Below are positions 1 to 64,000 of a stretch of 64,000 nucleotides of DNA, in pieces. Position 1 is the first letter of the stretch, and each line of letters begins with the position of its first letter. The DNA comes from Candidatus Bathyarchaeota archaeon. Lineage in GTDB: Archaea > Thermoproteota > Bathyarchaeia > Bathyarchaeales > Bathycorpusculaceae. The DNA is taken from assembly GCA_963806535.1 (NCBI GenBank), contig CAWDYC010000009.1, positions 96,001 to 160,000 of the forward strand, in the 5' to 3' direction. The translations under genes and the position numbers were made by a program. The notes beneath the pieces were generated by a model. The model was given only the letters and a program-made list of their open reading frames with translations, ran no database searches and was not told the DNA's origin.

Positions 1-855
1 AAATACGCCCTACACATGGTTCCTGCTGCATTCTTAAATCCAAAAACACGCCTGCTAATAGCGGCAGGAGCTAACGTTGATGTTAAGACATTTCTTAGTG
101 AAGTTGAATTAACTAAAGTGCAAGGCAGAATTGCTATAGATCAAAATGCTTCGATTATTGAAGAGAAACATAGTGCTCAGGACAAGGCAAGCGCCGTCAA
201 TAAAGGGATTGGAACTACAGGGCGAGGTGTAGGTCCAGCCTTGGAAGAACGTGTTAGGCGAACTGCAAAGCTTGCCAAAGACATCCCTGAATTAAAATCG
301 TACCTTGCTGACCAAGTGCAAGAAGTTAACGACGGTTTGGATTCTGGCAAAAAAGTGGTTCTGGAAGGTACACAGGGCTTTATGCTGTCGCTGTTTTTAG
401 GCGGTGGTTACCCCTACGTAACAGGAAGAGATACTGGGGCATCAGCTATAGCTTCAGAAGCTGGTGTGGGGCCTACACGAGTTGACGATGTATTAATCGT
501 TTACAAATCATTCATAACAAGAGTTGGAGCTGGCCCATTGCCTGGAGAAATAACAAAAGAAGAAGCCCAGAAAAGAGGTTGGTTTGAAGTCGCAGCTGGA
601 ACAGGCAGAGATAGACGTTCCGCACCTTTTGATTTTGATTTAGCCAAAAAAACTGCCAGAATAAATGGTGCCACTCAAGCTGCGATGACTAAATTGGACT
701 GTATTTTCCCTGGTTGCAGAAGCGCCAAAAAATATAGTGATCTGCCCAAGGAAGCAAAAGAATTCATAAAAGAAGTGGAGGACAAGACAGGAGTTCCCAT
801 TGTTTTAATTGGCACTGGACCTGAAGCATTGGATATAGTGGACCGTAGAAAATAG
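1..855 (+). CDS. purA: Adenylosuccinate synthetase, short archaeal type, 5'-truncated by window
   Basis: GTTGRGVGP, LEGTQG, YPYVT, TRVGAGP and TKLD motifs; frame open from base 1. Confidence 0.95.
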   Translation, partial: KYALHMVPAAFLNPKTRLLIAAGANVDVKTFLSEVELTKVQGRIAIDQNASIIEEKHSAQDKASAVNKGIGTTGRGVGPALEERVRRTAKLAKDIPELKSYLADQVQEVNDGLDSGKKVVLEGTQGFMLSLFLGGGYPYVTGRDTGASAIASEAGVGPTRVDDVLIVYKSFITRVGAGPLPGEITKEEAQKRGWFEVAAGTGRDRRSAPFDFDLAKKTARINGATQAAMTKLDCIFPGCRSAKKYSDLPKEAKEFIKEVEDKTGVPIVLIGTGPEALDIVDRRK

Positions 856-902
856 GAACTTTTATTTGCTAACAAGCAAATGCTCTTTCAAGGCGTCATG
901 AA

Positions 903-2043
903 ATGATAGCGTCCAAGCGTTTTATTAAAGCGTCAGCTAGTCTACTAATTCTCTTGTTTGCAGCAGGATTACTTGTTGGAGGATTAGGCATTTATTATAT
1001 AACTTATCTGCAGGTCAACAGCTTAAATACTCAAGTTTCAAATCTCCAGAATCAGGTTTCTGACCTTAGAGGATTCCAAAACTCAACCTACCAAAATATC
1101 ACTATACTTCAAAACGGCAGTTCTATAGCTGACATTTACCGATGGAGTGCGCAACTCTGTTGTTTTAGTGCAAGGGAACACCGACAATGGAACGGTTCAA
1201 GGCTCAGGTTTTGTCTACAATTTTGAAGGCTCTATGGTTGTTTTAACTAATTATCATGTTGTTCAAAGTACGACTGGTTTAAGCGTTACATTCTCTGATG
1301 GACATGGTTATTCAGTCAAGATTCTAGGAACTGACCCTTATTCTGATTTAGCAGTGCTTTCCGTGAATGATGCTCCATCTTCCGAGTTTAAACCAGTCAC
1401 TATTGTAAGTTCGTCCACACTTAATGTTGGTGAATTAGCCATCGCTATTGGAAACCCCTATGGGCTAGTTGGATCGTTAACAACTGGCGCAGTAAGCGCT
1501 CTTGGAAGAACAATAACTGAAGATATAGCTGGAGGCTATGCGATTGCTAATATTATTCAAACAAGCACACCTATTAATCCTGGAAATTCGGGTGGACCAT
1601 TACTTAATGCTGTCGGAGATGTTGTCGGGATTACCGCCGCCATAGTCACAGATTCACAAGGATTAGGTTTTGCAATTCCCTCAGATACAATACTTCGTGA
1701 AATAACAGCGTTAGTAACAACTGGCTCATACCATGGACACTCTTATCTTGGCGTAACAGGACGAGACATGGATTACACAACCGCGCAACAAACAGGTGCA
1801 ACTGTTACATATGGTTGGAAAATCGCGTCAGTAGTAACTGGAGGACCTTCAGATGGCAACTTAAAAGTTGGAGACATCATAGTTGCCCTTAATAATCAAA
1901 CAATTAGAAATAATGATGATTTAGCAAGCTACTTAGAAGAACATACCTTGCCCGGCGACAGTTTACTTATAACTGTTGCCAGAGGAAACACGCAGACACA
2001 AGTAACCGTTGATCTTGGGGAAAGACCAGCACCAACCTCTTAG
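903..2043 (+). CDS. HtrA/DegP-like membrane-anchored serine protease with PDZ domain (frameshift ~1140)
   Basis: N-terminal TM and coiled coil in ORF 903-1226; catalytic triad motifs TNYHV, DLAV, GNSGGP and PDZ (LKVGDII) in ORF 1147-2043. Confidence 0.9.
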
Positions 2044-2219
2044 GACTTTTTTTTAGATTTTTTTAGTCTTATTTGACACGCTAATATTCTGAAGCAAAAA
2101 TTGCATTTTCTTGGTCAAATATGTTAGCAAGTAACTTTTCGTCGTGTTTTTTGTAATCTATTTAAATCAAAGATAAATACTGGTAGTGCAATTTCGTTAC
2201 GTTAATGGAGAAATAAAAG

Positions 2220-2642
2220 TTGTCTGTAGCGCAAAGAAAATATTTCACTGAAATCGCCGCGTTGGCAGATAAAACGGTATCTGTCGTCACAACTACAGGA
2301 AAAACATTTACCGGCACATTGATCGGAATTAACCCTGACAATATGAGTCTTAGCATAAGTGATGCGAAAGATGACTCTGGAAAATTAGTTCACAGAATAT
2401 TTCTAAACGGATCTGTTGTCGCTCAAATCTCAAGCGCAGAAAAACCCTTTGACCTTAAAGCCTTGGCTTCAAGACTTGAAAAAGTGTTTCCAACTATGGT
2501 TAAACTATACGATGATCAAGGATTCATCTGGGTAATGGACAAGGTAAAACTAACTGAAAAAGGTGTAATTGAAGGTTCAGGTCCGGCTGCCGATCGAGTG
2601 CAAAGAGTATACGAAGCATTCATGAGTGAAGTAAAAGCCTAA
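2220..2642 (+). CDS. Lsm/Sm-like RNA-binding protein with C-terminal extension (SmAP3-like)
   Basis: Sm1-like GKTFTGTLIGIN and Sm2-like IFLNGSVV followed by a ~65-aa extra domain. Confidence 0.8.
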   Translation: MSVAQRKYFTEIAALADKTVSVVTTTGKTFTGTLIGINPDNMSLSISDAKDDSGKLVHRIFLNGSVVAQISSAEKPFDLKALASRLEKVFPTMVKLYDDQGFIWVMDKVKLTEKGVIEGSGPAADRVQRVYEAFMSEVKA

Positions 2643-3392
2643 ATAAACCAGCGCAGTTGTTGCTCCTCTTTCTTCTTTTCTTCTGTAATGCTTCTGATAA
2701 TTCCAAATGATTCTAAGGTCTTTTTGATTTCAACTCCGCTTTCTTCAAGCTTGGATTGGTCAACGTTAAGATTCAAGTATTTGTCAAGTAAATTCAAGGC
2801 ATATCTTGCAGCGTTTACGTCCGGGTTCATTCCGGGGGTATCTACAAGAAGCGAGAAACCTTTTATATCCCTGATTTTAGCCAGCCCAATAGATAAGCCA
2901 GCGATGCCGAAAACATGTCCAACCATCACTTTAGTTCCTAAATCCAAAGCTTCCTGCATTGACTCCAAGTCTGTTGCTGTACTGTAAATTGCAGGTACTG
3001 GTTGGACTTCATCTTTTTTGAATCCTCCAATAGAAATTACGAAGCGGCAACCAAATTGCTGTGCTAAATCAAGAACTTTACCAACCAATTCATATTGCCC
3101 AACAGTTGTCAATGCTTGTGTGTTTCCAAACCAAATAATTAAGTCGCGTTTGCCATTTTCCCGCTTAACATAATAGAGTTCATTTATGGGTGTAAGTGCT
3201 CCGCCATCTCCAGTTGTCACTGCAAAATCTTGGAATGAGGAAGAAAAGATCTGCACAAATTTTTTGGCTTTAAGCTCTTTTATCAAATGCAAGTGTTGCG
3301 ATGTTAGCTACAAATCCTATTCCAGGCAACCCTTCGATGAGGATTGGATCGTTAAGTTGCGGTTTTTCACTTATGTCTATTGAGCAAACCAT
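2639..3392 (-). CDS. PAC2-family proteasome assembly chaperone (frameshift near 5' end)
   Basis: Upstream frame reads MVCSIDISEKPQLNDPILIEGLPGIGFVANIA and continues into ORF 2639-3292 (ISIGG, GIAGL, PDVNAA). Confidence 0.85.
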
Positions 3393-3535
3393 TGTTGCGC
3401 ATCTCTCTTCGGTATTAGACAAACTATTGTGATATAAGTATGTCTAATCTAAGAGAACAATGCAAAGTTAGTTATTTGTTGTTATTTTGAGATTTTGGAA
3501 TAAGCTTAAATTTTCAGCGAGGTAATTTAAAACGG

Positions 3536-4991
3536 GTGTATACCTTGCGGAAGCTTGCATGTGCAATTCTAGCTATAGCCATTTTGTCGTGTGGGCTTCT
3601 ATTTCTTGAAGGTGCACATGCCACTTACGTTTATGCGCAAACAATTACAGGAAACACCACTTGGACAATTCAAAACAGTCCTTATTTTCTGCAGGGAAAT
3701 GTGGTTGTAGACAAGGGAGTTACGTTAACTATTCTGCCTGGTGTAACGGTAAATTTCGGTAGCTACCAGCTAACAGTAGCTGGCACATTAAAAGCGCAAG
3801 GTAGCATTGGAATGGTGATAGTTTTCTCAAGCAGTGGGTTTTCGAATCAAGGAATTAATTTCACTCCAAACAGCATTTCTTCTATAATAGATGACGCACT
3901 AATTTACTCGGTGCCCATTATTATCAATGGCGGGTATACCCAGATAAGCAATAGTTACTTCGCAAGTACACCTACGACCCCAATTACGGTTAACAGCGCT
4001 TCTTCTTCAATACAAAGTAACACAATAAACTTCCAATCGTGTAACGGAATTCAAATCAATGGAGGGTCGGTTTCCATTTTGAATAATTTGATAATAGGTC
4101 AAGGGCAAAACTACGGAATCTACACCAAAGGCGCCGCTATCATCACCAACAACAATATTACTAATTGCTTTTCAGGAATTTATGCAGCAACTCAATCAAC
4201 CATTCAACAAAACAATATCATGTATAATATTAACGATGGAATCCGCAGCGACAATTCATCGTCTCTAATTCAGAACAATGCAATTGCGAACAACCTGTGC
4301 GGGGTCAGTGGAACTGGCGATATTGAAAGCAACACTATCACTGGTAATTCTGTAGGAATATGGGGGCCAAATTTGACGGCAACTATTACTTTGAACAACA
4401 TTTTCGCAAACTTTAATGCGACAGGGGGTTATGTGCAAAACATTCACATGACATTTTTGGATAATTTATCATTCCCCAATAATTGGTGGGGACTAACCGA
4501 TGTGTCGGCGATTAACCAAACAATTTGGGATTTCAAAAATGATACCGCACACTTAGGAATAGTAAACTTTAGTCCATTCTTGAATCAAGCGAATCCTAAC
4601 GCACCTTCTGTCCCGACCGTTATTCCTGTTCCAACGCCACCTTTGAGTCCTACTCCTGGTTCAACTTCAACTCCAACAATAACTCCTTCACCCACCTCGA
4701 GCGTTACAGCAACTCCAACACCAACTTCAGTCTCGGAAACTCACTCCATATTCGACTCCAGAACTAAATCCTACCCAAACGCCCCAATCACCACAAGGAA
4801 GCCCCGTCACAAGTATAGGTCAATTCAGCATGACGGACATAACTAATATGTTAGTTATTGTCTTAGCCATTGCATTGGCCGTCACAATAATTGTTATTAT
4901 CAACATCAAATCGAGAAAAACTCAAAACAAAAAATCACCAAAGAAACAGCAGCGACGAAGTAAGCCAAGAAAAGTGTTTCCTGAAAGTTAA
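3536..4991 (+). CDS. Secreted right-handed beta-helix (NosD/pectin lyase-like) surface protein with Pro/Thr linker and C-terminal TM (frameshift ~4750)
   Basis: Signal peptide, TWT..NSPY motif, Asn/Ile ladder repeats, NNWWG, PT-rich linker; TM plus basic tail in the shifted frame. Confidence 0.75.
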
Positions 4992-5057
4992 CTCTTTTAC
5001 TAAGCTTTTTTTAAACTTTTTTATAACCGAGCAACCCATCATGTTTAGGCTTCAGAA

Positions 5058-6683
5058 TTGAGTTTCGAAATTAAAGAAAAAGACTTGCTTGGCAGAATAG
5101 GCAAATTAAAAACTAAAAGCGGAACAGTGGAAACTCCCCTTTTGTACCCTGTAATTAATCCCAGCATTCAGCTTGTTACGCCAAGAAAGCTTAAGGAAAC
5201 CTTCGGTTTTGAAGCAGTAATAACGAACGCTTACATACTCAATAAACGCTATGGCGACAAAGTAGCCAATGAAGGCTTGCACAAATTTCTAGATTTTGAT
5301 GGAGCTGTAATGACTGATTCAGGAGCCTACCAAATCCTCGTTTACGGCGGAGTAGAAGTCAGCCAAAAAGAAATCGTTGCCTACCAAGAATGCATCGGCA
5401 GCGACATTGCTACAATGCTTGACATACCAACAGGGTGGAAAGTGACTAAAGAACAAGCCCAAGAAACCGTCGCTGAAACCCTTAGAAGAGCCAAAGATTT
5501 CTTCAAAATCAAAACGCGCGACGATATTTTATGGGTTGGACCAGTTCAAGGCGGAAGACACCTTGATCTTGTTGCAAGTTCGGCTGCCGAAATGGGAAGC
5601 CTACCCTTCCAAATCCACGCACTTGGAAGCCCGACTGAAGTAATGGAAAGCTACCGATATGACGTTTTAGCTGACATGATTCTAACAGCCAAAAAAGGCT
5701 TACCAATAGAGCGGCCATTGCACTTGTTTGGCGCTGGGCACCCATCCATGTTTTCACTTGCTGTTTCGCTTGGCTGTGACCTTTTCGATTCAGCAGCTTA
5801 CGTTCTGTATGCTCGAGAAAATCGTTACATGACTGAAAACGGCACATGGCACCTGAATGAGCTAGATTATTTTCCATGTTCATGCCCTAGATGCTCAAGT
5901 GAAACGCCAAGAGGGCTTGAACGAAAAACGAAGAAAGAGCAGGAGGTTTTCTTAGCTGAACATAATCTCTACGTTTGCGTTGCCGAGATGAGGCGAATCA
6001 AACAGGCTATTCGAGACGGTAGATTATGGGAACATACAGAAATGCGAGTACATGGTCATCCAGCATTACTCACTGCTCTCAAAAAACTGAGGGAACACGC
6101 TGATTTCCTGGAAAAGTACAGTCCAATAGCGAAGAGCAGTGGCTTTTTTTATTTTGATTCCGAAGGACTTGCACGCCCGGAAATCGCCCATTTTCGCATC
6201 CGTCTCACTGAAAGATATGAACCACCCAATGAGGTGAAAGTTCTTTTTCTTGTGCCCCAAACACGGAATAAACCGTTTCACAAAGCGCCTGAATTCAAGA
6301 AGATTCGCCAGCTTTTCCGCAGTTTAGGCGAAAATCTTGAATCAAAAATCCATGTGTGCGTATACTGCGCCCCTTTTGGCGTAGTTCCATTGGAACTTGA
6401 TGAGATTTATCCGCTTAGTCAACATGAAGCGGCATTGCTAATTGACTTAGAAACTATGAATTATGTGGCAAACCAAACCCGAGAATACATCAAGCGCTCG
6501 ACTTATGGCAGTGTGGTTTTGCTTAATGATTCGAAAATGTGGCAGGGTATTATTAAAAAAGCTTGCAAATTAGCTTGTAAAGAAAAGGGTTTGACTTTTG
6601 ATTATGTTGATGCTAAGGTGAGGGGAAGCAAAGAGATTTTAGGTCGTTTAGAAAAGATTTTTCGGAAACATCTAAGTGAATAA
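5058..6683 (+). CDS. tgtA: Archaeosine tRNA-guanine(15) transglycosylase
   Basis: MTDSGAYQ, HLFGAGHP, DLFDSAAY, Zn site CSCPRC...HNL. Confidence 0.95.
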   Translation: MSFEIKEKDLLGRIGKLKTKSGTVETPLLYPVINPSIQLVTPRKLKETFGFEAVITNAYILNKRYGDKVANEGLHKFLDFDGAVMTDSGAYQILVYGGVEVSQKEIVAYQECIGSDIATMLDIPTGWKVTKEQAQETVAETLRRAKDFFKIKTRDDILWVGPVQGGRHLDLVASSAAEMGSLPFQIHALGSPTEVMESYRYDVLADMILTAKKGLPIERPLHLFGAGHPSMFSLAVSLGCDLFDSAAYVLYARENRYMTENGTWHLNELDYFPCSCPRCSSETPRGLERKTKKEQEVFLAEHNLYVCVAEMRRIKQAIRDGRLWEHTEMRVHGHPALLTALKKLREHADFLEKYSPIAKSSGFFYFDSEGLARPEIAHFRIRLTERYEPPNEVKVLFLVPQTRNKPFHKAPEFKKIRQLFRSLGENLESKIHVCVYCAPFGVVPLELDEIYPLSQHEAALLIDLETMNYVANQTREYIKRSTYGSVVLLNDSKMWQGIIKKACKLACKEKGLTFDYVDAKVRGSKEILGRLEKIFRKHLSE

Positions 6684-6739
6684 CATGATTCAAGCCGACC
6701 TTCATCTCCGCGGCTATATCTTTTTAAGCTGTGAAAATC

Positions 6740-6874
6740 TTGACAAATAAGCGTCAAAAGAAATTAGACCTTCCTAAAGATTCAACATGTCCATTTTGCG
6801 GAACTAAAATTAATCATTCTCAGATGTTAACTTTTGGTTGCTGCAGAACTTGCAGTATGTTAAATTGGAGCTAA
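6740..6874 (+). CDS. Small CPxCG zinc-finger protein (44 aa, not in ORF track)
   Basis: Manual translation MTNKRQKKLDLPKDSTCPFCGTKINHSQMLTFGCCRTCSMLNWS. Confidence 0.5.
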   Translation: MTNKRQKKLDLPKDSTCPFCGTKINHSQMLTFGCCRTCSMLNWS

Positions 6875-6892
6875 AACAAGTCATAAGTTCTC

Positions 6893-7597
6893 TTAAGATA
6901 AACCTACATTCTTGTCAATTTCGCAGCTTATTCCATCGTTAAAATCTTGAGAAAAATCTTGATTCTTTTGGGCTAAATGTAATGTAGCCTCAAACGTAAT
7001 GTTTCCTAATGGGAAACCAACCATAGTTGTGCTGTTGGTACCTTGATCTCTAAAGACGTTTCGAAGAACACCTGAATTCAAATATACGTAGGCTTGAACC
7101 CATAATTTGTCAGTGACAGGGTTCATTACATTCTTTAAAATAGGATACTCATATTGATGGTTGTTTAAGAAAAATGAAGTACTTGCATACTTGGCAAGGC
7201 TCATATTAACATAGTAATAGGTCACTTCGCTGTCTAAACTATTTGGGTCGGTAAAACTGATATTTTTTACATTTACCGTCAACATTCCATCGAAAGGTGA
7301 ATCAACCTTTAAATCAATATTTACCATGCCTTCAAGGAAAATTACTGTTTCGTTAGGTCTAAAATCAAAATTTCGAAGCGTAGATGAGCTTGTATCATTA
7401 GAAAATATGACGGGTGTAAAGTTATAAAGCAAGTTCTGGAGTGTAATGTTTTGTCTTGAATAATAATCGGAAGAAATCGCTGAATATACTGTTGCAGTTG
7501 CTAGAGCAATGCTCAAGATTAAGCTAATAATTTGCCAAAAGGTGGGTCTTTTTGCCTTCTTTTCTTTAACCTTTACACCAAACGGTTGCAGGGTCAT
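6893..7597 (-). CDS. Hypothetical membrane-anchored protein
   Basis: 234-aa ORF; basic N-terminus, one TM, Asn-rich beta-like ectodomain. Confidence 0.65.
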   Translation of the reverse strand: MTLQPFGVKVKEKKAKRPTFWQIISLILSIALATATVYSAISSDYYSRQNITLQNLLYNFTPVIFSNDTSSSTLRNFDFRPNETVIFLEGMVNIDLKVDSPFDGMLTVNVKNISFTDPNSLDSEVTYYYVNMSLAKYASTSFFLNNHQYEYPILKNVMNPVTDKLWVQAYVYLNSGVLRNVFRDQGTNSTTMVGFPLGNITFEATLHLAQKNQDFSQDFNDGISCEIDKNVGLS

Positions 7598-7641
7598 AAA
7601 ATATAATATGGAAATGGCACTTTTAAGACTTCTACTAAAGT

Positions 7642-7670
7642 GAAAGTAAAACTAGGACAAAAAAGCGCAA
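7642..7670. repeat. 29-bp imperfect direct repeat, copy 1
   Basis: gaaagtaaaactaggacaaaaaagcgcaa; matches 7932-7960 with 1 substitution and 2 one-base gaps. Confidence 0.7.
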
Positions 7671-7677
7671 TGAAGAA

Positions 7678-7854
7678 TCAGATAAATACAAGTTTTTCAC
7701 CGCACATAGGGCACTCTACAGGATATTTATTTTGAAAGTATAGTAATTCGTAGCAACAAACAGAGCAGAAATGTATTTGGCATTTTGGACAGAGCTTGGA
7801 AGCTGCACCTATCCGTTTTCCGCATGCGTCACACGGTCGGGTTAAATCTACCAT
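7678..7854 (-). CDS. Small C4C4 RING-like zinc-finger protein (58 aa, not in ORF track)
   Basis: MVDLTRPCDACGKRIGAASKLCPKCQIHFCSVCCYELLYFQNKYPVECPMCGEKLVFI; TATA-like AT tract ~30 nt upstream. Confidence 0.8.
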   Translation of the reverse strand: MVDLTRPCDACGKRIGAASKLCPKCQIHFCSVCCYELLYFQNKYPVECPMCGEKLVFI

Positions 7855-7931
7855 AGTCCTGATTTTGAGGTTTTAATATATTATATAACGGTGAGGTTGA
7901 ACCGACAGTTTAGCGCACTAGAGGCTTAACC

Positions 7932-7960
7932 GAAAGTGAAAACTTGGAAAAAAAGCGCAA
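7932..7960. repeat. 29-bp imperfect direct repeat, copy 2
   Basis: gaaagtgaaaacttggaaaaaaagcgcaa; 290 bp from copy 1. Confidence 0.7.
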
Positions 7961-8009
7961 GAGAGCAAAAACTAAAAGCTTATTCAATCAATACAGTTAA
8001 AGACCACTA

Positions 8010-8840
8010 ATGCCTGAAAAAAAGAAATGTTTTGTAATATCTCCTATAGGCAAACCTAAGTTAAAAACAAATAAAGAAGCAAATAGTGTTTTCGAATATG
8101 TTATTTCAAAAGCAGTAGTACCTTTAAACTACACGGCAATTAGGTCAGACCATATTGCTAAATCAGGGCACATCACCATTCAAATTATCGAGCATTTAAA
8201 GAATGATGAACTCGTAATAGCTGATGTAAGAAAACCAAATCCGAATGTTTTCTACGAACTTGCTATTAGACACGTGACAAAAAAGCCATATATTCTCCTT
8301 AAAAAGCCACGGGGAAAACTACCCTTTGATATTGCAGATTGTAGAGCAATTGGCCTAGATATTACTGATCCTGAAAGCGTTGAAAATGCAAAAAAGGGCA
8401 TTGAGGAACAGATAAATTCAATGGAAGAAGAAACAACCAATCCTCTCTCTTTAGCTCTTGACAATTTGTTTTTACGTGAAAGCCTTCATCCTATGGAGAA
8501 TCAAATAGGTGAAATTTTTAGAATTGTTTCCGTAATGTCAGCAAGTTCAGCTTTGGGAATGACTGATAAGGAGATTGAACACCAACTTAAAACAGCTACT
8601 CGAATAAGTAGCGATGCCTCAAAACAAGCATGCAAACTAAGGGCGATTGCAGAAGCCATTAAAAACAACGGTAAACTCTCTGCGGAACTTGGAGAGATTA
8701 AGACAATGGAAGAAATTGCACAACAACTTTTCTCATATTATAGAGACCTAACGTTTTGGAATAGAGCCAGATATAGAGAAGCCCAGCGTAACCAAATGGT
8801 GGGTCAAGCGAACCAAAAGACAAGTGATGCAAAAACTTAA
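8010..8840 (+). CDS. Nucleoside 2-deoxyribosyltransferase-like domain protein with helical C-terminal domain
   Basis: CFVISPIG, LVIADV, NPNVFYELAIRH, LPFDI motifs. Confidence 0.75.
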   Translation: MPEKKKCFVISPIGKPKLKTNKEANSVFEYVISKAVVPLNYTAIRSDHIAKSGHITIQIIEHLKNDELVIADVRKPNPNVFYELAIRHVTKKPYILLKKPRGKLPFDIADCRAIGLDITDPESVENAKKGIEEQINSMEEETTNPLSLALDNLFLRESLHPMENQIGEIFRIVSVMSASSALGMTDKEIEHQLKTATRISSDASKQACKLRAIAEAIKNNGKLSAELGEIKTMEEIAQQLFSYYRDLTFWNRARYREAQRNQMVGQANQKTSDAKT

Positions 8841-8884
8841 AGCTGAATTCTATCTTAATGATTAGCTGTTTGGATTGGAAATCA

Positions 8885-9037
8885 ATGGCTAAGCCTAAGA
8901 GAAGCAAAAAGCAACTAATACCTCAGAAAATAATTGATGAAGACTTAGCTAAAAGTAGCATAGTTAACCAAGATGTTAATGAAAAATATGAAGAAAAACC
9001 AAATCAGCCATATGGAGACGAACAAACAAAAGTATAA
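8885..9037 (+). CDS. Small hypothetical protein (50 aa)
   Basis: MAKPKRSKKQLIPQKIIDEDLAKSSIVNQDVNEKYEEKPNQPYGDEQTKV, followed by T-rich tract. Confidence 0.35.
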   Translation: MAKPKRSKKQLIPQKIIDEDLAKSSIVNQDVNEKYEEKPNQPYGDEQTKV

Positions 9038-9155
9038 TGATTGAAGCTTATCCTTCTTTTTTCATTAATCTTTTTTAGCGGGAGCAACAATATTGAGTAT
9101 GAAATCGACTAAAAATCGACTTTAGAGTGTTAATGGGGATGTAATTATAGAAACA

Positions 9156-9746
9156 GTGTACGGCGACCTTCATATTCACACTGTGTACTCTTCTGATTCG
9201 CTTATTCAACCTAAAACAATAGTTGATATGCTCTTAGCTCACAGTTTTATTAAAGTGGCAGCCATAACCGACCATGATAGCGTCCGCGGTTGCAGAGCAA
9301 CAATTGAGTTGGCTTCTGCTTACCCTGATATCTTGATTATACCCGGAGTAGAAATTAGTACAACGGACGGAGACATGTTAGTTTTGGGCACTGAAGAGTT
9401 GCCACCAAAGCCTTGGACACCAGAAGCAGTTGTTGATTACGCAAAAAGCATAGATGCTGTTACGATTGTCGCACATCCGTTTCGAGAGTATGGAATGGGG
9501 GAAATAGCGAGAAAATATAATGTTGACGCGATCGAGGTCCTCAACGGTAACTCTTCGACAGCTGCAAATAATGAGGCTAAAACGCTTGCTAAAAGCATGG
9601 GTTTACCGGGTACAGCCGGTAGCGATGCCCATAATGTTTCCGAGTTGTTTTGCGTCAACGCGAAAATCGATGCAAATTTGAATGTTGAATCTGTGTTGAA
9701 TGCGATTAAGAAGGGTTCTTTATCTGTTCAATTGACAAAAGGATAA
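9156..9746 (+). CDS. PHP-domain phosphoesterase
   Basis: DLHIHT, AITDHD, GVEIS, AHPF, GSDAH motifs. Confidence 0.9.
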   Translation: MYGDLHIHTVYSSDSLIQPKTIVDMLLAHSFIKVAAITDHDSVRGCRATIELASAYPDILIIPGVEISTTDGDMLVLGTEELPPKPWTPEAVVDYAKSIDAVTIVAHPFREYGMGEIARKYNVDAIEVLNGNSSTAANNEAKTLAKSMGLPGTAGSDAHNVSELFCVNAKIDANLNVESVLNAIKKGSLSVQLTKG

Positions 9747-9802
9747 ATATGTTTTTAAAACAGCTTAGTTAATTTTTAATCGTTAACTGTTAACAATAAG
9801 GA

Positions 9803-11068
9803 TTGGTCAGATTGCAGGTCGGATTTTTAGGGGGAGCAAGAGAAGTTGGCAGAATTGGTATAACTGTTAAGTCTCAAAAAAGTAAGGTTGTGTTAGATTA
9901 CGGTGTCATGCTTGATCATGAACCCGGTTTCCCAATGCATGTACCCCCCAAAGAGTTAGATGCAGTTATTTTAACTCATAGTCATCTTGACCATTCGGGA
10001 GCAATACCGATTTTTTACATAAATGACAAAAAACCATTAATCACAAATAAACTTAATTTGGAATTAACACAGGTTCTAATTCAGGATTTTATTCATTTGT
10101 CAAGTTACTATTTGCCTTTTGAATATCTTGAGCTCAATACAATGATGCATAACAGCAGGCATATAGATTTTGGCGTAGAAGAAACCGTCGGCGACATGAA
10201 AGTTAAACTGTTTGACGCAGGTCACACCCCTGGAAGCGCTCAGGTGCAAGTTGAGGCTGATGGTAAAAAGATACTCTTCACCGGCGACTACAATATGGAA
10301 GACAGCAAAATGTTGAAGGGTGCAACAATGGATTACGGCGATTTCGATGCTGTTGTCACTGAGAGCACTTATGCGAGTGAAGATCATACCTTGCGGCCTG
10401 AACTTGAGAAAAGTTTTGTTGAAGCAGCAACCGAAGTGGTTGAGCGAGGCGGCACTGTTTTGGTTCCAGCATTCGGCGTGGGGCGCGCACAAGAGATTGC
10501 TTGTGTTTTGTCAGCTCATCATTTTGAGTATCCCATAGTTTTGGATGGCATGGCTCGGGAAGCTAGCAGAATAATGATGAATTACAAAGAATTCTTGAGA
10601 GATCCCAAACTTTTTATGAATGCTATGCACTCGCTGGACTGGGTTGATGGTTGGAGAGATCGACGCAGAGCAGCAAAAGATCCAGGAGTAGTCATTTCGC
10701 CTGCAGGAATGTTAAAGGGTGGTCCATCACAGTTTTACGTTTCAAAAATAGCTAAGAAAGCAACTAACGCGATTTTTCTTGTTAGTTATCAGATTCCTGG
10801 TACACCTGGCAAACAGTTGATGGATACAGGTGTTACTTTAGTTGATGGAAAAGTGCGTAAAGTTAAGGCGCAATATCGACATTTCGATTTCTCTTCTCAC
10901 TGTGGAGAAAGCCAACTTAAAGAGGGGTTAAGGCGGCTTGGAGGGAAACCCAAAGTCTTCTGTGTTCATGGTGCAGAAGGAAACTGTGAATTGTTTGCGA
11001 ATTGGGCAAAAACGGAACTTGGTTTGGATGCGGTGGCGCCTCGAACTGGAGAAACCTACGAAATATAG
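9803..11068 (+). CDS. Beta-CASP metallo-beta-lactamase ribonuclease (KH-less aCPSF-like)
   Basis: GGAREVGR, THSHLDHSG, AGHTPGS, TGDY, ESTYA, FSSH, VHG. Confidence 0.9.
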   Translation: MVRLQVGFLGGAREVGRIGITVKSQKSKVVLDYGVMLDHEPGFPMHVPPKELDAVILTHSHLDHSGAIPIFYINDKKPLITNKLNLELTQVLIQDFIHLSSYYLPFEYLELNTMMHNSRHIDFGVEETVGDMKVKLFDAGHTPGSAQVQVEADGKKILFTGDYNMEDSKMLKGATMDYGDFDAVVTESTYASEDHTLRPELEKSFVEAATEVVERGGTVLVPAFGVGRAQEIACVLSAHHFEYPIVLDGMAREASRIMMNYKEFLRDPKLFMNAMHSLDWVDGWRDRRRAAKDPGVVISPAGMLKGGPSQFYVSKIAKKATNAIFLVSYQIPGTPGKQLMDTGVTLVDGKVRKVKAQYRHFDFSSHCGESQLKEGLRRLGGKPKVFCVHGAEGNCELFANWAKTELGLDAVAPRTGETYEI

Positions 11069-11097
11069 GTTAGCTATAGCAATTTAAGGTAAGCGAC

Positions 11098-11970
11098 GTG
11101 ACTGAGCAAGAGAAAGAGGATAATTTCAAGTTTCAAATTGTCTATTTGGTTCCTATACTGGCAAGCTTAATTTTCGGTTTAGGATGCGCTTATTTAATTG
11201 CGCCCCACCAAGCTGAGCTTGTTCCTCAATCAACTCCTTTTACCACAGACACGCCAGGAGCGCCTTTTGCTAATGGCCTATATTTTGTCATCCTTCTTGC
11301 AATAAGCGCAAGCATATTTTATATTCTACTTAAGCGAAAAAGCAAAAGAATAATCAAAGCTTTAATCGTAGTTGCAATGTCAACTGCCTCGCTTTTGTTG
11401 TCCTTGGTCTACTTGTTGGCACTATTCTCTAATTTTCCAGCATGGACTATTTACATAGTAATAGCGTTGTCGCTAGTTCTGACGTCATTGTTTGATCTAG
11501 CCATCTTTAGATTTGGCGGAATAGCAAGGAATGCCGCAGTAGTTTGCATTGGAGGTGCTTTAGGTATTTTCTTTGGCAGTTCAATTCTTCAGTTCGGAGG
11601 TTTGTATAGTGTTATTTTAATTTTGGCGTTTTTAGCTGCGTATGACGTTTTTGCAGTCTATAGAGGTCCAGTTGGAAAAATTGCTCAGTCGTCAGGGCTT
11701 GACGAACTTCAAGGTTTAAGCTTTTCATTCAAAGAAATTCAGATGGGACTTGGCGATTTAGTCTTCTATTCAATGCTAATAGGTGTCATATTCTTTAATT
11801 TCACAAGCATACTGCCAACCGTAGTTGCGATCATCGGCATCTTAGCAGGCTCAATCATAACCTTTTTCATGCTTGAGCGAAAAGGCATCTTTCCAGGATT
11901 ACCTTTTCCAATTTTGCTGGGTTTGGCAGGCGGGTTAATTACCGGCTTTCTTATAATTCCCATGCTTTAA
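11098..11970 (+). CDS. Presenilin-family GxGD intramembrane aspartyl protease
   Basis: Multi-TM protein with AYDVFAV, MGLGDLVF and PGLP (PAL-motif variant). Confidence 0.9.
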   Translation: MTEQEKEDNFKFQIVYLVPILASLIFGLGCAYLIAPHQAELVPQSTPFTTDTPGAPFANGLYFVILLAISASIFYILLKRKSKRIIKALIVVAMSTASLLLSLVYLLALFSNFPAWTIYIVIALSLVLTSLFDLAIFRFGGIARNAAVVCIGGALGIFFGSSILQFGGLYSVILILAFLAAYDVFAVYRGPVGKIAQSSGLDELQGLSFSFKEIQMGLGDLVFYSMLIGVIFFNFTSILPTVVAIIGILAGSIITFFMLERKGIFPGLPFPILLGLAGGLITGFLIIPML

Positions 11971-12070
11971 TTTTGCTGCAGTCTCTTTTTGTTATATTTG
12001 AAGTTGTTGAGCAGATTTTTTCTCTGTGTTTTGGGTTGCTTTTTTGATTTAGGCTTTGAATTAGTTGCAG

Positions 12071-12140
12071 GTTGCGTCTAGATTCGTCCCAATTCGTCGT
12101 GAAAAGTCCCATTTCGTCTCAAAAAGTCTAAAAAAGTCCA
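12071..12140. repeat. Seven-unit degenerate tandem array, 10-bp period, invariant GTC
   Basis: gttgcGTCta gattcGTCcc aattcGTCgt gaaaaGTCcc atttcGTCtc aaaaaGTCta aaaaaGTCca. Confidence 0.7.
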
Positions 12141-12240
12141 GAAAACCGTTAATTTGAATCCAAAACTAAATGCATAAAAATTGAATTCTCGTTAAGAAAA
12201 AATTTTAAGGTCGATTGAGTTTATAGAAGCGGTGTTATAA

Positions 12241-13074
12241 ACGGAGAAATCAACGGTCGCAATTGTTAAAGGCGAAAGAGGGCACGAACCAGTTTTCAAA
12301 GCGCTCAACTTCATCGATTACAAATCTTGCCTATCTGGTTACAAAAAAGCCCTCATAAAAGTCAATTTTATAACCACTAAAACATGGGATTCTGGTGCAA
12401 CAACAGACCCCATCGTTGTTGAAGCCATAATAAAAAAGCTCAAAGAGCTGCCTCTTGAAATCTTTGTTGTAGAATCGGACGCTACCATGACTAACGCTGA
12501 CAAAGCCTTCGAGGTCACAGGCATGAAAGAAATGTGTCAACAAAATGGCATAGAATTCCTAAATCTACGATATCAACAAGAGAAAGTCAAGATTCCTATT
12601 CCAGGCTGCGAAACTTTAAGCAGCATCACAGTACCAAAAATAGTGACAGAATCAGCCATAATTAGTGCAGCAAAACTCAAAACTCATATGGCAACCAAAG
12701 TCACTTTGGGAATGAAAAACATGTTTGGTCTTATGCCCGACAAGTTTAAGGCAAAATATCATGCTAAAGGCATAAGCAGTGTCGTAGTTGACATCAACTC
12801 GGTAATCAAACCTACTTTAACTGTTATTGATGGGTTTGTTGCTATGGAAGGCAGAGGACCAACCGACGGCACACCAGTCAAAATGGATTTGATAATTGCA
12901 GGAAAAGATGTAGTCGCCACAGACGCAACCGCAGCCAGAATCATGGGATTTGACCCTAAAGAAATCAGTCACATTCGACGAGCGGGCGAGAAAGGCTTAG
13001 GAAACATTGATAATATAGAAATCGTGGGTTCAAAACTGGAAGACGTAAGAAAAGTGTTTAAGAGAAGCAGATAA
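12241..13074 (+). CDS. DUF362-family protein
   Basis: Frame opens at 12241 (LIKVNF, ATTDP, VVESD) and runs into KLKTH, TLGMKN, IDG.VAMEGRGP, D.VATD; first codon is ACG after a GGTG SD-like motif. Confidence 0.85.
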   Translation, partial: TEKSTVAIVKGERGHEPVFKALNFIDYKSCLSGYKKALIKVNFITTKTWDSGATTDPIVVEAIIKKLKELPLEIFVVESDATMTNADKAFEVTGMKEMCQQNGIEFLNLRYQQEKVKIPIPGCETLSSITVPKIVTESAIISAAKLKTHMATKVTLGMKNMFGLMPDKFKAKYHAKGISSVVVDINSVIKPTLTVIDGFVAMEGRGPTDGTPVKMDLIIAGKDVVATDATAARIMGFDPKEISHIRRAGEKGLGNIDNIEIVGSKLEDVRKVFKRSR

Positions 13075-13214
13075 TTGCTAAGTTTCAACATTTTCAGCGC
13101 CAATTTCTTATGAAGACGTTAGTGCCAAAGTTGGTTCAAAGTCAGAACGGAGTAGGGTTTTGGAGTAGTAAAGAAATAAATCATTAAGTTACCATTCTTA
13201 TTTGTGGTGTTTTC

Positions 13215-13385
13215 ATGGTTGTTGATGTTGTTTGCGGCATGGAAATGAACGAGAAAACAACAAAATGGAAAACTGAGTATAAAGGCAAAACATATTATTT
13301 CTGTGGACCAATGTGCAAACTGGAATTCGATGAAAATCCACTGAAGTATTTGCCAACGGATAGCGAAACAAAAATGGACAAATGA
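13215..13385 (+). CDS. YHS-domain protein (56 aa, not in ORF track)
   Basis: MVVDVVCGMEMNEKTTKWKTEYKGKTYYFCGPMCKLEFDENPLKYL; GGTG SD. Confidence 0.9.
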   Translation: MVVDVVCGMEMNEKTTKWKTEYKGKTYYFCGPMCKLEFDENPLKYLPTDSETKMDK

Positions 13386-13469
13386 TTAGAAAAACGTATT
13401 TTGTTATTGTTTTTACACAATCACAAGTCCTTAATACGTACATTTTTGTTTAATTTCTCTTGTGATTTT

Positions 13470-14006
13470 ATGTCAGCAAGTTCATCTCTCAAATTAGCCA
13501 TGCGTAGACTATGGATGGACCACACTGTATACACTCGACTATATATCGTCTCAGCGATCGCTCAAATTCCGGATGCACAAACAGTTGCAGGCAGGTTGCT
13601 TAGGAACCAAGAAGACATTGGAAACGCTATTGTTCCCTATTATGGACAGGATGCAGGCAAGAAACTTACAGAATTGTTAAAACAGCACATCATGATAGCT
13701 ACTGAAGTTGTCGCGGCTGCGATGTCTGGCGATCAAAAGATATTCGCTGAAAGCGACAAAAAATGGGTTGCAAATGCGGATGATATTGCAGCTTTTTTGA
13801 GTTCAGCTAATCCAAACTGGCCAAAGAAGGATGTCGCTGATCTTCTGCATCTCCACCTGCAACTGATCAGAGAATTCGTCACAGCCAGACTAGCCAAAAA
13901 TTATGTCGAAGACATCAAAAAACTCGATGAATACTTTACCGAAGGCATGCTGATTGCAGATACTCTTTCCGAAGGCGTAATCAAACAATTCCCCAACAAA
14001 TTCTAA
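13470..14006 (+). CDS. Conserved all-helical protein with spaced His residues, function unknown
   Basis: RRLWMDH, RLLRNQEDIG, PYYG, LLKQH, WVANADDIA, HLHL, KQFP. Confidence 0.75.
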   Translation: MSASSSLKLAMRRLWMDHTVYTRLYIVSAIAQIPDAQTVAGRLLRNQEDIGNAIVPYYGQDAGKKLTELLKQHIMIATEVVAAAMSGDQKIFAESDKKWVANADDIAAFLSSANPNWPKKDVADLLHLHLQLIREFVTARLAKNYVEDIKKLDEYFTEGMLIADTLSEGVIKQFPNKF

Positions 14007-14021
14007 AGAAGATTACGGCCT

Positions 14022-14573
14022 TTGTCCCTTTTTTCTGTAACTTATCCTTTTGAACTTGGGCAAAAAGCACCCTCCTTTGAAAACCTCCAAGGTATAGATG
14101 GCAAACAATATTCGTCCTCATCGTTCAATGACAAAAAGATTGTTGTTCTAATTTTCATTGCTAATCGCTGTCCAACTGCTCGAGTTTACACTGACCGATT
14201 AAAATCGATCCAGAAAGAATATGGAAACCGAGGAGTACAACTTGTTGCTATAAACTCCGATAATCAATTCTTTGTTCCATTGGAGAAACTCTCCAACATG
14301 ATAGAAGTAGCGGTAGAAAGAGAATATAATTTTCCATACCTAAAGGATGCAGATCAAAGTGTAGCCAAGAAGTTTGGTGCATTAGTTACCCTTCACGCGT
14401 TTGTGCTTGATAACGAACGGCGACTTAGATACAGAGGAAGAATTGATGATTCACGCGACCCCAGTAGGGTAACAACCCCCGACCTTCAAAATGCTTTAGA
14501 TGACTTGCTTGAGGGCAGAGAGGTAAGAACTCCAGAAACAAGGCCATTCGCGTGTTCGATTGAATACTTCTAA
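14022..14573 (+). CDS. Peroxiredoxin-like thioredoxin-fold (AhpC/TSA) protein
   Basis: ANRCP, AINSD, FPYLKD, YRGRIDD, C-terminal ACSI. Confidence 0.88.
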   Translation: MSLFSVTYPFELGQKAPSFENLQGIDGKQYSSSSFNDKKIVVLIFIANRCPTARVYTDRLKSIQKEYGNRGVQLVAINSDNQFFVPLEKLSNMIEVAVEREYNFPYLKDADQSVAKKFGALVTLHAFVLDNERRLRYRGRIDDSRDPSRVTTPDLQNALDDLLEGREVRTPETRPFACSIEYF

Positions 14574-14648
14574 GAATCGAAATGTCGTCTAAAGCCCCAT
14601 TAATAATAGGCTTGCTCAAAATGAGATATCTCATCTAAAGGTGATTAA

Positions 14649-15392
14649 ATGAATACTCTGCCAATTTTTCTTTCGGCAATTATCGCATTTTCAGCAACTC
14701 TATCCTCAGGAATATTTGTTAAGAAATATGAAAAACACATCGGAGTTGTTTGCGCTCTCTCGGCTGGTTTCTTTATCGGGATTTCACTTCTTAACCTCAT
14801 ACCTGAAATATTTGCGCTGTCACCTCAAGCCGTCGCATTCTATTTTGAGCCCCTGTTAACAGGCATGGCAGGATTCTTTTTTCTTTTAGTTTTAGATCGT
14901 GGCTTTTTCAAAACAGGTCATACAAATCATAAAGATTTGAAAAGAAACATTCGACCCACAATTGGAGTAATGTCTACTTTGGAATTTTGTTCCCATGGTT
15001 TTTTAGAAGGGCTTGCGATTGGCGTAAGCTTCCAGTTTCAATTTAGTTTAGGTTTAGTAGTGGCTGTGGCTGTAATTTCTCATGACTTTTGTGATGGTTT
15101 AAGCACATTAGCGCTTATGCTAAATTCAGGTAACTCTTTGAAATCGTCGATGAGTCTTTTATTGGTCGATGCGATTGCGCCAGTTCTTGGGGTTGCCACA
15201 TCTTTATTTTTCATCGTCCAGAATTATTTCTTAATATTTGTTTTCTCTTTTTTGGCCGGCAGCTTCCTTTACATTGGAGGAGGCAAACTCTTTCCTGATG
15301 CCTATCGAATGAACAAGCCATTTAACACTATAATTCTTTTTCTGCTCGGTTTCACTTTAGTTTTTTTACTATCAAGAATTGCGAATCTCTAA
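14649..15392 (+). CDS. ZIP-family divalent metal transporter
   Basis: Multiple TMs; HGFLEG and SHDFCDG metal-site motifs. Confidence 0.88.
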   Translation: MNTLPIFLSAIIAFSATLSSGIFVKKYEKHIGVVCALSAGFFIGISLLNLIPEIFALSPQAVAFYFEPLLTGMAGFFFLLVLDRGFFKTGHTNHKDLKRNIRPTIGVMSTLEFCSHGFLEGLAIGVSFQFQFSLGLVVAVAVISHDFCDGLSTLALMLNSGNSLKSSMSLLLVDAIAPVLGVATSLFFIVQNYFLIFVFSFLAGSFLYIGGGKLFPDAYRMNKPFNTIILFLLGFTLVFLLSRIANL

Positions 15393-15457
15393 AATTTCAA
15401 TTTAATTTAAGAATTCTAGTTCGTAAAAAGAAGAAAGAAAATTGGCCTTTTTCATGC

Positions 15458-15733
15458 TTAAGCTACTGCAGTCAAGAAAACAGTGTTTTTCCTTGTTTTG
15501 GTCGATGGAACAACAGTTGCGCCATATCTGGATCCAGGCCTGCTGGCTTCTCTGTGGCTTTTGCGGCATTGTACACCCATTGTCTTTTTGTCTTTCGAGA
15601 CCCAAACTACACAGCCGATGGTTCTGCATTCAGGACACATTCTGTGGTCACCGACATTAACAATCGGTTGAATTAGTTTATTTTCACTTTGAGCCGACGC
15701 TCCGCTCTTGATGTACAAAGTTTTTAACCCCAT
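15458..15733 (-). CDS. Small putative zinc-binding protein
   Basis: CPEC...CxxxH motif; TTTATAAG TATA-like box ~90 nt upstream. Confidence 0.6.
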   Translation of the reverse strand: MGLKTLYIKSGASAQSENKLIQPIVNVGDHRMCPECRTIGCVVWVSKDKKTMGVQCRKSHREASRPGSRYGATVVPSTKTRKNTVFLTAVA

Positions 15734-15867
15734 TTTTTTCTTCGAAAAGAATCAGTGACTCAATAGGGTCAGCCCAGAGAACAAAAGAAGCTCTTCGCTT
15801 ACAAGAAAGTGAGACCTCGCTTATAAACCAAGCAAAAATAAATTACACTCCGTGCGGTTTTTCCAAG

Positions 15868-17283
15868 TTAGTTTTCGTGTTCGGTTCGGTTTTCTTTTCC
15901 ACGGGTTGCCGAAAGAACAGCTGCCACTATTAAGATGGCTATGGAAGCGTAGAGTGCAGATTGTATGCCTGTGATGAAAGATGAGCTTAAGCCGCCTGAA
16001 AGTTTCACTGTACTTATGAATACTTGGAAAGCTAGTTGCCGTGGAATCGAAGCCGAAGCAACGGTTATTGCAACTACGAAGCTTCCCATAATACCGACAT
16101 TCTGCAACGTTCTAAGCAAACCGGAGATGCTGCCGTAGTTGCCTTGTCTTGCTTTTGCCATGACGGCTGAGTTGTTGGCAGGGAAAAACATGGCTGTGCC
16201 AAAACCCGATACAGCCGATGCAATAATAATTATGTAGACTGATGAGTTTTGGCTGATTGCCGTGAAGATTAATGTTGCTGCGGCTAGACACATGATGCCT
16301 AAGGTGGCTATTGTTCGGGCGCCTATCTTGTCTGAATGCCTGCCCATTACAGGGGCAAAGAAGCTTCCAATAACATAGCCAGGTATCAGAAGAAGAGATG
16401 CATTTAGAGGCGAAAAGCCTCGGACACCTTGAAGATACATTATTATTAGAAATACAACGGAGATGTACCCGACGCTAACGAAGAACGTGGCTAAGCAGGA
16501 GTTCCTTAAGACTCTGTCTTTGAAGGCTGAGAAGTCAACCATTGGTGTTTCCAAACGGTTTTCATATGCGATGAATATTGGAACCAGGAAGGCACCAAGA
16601 ATCAGCGAAATTGCGTTTGAAATTCCTATTCCTTGCGATGCTAAGGTGGTTGCGCCGTAAGAGATGAGAAGCAGGCTTGTTGCTAGGAGAACCATTCCGC
16701 CAATATCGAGTTTTGCTTTTACTTTGGGAGCGGGTTTAAGATATTTGAATCCAAGGATTAAGGCGATTGTGCCTATGGGGATGTTTATGAAGAAAATGAA
16801 TTGCCAGCCAACAAAGGTTGTGACTATTCCGCCTAAGACAATGCCGAGCATTGAGCCGATTGTCCAGCCTAGCGAGCTAAATCCGTAAGCTTTGCCACGG
16901 GCGTTCGGCGGGAAAGTGTCGGCTATTATGGCTCCGCTGTTGGACTGCATTAATGCGCCTCCCAATGCCTGCACTACTCGGGAGCCGATCAGAAAGTAAA
17001 TGTTTGGTGAAAAACCGCAGAGCGCAGAGCCGACTGTGAAGATGCCGAAGCCGGCGTTGAACATAGTGGTTCGTCCGTAGATGTCGCCTATTCGTCCAAG
17101 CTGGGTTGTGGTAACGGCGATTACCAGGAGGTAAGTTAGGATTATCCAGATGGTTGTGATGAAGTCTGAGCGTAAACCATCAGTTATCGCAGGAAAAGCG
17201 AGCAAAACGATGGTGCTGTCTAGGGCACCCATCAAAGTGCCGAGAACAACGATAACCAGAATGATGCTCTGACTTTTCACCAT
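15868..17283 (-). CDS. MFS transporter, DHA2/EmrB-QacA type
   Basis: LDSTIV, GRIGDIYGR, WQFIFFINIP; ~14 TMs. Confidence 0.92.
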   Translation of the reverse strand: MVKSQSIILVIVVLGTLMGALDSTIVLLAFPAITDGLRSDFITTIWIILTYLLVIAVTTTQLGRIGDIYGRTTMFNAGFGIFTVGSALCGFSPNIYFLIGSRVVQALGGALMQSNSGAIIADTFPPNARGKAYGFSSLGWTIGSMLGIVLGGIVTTFVGWQFIFFINIPIGTIALILGFKYLKPAPKVKAKLDIGGMVLLATSLLLISYGATTLASQGIGISNAISLILGAFLVPIFIAYENRLETPMVDFSAFKDRVLRNSCLATFFVSVGYISVVFLIIMYLQGVRGFSPLNASLLLIPGYVIGSFFAPVMGRHSDKIGARTIATLGIMCLAAATLIFTAISQNSSVYIIIIASAVSGFGTAMFFPANNSAVMAKARQGNYGSISGLLRTLQNVGIMGSFVVAITVASASIPRQLAFQVFISTVKLSGGLSSSFITGIQSALYASIAILIVAAVLSATRGKENRTEHEN

Positions 17284-17618
17284 AAGCTCCTACGGATGGA
17301 AAGAACGGCTTTTTATGGTTTTACCCATATTTGCAAAGCTTCGGCGTTTTACCTCTGAGTCAAACTTAAACCTCACGTTTTTCTGGAAATAAAAATTCTC
17401 CATCATCGACGATCAGTGTTACTTAATTGTAATTAAAAGAAGAACAAAGACAGCCATTTTGCTAGTGTTGTTCTTCTTTCAAATAATGTTGCGACAATGG
17501 GAATAATGCCTTAAATTAGCTTACAATTTCAAAACAGAAACAGATTTGAAAACTACAAGCTTCTTAATTTGCGGGAAAGGTTTATTTTGTTGCATCTCTG
17601 TATGATGTGAAATTGCAG

Positions 17619-17664
17619 GCGGACAACATGTCCGTTGGGATGTGGTCCCTTCGGGGACTGAACC
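17619..17664 (+). ncRNA. Structured 5' leader of rpl15e (candidate ribosomal-protein leader)
   Basis: GCGGAC/GTCCGT hairpin, then GTCCC-TTCG-GGGAC tetraloop hairpin flanked by GGGATGT and CTGA. Confidence 0.6.
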
Positions 17665-17701
17665 GTAAGCAAAGAATACATTCAGGAGGAAAAATGAAAA
17701 A

Positions 17702-18296
17702 ATGGCATATAAGTACATAGCGGAAGAATGGTCTGCCCCAGAAAAATCCTTCGTTGAAGAACTCATGCGCGAAAGATTAGTGCAATGGCGAAAACAGCCA
17801 TCGACAATGCGTATTGAACATCCAACAAGGCTTGACAGGGCAAGAAAACTAGGCTACAAAGCCAAACAAGGCTTCGTAATGGCCACGGACAAAAGTCCGA
17901 AGAGGCAACTTAAGAAAATTACGTCCACGATCAGGCAGACGACCCAAACGTATGGGAGTCGCCAAATTCAAACCTGGCAAAAGTCTAAAACTTATTGCTG
18001 AAGAACGTACAGCAAGACATTTTCCAAACATGGAAGTTTTAAACAGTTACTGGGTAGGCGAAGACGGAAAACACAAATGGTTTGAAGTCATACTGGTAGA
18101 TCCAAAGGCTCCAGGCATAAAAACAGACAAAGACATCAACTGGATAACTGAGAGACAACATACAAGCAGAGTCTTCAGAAGCATGACAAGTGCAGGCAAA
18201 AACGTCAGAGGCTTACATCATCGCGGAAGAGGCTCAGAAAAAGCAAGACCAAGCCATCAAAGAGGCGCAAGATATCCAGAAAAACAGAGATGGTAA
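17702..18296 (+). CDS. rpl15e: 50S ribosomal protein L15e (frameshift ~17890)
   Basis: [17 protein letters not shown] and IAEER...[24 protein letters not shown]. Confidence 0.95.
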
Positions 18297-18299
18297 AAT

Positions 18300-18572
18300 A
18301 TGCATCACATGAAAGCAGTAATAACTAAACAAAACGGCAAACAAAGCATCGGAAGAGGATTCAGCCTAAACGAACTTAAAGAAGCAGGCTTAAACAAGCA
18401 AGACGCCAAAAAAATCGGCATACCACTCGACATCAAACGCAAATCGTTACATGATGAAAACGTCGCATGCATAAAAGCACATGCAGAAAAAGCCAAAGCA
18501 GAAGCAGCCGCAAAACCAAAACCAGAAACACCCGTAGCCGAAACTAAGCCAAAGAAAAAAGCTAAAAGCTAG
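18300..18572 (+). CDS. rpl13e: 50S ribosomal protein L13e
   Basis: [14 protein letters not shown]...[15 protein letters not shown]. Confidence 0.9.
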
Positions 18573-18597
18573 AAGCCCAAAGACAAAACGGTAACCA

Positions 18598-19045
18598 ATG
18601 TCTTCTAAACCGCCAATAGGATACATAGATATTCGGGTCTTCGCACACGCAACTGAAGACACCGAAAAAGTCGAAACCGCCGTCAGAAACCTGCTGCCAA
18701 CCGAACTGGCAGAAACCCTTATTTTTCAAAAAACAAGTTTAACGGGGCATCATGGAAACCCCATTATTCTTTTTACAGCTCAATTAACAGATAAAAAAAC
18801 GCTTCCAGCAGCCCTCCAAAAAATTGGTTCAGGCTTAAATTCACTTGACAAAGAAGAATTATGCCGCGACTTGAAACTGCATTTGGAGAAGCGAAACTTG
18901 TACCTCAGATTTGATAAACAAGCTGCTTTTTTGGGAACCATAAAGTTTACGCAAAACGACCCTATCCACTTCAAAATCCATTTTAAAAATAAAACACCAG
19001 AAGAAATAACTGAGATTTGTACAAACTACTGGGTTGCTGCTATGA
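18598..19045 (+). CDS. RNA-binding domain protein of the RNase P/exosome neighbourhood (DUF54-like)
   Basis: HATED, GHHGNPI, LYLRFDKQAA; apparent fusion with Rpp30 N-terminus is likely an indel artefact. Confidence 0.8.
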
Positions 19046-19777
19046 CACGAGTTTTCGCCGATTTGCATTTACGCGTTAACCCCAAAGACGAACAGGCAAC
19101 ACAGCAACTAATCAACCGTGCTGCACGTTTCGGCTACAGCCTAATTTCTATTCCATTCACTTCGCCATGCGCGAGGAAGAATTAGCCAAACTCAAAGCCA
19201 GTCTGCAAAGAGGCAGGCGTAGATTTTGTTTCACGCGCGGATTTTCATCCCAGAACAGAAAACGACTTAACCCATTTCCTGCGCAAATTCAGACGCCGAT
19301 TCGAAGTCATATGCATCACATGCGACACCAAAGAAGTGGCTAGGCAAGCGGCAAAAGACAGACGCGTTGACCTTCTAAGTTTTCCAAGTTTAGACTATCA
19401 TAAGCGGTTTTTTGACCGCGCAGAAGCCGAATTGGCAAGTGGCAGCTTAGCCGCCCTAGAAGTAGATGTTAAACCGCTTTTGGTTTTGGAGGGCCCATCA
19501 CGGGTTAGGATGCTTATGAGTTTGCGCCGTGAAGTTGCTGTTGCAAGGGAGTTTAAGGTGCCTGTTGTGGTTTCCAGCGGTGTTGGTGAGGAGAAATTTA
19601 TGCGGTTTCCAAGAGATATGGCAAGTCTAGCTTACACGTTTGGGTTGGATGAGGCTTCAGGTCTTGACGCTGTTTCAACTAATCCAACGGCAATTGTCAA
19701 GCGTAACCGCGAAAAACTTAGCAGCCGATTTGTGGCTCCAGGCATAAGCAATTGTAAAGGAGGGCAAGACTTCTTGA
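19042..19777 (+). CDS. rnp3: RNase P protein Rpp30 (frameshifted)
   Basis: FADLHL start; ARQAAKDRRVDLL, VVSSG, PRD, STNP motifs; context. Confidence 0.85.
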
Positions 19778-20087
19778 AGCGGATTAAACGACGTTATTTA
19801 GCCCTCCAAATTGAATGCGAAACCTGCCATCTGAACGCGAATTTATCGATGCTGTTTGGGCTGCAGTTACCAAGCTTTACGGTGAGGTCGGGGCAAGTAC
19901 CACTGGTTTGAGCTTGATTAATTTTAATATGGAACGGAAAATTGCCGTTATCCGAACTTCACTGGTTGCATTGAGCATGGTGAAGGCTTCCATAGCTGCA
20001 ATTACGAGCATATCTGGTAAGGATGCGGTGGTTCATGTTTTAGCTGTTTCAGGTACACTTAAGGCTCTTTATTCTAACGTAAAATAG
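19774..20087 (+). CDS. rnp2: RNase P protein Pop5/Rpp14 (frameshifted)
   Basis: KRRYLAL start, LYGEVGAS, VSGTLKAL. Confidence 0.85.
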
Positions 20088-20187
20088 CTTTGCTAGATTT
20101 ATGTGTAAAGTTTTGTTGTTCTTTTGACAAGACATCTTGACGCTTTGTATCATTATTTGATGGACAAACTTACAAAAGTGTTAGAGA

Positions 20188-20215
20188 AACGTTTATCAAC
20201 TGCATGATAAGCGTT
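20188..20215. promoter_or_regulatory. Palindromic operator candidate
   Basis: AACGTTTATCA-actgca-TGATAAGCGTT (10/11 symmetric), 60-87 bp upstream of ATG 20275. Confidence 0.5.
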
Positions 20216-20274
20216 AATTTTATCATTACATACATGCTCAGATAGGGCTATAAAACGACACAGAGAGAATAAAA

Positions 20275-21499
20275 ATGGACTTACAAGACTTTTATTTCAA
20301 ATTACCAAAATTAAAAACCGAACCAATCATAGATGACACTACACTTCGCGACGGCATCCAAATGCCAGGTCTAGCTGCGGGACCAAGAGACGCAGCAAAA
20401 ATAGCCCAATTTCTCGCCGAAGTTGGAATTGAACGGATAGAGCTCTTTCATTATCAAGAGCCCGATAAAAAAGCGGCAAAACTCATCAAAGATCTAAATC
20501 TTGATCTTCGCGTTGCAGGCTGGTGCAGAGCTTTAAAAGAAGACATAGACAGTGCAGTAGCTTGCGGGTTCAAAGAAGTCGGCATATCACATCCAGTTTC
20601 CGACCTTCATTTTAAAGCTAAATGGCCAGAAAAAACAAGAGAACAAATCTTAGCCAACATGATTGATGTAGTTGAGTACTCAGCTAAAACCTGCGGATTA
20701 AGAACGTTTGTTCATGGCGAAGACAGCACACGAGCAGACTGGAACTTCGAGAAAAACTTTATCAACGCAGCAGCCGACGCAGGAGCCGAATGTTACCGCA
20801 TCTGTGACACAGTCGGCATCGGATTATCTGACCCAGACAGCGCCTCTACCTAACGGTATTCCAGCAAAAGTCTTAGCAATCAAAAAAGAAACAAAAATGG
20901 GCGCCATAGAAATCCATGCACACGACGACTTTGGAAATGCAGTTGAAAACACCATGGCAGCAATCAAGGCAGCTTCAGGAGTATGGGACAAAATCTACGC
21001 CAGCACAACATACCTCGGCATTGGCGAACGTGCAGGCAACGCAGAAACAGAAAAAGTGCTCTTAAACCTGTACTTGCATTACGGTGTCAAAAAATATGAA
21101 GGCAAAACTCAGCGGCTGAAGGCAACAGCGGATTACATTGGAAAGGCAACAGGCTACGTTGTTCCACCTAACAAAGCAATCGTTGGCGACTATGGTTTTG
21201 CACATGAATCAGGAATTCACACGCATGGCGTCTTAAGTGATCCGTGGACCTATGAGCCATACCCGCCTGAACTTGTTGGAAACGAGCGACGTTTAACGAT
21301 TGGGAAGCAATCAGGCAAAGGCATAATCAAACACAAAATAACAGAGCTTGCAGGCAACGAACCTGATGACCAAACTGTGGCAGGTGTAGTTGACAAAGTC
21401 AAAGAAATCTATGCTAATGGCAGAAGGGCATCACTTAAAGAGGAAGAATTCAAAAAAATCCTTCGCATACTAAAAATCCTGCCAGAAAACAACCACTAA
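20275..21499 (+). CDS. DRE-TIM acetyl-CoA condensing enzyme (homocitrate/Re-citrate/isopropylmalate synthase family; frameshift ~20840)
   Basis: DTTLRDGIQ, EDSTRAD, ICDTVG, HAHDDFG, GIGERAGN, HESGIH; no LeuA regulatory domain. Confidence 0.88.
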
Positions 21500-21579
21500 A
21501 CAATTTTTCTTTTTATTGTCCTGAGCGAAAAGGGAAAATACCAATTTGCTTAATGATGCTTAGGAGAGAGGACTATTCA

Positions 21580-21833
21580 ATGGTTGATATTTCATTAATC
21601 GTTATTGTAAGCAACACACTTGTTGTTTTAGCCACTTTCTTAGCTACTCTTTATCGAATTAAGATTGAACGCGACCAAATACGGACTTTAAAGGAAACGT
21701 GAATTCAAGTCAATGCTTGGAATCATTCCGCAAATACGTGAAAGCGGAGCGTTCAGAGCTTGCAAGCATGGATAAAGCAGAACTTGAAAAATTCTTAGAT
21801 TACTTAGCAAAGCTAGGTGAAAACAACCATTAA
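21580..21833 (+). CDS. Small membrane-anchored hypothetical protein (~84 aa, probable frameshift ~21700)
   Basis: MVDISLIVIVSNTLVVLATFLATLYRIKIERDQIRTLKE then a helical tail in another frame; GAGGA SD. Confidence 0.4.
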
Positions 21834-21868
21834 TTCTTCATCGAACTAAAGGGAAAAAGAAAATAATT

Positions 21869-22834
21869 TTAGGCTTGCTCACATTTTTGGAGAAGCCGTT
21901 GCCAGTTTCTATCGGTTAAGCTTTGTATCTCATCGATTACATGTTGGTTTTGCGGAGTAAACAGGTGTCTGAATCTGCCTTGCCCAGCTAAGTAGTCTTT
22001 AACTGGCTTCTTCTTTTGCGGTGCCAAAGCAATCAGTTTGCTCGGTGTTGAAAGTTGCCGGTTTCCTTTTACTGCTTCCCAAATTGGAAAAACACATGTT
22101 TCCACTGAAAGCTTTGAGTACTCCATTGTTTTGCCTGGTTCAGTTCGCCAACCTCTCGGGCAAGGAGCAAAAACATGCAGGAACGCTGGTCCTTCAACTT
22201 CTAAGCCTTTGCGAACTTTTGTTAGCATGTCTTTCCAGTAGTACGGTGTTGCAGTAGCCACATATTCCATGTCGTGTGCCAGCATGATTTCGGTGATTGG
22301 TTTTTTCGTTTCAAGTTTGCCTGGATTTACTGATCCAGCAGGAGTAGTTGTTGTTGCGGCGCCGATTGGTGTTGAGGAGCTTCTTTGGATTCCAGTGTTC
22401 ATGTAGCCCTCATTATCATAGAGTATAAAGAGGAAGTCATGTCCACGTTCAACAGCGCCAGACAATGCTTGCAAGCCAATATCGTAGGTTCCGCCGTCGC
22501 CAGCTAACGCAATAATGTCAATGTGCTCATCTTTGATTTTGCCTTTCTTTCGCATTGCTTTAATTGCGGCATCGATACCCGAAGCGTTTGCAGCGGCATT
22601 TTCAAAAGCTGTGTGCAGCCATGGCAGCGCCCATGAAGTGTAGGGGTAAATTGACCCGACTATTTCCATGCAGCCAGTTGCTTGAGTTACAATTGTTGGT
22701 CCCCGTGTAGCCTTCATTATCAGCCGCAGCGCTGCTGCTGGTCCGCAGCCTGCACATGCTCTGTGTCCTGAAAGGAACAGGTCTGGTTTGGGTGCAATAT
22801 CTTTTGCTGTGAATTTCCATTCTTGAGTTGTCAA
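21869..22834 (-). CDS. porB: Pyruvate:ferredoxin oxidoreductase beta subunit
   Basis: GHRACAGCG, TPP motif GDGG...DNEGYMNTG, APCPRGW. Confidence 0.93.
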   Translation of the reverse strand: MTTQEWKFTAKDIAPKPDLFLSGHRACAGCGPAAALRLIMKATRGPTIVTQATGCMEIVGSIYPYTSWALPWLHTAFENAAANASGIDAAIKAMRKKGKIKDEHIDIIALAGDGGTYDIGLQALSGAVERGHDFLFILYDNEGYMNTGIQRSSSTPIGAATTTTPAGSVNPGKLETKKPITEIMLAHDMEYVATATPYYWKDMLTKVRKGLEVEGPAFLHVFAPCPRGWRTEPGKTMEYSKLSVETCVFPIWEAVKGNRQLSTPSKLIALAPQKKKPVKDYLAGQGRFRHLFTPQNQHVIDEIQSLTDRNWQRLLQKCEQA

Positions 22835-22846
22835 CTTTGTTTCCTC

Positions 22847-24084
22847 CTATTCCCTTAATCCAAAGTAGTGAACTTCTTTTTCCACGTGTCCAGTTTTAAC
22901 GGTTCGTGTTAGCTCTTCGAAGATTTTTCGTAGGTCACGTGGGCTTGTGTCTCTGCCGCCTAAACCGAAAATGTAACTCACAATAGTCGGATGCTGTCTT
23001 CAAATCGTACAGTGCATTTCGGATTTCGCTAAAGACTGCACCGCCTAATCCGCCAGGAGTCATGCTTTTATCCATAACTGCAATGGCTTTAACGTTTTTT
23101 AATGCATTTCGAAGTTCTTCGACGGGCAGTGGCCTAAACGTACGTAACCGTAGAACCCCAGCTTTAACGCCTTCTTGTCTTAGCTGGTCAACTATCACTT
23201 TTAGTGTTCCAGCTGTTGAACCGACAACGACAACTGCAATTTCAGCGTCTTCAAGCTTGTAAGCGTCAATAAGTCCGTTGCCGTAGCTTCTGCCGCTGAT
23301 TTTAGCGTATTCACTGTTAACCTCTTGGATTTTCTTTAAAGCGTTTCTCATGCCTTCTTCCTGTTGCCGCTTAAACTCGAAATAGTAGTTCTGCAGTGCG
23401 TTTGGTCCCATAGTCATTGGGTTTTCTGGGTCAAGCTTGAAAGGCACGGTTTTTCCTTCGTGAGTAAGCACCATTGGAAATTGGCGTTCTCCAACGAACT
23501 GTTTGACTGCATCTTCTGAAAGTACTGTCTACTTTTTCAAGGGTGTGGCTAATTGTGAAGCCATCTAAACCAACAATTATCGGTAACGAAACGTCAACAT
23601 CTTCAGCTATCTTGAATGCTTGAATAATGGAGTCATATGCTTCCTGAGCATTTTCCACGTAAATGTGAATCCATCCGCTGTCTCGCTCTGCCATGCTGTC
23701 TGAGTGATCACCATGAATGTTCAGCGGCGAAGATAATGCTCGGTTAGCAACAGCCATCACAACTGGAGCTCGAGAACCAGAAGTGACAAAAAGCATCTCA
23801 TGCATCAACGCTAAACCTGCTGAAGCGCTTGCGGTGAAAGTTCGTGCTCCTGTCAGCTGAGGCTGCAAGACAAGCGGTCATAGCGCTGTGTTCTGATTCT
23901 GTGCAGACGATATTCTGTTTGAACTTCTCCGTTTGCAACGTATTCGCTGAATTTTTCAACTATGATTGTTTGGGGTGTAATTGGGTAAGCAGCAACTACG
24001 TCAACATCACATTGTTTGGCTGCTAAGGCAACTGCTTCGTCGCCGTTTAGAGCGCATTGTTTCCTGTTTAACTTGTTCCTTCAT
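22847..24084 (-). CDS. porA: Pyruvate:ferredoxin oxidoreductase alpha subunit (several frameshifts)
   Basis: [40 protein letters not shown] across fragments. Confidence 0.9.
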
Positions 24085-24085
24085 T

Positions 24086-24376
24086 TTACTCCTCGTCCTC
24101 GGGCAATTTCATGGTTATTGCTTTAGTTGGACATTCGTTTGCGCATATTCCGCAGCCTTTGCAGAAGCTGAAGTCAAACTCGATTTTGCCCATTTCTGGA
24201 CGCCACTTTATTGCGCCTTCAGGACAAAACATTACGCATGTTAAGCATGTTGTACATTTTTCTAGGTCTCTTACTGGCATGTAGGTTTTCCAGTCGCCTG
24301 TCATGAATCCAATGCTTGATTTTGAACATACTCCAGCTATTGAGACTTCTTTCCAAGTTTTTTCTTTGCTGCTCAT
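24086..24376 (-). CDS. porD: Pyruvate:ferredoxin oxidoreductase delta subunit, 2[4Fe-4S]
   Basis: TGDWK, CTTCLTCVMFCP, CKGCGICANECP. Confidence 0.93.
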   Translation of the reverse strand: MSSKEKTWKEVSIAGVCSKSSIGFMTGDWKTYMPVRDLEKCTTCLTCVMFCPEGAIKWRPEMGKIEFDFSFCKGCGICANECPTKAITMKLPEDEE

Positions 24377-24936
24377 TCACTTTTTGCCTCCACGTAAGCT
24401 TCTTTGATTACTGCAAAGTTCTTTTCTGCTAAGTCTGGTCTGAAACGTCCCTTCAACGTTTTTTGAATGCCTTCTAAGGTAACTATGTTTGTTGCTTTAG
24501 CAACACAGCCCAGCAACGCTGTATTTGTTATTGGTGCACCCAAAATTCTGAGGGCAATTTCAGTTGCTGGAACCGTCCAAACTTTGCCTTTTGTTACCCC
24601 AAGATTTTCTTTTACGACAGCGGGCTCCTCAGTTGAATTAATAATTAATACATCTTCATCACGGTTTAATCCAGCGGTTACTGGAACAGATTTCAGCAAA
24701 GTGTTATCTAAAACTACAACGACATCAGGCTCATAAATTGCACAATGCAACCTTATTGGTTCAGTGCTTATTCTTGTAAAGGCAGTAACGGGCGCTCCCA
24801 TTCTTTCAGGTCCAAATTCGGGGAATGATTGAATGTATTTGCCTTCATCAAGAGCTGTTCTTGCCAACAGTTCGCTGGCTGTCCAGGCTCCTTGACCGCC
24901 TCTACCATGCCATCTAAACTCTACCATGCTTTTCAA
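24373..24936 (-). CDS. porG: Pyruvate:ferredoxin oxidoreductase gamma subunit
   Basis: HGRGGQG, FGPERMGAP; TTG start after GAGGA. Confidence 0.92.
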   Translation of the reverse strand: MKSMVEFRWHGRGGQGAWTASELLARTALDEGKYIQSFPEFGPERMGAPVTAFTRISTEPIRLHCAIYEPDVVVVLDNTLLKSVPVTAGLNRDEDVLIINSTEEPAVVKENLGVTKGKVWTVPATEIALRILGAPITNTALLGCVAKATNIVTLEGIQKTLKGRFRPDLAEKNFAVIKEAYVEAKSE

Positions 24937-25240
24937 ATAATCCTCTTCTCCGATGACTTTTCCCATTAAATAGTCAAATTACCTTCATATACATTTTTCT
25001 AGTAAAATGCTTAAACCTGATGCTTTAATGTAAAAGATCAACTTTTCTATAGTTGACAAAAGGTATCACTTGAGTATGATTTAATTAATTACAACTCAAG
25101 ATCTAGCAAAAGATTGCTTCCAAAACAGGTCAAAGCTATCAAGCGTTGTAATGCAAGTAAGCAATAGAAGTTATATCTGCCTCGCACTTTCTATGAACAT
25201 TACATTTAGTGCTTCAAAACGAATGAAGGGTGAAGGGCCT

Positions 25241-26701
25241 ATGGCAGAAGTAGTCTTGACTGCTGATAGAACTTTAATGAGTAATTATCATAATAACGAA
25301 TTCCTCGGGTTTGGTACATGTGCCCCTCCCAATTTTATTCCAGAATGGCTTTACAGTTATCTTTTCTTTCCTCCATTAAAAACAAAGAGCGGTCACCCAT
25401 GTCAAGCACCTTATGGGTTAAGGAAAACTGAAGCTCAACTTTTAAAAGAAGGCTTCCACGTTGAAACGGTAAGCCCAAACCATTTAGGCAGACATCTCAC
25501 TAACGCAAAAGTTCTCGGCATACACACTATGGATCCATTTGGGTTAGGTCCAGCTTCCACAACTCTTGCATCCATTTTCAAAAAAGAACCCTACCTTGCA
25601 AAACACTTTCAAAGTTTACTAAAAAGCCCAGCAATTAAAAAAGCAAAACAAAATGGCTTAAAGGTTATTGTTGGTGGACCTGGCGCATGGCAATTTCGTT
25701 ACAGAGAAAAAGCCGTCAAGGATTTAGGGATTGACTGCGTTGTTGAAGGCGAAGCAGAAAATATTATTGGAAAAATTTTCAAAGGGGCAATAGAAGGAGA
25801 GCCGATTTTAAGCCATTATGAAGTTGGAGTTGGTGAAGCTCCAACTTTAGAAGAGATTCCTGATATTGTTCAGCCTTCGGTTAACGGTTTGGTTGAGATT
25901 GGCAGAGGCTGCTGCAGAGGTTGCCAATTTTGCAATGTTACACTAAGGCCTCTACGTTGGTATCCACTTGAAAAAATTAATCGTGAATTAAGCGTTAATA
26001 TTGATTCAGGCAACACTGGCACATGTCTACATGCAGAAGACGTCATGCTTTATGGCTCTAACAATACCACTCCAAATGAAGAGAAACTTGTGCAATTGCA
26101 TGAATTAGTAACAAAAAAGGTTACAGGGTTAAGTTGGAGTCACTGTTCCTTGGCTGCTGTTGCGTCAAAGCCTAAGTTGCTATCGAAATTGTCAGAGCTT
26201 ATCTTGCAGAATCAAACTTGGTGGGGAGCAGAAGTCGGCATTGAAACTGGTTCTTCAGAGATAGCGAAGAAGATTATGCCTGCGAAGGCTCATCCTTTTA
26301 GCGCTGATAACTGGCATGATGTAGTCGTTGAGGGCATGGGTGTAATGCATGATAACATGCTTGCTCCAGCTTGCACTTTGATTGTTGGGTTGCCAGAAGA
26401 GCAGGAATCAGACGTTATGAAAACAATGGAGTTAGTTGATGATCTCAAAGACATGCGCAGCCTCATTGTGCCATTGTTTTTTGTTCCACTGGGCAAATTG
26501 AAAAGTGAAGACTGGTTTACAGATACCCAACTTAGCGAAGTGCACAAGCAACTTTTGATTGCATGTGCCGAACATGATTTTCGCTGGGTCGACAACCTGC
26601 TTGACTTGTCTTTCTCAGGCAAATGGTACCAGCACATATCTAAAGAGTTCTACAAAGGCTTCTCAGCAATTGCAAAGCGCAAAGTACGGCAGATAGAATA
26701 G
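25241..26701 (+). CDS. Radical SAM protein with N-terminal B12-binding-like domain, function unknown
   Basis: APYGLRK, VGGPG, EGEAE, GRGCCRGCQFC, GIETGS. Confidence 0.88.
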   Translation: MAEVVLTADRTLMSNYHNNEFLGFGTCAPPNFIPEWLYSYLFFPPLKTKSGHPCQAPYGLRKTEAQLLKEGFHVETVSPNHLGRHLTNAKVLGIHTMDPFGLGPASTTLASIFKKEPYLAKHFQSLLKSPAIKKAKQNGLKVIVGGPGAWQFRYREKAVKDLGIDCVVEGEAENIIGKIFKGAIEGEPILSHYEVGVGEAPTLEEIPDIVQPSVNGLVEIGRGCCRGCQFCNVTLRPLRWYPLEKINRELSVNIDSGNTGTCLHAEDVMLYGSNNTTPNEEKLVQLHELVTKKVTGLSWSHCSLAAVASKPKLLSKLSELILQNQTWWGAEVGIETGSSEIAKKIMPAKAHPFSADNWHDVVVEGMGVMHDNMLAPACTLIVGLPEEQESDVMKTMELVDDLKDMRSLIVPLFFVPLGKLKSEDWFTDTQLSEVHKQLLIACAEHDFRWVDNLLDLSFSGKWYQHISKEFYKGFSAIAKRKVRQIE

Positions 26702-26769
26702 CTTTGTTTTAGAAGACTAAACTTAAATACTATATTGAAACTGAAAAGGTGCAGTAAGCATTGTGATGT

Positions 26770-26846
26770 GCCGTCGTGGCTCAGCCCGGTAGAGCGGCTG
26801 GCTGTTAACCAGTCGGTCAAAGGTCCGAATCCTTTCGACGGCGCCA
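26770..26846 (+). tRNA. tRNA-Asn(GTT), intronless, CCA encoded
   Basis: Acceptor GCCGTCG/CGACGGC, anticodon arm GCTGG-CTGTTAA-CCAGT, T arm AAAGG/CCTTT, 3' GCCA; TTAAATA upstream. Confidence 0.95.
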
Positions 26847-27042
26847 ACTCTTCTCTTATTCCAGCTTTTGGATTCTAATCATTTTTCTGTCCAATTATAG
26901 GGAAGTCAGCCCCATTTCTTTTTTCCAGTAGTGTAATTTTAATAATGCTGAAACAAGGTCAAATGCAAAAACAAAAGATGACGCCGATTGACAAGCCAGA
27001 TGTTAAGCAAAATTATTTCGATGATATTTCTAGTCCATTTTT

Positions 27043-27743
27043 TTACAAGCCAGTTAAAAGTACAGCTATTATACCGCTTAAAAACACACCGTCAAACGTG
27101 CCTGCTCCGCCTATGCTGGCTACTGGTGCACCCAGCTTGGGTATCTTTCGAAGGTTCAGCAGGTCTGCTCCAATAAGTGTTCCAAGGGTACCTGCTACGT
27201 AAGCAATTGTTTTTGGTTGAGCTGGAAAAAGAACAAGTGCGGCTACGGCAGCGGCTATTGGTGGAATAAATGCTGGAGTGGCTATCCCAACACCTTTGAC
27301 TGGTCTAGCTACTGCGTGAGTTACTATTGCGACAGCTAAAACGCCGATGAGGCTTAGCATAATTGTTGAAATTGATGATCGGCTAAGCAGGTAAAGGCTA
27401 ACAGCCGTTGGTATTAATGCGCCTCCAACATTAATTGCAAGTAATGTGACTGCTTCGCCATACTCAACTTGTGGGATACGATATGTTAAGACCAAACCAA
27501 TTAACATAATTATCTCGAATAACTGGTATTTTGGTTCTTAGTTTAAGCAAGTGGAATGTTTATGAAACTGCCAATTAAGGTGCCGATCAAGATCAAAAAA
27601 ACCGTAAAAGGAGTAAAACCGACATTTTGAAAAGCAATACTTACAGCACCTACAAAGACCAAAGCAACTACCGCAAACACTAGGACAAGTAATAGCGCGA
27701 AAAAGAGAAAATTATGCTGGAAATAAATTGTTTTCCTACTCAT
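27043..27743 (-). CDS. DUF1614-family membrane protein (frameshifted)
   Basis: GSFINIPL, AINVGGALIP, GTLIGADLLNL, SIGGAGTFDGVFL. Confidence 0.88.
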
Positions 27744-27879
27744 ACTTTCACTCTGCATTACTGATTTTCAAAAGTTAACTCTGAAAAGATTGGCTTATTT
27801 AGATTCCGTAATAAAAACATTACTGTACTAGATATCTTGAATACTAAAAAATATTAATATAATCTTTTGGGTTGACAAA

Positions 27880-29179
27880 TTAATGCCTTTTAAACTTAAA
27901 AAACAGAGCTGACAACCGCAACGATAGCTAAGACGATTGCTGTACCAGAGAAAACATACATTTCAGGCATTGAAAGATCTTTTTGAGAGTCAGTTGCAGA
28001 GGCCGTTGCAGAAGTCATCGGAATATCTGACAAGTCGTGAGGTCGTTCCAATAGAAAATATTTTTGTATCCTAATGATTCAACTGGGATAGGTTCCATTT
28101 GGGTAAACAATATCCAAGTTATAGCCGTATTCCTGAATAAGTTTTGATACATTTCTGCAAATACTATCAGTTATTGAATCTGGATTCCATAGTCCCCAGA
28201 TTCTATCGTTATGGACCACGGAAACCGTACGCATAATCCGCCGGGAGAACATATGCTGTTCTGTCGCTTACGGGGCTGATAGTTTGAGGGTTGGCTTTGA
28301 GCATACTGCCAAAACTCTTTAATCGCGTCAAGCTGTCCTTTGTGATCTAAGAACGTTTTGAGTCCAGTTTTGGTCTCCATCAAACACAATTATGTATTTT
28401 GCGCCATTTTCATAAGCCAATTTCATGTCATTCAAAAGTTCTGGACCTGACTCCATGTACGGTGGCGTGTTGTACTTCCAAGTTATCATAACACCCCAAT
28501 CTTTGTTCTGAGCCGTGGCTGCACCTCTAACGAGATCAAGGTTAAGTTGTTGGCTGTAATTCATGGTAAACTCTGCAAAAACCGTGTCGTATCCTGCCGC
28601 ATAATCATACCAGTAAAGCGAATAGTCTGAGGTAAACAATTGAAATTCATTCGGGTAAGCAAAATTTCGTGTGATCGCCATAAGTTCCATTACGTAGAAA
28701 GAAATTTACTATCTGGACATACTTTGTTGCAGCATCGTTAAAGCTAGTCGCGCTTGTGACCAGCAGGGTAACTTGCCTGGTCAAGTTGTTTTCCACCTGC
28801 TTCATCAAAATAATAAATTCCAAGAAAATTGTCACCATAAGTGTTCTTGGCGTCTGCAAGCCATTGGCTTGAGGGATATCTTGGATTATCGGTGTAGACT
28901 ATGAAACTTAAACCTTTATCATAGACATATTGGCTGATAATGCTAAGTCTTGTTAAATTGTAGTTTCCATAACATCCAATTACGAAAAGATTGGTGTATG
29001 AACTAACTTTATCAATTAATTGTTCTGTTGCAGGTACGCTTTCGAAGGAAACATCAACTCCTAAGAATATGTTCTGGCGGAGTACTTGCTGTAGCGGCGT
29101 TGGCAATCAAACTGTAATTTAAGAATAAAGGTAAAATCAGCAAGAAAACCAGTAGAACTATGAATAACTTGAACTTCAT
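27880..29179 (-). CDS. Hypothetical secreted/membrane-anchored protein, possibly glycoside-hydrolase-like barrel (multiple frameshifts)
   Basis: Colinear fragments: FLGVDV, YYFDEAGG, YWYDYAAGYD, WGVMITW, AYENGAKY; N- and C-terminal TMs. Confidence 0.6.
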
Positions 29180-29355
29180 TTGATTTAATCTCAATTCCAT
29201 AACCTAATAAGACTTTTCCAAAATCATTACAACTGGACAAAACCTAAATCAGCATGAAAAATAATGCCCTCAACATCAGGAAGCAAATCAGAATAAAAGA
29301 CTAAATAAAAGAAAACTTTCTTTGGCTTTTCAACAAAAATTCTTTATTCCGAGTG

Positions 29356-29388
29356 AATATGCAAAAGCTTTTTAGCAATTTGCATATT
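29356..29388. promoter_or_regulatory. Inverted-repeat operator candidate
   Basis: AATATGCAAA-N13-TTTGCATATT perfect 10-bp IR around a TTTTTA element. Confidence 0.45.
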
Positions 29389-29440
29389 AAATAATCATTA
29401 TCTCGGTTAAGGCAAAAAATGGGTTAGGGGATATAAGTTT

Positions 29441-29671
29441 TTGATAAATGAAGAAAACGTTTTTCGAAAACAAGAAGAACCAGCTCAAGTAATCCGTGAA
29501 AACAAGAAAGTTAGACGATGCACAGGCTGCCATCAACCTCTCGGCATCATATCAACTATGCTTTATGAGATTGATGAAAAACTTTACTGCTCTGAATGTT
29601 ATTCTCGCATGATAAGTAACAAGGCTCTTGAAAGAGATCATTCTGATTTAATGCAAGCAAAAGAAGCCTAA
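29441..29671 (+). CDS. Small treble-clef/LIM-like zinc-finger protein
   Basis: CTGC...LYCSECY. Confidence 0.65.
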   Translation: MINEENVFRKQEEPAQVIRENKKVRRCTGCHQPLGIISTMLYEIDEKLYCSECYSRMISNKALERDHSDLMQAKEA

Positions 29672-29762
29672 AAATTCCGCAGCAAAATCGTCTCAAACAG
29701 GATCTGGTTAAGTAGGGTTAGCTATTCATTCTTGTTTTTAAGAAACGTTAAACTTTGAAAAC

Positions 29763-31207
29763 TTAACCTTCTGCTACTGGAGGTCCTGCTTCGGCTTTCC
29801 TGATTCTGCCACCAATAATTGCAGGTACGATTGCAAAGGTGTTAACAATTGCAAATACGAAGTAGGTGTTTTTTAAACTTGCCAAAAAGAGCGCTATTCC
29901 TCCAGCAGGGATAGATTGAGGGTTAACAGCGGTTAATATTTGAGTTATTAGGTTGTAGGGTGCGGTAAAGGACATAACAAGTACCGCTAGGTTTAAGCTT
30001 ACAGTTAAGCCAATGTTTAAGAACAGTGTAAAGAGGGCTGAGCCTATTCCGTGTCTTTCAGGTGGAACCGAACTCATTACAGCTCTTAGGTTCGGGGCAA
30101 CAAAAAGTCCTGTGCCGACTCCCAAAATGATCATGTAAATGCTAAGTAATGGATAGGATGTTGTTGCAGTCGTTGTTGAGAAAAGAAATAGTGCTATACT
30201 GCTGAGAACTAATCCTGTTATTGTAAATTGCGATTGCCCATATTTGTCTGCTAATCTTGCCGCTTAGGGGTCCGACTGCTAAAAATGCTATTTCAAACGG
30301 TAGAATTCTTAAACCTGCCTGCAAAGGGCTAAGGTGGTCAACTAATTGAAATTGCAGGCTAAGCAGTAAGAGAACTCCTGTCCAAGTAATTATATTAAAC
30401 AACAAAGCAAATAATCCGCCTGAAACCTCCCTGATCCTGAAAACTTTCAGATAAATCAGCGGACAATCAACCCTTCGCTCATACAATAAGAAAACAATAA
30501 TCAAGGCGGCTGCACTTGCTAAAAGAGCATAAGATGTTGTTAATCCGCTTGTTCCATAGGCACCATATGTTAATCCAACCATTAAGCAGAACAAAAACGC
30601 AGTAAACAAAGCGAAACCTACCCAATCGATGTGTCTGTCTTTGTCTAGAAGTGCAGTTTCTTGAAGCCGTCTTCTTGCCCAGAAAGTTCCAAAAATTCCT
30701 ATTGGAATGTTAATGTAGAATAGTGCTCGCCAGTCAAAAAATGAAAGGATTAAGCCGCTAAGGGTTAAGCCTAAGAGTGCTCCTGCTCGGAAAGCGATTT
30801 GGTTTATACCTAAAAATAGACCCTAGCTGGTTTCTTGGCGCTGCATCTGTTGCTATCGCGATGCTGTTTGTGAACACTAATGCTGCACCTACACCTTGAA
30901 TACCTCTAAAAATGATGACTTCAGTTGGGTTTTGTCCAAGACTGGTAAGCGCTGAACCAACCGTAAATAATGCAAAGCCGTAAGTGTAGATTTTTACTCT
31001 TCCAAAGATATCGCCTAACCGTCCAATTATAGAAAGCGTTAAAGTGTTGGTTAAAACGTAGGCTTGAGTTATCCAAATTGCTTGTTCAATATTTGCTTTT
31101 AACTGCTCCGAAACTTGGGGTAGCCCAATTATGACTATTCGGGTGTCTAAACCAACCATTAAAACTCCGATTGTTGTTACTGTTAAAGCTAACCATTTGT
31201 ACTGCAA
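29763..31207 (-). CDS. MFS transporter, DHA2 type (frameshifted into 3 ORFs)
   Basis: LDTRIV, GRLGDIFGR, WRALFYINIP, APNLRAVM. Confidence 0.88.
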
Positions 31208-31385
31208 AAAATTCAGTTCCTAAAAACATAATGCGGCTAATCCGCAAATAGTTAATTGTTATTTACAGTAATTAACTTTTCACTTGACAAACAATTAGCT
31301 GAAACTGTGCCTTTTGGTAAATGGCTAACACCCAATTATGCGGTGAAATTAAATATTCTTTGATTGGTTACCAGTCTGAAAAGAA

Positions 31386-32666
31386 TTAGGTTTTCCTTTT
31401 CTCTATTTCAAAATTCTGTTTTAGAAACACCATGGAATTAGCTGGCAAATCTCGCTCAACCATAAAGTTTGGTCCCACCCAACTATTGACGCCTACCTTT
31501 ACGCCAGGCATAAACAACGACTTAATTCCCGTTTTCACGTTGTCGCCCAGCACTGCGCCGAGTTTTCTTCTGCCAGTGTTAACCAACTGGTCTTTTACCA
31601 TCATTTTGATTGAGCCAGCATCTAAACGGTAATTAGCCATAACAGTGCCTGCGCCCAAATTGCAGTGCTCACCAAGAATGCTGTCGCCAACATAAGATAA
31701 ATGTCCAACATGAGTGTTGTCCATAATGATGCTATTTTTGATTTCGCAAGCGTTGCCTACACGAACATTTTTGCCTAAACTTGTCCCAGGTCGAATGTAA
31801 CAATTAGGTCCAATGTCGCATTCTTCATCGATAAAGCAGGGTCCTTCAATATATGCGCCGGAACGAATACGAGCTGATTCTGCAACTGAAACTGGACCGA
31901 TCAGGTGAGCACCTTGTTCAATTGTTCCCAAAACTTGGAGATCCATGCGTTTAAGCGCCCAATTGTTAGCGTCAAGCAAATCCCAAGGTCTGCCCACATC
32001 AAACCAGTCGTCTTTTGAGAGTTCGGCAGCTAAAACCGTTTTGCCCTCACTTGCAAGCATTGTTACTGCGTCAGTGAGTTCCATTTCGCCTCGGATTGAA
32101 TTTTTTGTTTGTTTTATTTTGTTGAAAATCTCTTGAGAAAAAACGTAGACTCCAGCGTTGGCTAAGTTTGACGGAGCTTTTCCAGCAGCAGGTTTCTCTA
32201 CTATCCGCTTAACCTTTTTCTGGTTATCAAATTCTATTATACCGTAGCTTTCAGGTTTATCAACGGGCACAACACCCATGACCGCAGAGGTTTTCTCCAG
32301 CTTATAGGACTGCAAAACTTTCTTAACAGTATCTAAACCAAACAATAAGTCACCATAGATGAGAACAAAATCGCCATCCACATAAGATTCAGATACTGCT
32401 GTAGCGTTTCCAGTACCGAGAATCTTTTCTTGCTCAGCATAACTAATTTTTAAGCCAAGAATTTCACCGTCACCAAAGTATTCGCGAATTGCATCACCCA
32501 TATAATGAGTAACAATTAATACCTCAGTTATTCCAGCGTTCTTTACGGCTTCCAAGCAAAACTGCAAAATTGGTTTTCCACCAACCTTAATCAAATGCTT
32601 AGGACGCGTCGCTGTTATCGGCAAAAGCCTAACGCCTTCGCCAGCCGCAAGTAATACTGCTTTCAT
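31386..32666 (-). CDS. glmU: Bifunctional sugar-1-phosphate nucleotidylyltransferase/acetyltransferase (archaeal GlmU)
   Basis: LAAGEGVRL..PK, RGEMELTD, hexapeptide repeats, HLSYVGDS. Confidence 0.92.
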   Translation of the reverse strand: MKAVLLAAGEGVRLLPITATRPKHLIKVGGKPILQFCLEAVKNAGITEVLIVTHYMGDAIREYFGDGEILGLKISYAEQEKILGTGNATAVSESYVDGDFVLIYGDLLFGLDTVKKVLQSYKLEKTSAVMGVVPVDKPESYGIIEFDNQKKVKRIVEKPAAGKAPSNLANAGVYVFSQEIFNKIKQTKNSIRGEMELTDAVTMLASEGKTVLAAELSKDDWFDVGRPWDLLDANNWALKRMDLQVLGTIEQGAHLIGPVSVAESARIRSGAYIEGPCFIDEECDIGPNCYIRPGTSLGKNVRVGNACEIKNSIIMDNTHVGHLSYVGDSILGEHCNLGAGTVMANYRLDAGSIKMMVKDQLVNTGRRKLGAVLGDNVKTGIKSLFMPGVKVGVNSWVGPNFMVERDLPANSMVFLKQNFEIEKRKT

Positions 32667-34032
32667 TTCGATTCAGCCTCAACTTGTTTCTTTATTAGTG
32701 CATTAGCCTTTTGAGTTATATTATTTGCCACTGCTAACGATTCTCCTTCAACAGTTAAACGGATTAAAGGTTCAGTTCCCGAAGCTCGAATCAGCAACCA
32801 ACCCTCTTTTAACGCTAATCTAACACCGTCAACCGTTGAAAAGTCAAGGTAAGTTGGAAAAGCAATTTTTAACGCGCACGCCGATTTTTTCAACAATTTT
32901 ATATTTTAGTTCATTTTTGCAATCGATATTTTCGCGTTTTGTAACGTACTCTGGAACTTCAGAGATAAATTGGCTTAAGGTCTTGTTTTCTTTTTCGAGC
33001 GCCATCAACATTAGTGCCGCAGAAAGGGGACCATCAGGGCAAAAGTGATACTTCGGATGTACCCATGCGCCACATGGTTCGCCTCCGAAAACTGCGCCCG
33101 ATTGCTTGATGGCTTCTGAAACATAAATGTCTCCAACTTTGGTGCGGATAACCTTGCCTCCTTGCGCTTGCACCATTGTTTCAACACACATTGATGCTTC
33201 AACATTTGTTACCACTGTACCACCGTTACGTCCCTTCAGTGAATAAGCAGCATAAGCAGCCAGCGAACGGTCAAAGTTAACAAAAACACCTTTCTCATCA
33301 ACAAAAGCTACTCGGTCGCCGTCTCCGTCAAAGGCAATACCCAACGTCAGCACCAAGCGCTTTGACAACGTTTGCCAAATCTTGAAGAGATTCAGCGGTC
33401 GGCTCAGATTTTCGAGCTGGGAAATAGCCGTCTGGTTGAGCGTTTAGAGAAGTTACTTTGCACCCAAGGTCTTTGAGCATTTCTGGGGCAACGCTGCAAG
33501 TAGCCCCGCATCCTGGATCAACTACAACTCGCCATTGCTTTTTGAGTACAACAGCTTTCATGGCCATTTCCAAGATAAATTTGTGCTGCGTCAACTGAAG
33601 TGTTTTTGCCAAGATTACGCCAATCTGCCAATTTAAACGTTCCTTTTAACACAATTTTTTCTACAGCATCTTGGTCTTCGTCAGTGTAGGATAAGGTGTC
33701 ATTTCTGAACACTTTTATTCCGTTATATTGCGGAGGATTATGTGAAGCTGTAAGCATGAAACCGACGTCAGCACCAAACGCTTTGGTGGCGTAAGCTAAA
33801 GTGGGAGTGGGAACAATTCCTGCCAAAAGAACGTTTGTGCCAGTTGACAGCAGACGCAGAAACTAAAGCGTCTTCAAGCATGGGTCCTGAAACTCTTGTG
33901 TCACGGGCTACAAGTGCCAATTTGGCTTTTGCATGTGCTAGCTACCGCTAAACCAACCTTGCAAGCGAGTTGCGGTGTTAAGTCAACATTTGCTAAGCCT
34001 CTTACGCCTGAGCTTCCGAACAATTTAGCCAT
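32663..34032 (-). CDS. glmM: Phosphoglucosamine mutase / phosphohexomutase (frameshifted)
   Basis: LFGSSGVRG, TASHNP, FDGDGDR, RASGTEP; adjacent to glmU. Confidence 0.9.
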
Positions 34033-34107
34033 CATTTTGCGCCTTTGAAACGTATATTATTACTTTCATGCTAGAGTTTTGTTGCTTAAAATATTTGGCT
34101 TTTAGCT

Positions 34108-35191
34108 CTAAATATTATTCTTAATAAACAGGGAAAGTTTAGCCCAACTTGGATGTTTGCCTTCAGGGTCTGAAAGGTAGCAGGCGGAAACAGCGTTTGC
34201 AAACATTAAACGGCACTCATCCGACAAGCCGTTTCTGTCGCCCAATTATGTTTCCTGCGTCCCAAGCATCACCTGCTCCAGTTGCCCGCAAAACTTTAAC
34301 CTTGAACGAAGGCACTATAACCTCGGTTTTGCCTTTTAAACTGGCAGAAAAAGCTGTCGTGTGCAAATCAATTCTTGCTGTCAGATCCCGTGCCAAAATT
34401 CGCGCAGCCTCCATCGCTAATTCGGCAAACTCCAAATCCATTTTGCTATCATTCAGACTCTTGTCAATTAATGAAGCGTAAACTATTGCCTCATTCTCGT
34501 TTACACTTAAAATATCGATTTTGTTGGATTTCAAAACAGTTTCTATCAACTCATAGACTTTGCCAATATTAGGCGTTGGATCTGCTGTGTCATAGTAAGT
34601 TTTACCTTTACCTTTCGCTTTGACTCTGTCAAAAACCGCTTGCGCAAATGCTGTTCCGAATTTTAAGGTTCCCGCCCAGTTAAAAACGCAGGTATAATCA
34701 GCAGAGTCTATCAAAACGTAATCAGCCTCATCAAGATCGTTTGGTCCAAAATCAACTAAAGAGCCTAAATCGCGTATCATGACATTGTTTTTCTCATTTT
34801 TGTTTTTGAACTCTAATGCAGTGGTTATTGAAGCTTTTTCGTGAATTTTAATATGCGAAGTATCGATGGGGATTTCTTTGAAGTAGTATCTTATTTGTTG
34901 CAGTCCAGATTGGCTCGTGCAGACAATCGGAGTAACCTTCGCACCTAAATTGGCGAGAGCTGATGCCACATTAATTGCGTTTCCTCCCCTCAGATCAGTT
35001 TGGGGTATGCCGTCGATGCTGCCACCTTTGCGTTTAACTACCTCACCAACTAAGTTTGAAAACTCTGTAAAGTTCCAGTTCAGATTAATGAGCCGATCAA
35101 GAAAGAAATCAGGTAAAACAACGACTTTACATTCTTTAGGATTGTTCTGCAAAAAATTTTTGAGTTCTTTTTTCCATGCTGCAGTGTTCAA
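34108..35191 (-). CDS. PfkB-family carbohydrate kinase (frameshift near 3' end)
   Basis: GGNAINVA, SVNENEA, ATGAGDAWDAG. Confidence 0.88.
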
Positions 35192-35285
35192 CAGAAGGAC
35201 CTGTAAGGGTTTATTTCCACAAAGCTAAAATAACCTTTTGATTTTAAGTGGGTACGGGATTGAAAGGGTCTGGGAGTAAGGGAGA

Positions 35286-35501
35286 ATGAACTTTAAGACA
35301 GAAGTTTGTCTGTTAGCATTTGCAATTACGTTATTTATGGTGAGCGCTTTCTTCTTTTCATATCAAAGCGGCAATGCAACTTATCTTTACTTAGCGTCTT
35401 ATCCATATCGAGGGTATGCGCTTGCGTTTGTCGGTTTTGGCTCACTTCTTATGGTAACTGCATCGCTCTCTTACACAAAACGGAGCAAAAACGTCCTCTA
35501 A
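35286..35501 (+). CDS. Small two-TM membrane protein
   Basis: 71-aa ORF, two hydrophobic helices around YPYRGYA; GGAG SD. Confidence 0.6.
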   Translation: MNFKTEVCLLAFAITLFMVSAFFFSYQSGNATYLYLASYPYRGYALAFVGFGSLLMVTASLSYTKRSKNVL

Positions 35502-35702
35502 GTAATTTTATTTTTCATAACTAATTGGCTGACGTCTCTTTTCTAAATATGTGGTTTCAGATAGAGCTGTAGAATTCATTGACCTTGAGGGTGTCAAGCA
35601 GACTTTTGTTTTTGAAATATGAAGATGCTTTCCCTAAGTATATAGAATATATAAACAAAAAATAGTTGCATTTCAAACTCATTCAAGAACTAAATACGCT
35701 CT

Positions 35703-36510
35703 TTAGCCGATGATAACTCTAACAACGAACCAGATTACGTCGCCAAATAGTAAAGCAACAATTAAACCTAAAGTTATGAATATTAGCATAGGTAAACCAG
35801 GGGTTGCCCAAACATAATTATCAATTTTTCCCGTTTTTGCAGCGTTTGATAGGCGGTCGACAATTTCATCCCTTCCTTCATCATGTGGAACAACTACCAG
35901 CTTCCTTTCCAAACCATTCTCCCCGTCTTTATAATCTTCCATCGGAAAAACATGCCATTTAGCCTGCAATTTAGCAACCGGTGACTTTGTAACCGGTTAT
36001 TAAAACAAGTATTTTTTTTCCAATTGATTCTTGGGCAAGAGTTCCTGTAAACATTTTTTTACCCATTTTTTTGTGCCAAACAACATTTCGCCCTATCATG
36101 TAAATGCCAGTGGCTGCGGCGAACAAGACGCCGTTACTAAAAATGGTTAATGGAAAAATAAACTGAGAAGTAGGCGAGATTCCAAAAATTGGAGTGAAAA
36201 ACGTTGGAGCAAAAGGCAAAGCAACAGCGATGCACATCAGGGCTTTAGAATCAGCGCCGCCGAATCCACCAGTGTAAAAAAGCAGGAATGCGAGACCAAT
36301 GGTTAACCCCACGCTTACGCCGAATAAAAGCAGTTTTGAAGGGTCATAGAGCAGGAATTCTGCAAGGGAAAGCGCAAGTGCGATAGGAGCATAAATTACC
36401 CATACTCGGTTACTTACTTCGCGGGTTTTAAAGTCGCTCCATGAAGCATAAATAAGGATAACAGCTGTAACTGCGATTCTTGCCGCGACGAAGATCATTT
36501 CAAATGTCAA
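35703..36510 (-). CDS. Prepilin/preflagellin peptidase, A24 family (FlaK/PibD-like; frameshift ~35970)
   Basis: ASWSDFKTREV, GGADSK catalytic Asp motifs; C-terminal VWATPGLPM. Confidence 0.9.
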
Positions 36511-36639
36511 TATTTAATCCCTGAAATACGTCAATTTTCCTTTCCATCTTAAGCCTGTTCATTCGATATTTATCGTATATGAATCATTAATACTTATTAA
36601 AAAATATGCAGCGAACCCTTTTCCTAAAAAAAGTCACCA

Positions 36640-37611
36640 TTACACTTTACCAAGTTGATTCAAAGGCAAAAGGCAGTTTGGAATGAATGGTGATTGTTTT
36701 AGAAGTGTTGGATTTAAGAGACTGTTCTTTTTTTTCGCAAACATGGCGGCTGCTAGGACTACGATCATCGAGACAATTAGCGTTATTATTAGTGGTTGTG
36801 CTGGATACTCTGGAACTGTAGGGTCGGTTGAAGTCGAGGTTTTAAGGGTTGGTGTTGGAGAAACGGTTGGTGTAAGAGTAGACGTTGGAGTTGAATAAGG
36901 TGGAAAAGTTGCTGTTGGAGTAGGGTCAGAGGATGTAGAGGTTGGTGTCGGGGTCGGAGTATCCGTGGTAGTTGGAGTAGGTGTAGGCGATTGTGTTGGC
37001 GTTGGCGTTGGTGTGTCAGTGGGTGTTGGAGTTGGAGAAGTAGCTAGGGCATAAGTTGCATAAATACTAACAATGTCGCTACCTGAATAAGTTGGATTTG
37101 GAACAAAAGGATCAGGAAGATTATTGAAAGTCAAATTGTCGTTAGTCCAAGTGAAAACATGAGTAGCGTCATTATCACCGTCCCAATAGAAATTGAAATC
37201 TCCAGAAGCAAAAACACCAAGCCAATAGACTGTATTAGGAGAACCGACATAATTAAGCGTGAAATTTACCCAATCCGGGTTATTTCCTACTAATACCTTT
37301 GTACTTGAAACCAAAAACCCAAAAGAACTGTTGTAAATGCAGACAGAAGCGTTCACTGGATCGGAAACCGCATTCATGTAAACTGACAACTGGGTAATTG
37401 TACCTAAATCAGATGGACTTGTGTAATTACAAAGAATTATTGGCGAAACTGAACTAAAGTCTAAAGCATTATCGGAATAAGAACCGGCAACAGAGTATCC
37501 AAAGATATTTGGTGACTGAGCCTCAAGTTTAGGGACATAAAGAGCAGAAAATGACAAACACAAAATCAAAACTAACACAGCGCAAAGAATTCTACGCAAT
37601 TCAAACACCAA
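36640..37611 (-). CDS. Secreted surface protein with Pro/Thr linker and PEF-CTERM-like sorting signal
   Basis: Signal peptide, (TP)n tract, VPEYP + TM + KKK. Confidence 0.75.
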
Positions 37612-37695
37612 CCTTTATCACCTCAAACTCATCAATCGTATATGCCAAAGTCGACACAAAACATTCAGAAAGCCCAAAAAAAGTAGTACCCATAA

Positions 37696-40600
37696 TTATG
37701 CCCCCTTTATTGCATCAACTATTATAGCCCAATTATTCGATGACCCCAGAGTGTAACTTACACCGAGATTTGTTTGAGCTGTGGTGACGGTCTTATATTC
37801 TGCTCCAACCTCTGGATCGAATGACGTGACTGACCCTATTGATGTGAAACCGGTTCCGGCTGTAAGCGATATTGAGGCGTGTCGGACTCCTACCGCACCT
37901 ATAATGAAATCGGCATTGTTAGTAGAGATGGTCGCGGTTGCAGGGCTTGTACTTCCAGTATTTGTAATTGGAGTCGCTACGTCAAAAGGTGATGCTGTGT
38001 TGGCTCCGCTTACGGCGTAAGCTACAACTGATGAAGTTGAAGATCCACTAAGGTTAATAGTAATTGTTATCGCGCCAATAGATGACTCATGGGCCCAAAA
38101 TGCTTGCAAAGTTCTAGTTCCCGAAATTGCAACGTTAGCTCCTCTTTGGGCCCAAGTAAGTCCACCACCAGATATAGTTGCGGTATTGGAGGATCCGGTT
38201 GAAACTACAACGTAGAGTATGTCATTTGCTTTAGTTGTGGTAAATGAAACAGTGTACGAACTACTACCTCCAGTTGACGCTGTATTTGATACGTCGAGTG
38301 CGGGTGGTACTGGTGCTGGATTCACGTTGAATGCATTGCTTGTAGTGGTGTGGCCACTGCCATCGTTAGCAGTGATGGTGATTCCTGAGCCAACCGTGTT
38401 AAGCGTCACTAATCCCGTCCATACGCCGCTCGACCAGCCGCTAGTGCCTGTGCTGGTAGGATTGATTGTTCCGCTGGAAACCGAAATGCCAACTGAACTT
38501 CCATAGTTTGCAACAGTGTTACCATATGCGTCCTTAGCTGTAACCGTTATGCTGAAAGCTGAACCACTAGTCTGAGGGCTACTGATAGGGTTCAAGATGA
38601 AATGGTCAAGTGTCCCATAATAGCCTAATGTTACTGTTTGAGATAAGGCCATAGTAACTGGGTTATTTGTGTAACTACTGAAGGTGCAGCCATTGTAAGG
38701 GCTCTGTGGACTGCTGACAGTTACAGTTGAAGAAGCATCGGTCCATTGAGTCCAGGGAGTTGTATGCTGTTCGTTCGTGTGCGTAGTCCCACCAATTTTG
38801 TAGGTAACTGCAAAAGTTCCACCCACTGCTCCACTGGGGCTAGATGTCACAGTAACTTGGTATTGATGTATCCACGAAGCGGTCTCGGTGATAGCAGCAT
38901 TCATAGTTACTGCGTTTGTGCCTGGATTATTTGTGCCTGTGTAGCTTCCGGAGCCTGTTCCTGTCCAACCGTTCCAAACATATTGCTCACCTATGCCTAC
39001 GCCTGGAGCAGCAGCCGAGATCGTTGCTGTCGAACCAGCACTATACCATCCTGATCCAGTTGTCGATCCAAAACCGGAAGTTACATTCATGTAATATTGT
39101 GTTGTGTAGCTACCTGTAACAGTTTGTGCAGAAATAATTCCTGTCAAAGGGGAAACTGGACTAATTGTCCCAACAACAAACTGCTTGCTCAAAGTTGTGC
39201 TTGAAATTGATGCGTTGAAATTGTAGACAAGTCTGTCACCGTTATTCACCCATGCATTGTATGGCAAACCTGAGTATGAAACGTTAGTACCATTGACGGT
39301 CAAAACATTTCCGGAAGCTGTTGAGGCATCCAAACCAGCTTGATTGAATGTTACCATCCATTGGATTCCATAGTTGGCTGTGACTGTGGCGCTTGATGTT
39401 GGCACTGTGTAAGTATGTGTTTGGGCTCCACCATCACTCCATGATGCCCATACATATTGTTTACCATTTCCCGCAGAAACCGAGTTTGGTACTGTTAGTG
39501 TATGATTTGAACCAGCGGGCCAACTGAATGAAGAAGGAAGCGTTGTTGAGGTGTAAGGTGTTGAATCAACCGTTAGAATTGGCGAGTTACCTGTGTCACT
39601 GCTGAGTCCACTGGTTTGAAATGAAATGGTTTCCAAAGGAGGTAAGGTAAAGATTGCCGATGCAGAATTAGAACTCATGTCAGTTGCAACGACTGTGTAA
39701 AATCCAGGCGTGGAAGTTCCAACAGTGAATGTAATTCCTAAAGGTAGTTCTCCATAGGGAGTAACTGTGACTGTGTCAACGGTGTTCCCGTTAAATGTAA
39801 TTCTTATTTGTGAGCTCGGTATAAAACCGCCACCTGAAACTGTGACCGTGGTGCCTGTTGGCCCAGATGAAGGTGAGAGCGTTATTGAAGTCGCGGCAGA
39901 AGATTGAGGGCTAACTGTTACTGAAGGCGGTTGTTCTACGACAGGCCACACGCCCAAAGTTCCGTTGTTAACGCAGATGGGATTTACGCCATTAAAGGTA
40001 TCAACGGCCCCAAACCAAGTTAAATCCAGAGCTGATGTGAAGGAAACTGGGCCTGCAGAAGTAACAGGGTCAAGTTCAATGACGGGAATAGAACTGCTTA
40101 CATTAAGGGCACCAGTAACTTTGTTTGCCAGTGCATCAAAAGCATAAAGCTGTTGATTCGCACTATCTGAGAACATTATCCCCGTTCCTTGCAATGCATT
40201 ATTAATTAGTTGGCTCCAATGATTGGCATTTCCAGTGTTGTAGAAAATTCCTGTTCCATTTGTAACTTTAGGAACTCCATTTATTAGAGTTCCGTTCTCA
40301 GTCATGGCTTGTACTGGGCTTATCGAAGTTGTCAATTGAATTGGGCTGATATCTTTGATGTTTCTCGCCACCATTGCTGAGTTTATGAACATTAATCTAA
40401 GTTGGTAAGTGTAAAATGTCGCGTTGGCGGGAAGCGTAAATACTATTTGAGAGTAAACATTCGGGTAGTTGGTAGTTCCGGAACAGTTCCATTCTGCTTC
40501 TTCTTGTACAATATCTCGCACTACCCCATGATCTATTATGTATGCAGGCGAACCAGATCCATACTGGCTAGCGTTCCCATCAATACGCATGAAATTTGCA

Positions 40601-41844
40601 CTGCTACTCACATTCCCTACTGTCGATTTTATTTGGAGGAGATAGTATGGATAACTTGCTTGAAAGATATTGTTTTTTGGATAACTGATTTGCAGGGTCA
40701 TGTTTCCGTTTGAAAGAGTTCCAGTTCCAGCTAGGGGGTTGTCACCAGTGAAATAGGTATCCGTGTAGGCTGCAGATGGCTGAATTGCAGTGTCACTGCC
40801 GTTCCACCATAAAGTTAATTGCGAAATTGAAGGGGTTACCTCAAAAACTATCATTTGGCTATTGCTAAAGATCGTGTAATTGCTACTCATGCTTAACGGA
40901 ATCTGATACTGCGATGCCCAATCTTCTACTTGAAATGGAAGATCTGAAGTGTATCCAGTTTGACATAAATGCAGAGAAGATATTGAAATAGGAGGAATTG
41001 GTCTCGTCTGAGTTGTATTCAATAGACCTTGTCCGAACCATCGCATGGTTCCGTTCTGCAATAATTCAACAACCACTGGAGCAGGGGCGGTTTGCGCTGA
41101 AAAAGTAAAGTTCATGTTGTAGCTGTTAAATGAAGATGCTTCAACCATTATTCCACGTGAATCCGTCACTTGAACCATATATGCCGAGGAATCTATTCCA
41201 GAAGGAACGTTTATTAGATAAGTTCCGTTGGTCGAAATTGTTGGAGCCACGCTTGGACTTATAAGCTGCCAATTTGCAGTCGAATAATTGTAAAAATAAA
41301 AGTTGAAATTTTGTTGTCCCAAACTGGTTAAGGGTTCGGTTAAGTCTTGGGTTACGTTTAGGCGTACTTGATTGCCGTTTGGCGAATTAAGAATTTGAAC
41401 ACCTAAACTGCAAGACGTAGTATAGTTTATACCGTAAATGCCAAGGGCTGCTAGGTCATAAACGACTGAGAGTTTGCCTGTGCTTATGCTAGGATTTGAA
41501 AACCAATTGTTGCTAAGGCTCAGGCTCGTCATTTTTATCGTCTCTCCCAATGAGGGGTTCATGGTAGCGATGTATTGCAAAGCGCTATTCATGTAAGTCG
41601 TTGCGTTAGCGTAAGCGTAGGTTTGGTTACCTGTTACTTGAAGAATTGAGCCGTAATACCCTACGGTAAAGCCTAAGGCTTTTAGAAGCGCCCCGTTTGT
41701 CTGATCAGTTGCTGTTAATGTTTGAGGTGCTAGACTTTGGCTTGAACCATAACGGGCGGTTGCATAGACTGCTATTAATGTTCCTGCAAGAATTACAGCC
41801 ACAAGTAAAGCTGCAATGATAGAGAATGCTCCTCTATTGTTCAT
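37696..41844 (-). CDS. Large (~1380 aa) pilin-like adhesin with class III signal peptide and Ig-like repeats
   Basis: MNNRG|AFSIIAALLVAVIL; TIG-like LSPSSGPTGTTVTVSG; GSGWYSAGSTATISA repeat; FSITVTAKDAYGN Ig-like module. Confidence 0.75.
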   Translation of the reverse strand: MNNRGAFSIIAALLVAVILAGTLIAVYATARYGSSQSLAPQTLTATDQTNGALLKALGFTVGYYGSILQVTGNQTYAYANATTYMNSALQYIATMNPSLGETIKMTSLSLSNNWFSNPSISTGKLSVVYDLAALGIYGINYTTSCSLGVQILNSPNGNQVRLNVTQDLTEPLTSLGQQNFNFYFYNYSTANWQLISPSVAPTISTNGTYLINVPSGIDSSAYMVQVTDSRGIMVEASSFNSYNMNFTFSAQTAPAPVVVELLQNGTMRWFGQGLLNTTQTRPIPPISISSLHLCQTGYTSDLPFQVEDWASQYQIPLSMSSNYTIFSNSQMIVFEVTPSISQLTLWWNGSDTAIQPSAAYTDTYFTGDNPLAGTGTLSNGNMTLQISYPKNNIFQASYPYYLLQIKSTVGNVSSSANFMRIDGNASQYGSGSPAYIIDHGVVRDIVQEEAEWNCSGTTNYPNVYSQIVFTLPANATFYTYQLRLMFINSAMVARNIKDISPIQLTTSISPVQAMTENGTLINGVPKVTNGTGIFYNTGNANHWSQLINNALQGTGIMFSDSANQQLYAFDALANKVTGALNVSSSIPVIELDPVTSAGPVSFTSALDLTWFGAVDTFNGVNPICVNNGTLGVWPVVEQPPSVTVSPQSSAATSITLSPSSGPTGTTVTVSGGGFIPSSQIRITFNGNTVDTVTVTPYGELPLGITFTVGTSTPGFYTVVATDMSSNSASAIFTLPPLETISFQTSGLSSDTGNSPILTVDSTPYTSTTLPSSFSWPAGSNHTLTVPNSVSAGNGKQYVWASWSDGGAQTHTYTVPTSSATVTANYGIQWMVTFNQAGLDASTASGNVLTVNGTNVSYSGLPYNAWVNNGDRLVYNFNASISSTTLSKQFVVGTISPVSPLTGIISAQTVTGSYTTQYYMNVTSGFGSTTGSGWYSAGSTATISAAAPGVGIGEQYVWNGWTGTGSGSYTGTNNPGTNAVTMNAAITETASWIHQYQVTVTSSPSGAVGGTFAVTYKIGGTTHTNEQHTTPWTQWTDASSTVTVSSPQSPYNGCTFSSYTNNPVTMALSQTVTLGYYGTLDHFILNPISSPQTSGSAFSITVTAKDAYGNTVANYGSSVGISVSSGTINPTSTGTSGWSSGVWTGLVTLNTVGSGITITANDGSGHTTTSNAFNVNPAPVPPALDVSNTASTGGSSSYTVSFTTTKANDILYVVVSTGSSNTATISGGGLTWAQRGANVAISGTRTLQAFWAHESSIGAITITINLSGSSTSSVVAYAVSGANTASPFDVATPITNTGSTSPATATISTNNADFIIGAVGVRHASISLTAGTGFTSIGSVTSFDPEVGAEYKTVTTAQTNLGVSYTLGSSNNWAIIVDAIKGA

Positions 41845-41845
41845 T

Positions 41846-43198
41846 TTAGCCGCCTCCAACTGTCCCCAACTGCAATACCACAAGTCGGTTGGTTCCGCCG
41901 GCTGAATAAAGAGAACTATACTTAGCTGGTTGATAATCACACAAGATCCCTAATGCTGCCAGTCTAATGTCTGGGATTCTAGTCATTCCCAGCGCAAAAA
42001 ATCCACCTTGATAATTAGTTACTCCGTTTATGGTCCAATGATGTCTATATACTGTACCTGGATTACACAGGGTACCCGTAGTACTCGTGGGGTTAAACAA
42101 GTTGGTGCTGGCCGTTAAATTATACTGATTTCTTATTGAGTCAGGCAACGCACGTGTAGCGGTTTGGTAAGTTGAGGGATAAAGTCCATAATAATTACTC
42201 ATGCTTTGGGCAGTGTTGGTCAAAGTCACAGGACCTGGAGCTTGTGTGGACGAGCCTGCATAGTTGTAGTTTTGGTTGTCCAATCCTTCAAGAAAGGCAG
42301 TCAGACCTTGCGTAGTAACAGCGTTCATTCCATAAATGCCCCAGCTATTTTGAGTTGCACTAAGAAAACCCGTGTTTGTAACATAATAGAAGGGCCAACC
42401 GACTATGCTGACCCAAGTCCAATTGTATAATTGGGTAACTTTGCCCAAGGTGTAATCGTATTTGGCATAAGAACTTTGAACAGGGTCCCAACCTAAAGTG
42501 GAATTAAGCCCGGAACTGCTAAAATTTTGGGGTATTGGTACAGCTTCACCACAAGTATTGATAATGACTGAATTGTTTACGGCTTCTCCTTGTAGAGAAT
42601 GACCATTTATTAGTTGATTTAGTTGACTTGTGTTTTGAACCATTACGGTAGTGCTAAAGTAAGGTGCTAAAAGGCTGTATACTGTTTGAGCGAGACCGGA
42701 AGGCGTGTAACCTGTAATCCACCAGCCGGCAGTGTCGCTACAGTTCAAAATGTAAAGAGTTATTGGAGCTCCATTTGAGGTAATATTTTGGGGTGTGAAT
42801 CTATATGAGACATCTGATGAGGCTACTAGATATGAGGATGCATCAGAACCTACTCCGAGATTGGCTGCATTAGAAAATGAAGCAACGCTTGAATATAGAG
42901 GAGCTGCATTTGAAGCAGTATTTACGTTATAGACTGTGAGATTATAAACTACGTTCGCTGGCAATGCTGCCGAAAGTGCAACTTGAAGGTTACCCCATTT
43001 TGTAATGTTATTTGTTTGGAATGCTGCTGAGCTCAAATCGTAACGGGAGTCAAGTTCTTGCAGAGTAGTAAACGCAACCCTGTCCATTGCCACAGGAGAT
43101 ACTTTGCTTGGGGATGGAAGTGTAATGATACTTGAAGCTGCCACATATGCTACACCCAGAAATATTATGACTAGAAGAACTTCAACTGTTCGCATCAT
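41846..43198 (-). CDS. Pilin-like protein (450 aa)
   Basis: N-terminal MRTVEVLLVIIFL hydrophobic helix; operonic with ATPase and platform genes. Confidence 0.65.
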   Translation of the reverse strand: MMRTVEVLLVIIFLGVAYVAASSIITLPSPSKVSPVAMDRVAFTTLQELDSRYDLSSAAFQTNNITKWGNLQVALSAALPANVVYNLTVYNVNTASNAAPLYSSVASFSNAANLGVGSDASSYLVASSDVSYRFTPQNITSNGAPITLYILNCSDTAGWWITGYTPSGLAQTVYSLLAPYFSTTVMVQNTSQLNQLINGHSLQGEAVNNSVIINTCGEAVPIPQNFSSSGLNSTLGWDPVQSSYAKYDYTLGKVTQLYNWTWVSIVGWPFYYVTNTGFLSATQNSWGIYGMNAVTTQGLTAFLEGLDNQNYNYAGSSTQAPGPVTLTNTAQSMSNYYGLYPSTYQTATRALPDSIRNQYNLTASTNLFNPTSTTGTLCNPGTVYRHHWTINGVTNYQGGFFALGMTRIPDIRLAALGILCDYQPAKYSSLYSAGGTNRLVVLQLGTVGGG

Positions 43199-43199
43199 A

Positions 43200-44411
43200 C
43201 TAGCCTACCACCTGATAACTTTTTATACTCCAAAGGGAAAGCTGTGCCTGATAAGAAACTCCATTAATTTGCACTTGACGTAAGTCTGTAGCAACCCACC
43301 CTTGATTGATTGGAGTTCCTCCGAATTTCATCGAAAAACCTAATGAACTGAATCCCCACGGCATCAATACGACGCCATGATTACCATTGTTGCTGTAGGC
43401 GATTGCTAGAATGCCCGGGGTGTAAGAGCCCATTGAAATGGTAACAGGCTCGTTGCCGGTACCCGAAGTAACGGATCCACTTGAATTTGAACTTCCAATT
43501 GATGTTTGTTGAAGAGCATAGTTTTGGCTTTCCATAATAAAGCTGGAATTGTAATACAAAGCATTTGAATTAGTTGAATTATTGGGGATGTCATCGCTAT
43601 GTGCTAAAGTTACATTTTGAGTTGAAAGTGGATTAAGAAAAGGCACAATTATTTGGTTTCCCAAAGAAGAATGTTCGTAGTAGCCTATGCCTGTGATTCC
43701 ATCAAGATAAGCATAAGCAACAAATGCGTACGTCAGGTTTGGGTTCAAAGAAAAATTCGGAAAGGTAACCGAAGTAGAACCAGACATGTCTGTTATATTG
43801 CTACCCATTTGATTGGAAATAGTTTGGAAATTGGGGTAACTTGCGTCAACAGAAACTGGAATTAGGAGGTAGTTTACTGTTGCGTTTGCAAGAGGGAAAC
43901 CGGTTCCGGTGACATTCAACGATAATTTTAAGGGACTAGTTGAAATCTCAGCAATCGAAATGTTCACTGTTGGGGTTAACGAGAGTTGAAATCCGTAAGT
44001 ACCGTTAATGCCCAGCAATGTTGATGCTGTGGAATAATTAATCATATCGCTATAAGGATAGAGCAAATAGTTATTGGCACTAGTTGTTATTGAGCTGTAA
44101 GTTAGATTTGTTTTTTGGTAACTTATTGGCGTTCCTGAAGCTGAATTTAAACGCATCAGAGAAAAGGAGCTGAGCTGATACTGAGCCAACGAGGGATCTT
44201 GTAAACCAAACGCTATTGGAGTGCCACTTACTGGGATACTGGGATTCAAAAGAATTGCGTCTAAGAGGTCACTGCACACTTTTGCGGTAGTTGTATTTCG
44301 CTGAGAATCTATCCCAACTGAAATAGTTTGGTTAAAGAGACCAACGAAGAGCAGAATCGCTGCCAATAGCACAACAACTGAAATTAGATGATCTATAGAT
44401 ACACCTGACAT
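43200..44411 (-). CDS. Pilin-like protein (403 aa)
   Basis: N-terminal SIDHLISVVVLLAAILLF helix; FGL motif; operon context. Confidence 0.65.
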   Translation of the reverse strand: MSGVSIDHLISVVVLLAAILLFVGLFNQTISVGIDSQRNTTTAKVCSDLLDAILLNPSIPVSGTPIAFGLQDPSLAQYQLSSFSLMRLNSASGTPISYQKTNLTYSSITTSANNYLLYPYSDMINYSTASTLLGINGTYGFQLSLTPTVNISIAEISTSPLKLSLNVTGTGFPLANATVNYLLIPVSVDASYPNFQTISNQMGSNITDMSGSTSVTFPNFSLNPNLTYAFVAYAYLDGITGIGYYEHSSLGNQIIVPFLNPLSTQNVTLAHSDDIPNNSTNSNALYYNSSFIMESQNYALQQTSIGSSNSSGSVTSGTGNEPVTISMGSYTPGILAIAYSNNGNHGVVLMPWGFSSLGFSMKFGGTPINQGWVATDLRQVQINGVSYQAQLSLWSIKSYQVVG

Positions 44412-44422
44412 TTTTTTTCCTC

Positions 44423-44899
44423 CTACGTCCTAAAAGATAGCCAAATAGTGTTATTGCTATCTTTGTAGGCGTTGATGCAAGCACTAATTGAGTTACTCAT
44501 AAAAGAGGAATTTGACCACTGAACGTTTTGTCCAAGAATGACTGGTGAAGTAGTTGAAATTGAAGTTCCCTGTAACTTGAGAGTTAATTCCAAAACTTTA
44601 CCAGAGCCCGAACCAGCAACAGAGATCAATGTTGCATTTCCAATGTAAGCATGATTTGTTATGTAATGAGTGGTGCCGAGATTGTTTGTTACTGTTCCAG
44701 ATGAAACGGATGGATTGTTCAAGAAGAAATAAAGCTGCTGTATTGAACTGCTTATATGACTACTTGCGTCTTGAAGAGCAAGGGTCTCGCTGGAATTTGA
44801 CCAATAATTCATGAATATGCCAGCTGCGTAAGGTAGCAAAAATATTTGTAAGATTAGCATTGGAAGCAAAATCACGTATTCGATCGTTATATGTGCCAT
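44423..44899 (-). CDS. Pilin-like protein (158 aa)
   Basis: MAHITIEYVILLPMLILQIFL resembles a mature QxxxE pilin N-terminus. Confidence 0.7.
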   Translation of the reverse strand: MAHITIEYVILLPMLILQIFLLPYAAGIFMNYWSNSSETLALQDASSHISSSIQQLYFFLNNPSVSSGTVTNNLGTTHYITNHAYIGNATLISVAGSGSGKVLELTLKLQGTSISTTSPVILGQNVQWSNSSFMSNSISACINAYKDSNNTIWLSFRT

Positions 44900-44918
44900 A
44901 TGTCACACCTTATCATCA

Positions 44919-45788
44919 TTAAGCCGCCATTCCTATTGAGACGCTTACTGTGCCGATGTAAAGTTCAACAAAAGAATTATTGGGTATACTTACAGTTTCC
45001 GAGGTGTGGTCAAAGTTAAAGAATGAAGTATCAAAGCCGGGTGGATTGGAAGGAGCTGCTAAGGCAGTGGCATTAATCCGAACCTGGCTAATTGTGACAC
45101 TAGGTGCTAATCTAGTCAAACTACTACCTGTTAGCGTCACAGATTGTGAAAGATGTGGATTTGGGCCACCAATAAGAGTAGGCATATAGAATTTGTAGTA
45201 GCTTCCTCCTGTGACTAGTGTTGAATTAAGAGCTCTAATTGTTGGGACCGCAATTATTCGTACATAACTTCCATCGTTCAAAGGTAGTTTTTCTGTTGCG
45301 AATACTTGGGCTATCGGCGCAGAAGCGTTCCATTGCAAAATTGACCCGTTATATTCAGGTGTTATTCTACTGAAGTAGTTATTGCCCACGTTGTAAGAGG
45401 ATACGGGGATTTTGTACATTACCATTCCTGTCGTTGAATTATAAAGGGTTTGCCAAGAGCCACCACTGTAGACTTCGAAGGTATAGTTAATAACGTTGGG
45501 AAAGAACTTAACCAGACCGTATTTAGCTGTGAAATCAACTGTTTCTGTTCTTCCAATTGTCCAGGCAACATTATCTGCCTGCAAACCAACTGTTTGCATA
45601 AACTGCTTGCTCGTACTAAACTCATCGCCAGCGATCTGAAGGTTTAGTGTGTTATTTGCATAGTTCATAGCCACAAATATCAATACCACAAGTGCAGCCG
45701 TCATAATTACAGTGGAGATTGCTGGACTGACCGCTCTGCTATTATTCCGCAATGACTTTTTATGAGGGTGGTATTGGATGAATTTCAT
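44919..45788 (-). CDS. Archaeal type IV pilin with class III signal peptide
   Basis: KKSLRNNSRA|VSPAISTVIMTAALVVLIFV. Confidence 0.8.
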   Translation of the reverse strand: MKFIQYHPHKKSLRNNSRAVSPAISTVIMTAALVVLIFVAMNYANNTLNLQIAGDEFSTSKQFMQTVGLQADNVAWTIGRTETVDFTAKYGLVKFFPNVINYTFEVYSGGSWQTLYNSTTGMVMYKIPVSSYNVGNNYFSRITPEYNGSILQWNASAPIAQVFATEKLPLNDGSYVRIIAVPTIRALNSTLVTGGSYYKFYMPTLIGGPNPHLSQSVTLTGSSLTRLAPSVTISQVRINATALAAPSNPPGFDTSFFNFDHTSETVSIPNNSFVELYIGTVSVSIGMAA

Positions 45789-45800
45789 TTCCTTTCGCTC

Positions 45801-47537
45801 CTAACCAAGTTTTACGAACATAGGAATTATTTTTGCCGCTAACACTGAAATCACGACGAGTATTGCTGCGTGTTTGAATCCGGCTGCGACAGATTCTTCG
45901 CTTATTTTTCCAGCGACGATTCCAATGAGGTAACTGTTGAAAATGACTGCAGTCATGAATATCGTTTGCATCAAGCCTTTTCCGGCCGCTGCAGTCGTTG
46001 ATACTCCTGATGTTGTTGCACCAAATCCGGTTGTGAAACTCATCATCATGATGGTTGTTGCAACAAGAAGGATTGAGGCTAAGTAAGGCATCATAACGTA
46101 GGGGCGAACCGACATTTTCTTTTCTTTTTCCACTTCCTGCGTTAAATTGTTAAAGCGGGCTAAAGATTCAATCATTGCAATCGTGCCGCCTCCCACATCT
46201 ATTGTCTCAACCAACAGAAACATCACAATTTGCACCATCCAGCTACGGGTGCGATGGAGAAAATCCATCATTACTTTTTTTATTGGAATACCCCAAGAAA
46301 TCTCTGAGCTGATTTTGCGTAATTCTTTGCTGAATGTGCCGTAGTCTCGCGTTGATAGGCTTTCGATGCATTTTTCAGGAGATAAGCCAGTTTTTCGAAC
46401 TTCAGTGAGGTCTCTTAAGAAACTTGTGACCCCTTGTTCCATGCTTGCTTTGTGTTTAGCCAATCTTATGTGTACAATAGCTGCTGGCGCCGTAGTGATA
46501 AACAGGGCAACAGCGATGGCTATGGGTAAATCAACACCTAAAGCCTGCAACGAAGTGAAAAATGGAAGTTGAGTTGCACCCATGAAGTTTGTTAGCAGCA
46601 AGAATACGATAATACCTATTACGCTGCAGACGCCGAATACTTTGTAGGGACGCATTTCCGTCATAGGCGTTTTTGGTTGCATACTGTGAGCAAGATAGAC
46701 AAATACGAATGAAAGCAAGGGCGTAAACAAATAAGTGTACATTAGTATGCCTGAATACGAGGAAAGGTCAGAGGTAGCAGTAGAAGTCGCTCCAGTCTGT
46801 ATTTGCTGAACAGCGAAAAGTATGTAGAAACAAAGAGACATCATAACCATTACGATGATGAAGGTTTCAAGCAGCATTCCAAGACGTTCAGCAGCAGCTT
46901 TGACTCGAAGAGCTCGAGTTTTGAATATGTCTTCTGCTTTGCGTTCAAGAAAGTGACCTATGTCTCCGCCTATGATAACGGTTGAAGCATATCCACCTAA
47001 GAAGTCTTTGAATATGTCGAGCGGAGTCTTTTTTGCAGCTACTTCAAGAGCTGAAAGCGGGTCAACACCAAAAACCTCGACTTCCTTCATTATATCTCTA
47101 GCTTCTTTACGCATGGCTGGCATTAGGTCTACTTCTGATAGACGTTTAAAACTGGTATAGGGAGCAATGCCTCCAGACGCCATGACGCTGATGTAGGCCG
47201 CTGCAAAAGGCATTTCGCGCTCTAATCCTGTTGCTCTATCACCGGCTTTATTCATGGGCACAACGTAGAAACCAACAATAACAAATAGTGGAAGTGGAAC
47301 CAAGGCAAGTAGCGGCAAAAAATTAAAGATTAAGGCTAAAGTTAACCCCAATACAGACACAGGAATAGTTAGGAGTGCAATAAAGAACATCATCGAAATG
47401 TAAGTTGCAGGGTAAATTTTTACGCGTCCCTTTTCCAAATTTCCCTTAGTGGTTGGGAAAACTTTTTTAAGAAAGAACGGAGCTGCGCGTCCGAAGAGGC
47501 GAAAAGACAGGGCTTCAAATTTCTCTAGAAGCGGCAA
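45801..47537 (-). CDS. Type IV pilus platform protein (TadC/ArlJ-like, two T2SSF domains)
   Basis: EMPFAAAYISVMASGG, FLRDLTEVRKTG, YGTFS, C-terminal GKISE..GFKH. Confidence 0.9.
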   Translation of the reverse strand: MPLLEKFEALSFRLFGRAAPFFLKKVFPTTKGNLEKGRVKIYPATYISMMFFIALLTIPVSVLGLTLALIFNFLPLLALVPLPLFVIVGFYVVPMNKAGDRATGLEREMPFAAAYISVMASGGIAPYTSFKRLSEVDLMPAMRKEARDIMKEVEVFGVDPLSALEVAAKKTPLDIFKDFLGGYASTVIIGGDIGHFLERKAEDIFKTRALRVKAAAERLGMLLETFIIVMVMMSLCFYILFAVQQIQTGATSTATSDLSSYSGILMYTYLFTPLLSFVFVYLAHSMQPKTPMTEMRPYKVFGVCSVIGIIVFLLLTNFMGATQLPFFTSLQALGVDLPIAIAVALFITTAPAAIVHIRLAKHKASMEQGVTSFLRDLTEVRKTGLSPEKCIESLSTRDYGTFSKELRKISSEISWGIPIKKVMMDFLHRTRSWMVQIVMFLLVETIDVGGGTIAMIESLARFNNLTQEVEKEKKMSVRPYVMMPYLASILLVATTIMMMSFTTGFGATTSGVSTTAAAGKGLMQTIFMTAVIFNSYLIGIVAGKISEESVAAGFKHAAILVVISVLAAKIIPMFVKLG

Positions 47538-49258
47538 CTGGTTTTACCTCCTCCTTTTCCACATAGATTTTTTCGTAGAATTCTTTTGGTCTCGCATAAT
47601 ACTCTGCGATTATTGAGGCAACTTCTTTGTAGCTTCTGATGTTTTGTTCACGCATCCAATGTAGAACGTTCGAGCGACGGTTCATTTCTTTAATGAGGTC
47701 TTCACGTGTAATACCTAAACGTTCTGAAAAGTTGGTGAGTAGGAAACTTTGGTTTAAATCCACTTCTTGTTCATCTTTGATTGGATCCCATTTGAATGGA
47801 TTTAGGAATTTTTCAGAGTCAATGAATTTCGTTTACTGAGAGTATACGACGATAAGCTTTCTTTTCGCCTTTTTTAACCAAATGAACGCGTTGGACTGAC
47901 ATTACAATGTTCATGAGTGGAATGTATGCTGGTGAAATGTCCATGGGTTTCTGTGTGAGACGTCTAACTGCGGACTGAACGTTTTCGGCGTGCATTGTAC
48001 ACATACCACCGTGTCCTGTCGCTAGAGCTTGGAATAGAACGTAGGCTTCTTGGCCTCTGACTTCGCCTACAATCATTAGATCGGGGCGATGTCTCATGCA
48101 TGTCTTCACCAGATCGAATAATGCGACTTCGCCAACGCTGCTTCCGCCTAAACCGTAGCTTTGTCTTGCAATCAAAGAGACCCAGTTTTCATGTGATAAG
48201 TTTAGTTCAGCTGTTTCTTCGATGGTCATGATTTTGCTGCCTGGCTTAATCAAGCAACCTAAAGCGTTTAGAGCAGTAGTTTTGCCAGCAGCTGTTCCAC
48301 CGAGAACCATGACTGATGCTCGATTTTCAAGACAAATCCAAAGGTAGGCAGCCATTTCTTCGGTAAATGTTCCGATGTTGATTAGGTCGATAATTGAGTA
48401 AGGATCTTCACGGAACTTTCTGATAGTGAAAGCTGTACCAAATGGTGTAATTTCTCGTCTATAAGCTACTGCCAGTCGGTGTTTTCCAGGAAGTGATGCG
48501 TCCACAATGGGGAAAGCGGAACTAACGTGTTTTCCAGCCATGTGCACTAGTTTTCCGACTAGGTTATCGAGGTCTTCATCGTTTTCAAATTTAACGTTTG
48601 TTTCGATGCTTTCAAACGATCGATGCCAAATGTAAAGTGATTTATTGACTCCGTCGCAGGAAATGTCTTCTATGTTTGGGTCACGCATTAATGGATCAAT
48701 TTTGCCAAAGCCAACTAAGATCTCGTTCAGCGTGGTAAAGAATTTTGTACCACGAGACATCAGGTAACCAGCCGAGGCTAATTCTGTATTTATCAACTAT
48801 TTTTTTTGCTGCTTGGGCGAAGAATTTTCGAGGATCAGCTATTTCTTCTTTTGGCGATTCGATTTCTGCAAGTAGACATTTCTAGTATGCGGTTGTATAT
48901 GCCTCGTTCCATTGGATCAAGCTGAAGTTCATCAAGAATGTATTTGTATTCACCTGTTTTTGGGTCTTGAACTATTACTACTTGAGCGAAAGGCTCGTAT
49001 AATGGGTATTTGTCAATTATTTTGATCCCTTTGGGCAAAGGCTTAGCGACTGAAGGAATATCCTCTTCAGGCTGTTCCTTCTTGCTTGATTTAGTTTTAG
49101 GTAGTTTATGTTGATTTTTGGAAGATGAAATTTCGCTTTTTTATTTTGACTGTTTTTTCTTTGGCTGTTTGTTTTTTTGGTTCGTCTGCATTTTTCTTGC
49201 TGCTTCTATTTGGCAATAGATTCATTAATTTTTCTTTAAGACTGTTTTCCTTTGGCAT
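47515..49258 (-). CDS. Type II/IV secretion ATPase (ArlI/TadA-like; frameshifted)
   Basis: DPNIEDISCDG, FTIRKF, Walker A GGTAAGKTT, RPDLMIVGEVRG, TGHG..TMHA. Confidence 0.92.
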
Positions 49259-49450
49259 TTTTGGTCAGTATTTAGGATTACTCAATTCTTAAAGCTTATT
49301 AAGTATTATGTCTTACTATACACTAATGTTGAAGCGTAGAACACCTATACAAAAACCAAACAACAAACATTAAACCACATTTCACCAACAAAACAATTTT
49401 AAACCAACAAAACATGACATACACAAACACGATCAACGGAAGAATAACAG

Positions 49451-50147
49451 TTGAACCAAACCACAAAAATCATCAACCAAGCAAAAAAAGAAGGCAGAAA
49501 AGCCCTCCTCGAACCCGAAGCCAAAACAATCTGCACAGAATACGGCATCCCAGTCACCAAATTCAAAGTCGCATCAAACCAGAAAGAAGCATCAAAATAC
49601 GCGAGACGAAATCGGTTATCCAGTTGTCCTAAAAATTGTTTCCCCAGACATAATCCACAAGTCAGATGCTGGAGGAGTAATAGTTAACTTGAAAAACTCA
49701 GCCGAAGTCACCGCAGGCTATAACAAAATTTTGGAGAACGTTAAAAAATATAAGGCAGACGCGAAAATCGTTGGCGTTCTGGTGCAGGAAATGGCGCCAA
49801 ATTCAACCGAGGTCATCGTTGGAGCAATCAAAGATCCTCAGTTTGGGCAGACAGTGATGTTTGGTTTAGGCGGAATATTTGTTGAAGTTCTCAAAGATGT
49901 AAACTTTAGAATTGCGCCTTTAAATGCTGATGATGCAAAAGAAATGATTACAGAGCTGAAGGCTTATCCGCTTTTGAAGGGTTTCCGAAATACGCCGCCC
50001 GCAGACATCGACGCATTAGTTGGCATACTTTGCAGTACTTCACGTTTAGTCATGGATAACCCAGAAATCAAAGAGTTAGACCTCAACCCAGTGTTGGCTT
50101 ATCAGAAAGGCGCAAAAACAGTTGACGCAAGAATAATTTTAGAGTAA
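49451..50147 (+). CDS. ADP-forming acetate--CoA ligase beta subunit (ATP-grasp; frameshifted)
   Basis: LLEPEAK, YPVVLKIVSPDIIHKSDAGGV in shifted frame, DPQFG..VMFGLGG, ELDLNP, VDAR. Confidence 0.9.
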
Positions 50148-50196
50148 ATAAAAGCCAAATTCTATTTTATTTTCTAAATAAAAAAAATTGAGAAAA

Positions 50197-51469
50197 CTAA
50201 GGTTTTTTTGTTAATTCTTCAAGAATTTCTTTGGCTCGGTCAACTCTTACTTTGCGTTCTTTAACCATCTGTGTCCGCAACCTTGTCAACCAAGTCGTCT
50301 TTGGCTCCTGCGGTGATTGCGATGTTTCTTGCGTGCAGATTCATGTGACCACGTTGAATTCCCTCATTAGATAGTGCCCTTAGTGCTCCGAGGTTTTGGG
50401 CTAAGCCGACGGCGGCTAAGACTTCTGCGAATTCGTTGGCTGATTTGACGCCGAGAATTTTCATGGCTATTCTTGCGATTGGGTGAGTTTTTACTGCTCC
50501 GCCGATTAAGCCTACAGCCATTGGCAACTCAATTACGCCTTCTAAGTCGCCGTTTTTGTTTTTTGTCCATTTAGAAATTGATGTGTAAGGTCCGTTTAAT
50601 GCGGCGTATGCGTGTGCTCCAGCCTCAATTGCGCGGTGATCGTTGCCTGTGGCTAAAACAACAGCGATTATCCCGTTCATTGCGCCTTTGTTGTGTGTGG
50701 CTGCTCGGTATGGGTCTGCTGCTGCAAAAGCTGAAGCGTAAGCGATACCTTCTACAACTGCTTCTCCACCAAGGGCTTCTTTAGGTACGGTGCACCATGC
50801 TTTTGCCAGCCGTTTAGTGGCTAAGTTCGAGATTATTCGTAAGTAAACGTGTCCACCTGTCAACTCCTCAATCATTGGTGCTACTGCTTCAGCCATCGTG
50901 TTAACAGCGTTCGCACCCATAGCATCTCTGCAGTCAACATATAATTCTACAATAACCATTTGTCCCATAGTGGTATCGATGATTTTGGCATCCATGTCTT
51001 TGGCTCCGCCACCGAAAGAATTCAGGACTGGATCTTGGTCGTTTGCTTTCTTAAGAATTTGAGCTTTAGCATCCAAAACCTGTTTTTTCGCTACTTTGGC
51101 ATCTTTGATTTTGACCAATTGAATTTGCCCTATCATTACGGGGGCGGTGCTGCTGGTGTGGAAGCCTCCGCCGTCTCTCACCATTTTAGCGGCGTAGCTG
51201 GCTGCGGCAATCACGCTTGGCTCCTCGGTTGCCATCGGGATAAGGTAGTCTTTTCCGTTTATTTGGAAGTTAACGCCGACGCCTAAAGGTTCAGGGAAAA
51301 CGCCGATAACGTTTTCCACCATATGGTCAACTAAATCTAAAGGTAAAGAACCTGTGTTCTCAAGTAAACGAATTTCTTCATCGGTTAAACCCGCAAAATC
51401 TTTAATGATTGCTAAACGCTCTTTGAGCGGAAGTTTATAGAAGCCTGAGATTACTGATGATTTAGCCAT
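50197..51469 (-). CDS. Class II HMG-CoA reductase (frameshift near 3' end)
   Basis: MVENVIG, ATEEPSV, DAMGAN, THNKG, GLAQN, GIQRGHM. Confidence 0.92.
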
Positions 51470-51552
51470 TTTTCTAATCCTCGATTGCAAGTGGAGTGTA
51501 GTCTGTTTTTTCGCTTTTAAGCTTTAAGCAACAGTTAACGGAAAAATAGGTT

Positions 51553-52569
51553 TTACAGCGTAGTTTGCCCTGCAGTTCGGGGCATAGCGACTGCAGAAAC
51601 GCCTAGGCGCTTGCGGATTTCCTTCGCTAAAACTGCACCATGACTCCTGTAATTGTCAGTGATAACTTGTTTTGCATGTGAACGCTTAACATATTCGATT
51701 AAGCCGTCAAAATCAGAGTGATCACTTAAGGCAACCAAAAATTCTCTGTCTCCGATTTGCCTGCAGGGTGCACTGAATTCCCAGCCGCTGACGCAAATGC
51801 GTGAATTATTCAAACCCACATGTTGGCGAGAATTCATGTGGTAAAATGCGACACATGGAAGATTACCGTCTAATAGTTCACGTCCATCTTCGTTAGTGGA
51901 AAGCGAGAGGCAGCCCAAATCCATTCCATGTTGTTCACAAACCTTAGTAACTTTGTAAACCCTCTCAGGCATAACAAATGGAACTGAAACATCGGCTTTT
52001 CTGAGAAGCTTCATGATTTCTTGAAGTTTTCCATGGTAACCGAAAACATAAACTGTGCCGCCTCGCAAGCGTTTCTCAATCATAGAAACCAACAGTTCCC
52101 GAACATCCACCTCAAAATTCCGCCTGAATGATGGGCTTCCATATGTTGCTTCAACGACGAGAATATCACAGTCGACAACAGGTGTGTCGTCAATTCTGAA
52201 GTCGCCAGTGTAAGCAATTCGTATTCCACCAGCATCTTCAACTAGTACCTGAGCTGCACCCAAAATATGGTCTGCTTTGATTAGAGTTATTTTTTCGTCG
52301 CCGTACTTGATGGCTTTTCCATACTCCATTGTTTTTACTGGAGCCTCATGGAGCTTAAGTGAGTCATCAAGTGTTTCTGCAAGGTCTCTTGTGGCTTTAG
52401 TCATCAAAACTTTTTCGCAGCACTTCAAGCTTTTCCGTAAGCCGCCAAGGTGATCTGCATGGGCATGAGTTACAATCCGCAATGGTCTAGAATCATCGAA
52501 AGCGTCGCAGGCAACATTGTCACCTAACAATACTGCGCCGTTTTTAGTGACTTTAGCCCTTGCAGACAA
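51553..52569 (-). CDS. MBL-fold metallohydrolase (SNM1-like nuclease)
   Basis: THAHADH, HILGA, YTGDF, EATYG, LSDHSDF. Confidence 0.85.
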   Translation of the reverse strand: MSARAKVTKNGAVLLGDNVACDAFDDSRPLRIVTHAHADHLGGLRKSLKCCEKVLMTKATRDLAETLDDSLKLHEAPVKTMEYGKAIKYGDEKITLIKADHILGAAQVLVEDAGGIRIAYTGDFRIDDTPVVDCDILVVEATYGSPSFRRNFEVDVRELLVSMIEKRLRGGTVYVFGYHGKLQEIMKLLRKADVSVPFVMPERVYKVTKVCEQHGMDLGCLSLSTNEDGRELLDGNLPCVAFYHMNSRQHVGLNNSRICVSGWEFSAPCRQIGDREFLVALSDHSDFDGLIEYVKRSHAKQVITDNYRSHGAVLAKEIRKRLGVSAVAMPRTAGQTTL

Positions 52570-52580
52570 CAGTAATCCTC

Positions 52581-52985
52581 TTACCTTTCGGTTTTTTCGG
52601 CAAGCCATTCGATGAGTTGCTGTGGATTATCAGTTTCAATTGTTATCTTTATTGGGCCTAGTGGTGACTCTGCTGTTTCCTCACAAAAAGAGATGTGCCC
52701 TGCAAAAGCTACCTGCTTGTTTAAGCAAAACCTAATCGTGTTGCCTCTTGTGCTGCGGAAAAGCGCTTTTCTGGAAGCATCACGAACTCTGTCACTGCGC
52801 ATTATGTTGCGTAGTTTAACAAGAGATTCTTGCCCTTTAGCTTCAGCAGTCAAAATGTTTACTTTGCCCTCGGACTTGATTGTTATTGAAGCATTGCCTA
52901 AAATGTTGGTTACCGCTGCTTTGACTTTTTCCTCGCTTTCAGTCGGATAAATCTCGGTTTCAACATTAACAGTTACTTCATCCAC
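52581..52985 (-). CDS. UPF0201/DUF54 RNA-binding-fold protein
   Basis: YPTESEEKV, LNKQVAFAG, SPLGPI. Confidence 0.85.
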   Translation of the reverse strand: MDEVTVNVETEIYPTESEEKVKAAVTNILGNASITIKSEGKVNILTAEAKGQESLVKLRNIMRSDRVRDASRKALFRSTRGNTIRFCLNKQVAFAGHISFCEETAESPLGPIKITIETDNPQQLIEWLAEKTER

Positions 52986-53541
52986 TTCTGCTCAATCCTC
53001 CGCAAAGCCTCAGCAATCCTAGCTTTAACCTCTTCAACACTCGGCATCGTTAATTATCATCTGTTCAGCCATCGCAATCACATTGCCTAAGCCAACGCTC
53101 AGTTCACGCATATCCCGTCTCATGAAAGACTGCCCATCCGTTTGAATCGTCGCTTCGACGGCGATTAGAGAGTCGAGTAAACCTTGTTTCTGGAGACGCA
53201 TGAACAGCAGCTATGCTGAATTTTGCAAAATGAGTTTTGAAAGCTTCAACCTCATGAAGGCTTCTTAAACCGTCAATTAGGACTTTATTTTTTTCTTGTG
53301 CTTCTATTTTTGGAATGCATTTTTGAGCAACGACAGTGACGCCTCCGTCGGCTCGAAGTTGAAGCATAACTTTTCCCACATTTGCCGGCGTTAGATCCAA
53401 ACCAAGTTTCAAAGTTTCCTCTCTAATCACGTCACCCATAATCACAATAGCGTATCCTAATTCGCGTGCAGTCTCAACGACTAAAGATTTCCCTGACCCA
53501 GGCATCCCAGCTAAACCCACAACTATTTTGTCACCGCTCAT
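52973..53541 (-). CDS. UPF0200 P-loop kinase (dephospho-CoA-kinase-like; frameshifted)
   Basis: GMPGSGKS, MGDVIREE, IDGLRS..E, HASPETRF, ELSVGLG in shifted frame. Confidence 0.85.
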
Positions 53542-53547
53542 AACTAA

Positions 53548-53762
53548 CCCCTTTTTTGCTTCTATAACGGTAACTTCCATTAAAAACTATCCATCGGTAA
53601 AGCAGCTCTCTCCGTTGAGATTGGTGTGCGAACGGTAGACCTAAAAAGGTCAAGTCTGGACAGCAAGCGATGCTTGTTCTTGCATGCAACATATGCAGAG
53701 AAAAAACATAAGAGACCACCGAAAACGCGAGACTTAATGGCAAAACCGTAGAGCAGAAGGGA
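53548..53762. ncRNA. Candidate structured non-coding element
   Basis: Long imperfect closing stem (CCATTAA/TTAATGG, ACGGT/ACCGT) enclosing several hairpins; no credible ORF. Confidence 0.45.
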
Positions 53763-53777
53763 GATGAACGCGTTGAA

Positions 53778-54353
53778 TTATTTTTCCTGCGGTTTTTCCC
53801 ATAGCTGAAGTTTCTGTTTCTTAAGTTCAGTTCGCTTCTTCTGCAAATAATTGTAAACTGTATGATGCTCGCAGCCCTCAACAATCATCTGAACAGCGTT
53901 TCTTGCAGCATCTGCCTCTTCAAAACTGCCAATTATCCCCACAGTGTGACCGTAAACAACCACGTCAGCCTCAGTTAACTCTTCAATCAGTTTTCTTGTT
54001 TTGCCCTCTGCACCGATGATTCTGCCTTTTATACGTTTAATATCGGATTCTGAACGACCAAAAATTACCCGTAAATCTATCATATCGAAAATGTCATCTT
54101 CGTTGCGTATCAAGCGGAAGGCTGTTTCAGGCGGAAAACCTCTGCCGATTGCAGTTACAACATCTTTAGCTTTTAACAACAAAGAGGGATCCTTTGCTTT
54201 TTCTGAAAGAACAATAGTGACGCTTCCTTCAGTGTCAATTTCAAGTTTAACCTCAAGTTTCTCTTCGATATACTTCTTAACTTTACCTTCTGGACCAATA
54301 AGTATGCCAACGCGTTCTTTTGGAATTTTTACAAACATGTCTGGACGGGACAT
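53778..54353 (-). CDS. KH-domain rRNA-processing protein Dim2/Pno1
   Basis: GILIGPEGK, AIGRGF, GRIIGAEGKTR, VYGHTV. Confidence 0.92.
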   Translation of the reverse strand: MSRPDMFVKIPKERVGILIGPEGKVKKYIEEKLEVKLEIDTEGSVTIVLSEKAKDPSLLLKAKDVVTAIGRGFPPETAFRLIRNEDDIFDMIDLRVIFGRSESDIKRIKGRIIGAEGKTRKLIEELTEADVVVYGHTVGIIGSFEEADAARNAVQMIVEGCEHHTVYNYLQKKRTELKKQKLQLWEKPQEK

Positions 54354-55139
54354 TATTTACCAACAACCATTTTATGAAATTCTTCAATTGGAATAACTTT
54401 AACATTTAACCTACTAAAGAACCTATTTACGTTCGCCAAATCTCTGCGTAACATGAAATCTGCCATAGGGATGCTGGATTGAAACAGACTGGGATACATC
54501 AAAAACCACGGGTCTGCCTTTCCACATCATAATATTGTATTCGCTCAGGTCACCATGGACAATTTTGGCTTTTTGGTAGAGACGCTTGAGGTAAGTGACT
54601 AGGATTTTGTAGACTTTTTCAGGGTTATCTGGCGACTGCTCCTTCAGCGAGGGCGCACTAACCCCTTCCTTCCCAATAAACTCCATAACCACAACATTGC
54701 TTTTGACGGCTATGGGTTTTGGCACACGCACCTTTGCCGCGTAAGCTTCCCCTAAATTCCGAAACTCCTTCTGCGCCCAAACAGCAATCAATGAGCGTGT
54801 ATCATGTTTGACGTCTTTGAAGCGTGGGTCACCTTCAATGTATTTGTGCATGCCTCTTTTGAACTCGGCAGATGAGGTTAAGTAAATTTTTACTGCTAAA
54901 TCCGTGCCTTCTTTGTTTGTGGCCCAGTAAACGCGAGCTTCCTTGCCTGAACTAACAACGCCATTGAGCTCATAGAACACACCGCTGTTGAGCAAGTCAA
55001 AGACAACCATGCGTGTGGTTTGGTCAAAAACCTCTTCCACGGTTGCGCGTTCTTTTGTCATGTCGTGGATTAGCATTTTGTCTCTTCTTTCGATTCTTCT
55101 TTCGTTGTGAGCAAGGCGTTCTTGAGCTTTTCTAGACAT
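54353..55139 (-). CDS. rio1: RIO1 atypical protein kinase (frameshift near 3' end)
   Basis: SSGKEARVY, AVKIY, WAQKEFRNL, HGDLSEYN, FDVSQSV. Confidence 0.93.
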
Positions 55140-55252
55140 TCTATTCAAGCATCCTAACTGCTTCAGGGTATTTAAAACCGATCAAACAAGAAAAACCAAA
55201 AGTTGATTGTCGAAGTCAAATGATATAAAATTGAGTGTTAAGAAGTTGAAGA

Positions 55253-55558
55253 TTAAAGGGTTAAAATGCCCTTGCGTCGCAGCGTGTCAGCTTGTCCATG
55301 TGTGTAACGCCAAACGACATCGCCGCGTTTGTCAGTTTGGAAATCCCAAGGTGAAACAATAACGATGTCTCCTTCACGAATCCAAACACGCCGCTTCATT
55401 TTTCCGCGAATGCGGCATAAACGTTCAGCGCCATCCTGACATTTAACTAGGATGCGGTCGAAACCAAGCAGTTTAATAACTACGCCTAAGACTTCGCCTT
55501 GTCCAGGATAAACTAATTCGCCGATTGCGCCTTCGCTTAACACTTTTTTCTTTCCCAA
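55253..55558 (-). CDS. eif1A: Translation initiation factor aIF-1A
   Basis: RLCRIRGKMKRRVWIREGD..PWDFQ..RGDVVWRY. Confidence 0.96.
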   Translation of the reverse strand: MGKKKVLSEGAIGELVYPGQGEVLGVVIKLLGFDRILVKCQDGAERLCRIRGKMKRRVWIREGDIVIVSPWDFQTDKRGDVVWRYTHGQADTLRRKGILTL

Positions 55559-55897
55559 ACAGTAAACCTCATTCGACTTGAAAAATTAATGTTCCGCTTG
55601 CTTAAAAGCATGTTCATAAAATAAAGCGGAGATTTTGAACCTAAATCACTTTGAACTGAAAAAAGACAGCAATTGTTTGTACCTTAGCCTATTCATGGCT
55701 TTCTTTTGCAATTTAATCAGTAGATTTTCAAAAAGTTCCATTATATACGCTATGTGCAAAGTCCACCTCGCTAAATTAGCGAAGCCAAGTGTGCAAAAAT
55801 TTGATGCATTTCACTTTTTAGTGAATTTTGCTTGTCAAAAAGTTATAAGAACTTTTGAATGCTTTCTAAAAACTGAAACAAGAGGAGATTTTATTAA

Positions 55898-57247
55898 ATG
55901 ATTGTTGAAAAAGCTGAAAATCTCATCGACCATAGGGCTAAAACAAAGACAAAGCTTGCTTCGCAGGTAAATGTCGGTGATTGGAAAGACTACAGGTGGC
56001 AATTATATAATTCAATAAAAACCATTGCAGCTTTTGAAAAGTTTACAGGTATTACCTTCTCAAAAACAGAAAAAGGTGAACTTGAAAAAACAATTAGTAA
56101 ATTTCCGCTGTGCATTACACCTTACTATGCTTCTCTAATAGAGAAGGATAATTATCGGGACGACCCTATATTCAAGCAAGCTTTTCCTAATCCGGCTGAA
56201 CTTATTATTTCAGAGTGCGACATGAAAGACCCCCTTCATGAGGATATAGATAGCCCAACTAAAGGCATTACTCACCGATATCCTGACAGAGTCCTTTTTT
56301 TGGTGAGTAATCGATGCGCAATGTATTGTCGGCATTGTACAAGAAAAAGAAAGGTAGGAGACTCTGATTATATCCCGTCAAGAGAACAAATTCTTGCGGG
56401 AATTTATTACATTAGAAAAAATCGTCAGATCCGCGACGTCTTGCTTTCAGGAGGAGACCCACTCATGCTACCTGATGATTATCTAGACTGGATTCTTACA
56501 GAACTAAACAGGATTCCACATGTTCAAGTTATTCGAATAGGCTCACGAATTCCAGTTGTTCTCCCCAACAGAATAACCAAAGAACTCGTGCACATGCTAA
56601 AAAAACATCATCCTCTCTGGCTCAATACGCAATTTAATCATCCAAGAGAATTCACGCCAGCCTCACAAGAAGCACTGCGAAGGCTAGCAGATGCAGGCAT
56701 ACCGCTAGGAAACCAATCAGTCCTGCTGGCAGGTGTAAACGATTGCCCACACATCATGAAAAAACTCAACCAAAAACTCGTGGAAAACAGAGTACGTCCA
56801 TACTACTTGTTCCAATGCGACCTTTCAGAAGGCCTCTCACATTTTCGAACCCCAATTGGAAAAGGTATTGAAATAATGGAAAATCTTATAGGACATACAA
56901 GTGGCTTCGCAGTTCCTCGTTATGTGGTCGATGCACCAGGAGGGGGAGGAAAAATTCCTATTATGCCAAACTACATTATATCTTGGAACACAAACAAAGT
57001 GGTTTTGAGAAATTACGAAGGTGTCATCACCACATACAAGGAACCTGACAACTACTCAACCATCTCCTGCAGCAAAAACTGCAACAAATGTGCTTTGCAA
57101 TCAAACTTAGAAGGGGAAGAAGAAATCGCGACGGGGGTTGCAAAGTTGTTAACTGAAGACAATAGAACAATATCACTTGTACCGGAAGGAAATCTCAGAT
57201 TGAAAAGAAGAGAGAAAAAACAAGTCATGGGGTACATAAATGCTTAA
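55898..57247 (+). CDS. ablA: Lysine 2,3-aminomutase (KamA/AblA)
   Basis: [44 protein letters not shown] (PLP Lys), C-terminal Cys cluster. Confidence 0.93.
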
Positions 57248-57872
57248 AAGTCCAAGCCATCTCGAATTTAATATTCGAAACGTAACTTTGGAAGATATAA
57301 GCGAAGTGTACAAGTTACTCACCGCAAATAAACCATACGTGGGATTAAATTCCAGATACACCTATTTTCTTTTGGCTAAAGACTTCTCAGACACTTGCGT
57401 AGTTGCAGAACACAAAGGCAAAATTGTCGCATTTTCTTCAGGATATATCTCACCAACTAAGAAAGATACTTTTTTTAGTTGGGAAGCGGTAGTTCACGAA
57501 AATTACCGAGGAAATAATCTTCAAAAACATATGCTTGTTTGGCAATTAAGAATAACTGGAGCCAAATATTTTGAAGGCACAGTAAACCCTTCCAATGAGG
57601 CATCGAAAAGAAGTTTTCGTGGGTTAGCTCAGTTGCTTGAAACGAAATGTGAAGAACGATTATTGTTTGGTGAGGATGATTTTGAGAATGATGGTCACGA
57701 AGCAGAGATTTTATACCGGGTCGGCCCGATTTCGCCTGAAAAGCTATTGAGGAATTTGCGGTCTGTGGAAGGCAGAATCAGTGAAAGATTTGAAAGAGTT
57801 TTCAGTACCACTGACAGCAATAAAAAAGCGTCAAGAACTCTTGAAGATTTGTCGTGTAATTTGCCGAGTTGA
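57240..57872 (+). CDS. EctA-like (diaminobutyrate acetyltransferase family) GNAT acetyltransferase
   Basis: NSRYTY.L...[46 protein letters not shown] match the EctA pattern. Confidence 0.8.
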
Positions 57873-58027
57873 ATTGAAAAAGATACAAAATCTGACTTAG
57901 CGAAAATTATTCTTTTTGACTCTCAGATTAACCGCCATTTTTTTCTTTTACAATGTTCTTGTTCGCAGGGTTCAATGTAAGTTTAAATGTTAACACCGGA
58001 TAATCATTTTAATGGTGCATACGTCAA

Positions 58028-58843
58028 GTGTCGTACGTCTTTAACATACCATACCGAAACAACGCCAAACTCAAGCAGGTAATGGAACGAATAAAAGAAG
58101 ATAAGAAATTGCAGACTTATTGGAAATGTGCAAACGTAATGGCAATAGAACGAATGGGCTACACCGACCATGGTCCAACACATGTCAAAATCGTATCTAA
58201 CATTGCATTGAGACTTTTGCGCATTCTAATCGAAAAAAAACTCATAACACCTAGTATAGTTGAAAATTATAAGATGCAAAATGACGATGCCGAAGTCGTT
58301 GTTGTTTTAGGCGCAATCTTCCATGATTTAGGCATGATTGTTCAACGATATAATCACGAAAAATACAGTGCAACTTTGGCTTTAGAATTTCTCGAAAAGT
58401 GTTTAACGCCAACATACAATGAGGAGCAACAGGCAATAATCACATCAGAGGTTCTGCATGCCATCGTGTCCCATGAGCAACACCCAAGCAATGAACCAAA
58501 CCATAAAATACTGACAAAAGAAGCAGGAATTGTTGGTATTGCAGATGCCTTGGACATGGAAGCGGGAAGAGCACGAATACCCTTCCAAGCTGGCAAAGTA
58601 GACATACACGCTGTATCAGCACTCTCTATTGAGAAAGTTGAAGTTGAATGCGTTGAAAATATCAAGAACGGAGAAAAACCAATCAACATAAAAATAAAAA
58701 TGTCCAACTCCGCAGGCGTATTTCAAATCGACGAACTTCTTAAACCAAGAATTGTTAATTCAGGGCTGGAACAGTTCTTCCATGTAATCGCAGAAATCAC
58801 GGGTGAAAAAGAAAACAGGATCATAGAAAAATTCGAAATTTAG
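58028..58843 (+). CDS. HD-domain phosphohydrolase
   Basis: DHGPTH, FHDLG, SHE, ADALDM. Confidence 0.88.
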
Positions 58844-58863
58844 ATTTTCGAGGCAACCAACAA

Positions 58864-60593
58864 TTGATTCATAATTATGATGTCGTAGTTGTTGGCGGCG
58901 GAATCGCAGGATTATACACTGCTTTAACCGCAGCTGAAAAATGCAAAGTTGCCGTCGTCAGCAAAGTGCATGTTACACGTTCTCACTCAGTTGCTGCACA
59001 AGGTGGAATAGCTGCTAGCCTTGGAAACGAGGAAGAGGACCATTGGGAATGGCATATGTATGATACGGTTAAAGGCAGCGATTACCTCGCTGATCAAGAA
59101 GCAGTGGAAATTTTAGCTAAAGAAGCACCAAACACTATTGCCGCTCTCGAACACATGGGTGTACCCTTTACTCGAAACGTACAAGGCAAAATTGAGCAGC
59201 GCCGATTCGGAGGACACACAAGCCACTATGGAGCAAAAGCCAGTAAAACGGGCATGCTACGTTTCTGATCGCACAGGCAGAGCAATAATGGATACGCTCT
59301 ATGACCTTTGCCAAACTAAAGGAATAGACTTTTACAATGAATTTTTTATTTTGAAGCTGCTGTTTTCGAGGTGAACATTGCTGTGGAGCCGCTGGCTACG
59401 ATATTGCCAGTTGTGAACCGCATGTTTTCCATGCAAAATCAATTGTATTGGCGACTGGCGGAAGCGGCAAAATCTATAAAACTACATCAAACGGGTTTGC
59501 TTCAACAGCCGACGGATTCGCATTAGCTATGGATTCACTTATTCCTCTTGAGGATATGGAGTTTGTCCAGTTTCATCCAACTGGCATTTACGGCCTGGGA
59601 ATTCTTGTAAGTGAAGCAGCTCGTGCTGAAGGCGGAGTATTACGAAACGGCAAAGGTGAGCGTTTTATGGAACGTTATGCGCCCATTTTGAAGGATCTAG
59701 CTCCACGAGACATTATTTCAAGGGCAATATTAACTGAGATAAATGAAGGAAGAGGCGTAGAGGGCAAGGACTACGTTCATCTTGACTTGACACATAATCG
59801 ACAAAACAAAATTAATAGAAAAGCTACCTGAAATCTCATCTTTCGTTCAAACATACTTGGGTATTGATCCAAGTGAAACGCCTAGTTCCTGTGGCTCCTA
59901 CATGCCATTACATGATGGGCGGGATCCCCACTGATTCTGATGGCCGTGTTTTGGCGAATGAAACTGGCGCCGTTTTGCCAGGTCTTTTTGCGGTTGGTGA
60001 ATGCGCATGTGTCAGTGTTCATGGAGCAAATCGTTTGGGTTGTAACTCTCTTATTGATCTAGTAGTTTTTGGACGCAGGGCAGGCATTAGCGCTTGCCAC
60101 ACATGCCAAAGAAAAAGATTTGCCACTTCTTCCCCAGCAAGCCGAAAGCATTGTGGTTGACAGGATTAGCAATTTACTTAGTTCTTCTGGAAATGAGCAT
60201 GTGCCAGTTTTGCGGGAAGCTATGCAGCGTCTGATGACCGAGAAATGCAGCGTCTTTAGAAATGGCGATTTGCTTGAAGAGGCGCGAAACGAAATTTGCC
60301 AAATTGAAAAACGCTATCTGAATGTTGGCATACGTAATAAAAGCAAGATATTCAACTATGAGCTGCAAGAAGCATTTGAACTATGCAACATGCTAAAAAC
60401 AGCAAAAGCAATCGTTTTTTCAGCCCTTCAAAGAAAGGAAAGCCGTGGTGCTCATTACCGCAGCGATTTTCCTGAAAGAAATGATGAAAAGGGTTTGAGG
60501 CACGCACTGGTCCTTTTAACGCCAGAAGGGCTTAAAACCACTTACAAACCCGTGTCCATTACTCGTTTCACCCCTGAAAAACGGAGGTACTAA
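58864..60593 (+). CDS. sdhA: Succinate dehydrogenase/fumarate reductase flavoprotein (frameshifted into 5 ORFs)
   Basis: [48 protein letters not shown]. Confidence 0.93.
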
Positions 60594-60594
60594 C

Positions 60595-61320
60595 ATGAAA
60601 GTCACATTGAAAATTTATCGCTTCAACCCTGAAGTCGACAACGAATCTCACTTTGACATTTTCACTATTGATGCAAACCCAAACGACCGAATCCTTGATT
60701 GCCTAAACAAAATTAGGTGGGAACAAGACAGCAGCTTAACCTACAGAATGTCTTGCGCCCATGGAATATGCGGTTCTGATGCAGTAAACATTAACGGGAT
60801 ACCTTCCTTAGCCTGCCAAAAACTAATCGAAGACTTCAACCCCGCGAAGGAAATATTGATTGAACCCCTAAAATTTTTTCCAACAATAAAAGACTTAACA
60901 GTTGATATGGAGCCTTTTTTCCAAAGAATAAGAGCGATTAACCCAAAGCCGTCTTCAGCTTCGCCCGTTGACTCCGTGAATAATGAGAGACTGCAAAACA
61001 TAGAAGAGCGAAACAGAATCGACGATGCCGTCAAATGCATACTTTGCGGTTGCTGCGTTGCCGCTTGCCCAGTTATCCTAGAGCAAGAACCAAGATTTAT
61101 CGGCCCAGCAGCCATCTTGAGAGCACAAAAATACATATTTGATTCCCGAAGAACTGATACAACCGAACGCATGAATGTTATGGAGAAGCCTTACGGAATT
61201 TGGGGTTGCAAAAGCTACTATATGTGCACAGTTGTGTGTCCAAAGAAAATTAAAGTAACCGAGCAGATAATAAAGACCAAGAAGAAAATCATTCAGGAAC
61301 TTCATCCTAAAAGTAAGTAG
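60595..61320 (+). CDS. sdhB: Succinate dehydrogenase/fumarate reductase iron-sulfur subunit
   Basis: SCAHGICGSD...LAC, CILCGCCVAACP, CKSYYMCTVVCP. Confidence 0.93.
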   Translation: MKVTLKIYRFNPEVDNESHFDIFTIDANPNDRILDCLNKIRWEQDSSLTYRMSCAHGICGSDAVNINGIPSLACQKLIEDFNPAKEILIEPLKFFPTIKDLTVDMEPFFQRIRAINPKPSSASPVDSVNNERLQNIEERNRIDDAVKCILCGCCVAACPVILEQEPRFIGPAAILRAQKYIFDSRRTDTTERMNVMEKPYGIWGCKSYYMCTVVCPKKIKVTEQIIKTKKKIIQELHPKSK

Positions 61321-61338
61321 CGAGATGCAAAAAGAAAA

Positions 61339-62724
61339 ATGGAAACCCGCAAAGAAGCCGACCCGTTAGGCGAGAGATTAATCCCTAATGAAGCCTACTA
61401 TGGAATTCAAACACTTCGGGCAATAGAAAATTTTCCTGTCAGCGGCGTAAAAGCGCCCTTGCCTTTCATTAAAGCTTATGTTCTTACAAAAAAGGCTGCT
61501 GCAATAGCCAACATTCGGGTAGGTTGGCTTGAAGAAGAAAAAGCAAAAGGCATAATTGAGGCTTGTGACGAAATTTTAGCGGGCAAACTGCTTGACCAGT
61601 TTAAGGTTGATGTTTTTCAAGCGGGTGCTGGCACTTCTTTTAACATGAACGTTAATGAAGTTTTAGCGAATAGAGCTCTAGAAATTTTGGGTAAAAAGAA
61701 AGGTGACTACAAAACTATTAGCCCCAACGACCATGTGAATATGGGACAATCGACCAACGATACGTTTCCAACAGCACTTCATGTTTCGGTTCTTATGTCT
61801 TTGCAGCCGTTACTAGTTTCGCTCGATGAGTTGGCAGATGCGTTTAACGAGCTTGGCAAAAAATATGGTCATATATTAAAGTCAGGCAGAACGCACTTGC
61901 AAGACGCAGTGCCAGTTACTATAGGCCAAGAATTCACCGCTTATGGTTCAGCAATCGCAAATGCCTCCGCCGAGCTACGAAAAAGACAGGAAAACCTGTA
62001 CACTGTCGCTTTAGGAGGCACCGCAGTTGGAACAGGAGCAAACGCGCACCCTGATTACAAACGTTTAGCAATAGCAGAGTTGGCGAACCTAACAGGTTTT
62101 GCTCTCACGCCAGCAGCAAACAATTTCGAAGCTCTGCAAAGCCATAGAGCAACCCAAACCGTTTCAAGTGGTCTTAAAGAATTAGCCTTGGAACTTATCC
62201 GTATCTCTAATGATCTGCGTCTACTGGCATCAGGTCCCACAACTGGATTAAACGAGATTGCCCTCCCGCCTGTTCAGCCTGGCTCATCTATTATGCCTGG
62301 AAAAGTGAATCCAGTGATGGCTGAATGTTTAGACATGGTAGCGTACCAAGTTGTTGGTAACGATTTGGCGACATCTTTAGCTGTTCAAGCAGGACAAATT
62401 GATCTAAATGTTATGACGCCAACCATCATGTACAATGTGCTTTTCTCAATTCAAATCTTAAGCAACTACATTCCAGCTTTTACCAGCAAATGTATCAGGG
62501 GCATAACTGTCAATGTGACAGAATGTAACCATTACTTAGAAAAGAATCCGGCATTAGCCACGTTGCTTTCACCCTACATTGGCTATTTGGAAGCCGCAAA
62601 AATCGCAAAACAAGCCCAAGTTGAAAACCGCTCCGTAAAAGAAATAGCGCTAGAAAAGAAACTGCTTAAGCAAGATGAAATCGAGAAGATATTTAGTCGC
62701 AAAAACTTGCTTAACGAACAATAA
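61339..62724 (+). CDS. Aspartate ammonia-lyase / class II fumarase
   Basis: YYGIQTLRA, GAGTSFNMN, QSTND, GRTHLQDA, GSSIMPGKVNP. Confidence 0.9.
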   Translation: METRKEADPLGERLIPNEAYYGIQTLRAIENFPVSGVKAPLPFIKAYVLTKKAAAIANIRVGWLEEEKAKGIIEACDEILAGKLLDQFKVDVFQAGAGTSFNMNVNEVLANRALEILGKKKGDYKTISPNDHVNMGQSTNDTFPTALHVSVLMSLQPLLVSLDELADAFNELGKKYGHILKSGRTHLQDAVPVTIGQEFTAYGSAIANASAELRKRQENLYTVALGGTAVGTGANAHPDYKRLAIAELANLTGFALTPAANNFEALQSHRATQTVSSGLKELALELIRISNDLRLLASGPTTGLNEIALPPVQPGSSIMPGKVNPVMAECLDMVAYQVVGNDLATSLAVQAGQIDLNVMTPTIMYNVLFSIQILSNYIPAFTSKCIRGITVNVTECNHYLEKNPALATLLSPYIGYLEAAKIAKQAQVENRSVKEIALEKKLLKQDEIEKIFSRKNLLNEQ

Positions 62725-62821
62725 TTGAGTCAACGTAAACCATTCGATCTATTTGCAATCTAAAAAACGTCTATTCTCTTAATTTAATTGACATTAACAT
62801 TTGGCAATCAGAAGCTTGAAG

Positions 62822-63988
62822 TTATCCTGCTGTGCCGTAGCCGCTAACAGAAACAACAGCGTTTGTCGAACTTGAACTTGATTGAGCATCGACCACGATT
62901 GCCCATATTAAATCTTGGGAAGGATACAGTTGCATCATATCATCATTTGATAACCAAATTGCGCTGTTGTTGGTGAAGGTTTTGGTAACGCTATTTGAGA
63001 TTACGTTGTCAGCAAATTGTAAACGAATTCTCACTGTTATCGTTTCGTTGTTTGCAAAATTGCTTGTTACTTGAATTTTGGGTGTGAAAGTGAAGATTCT
63101 AAGAGGAAAGGTTTCGACAGTCAAATTAGCTCCATACTGATTGTTGACTCCTACAGGAACATTCTCGTTTTGTCTTTCAAAAGCACTTCCAACTCCAGAA
63201 ATCCAATTACCATATGGGCTATGAATCATAGCAGTCCAGTTACCCAAAAAGCTAACGCCACTATCCAATATCGGAGAATATTTTGCGGTTTGCCCAATAT
63301 CAATGGCGAACATGCTGTCAGGTTGATCGGTGAACGATTCGAAAACCACTCCGACTAACAAGGATTGAGTCATGGTGCCGCCAAGGAAAAGTCCAGTTTG
63401 ATTAGTTACCCCATCTTGACCCATCCACATTCGGACATCTTGCATCTGGCTGTCTGAAAACTCAGCCAACGTCTCAACGTTCACACCTATGCTGTTATCT
63501 CTTAGGTTAAAGAAGCAACGGTCAATTTGTGAACTTGCGTATGACCCCGTCGCATTGCCATTTGGCGTTCGAAATGCAATGCCTTCGGTTGCATTAATGA
63601 AGTAGCAATCTTCAATTTTGGTGTTTTCACTCCATGATTTAGTGTTGGCCAACTCTAGTCCAGTCGTGGTGTTTTCGAAGATTATGTTGGATATTGTTGT
63701 TCCAAAAGAGTTTTCGATTCGTATAGTTCCATTAATTATAGTTAAACCTGAAATTACTGCGTATTCTGAAGAGGTATAGTTATCTCCGCTTAAGATTATT
63801 TTGTGACCATTGCCAACTATTGTTGCCTCTTCGCCGATAATTTTAGCATTTATCTTATTTGAAACTAAAATGTCTTGATCTAAAAAGTAAGTTCCACGAT
63901 TGAGATAAACTGATTTGCCTTGAGTTAACGCTATGTTAATCGCGGATGAGGCGCCTGATGAGACACTGGCTGAGTATCCTGTTATCAT
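62822..63988 (-). CDS. Hypothetical beta-helix (pectin lyase-like) protein, probably extends beyond window
   Basis: AINIAL..GKSVYLNRGTYFL beta-helix cap, Asn/Ile-rich repeats. Confidence 0.6.
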   Translation of the reverse strand: MITGYSASVSSGASSAINIALTQGKSVYLNRGTYFLDQDILVSNKINAKIIGEEATIVGNGHKIILSGDNYTSSEYAVISGLTIINGTIRIENSFGTTISNIIFENTTTGLELANTKSWSENTKIEDCYFINATEGIAFRTPNGNATGSYASSQIDRCFFNLRDNSIGVNVETLAEFSDSQMQDVRMWMGQDGVTNQTGLFLGGTMTQSLLVGVVFESFTDQPDSMFAIDIGQTAKYSPILDSGVSFLGNWTAMIHSPYGNWISGVGSAFERQNENVPVGVNNQYGANLTVETFPLRIFTFTPKIQVTSNFANNETITVRIRLQFADNVISNSVTKTFTNNSAIWLSNDDMMQLYPSQDLIWAIVVDAQSSSSSTNAVVSVSGYGTAG

Positions 63989-64000
63989 ATTTTTTAATTG

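Follow-up and report, generated by a model that had tools for sequence, protein, structure and literature searches.

Based on gene content and gene arrangement, a two-gene unit in a Bathyarchaeia MAG (91.75% complete) probably constitutes a self-contained bicistronic operon for the synthesis of an acetylated β-lysine solute, most likely Nε-acetyl-β-lysine. The unit lies within the window (the whole 64,000-nucleotide stretch of DNA that was analysed) and comprises kamA (also ablA; 55898..57247, + strand), encoding lysine 2,3-aminomutase, followed directly by a gene for an EctA-derived GNAT acetyltransferase (57240..57872, + strand). In the proposed route, the AblA-grade radical-SAM/PLP aminomutase would convert L-lysine to β-lysine, a step that is well supported by sequence, and the coupled GNAT would then acetylate the terminal amine of β-lysine, with acetyl-CoA as the donor.

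The kamA–acetyltransferase gene pair

The initial annotation described an intact KamA/AblA with a preference for lysine rather than glutamate, and both parts of this description hold. The 449-aa protein (ATG start) scores 738.8 bits against the NCBIfam AblA model TIGR03820 (curated equivalog cut-off 525.4), and the rival KamA-family models fall below their own cut-offs (glutamate, 469.8 vs 650; arginine, 373.8 vs 600; EpmB, 245.2 vs 369.3). Pfam identifies Radical_SAM and LAM_C domains, the latter in its full-length form at the C-terminus (PF12544, 3.5e-42, residues 327–442), and the radical-SAM cluster motif CxxxCxxC is present as CAMYCRHC. In an alignment to PDB 2A5H (E 2e-150), D308, D345, and K352 of KamA are equivalent to chain positions D293, D330, and K337, confirming that both of the previously noted aspartates are retained; we take D293 and D330 of the C. 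subterminale enzyme to be the lysine-substrate-binding aspartates, and K337 to be the PLP lysine. LysA is also encoded in the genome (470.9 bits), which could thus supply its own lysine.

The ATG of the GNAT gene (57240) lies within the last codons of kamA, the TAA of which ends at 57247; the resulting 8-nt overlap (ATGCTTAA; 57240..57247, + strand), as first reported for these two ORFs, suggests translational coupling. Across 30 measurable related loci, in which start codons were picked by a heuristic, the two genes are spaced by -32 to +49 nt (median -4). The pair had also been credited with its own upstream intergenic region, which measures 339 nt and extends to a divergent eIF-1A gene. Within it, ~50–65 nt 5' of the kamA ATG, is a promoter-like element (55832..55849, + strand) in which TCAAAAA followed by TTATAA may be read as an archaeal BRE/TATA. 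The pattern TC[AC]A[AG]AA-N1-6-[AT]TAA occurs 59–77 nt upstream of kamA in 22/35 related loci, compared with 36/1800 random 163-nt windows from the same loci, and the element is also kept before the GNAT gene in a locus that lacks kamA (L039, see below). We infer that it acts as a promoter. A small palindrome pattern upstream of the TATA-like box was set aside, being present in only seven of the 35 loci (vs nine of the 1800 random windows). Further putative signals, as judged from the letters, are a Shine-Dalgarno-like GAGGAG (55882..55887, + strand), 10 nt 5' of the kamA start, and T-rich tracts 3' of the GNAT stop (57910..57949, + strand), which may serve the two-gene unit as an archaeal terminator. 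An 88-aa ORF in the promoter region (55635–55901) has no Pfam match and was treated as spurious, and an Rfam scan of 55400–58200 returned nothing close to any gathering score. A search for sequencing runs that might show expression listed no RNA run, and the DNA runs it listed shared only 5–8% of sampled words.

An EctA-family acetyltransferase on a separate branch

The 210-aa GNAT (ATG start), initially noted for its EctA motif pattern, belongs to the EctA family by sequence, HMM, and fold. Its sole NCBIfam match at E ≤ 0.01 is the EctA model TIGR02406, and this is marginal (125.8 bits vs a cut-off of 120.6); its PDB sequence matches are all EctA (3d3s, 2e-24; 6sjy and 6sk1, ~2e-22). The top 10 Foldseek matches of its AF2 model (pLDDT 88.6) are all EctA chains (TM on the target 0.82–0.91, rmsd 1.5–2.3 Å), and generic GNATs form the next tier (E ~1e-8). 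The GNAT core spans residues ~10–165; the C-terminal tail (residues 166–210) is of low confidence and is found only in close relatives. In addition to family and fold, the protein shares with EctA (PDB 3D3S, 6SJY, 6SK1, 6SLL) many invariant residues, including Y40, Y42, W81, N119, H153, and E156. Two other affiliations had been considered at the outset, AblB and generic GNATs. The AblB model TIGR03827 has no match to this GNAT at E ≤ 0.01 and none in the whole genome, and 0/61 relatives exceed its cut-off (best score 36.3 bits); HMM and fold comparisons group the protein with EctA instead of generic GNATs, on a separate branch. In NCBI and JGI, these proteins are named diaminobutyrate acetyltransferase, and because the EctA equivalog cut-off is exceeded, the enzyme might act on diaminobutyrate.

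Against 67 EctA-type representatives, the Bathyarchaeia GNAT clade has an SH-aLRT value of 100, and the clade together with a small bacterial sister family has a value of 98. Members of the clade score 120–133 bits on the EctA model (five members 120.2–133.3, one of them under the cut-off) vs 154–208 bits for 39/40 of the next-nearest proteins, which places the clade ~30–80 bits under EctA-type proteins. Its signature consists of an R/K31 insertion, Y33, V34, G35, F43, S66, E82, Q95, Q102, and G113. When 33 clade sequences were compared with 133 EctA-type sequences, four replacements (L34V, D35G, Q82E, and A/G95Q) were found to be fixed in the clade (33/33), at sites where EctA conserves L (97%), D (83%), Q (99%), and A/G (98%), respectively; the clade also has a one-residue loop insertion. 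The change from L-D to V-G is in the α1–α2 loop, that from Q to E follows the invariant W on β4, and that from A/G to Q is in the CoA-binding motif; in the AF2 model, the clade changes fall in the α1–α2 loop, β4, the start of α3, and β5. In GNATs, the acceptor and CoA-pyrophosphate sites are built from such elements, and by analogy with this general architecture the signature would map to the substrate pocket. Asp33, Tyr38, and Trp79 of P. lautus EctA, which are reportedly discussed in a 2020 structural study, would correspond, by alignment, to GNAT positions 35, 40, and 42 or 81. Replacement of near-invariant EctA residues would be anticipated if the substrate has changed.

The sister family derives from bacterial MAGs labelled Oligoflexia (P0131, P0274, P0281). 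Among metagenome scans for this family (P0131 and relatives), one returned no loci and the other two loci at 34% identity. A candidate GNAT fusion among longer proteins (P0287) carries FtsX/MacB domains and matches only in part; it was rejected as a probable gene-call artefact.

Genomic context and distribution of the pair

None of ectB, ectC, and ablB is present in the window, as the initial annotation had stated, and a search for ectBC elsewhere in the genome found neither gene. EctC, searched for with a Nitrococcus genome as a validating positive control, was likewise absent from 4/4 other pair-holding genomes (94–98% complete), and the best EctB-like protein of the source genome scores 233.6 vs a cut-off of 552.2, such that no true EctB was identified. 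The genome encodes no extra PurD-like ligase (its single, ordinary purD locus is in three frames), and a ligase does not adjoin the pair in any of 38 loci. Other Bathyarchaeia families possess a shorter KamA-like gene (~370 aa), under the AblA cut-off, that adjoins Ddl-like ligases in 4/4 loci examined, and we regard these and the pair as two separate module types.

The adjacency of kamA and the ectA-like gene is conserved in relatives, with kamA directly 5' of the GNAT gene in 36/38 Bathyarchaeia loci (GTDB species genomes) and in 18/20 loci of the set of relatives; this pairing is far beyond chance. The 61 relatives contain 17 AblA-grade genes, each of them immediately next to the GNAT gene, and none of these genomes encodes an AblA-grade KamA without the GNAT. 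When 301 genomes were sampled evenly across the class, a set that partly overlaps these relatives, nine had AblA over the cut-off, and all nine were within the 10 that hold the GNAT. The flanking genes vary (HD protein, GT2 glycosyltransferase, IS605 OrfB, MFS transporter, aminotransferases), and only kamA and the GNAT gene are common to the loci; judged by gene order, the two move between genomic contexts as a unit.

Two related MAGs, G028 (66% complete) and G009 (56% complete), hold an intact GNAT gene but no kamA (loci L039 and L040). In both, the GNAT is at the syntenic place, carries the full clade signature, and begins with the first codons of kamA itself, behind the kamA promoter; KamA was not found elsewhere in either of these incomplete MAGs. 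Retention of the GNAT in this way is compatible with its use without KamA or with recent loss of kamA, and because G028 and G009 are close relatives of each other, a single loss event is probable. Together with the score above the EctA equivalog cut-off, these loci offer some support for a GNAT that acts on 2,4-diaminobutyrate, ornithine, or α-lysine independently of KamA, in which case adjacency would reflect the co-regulation of two stress functions. We consider such independence quite unlikely, given that the genome has no EctC and no EctB-grade source of diaminobutyrate, that residues near-invariant in EctA are replaced, that the genes overlap or nearly overlap across the 30 measurable loci, and that an AblA-grade KamA is always accompanied by the GNAT in both genome sets; moreover, the kamA-less MAGs probably represent one event and are both incomplete.

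Bathyarchaeia are widely discussed as amino-acid fermenters, which would accord with KamA functioning in lysine fermentation or another use of β-lysine, and with a GNAT that only detoxifies or regulates by acetylating excess β-lysine or protein. This role is highly improbable: the neighborhood of the pair has no conserved fermentation genes, and the combination of aminomutase and acetyltransferase mirrors that of ablA–ablB. The α subunit of β-lysine 5,6-aminomutase (PF09043) has no match in the genome, although the control had no match either.

The pair is limited to two Bathyarchaeia families, mostly from soil and peat, and the record titles of related loci refer mostly to bog, peat-experiment, and soil-survey isolates rather than saline sites, which makes an osmolyte role less obvious. 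This provenance would suit a pair that makes some other β-lysine derivative (Nβ-acetyl-, diacetylated, or carrying a non-acetyl acyl group) as a new solute or metabolite, as would a GNAT that is not AblB and that has acceptor-side elements unlike those of both AblB and EctA. Nevertheless, a product of this kind seems unlikely, since the pair is not consistently accompanied by any additional tailoring enzyme, and since EctA, in ectoine synthesis, acetylates the terminal amine of 2,4-diaminobutyrate, for which the simplest carry-over is terminal (Nε) acetylation.

A probable acetyl-β-lysine pathway with an ectoine-type enzyme

Synthesis of acetylated β-lysine, most likely the Nε form, is thus the function that we favor for the pair. 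Methanogens make Nε-acetyl-β-lysine via AblA and AblB, to which yodP–kamA is presumably the Bacillus subtilis counterpart. PMC9128505 cites and describes work from 2003 on the methanogen ablA–ablB genes. Like ablA–ablB, the Bathyarchaeia unit consists of two genes in matching order, the aminomutase gene first and the GNAT gene directly 3' of it, with an AblA-grade aminomutase and a predicted chemistry that proceeds from lysine via β-lysine to acetyl-β-lysine. It is unlike ablA–ablB of methanogens in its host and in its acetyltransferase, which is EctA-descended rather than matched by TIGR03827, and, unlike AblB, has 210 aa with an N-terminal GNAT core. From EctA, the enzyme differs in its partner gene (kamA, with no ectB or ectC), its separate branch, and the fixed replacements and loop insertion. 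The GNAT would have been derived from EctA, which has a shorter substrate (2,4-diaminobutyrate), by remodelling of the acceptor-side elements, and would represent a non-orthologous replacement of AblB, a GNAT of an unrelated subfamily. The earlier proposal that an EctA homolog was recruited in the place of AblB is supported by the separate EctA branch, the absence of AblB, and the conserved pairing with kamA; its substrate and product are predictions.

No paper on a pairing of kamA with an EctA-like GNAT was returned by full-text literature searches, the coverage of which excludes subscription journals, and the pairing is not described in passages of a 2018 ectoine review (PMC5924519). A route to acetyl-β-lysine via an EctA-derived GNAT has probably not been described previously.

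A wider proposal, which we put forward tentatively and think rather unlikely, is that the 'PYVG / WE' branch of EctA (the Bathyarchaeia clade plus the Oligoflexia-labelled sister family) constitutes an unrecognised class of β-lysine acetyltransferases. In its boldest version, the product would be, instead of the methanogen osmolyte, a new isomer or derivative that counters drying, freezing, or acid stress, and D35G and Q82E would together act as the switch from diaminobutyrate to β-lysine. If this proposal is true, Bathyarchaeia of peat and soil would make an acetylated β-lysine solute. If the function favored above for the pair is right, the acetyl-β-lysine pathway would be completed by a second, evolutionarily independent type of enzyme. 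The name diaminobutyrate acetyltransferase would then be an annotation error that wrongly implies ectoine synthesis in Bathyarchaeia. The GNAT would also provide a clean natural case in which a few fixed changes shifted an ectoine enzyme to a longer diamino acid, of value for engineering enzymes and for interpreting substrate specificity among GNATs. Production of acetyl-β-lysine, known from methanogens and a small number of bacteria, would extend to archaea of soil and peat that are abundant and uncultured.

The kamA–GNAT unit and its aminomutase

The source genome (2.95 Mb in 12 contigs; 91.75% complete) carries the pair on contig C9 among genes that are archaeal in kind (eIF-1A, RIO1 kinase, a KH-domain protein, and HMG-CoA reductase), and close homologs of the acetyltransferase have the NCBI labels Candidatus Bathyarchaeota or Bathyarchaeia. 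As claimed in the initial annotation, an intact kamA (ablA) for lysine 2,3-aminomutase (55898-57247, forward strand; 449 aa) overlaps by 8 nt (ATGCTTAA) an intact GNAT acetyltransferase gene (57240-57872, forward strand; 210 aa), which is borne out by the ORF coordinates, and the pair has an upstream intergenic region of its own, an AT-rich spacer of 339 nt between kamA and a divergent eIF-1A gene. Within the spacer are a TCAAAAA...TTATAA element (55832-55849) and a GAGGAG site (55882-55887), and the GNAT stop codon is followed by T-rich tracts.

KamA has Radical_SAM and LAM_C domains (Pfam) and scores 738.8 bits on the NCBIfam AblA equivalog (cut-off 525.4), with the rival models below their cut-offs (glutamate, 469.8 vs. 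650; arginine, 373.8 vs. 600; EpmB, 245.2 vs. 369.3). The CxxxCxxC motif is kept, and in the alignment to the Clostridium subterminale structure 2A5H (E = 2e-150) D308, D345, and K352 correspond to chain residues D293, D330, and K337, whose functional roles are known from the literature; the two aspartates are thus retained, as had been argued in favor of a lysine aminomutase. The genome is able to make lysine, as shown by a LysA that exceeds its cut-off (470.9 bits).

Further downstream, an SDH/fumarate reductase flavoprotein gene (58864-60593) is broken into four ORFs (58864-59268, 59448-59831, 59864-60160, and 60069-60593); the same flavoprotein is a single ORF of ~574-580 aa in two related loci (L037 and L038), and purD elsewhere in the genome is also spread over three frames. 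This suggests assembly indel errors or pseudogenes, with kamA and the GNAT gene intact.

An EctA-derived acetyltransferase with its own residue signature

In the HMM comparison of 57240-57872 with EctA and AblB proposed in the initial annotation, the sole curated family match of the GNAT (ACETYLTRANSFERASE) is EctA (125.8 bits; cut-off 120.6), and its solved relatives by sequence are EctA structures only (3D3S, 2e-24; 6SJY/6SK1, about 2e-22). An AlphaFold model from a 97-sequence alignment (mean pLDDT 88.6; residues 10-175 of high confidence, tail beyond about 180 poor) has EctA chains as all of its ten best PDB matches in Foldseek (TM by target 0.82-0.91; rmsd 1.5-2.3 Å), followed by a tier of generic GNATs (E about 1e-8). 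By sequence and modeled fold, the GNAT is an EctA-family protein by descent. We rejected its identity as AblB, the beta-lysine acetyltransferase of methanogens, because the AblB model gives no match, and as a generic GNAT, because EctA accounts for the only curated match and the top ten fold matches.

The C-terminal tail (residues 166-210; 57735-57872), predicted as a low-confidence helix (166-188) followed by disorder, occurs elsewhere only in the closest relatives (208-213 aa); the majority of the Bathyarchaeia clade (GNATs of the window type) are ~165-185 aa long.

The GNAT departs from EctA in two of four testable respects, pathway partners and family-invariant residues. EctC was not found in the genome of the window (91.75% complete); the built-in controls of this search matched nowhere, and it was therefore rerun on a Nitrococcus genome, which was positive (177.4 bits), and on four further pair-holding Bathyarchaeia genomes (94-98% complete), in which EctC was not found. 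The top EctB-like gene in the genome of the window scores 233.6 against 552.2, and no locus other than that of the window exceeds the EctA cut-off; ectB and ectC, claimed to be absent from the window, were not found elsewhere in the genome either.

On the EctA model, the scores of five clade members range from 120.2 to 133.3 bits, with one falling short of the cut-off. The 40 next-nearest proteins in a library of 1.84 billion include 39 that score 154-208 bits, three of which are fused to EctB or MarR/EctR-like regulators, as expected of real ect genes. The odd one, P0131 (134.9 bits), belongs to a family of 13 relatives (52-64% identity); this bacterial sister family includes one protein labeled Oligoflexia (NCBI), and NCBI and JGI each call one a diaminobutyrate acetyltransferase. 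The GNAT phylogeny, likewise proposed earlier, was an unrooted tree by a quick method, with no outgroup and giving no direction of change, of 94 rows: 17 from the clade, 10 from the P0131 family, and 67 EctA-type (ordinary EctA proteins, as every second representative plus two Nitrococcus EctAs with adjoining ectB). A single branch sets the clade apart (SH-aLRT 100), another the P0131 family (95), and a third splits the two together from all EctA-type rows (98).

Comparison of 33 clade sequences with 133 EctA-type sequences identified substitutions present in all 33 (window GNAT numbering): L34 (97% in EctA-type) is V; D35 (83%, with E in a further 15%) is G; Q82 (99%), adjoining the invariant W81, is E; and A or G at 95 (98%) is Q. 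Further fixed differences are Y33, F43, S66, Q102, and G113, together with a one-residue insertion at 31; catalytic-scaffold residues common to the whole family are retained (Y40, Y42, W81, N119, H153, and E156). The P0131 family also has the loop insertion, Y-V-G, and W-E. In the model, the changed positions fall in the alpha1-alpha2 loop (30-38), beta4 (77-85), the start of alpha3 (94), and beta5 (110-115), which in GNATs generally form the acceptor-site walls and the pyrophosphate-binding turn. The clade has lost an acidic residue at 35 and gained one at 82, which would fit a relocated anchor for the head-group amine of the substrate.

Conservation of the pair

The GNAT is present in 20 of 61 relatives drawn (the window's own genome, 17/36 of the genus, and 2/3 of family f7), and tblastn places kamA immediately 5' of it in 18 of these 20. 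All 17 loci (16 genomes) above the AblA cut-off adjoin the GNAT by coordinates, and two further AblA genes are the same gene interrupted by a frameshift or contig end. No AblA-grade gene without the GNAT was found in any of the 61 relatives, and AblB was above the cut-off in none (best 36.3 bits). Named GTDB species genomes contributed 38 loci (59-76% identity), labeled Bathyarchaeota, Bathyarchaeia, Thermoproteota, or Crenarchaeota (one contig Acidoferrum), and most of the isolate names suggest an origin in bogs, a peat experiment, or a soil survey. In 36 of the 38, kamA immediately precedes the GNAT; the adjacency suggested for survey recurs in both sets. Across an even class sample of 301 genomes, the GNAT occurs in 10, all of families f1 and f7; AblA is above the cut-off in nine genomes, all of them GNAT-holders, and in the remaining GNAT-holder the gene is divided between contigs.

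Another 25 genomes of this sample encode a shorter KamA-like protein (~370 aa; 467-517 bits) below the AblA cut-off. In 4/4 loci examined (L089, L092, L103, and L106; other Bathyarchaeia families), the shorter KamA (479-517 bits) lacks the LAM_C end and is flanked by one or two D-Ala-D-Ala-ligase-like ATP-grasp genes. The two-gene, ligase-free form is a distinct module, since no ATP-grasp ligase lies beside the window pair and the genome has no extra PurD-like gene.

Downstream genes of the window type (HD-domain, sdhA/sdhB/fumC) recur in the six closest loci only, other flanks including a ThiI-like gene, IS605 OrfB, MFS transporters, and aminotransferases; the flanks differ, and only kamA and the GNAT travel together. 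The gene directly 3' of the pair, for a 271-aa HD-domain protein (58028-58843), is conserved (84-95% identity) in the six closest loci only and so probably lies outside the unit. Among 30 measurable loci, the kamA–GNAT spacing ranges from -32 to +49 nt, with a median of -4. Of 35 loci, 22 have a TCAAAAA-N-ATAA element 59-77 nt before kamA, vs. 2% of random windows.

Seven loci without this element (L044, L049, L052, L055, L056, L059, and L067) share instead, by eye, a leader (~110 nt 5' of kamA) in which an inverted repeat (AACAAGC ... GCTTGTT) is followed by a T-run that immediately precedes the ribosome-binding site; this could be a regulatory hairpin. Many of the loci L042-L072 encode a membrane GT2 glycosyltransferase (~370 aa) directly 3' of the GNAT on the same strand; this family is present in 25 loci and absent from the window, and its proximity may reflect either an inherited gene order or a functional relationship. 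A single record, P0292 (ENA gene call, 505 aa), joins KamA residues ~158-446 in frame with a complete GNAT; the two parts share 79 and 73% identity with the respective window proteins, and the record may be a real fusion or a long-read assembly indel artifact.

Loci without kamA and the predicted role of the unit

Evidence against the predicted role of the unit comes from two same-genus MAGs, G028 and G009 (loci L039 and L040), which have the order eIF-1A, GNAT, HD gene, without kamA; KamA was not found elsewhere in these MAGs, which are 66 and 56% complete. Alignment of L039:4655-5030 has the kamA promoter region kept and the GNAT frame opening with the first codons of kamA (ATGATTG...). The kamA-less locus is a clean deletion that left an intact, signature-bearing GNAT under the operon promoter, probably in one event, because both MAGs have the same flanks. 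Either kamA was lost recently, or the GNAT is useful without KamA.

The full-text literature (subscription journals and supplements outside its scope) yielded no published kamA–ectA-like pair or Bathyarchaeia beta-lysine genes, and no paper on Bathyarchaeia with ectA or diaminobutyrate acetyltransferase was among the matches listed (20 of 110). The part of a 2018 ect-gene review considered here names only Nitrosopumilus, Methanosaeta, and Methanobacterium as archaeal ect-holders (PMC5924519). What is new is the minimal unit of two genes, which is confined to two families of Bathyarchaeia, and the residue signature of its GNAT.

The unit is predicted to be functionally equivalent to the ablA-ablB of methanogens, although its second gene falls outside AblB. 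The proposal that an EctA homolog was recruited to acetylate beta-lysine, as a non-orthologous replacement of AblB, is supported within the limits of sequence analysis. If the product is acetyl-beta-lysine, we speculate that it might protect against drying, freezing, acid, or ammonium stress rather than salt, since the habitat is not saline. The finding would be of wider interest if the product turned out to be a novel solute, or if the proposed switch of two residues sufficed to change specificity.
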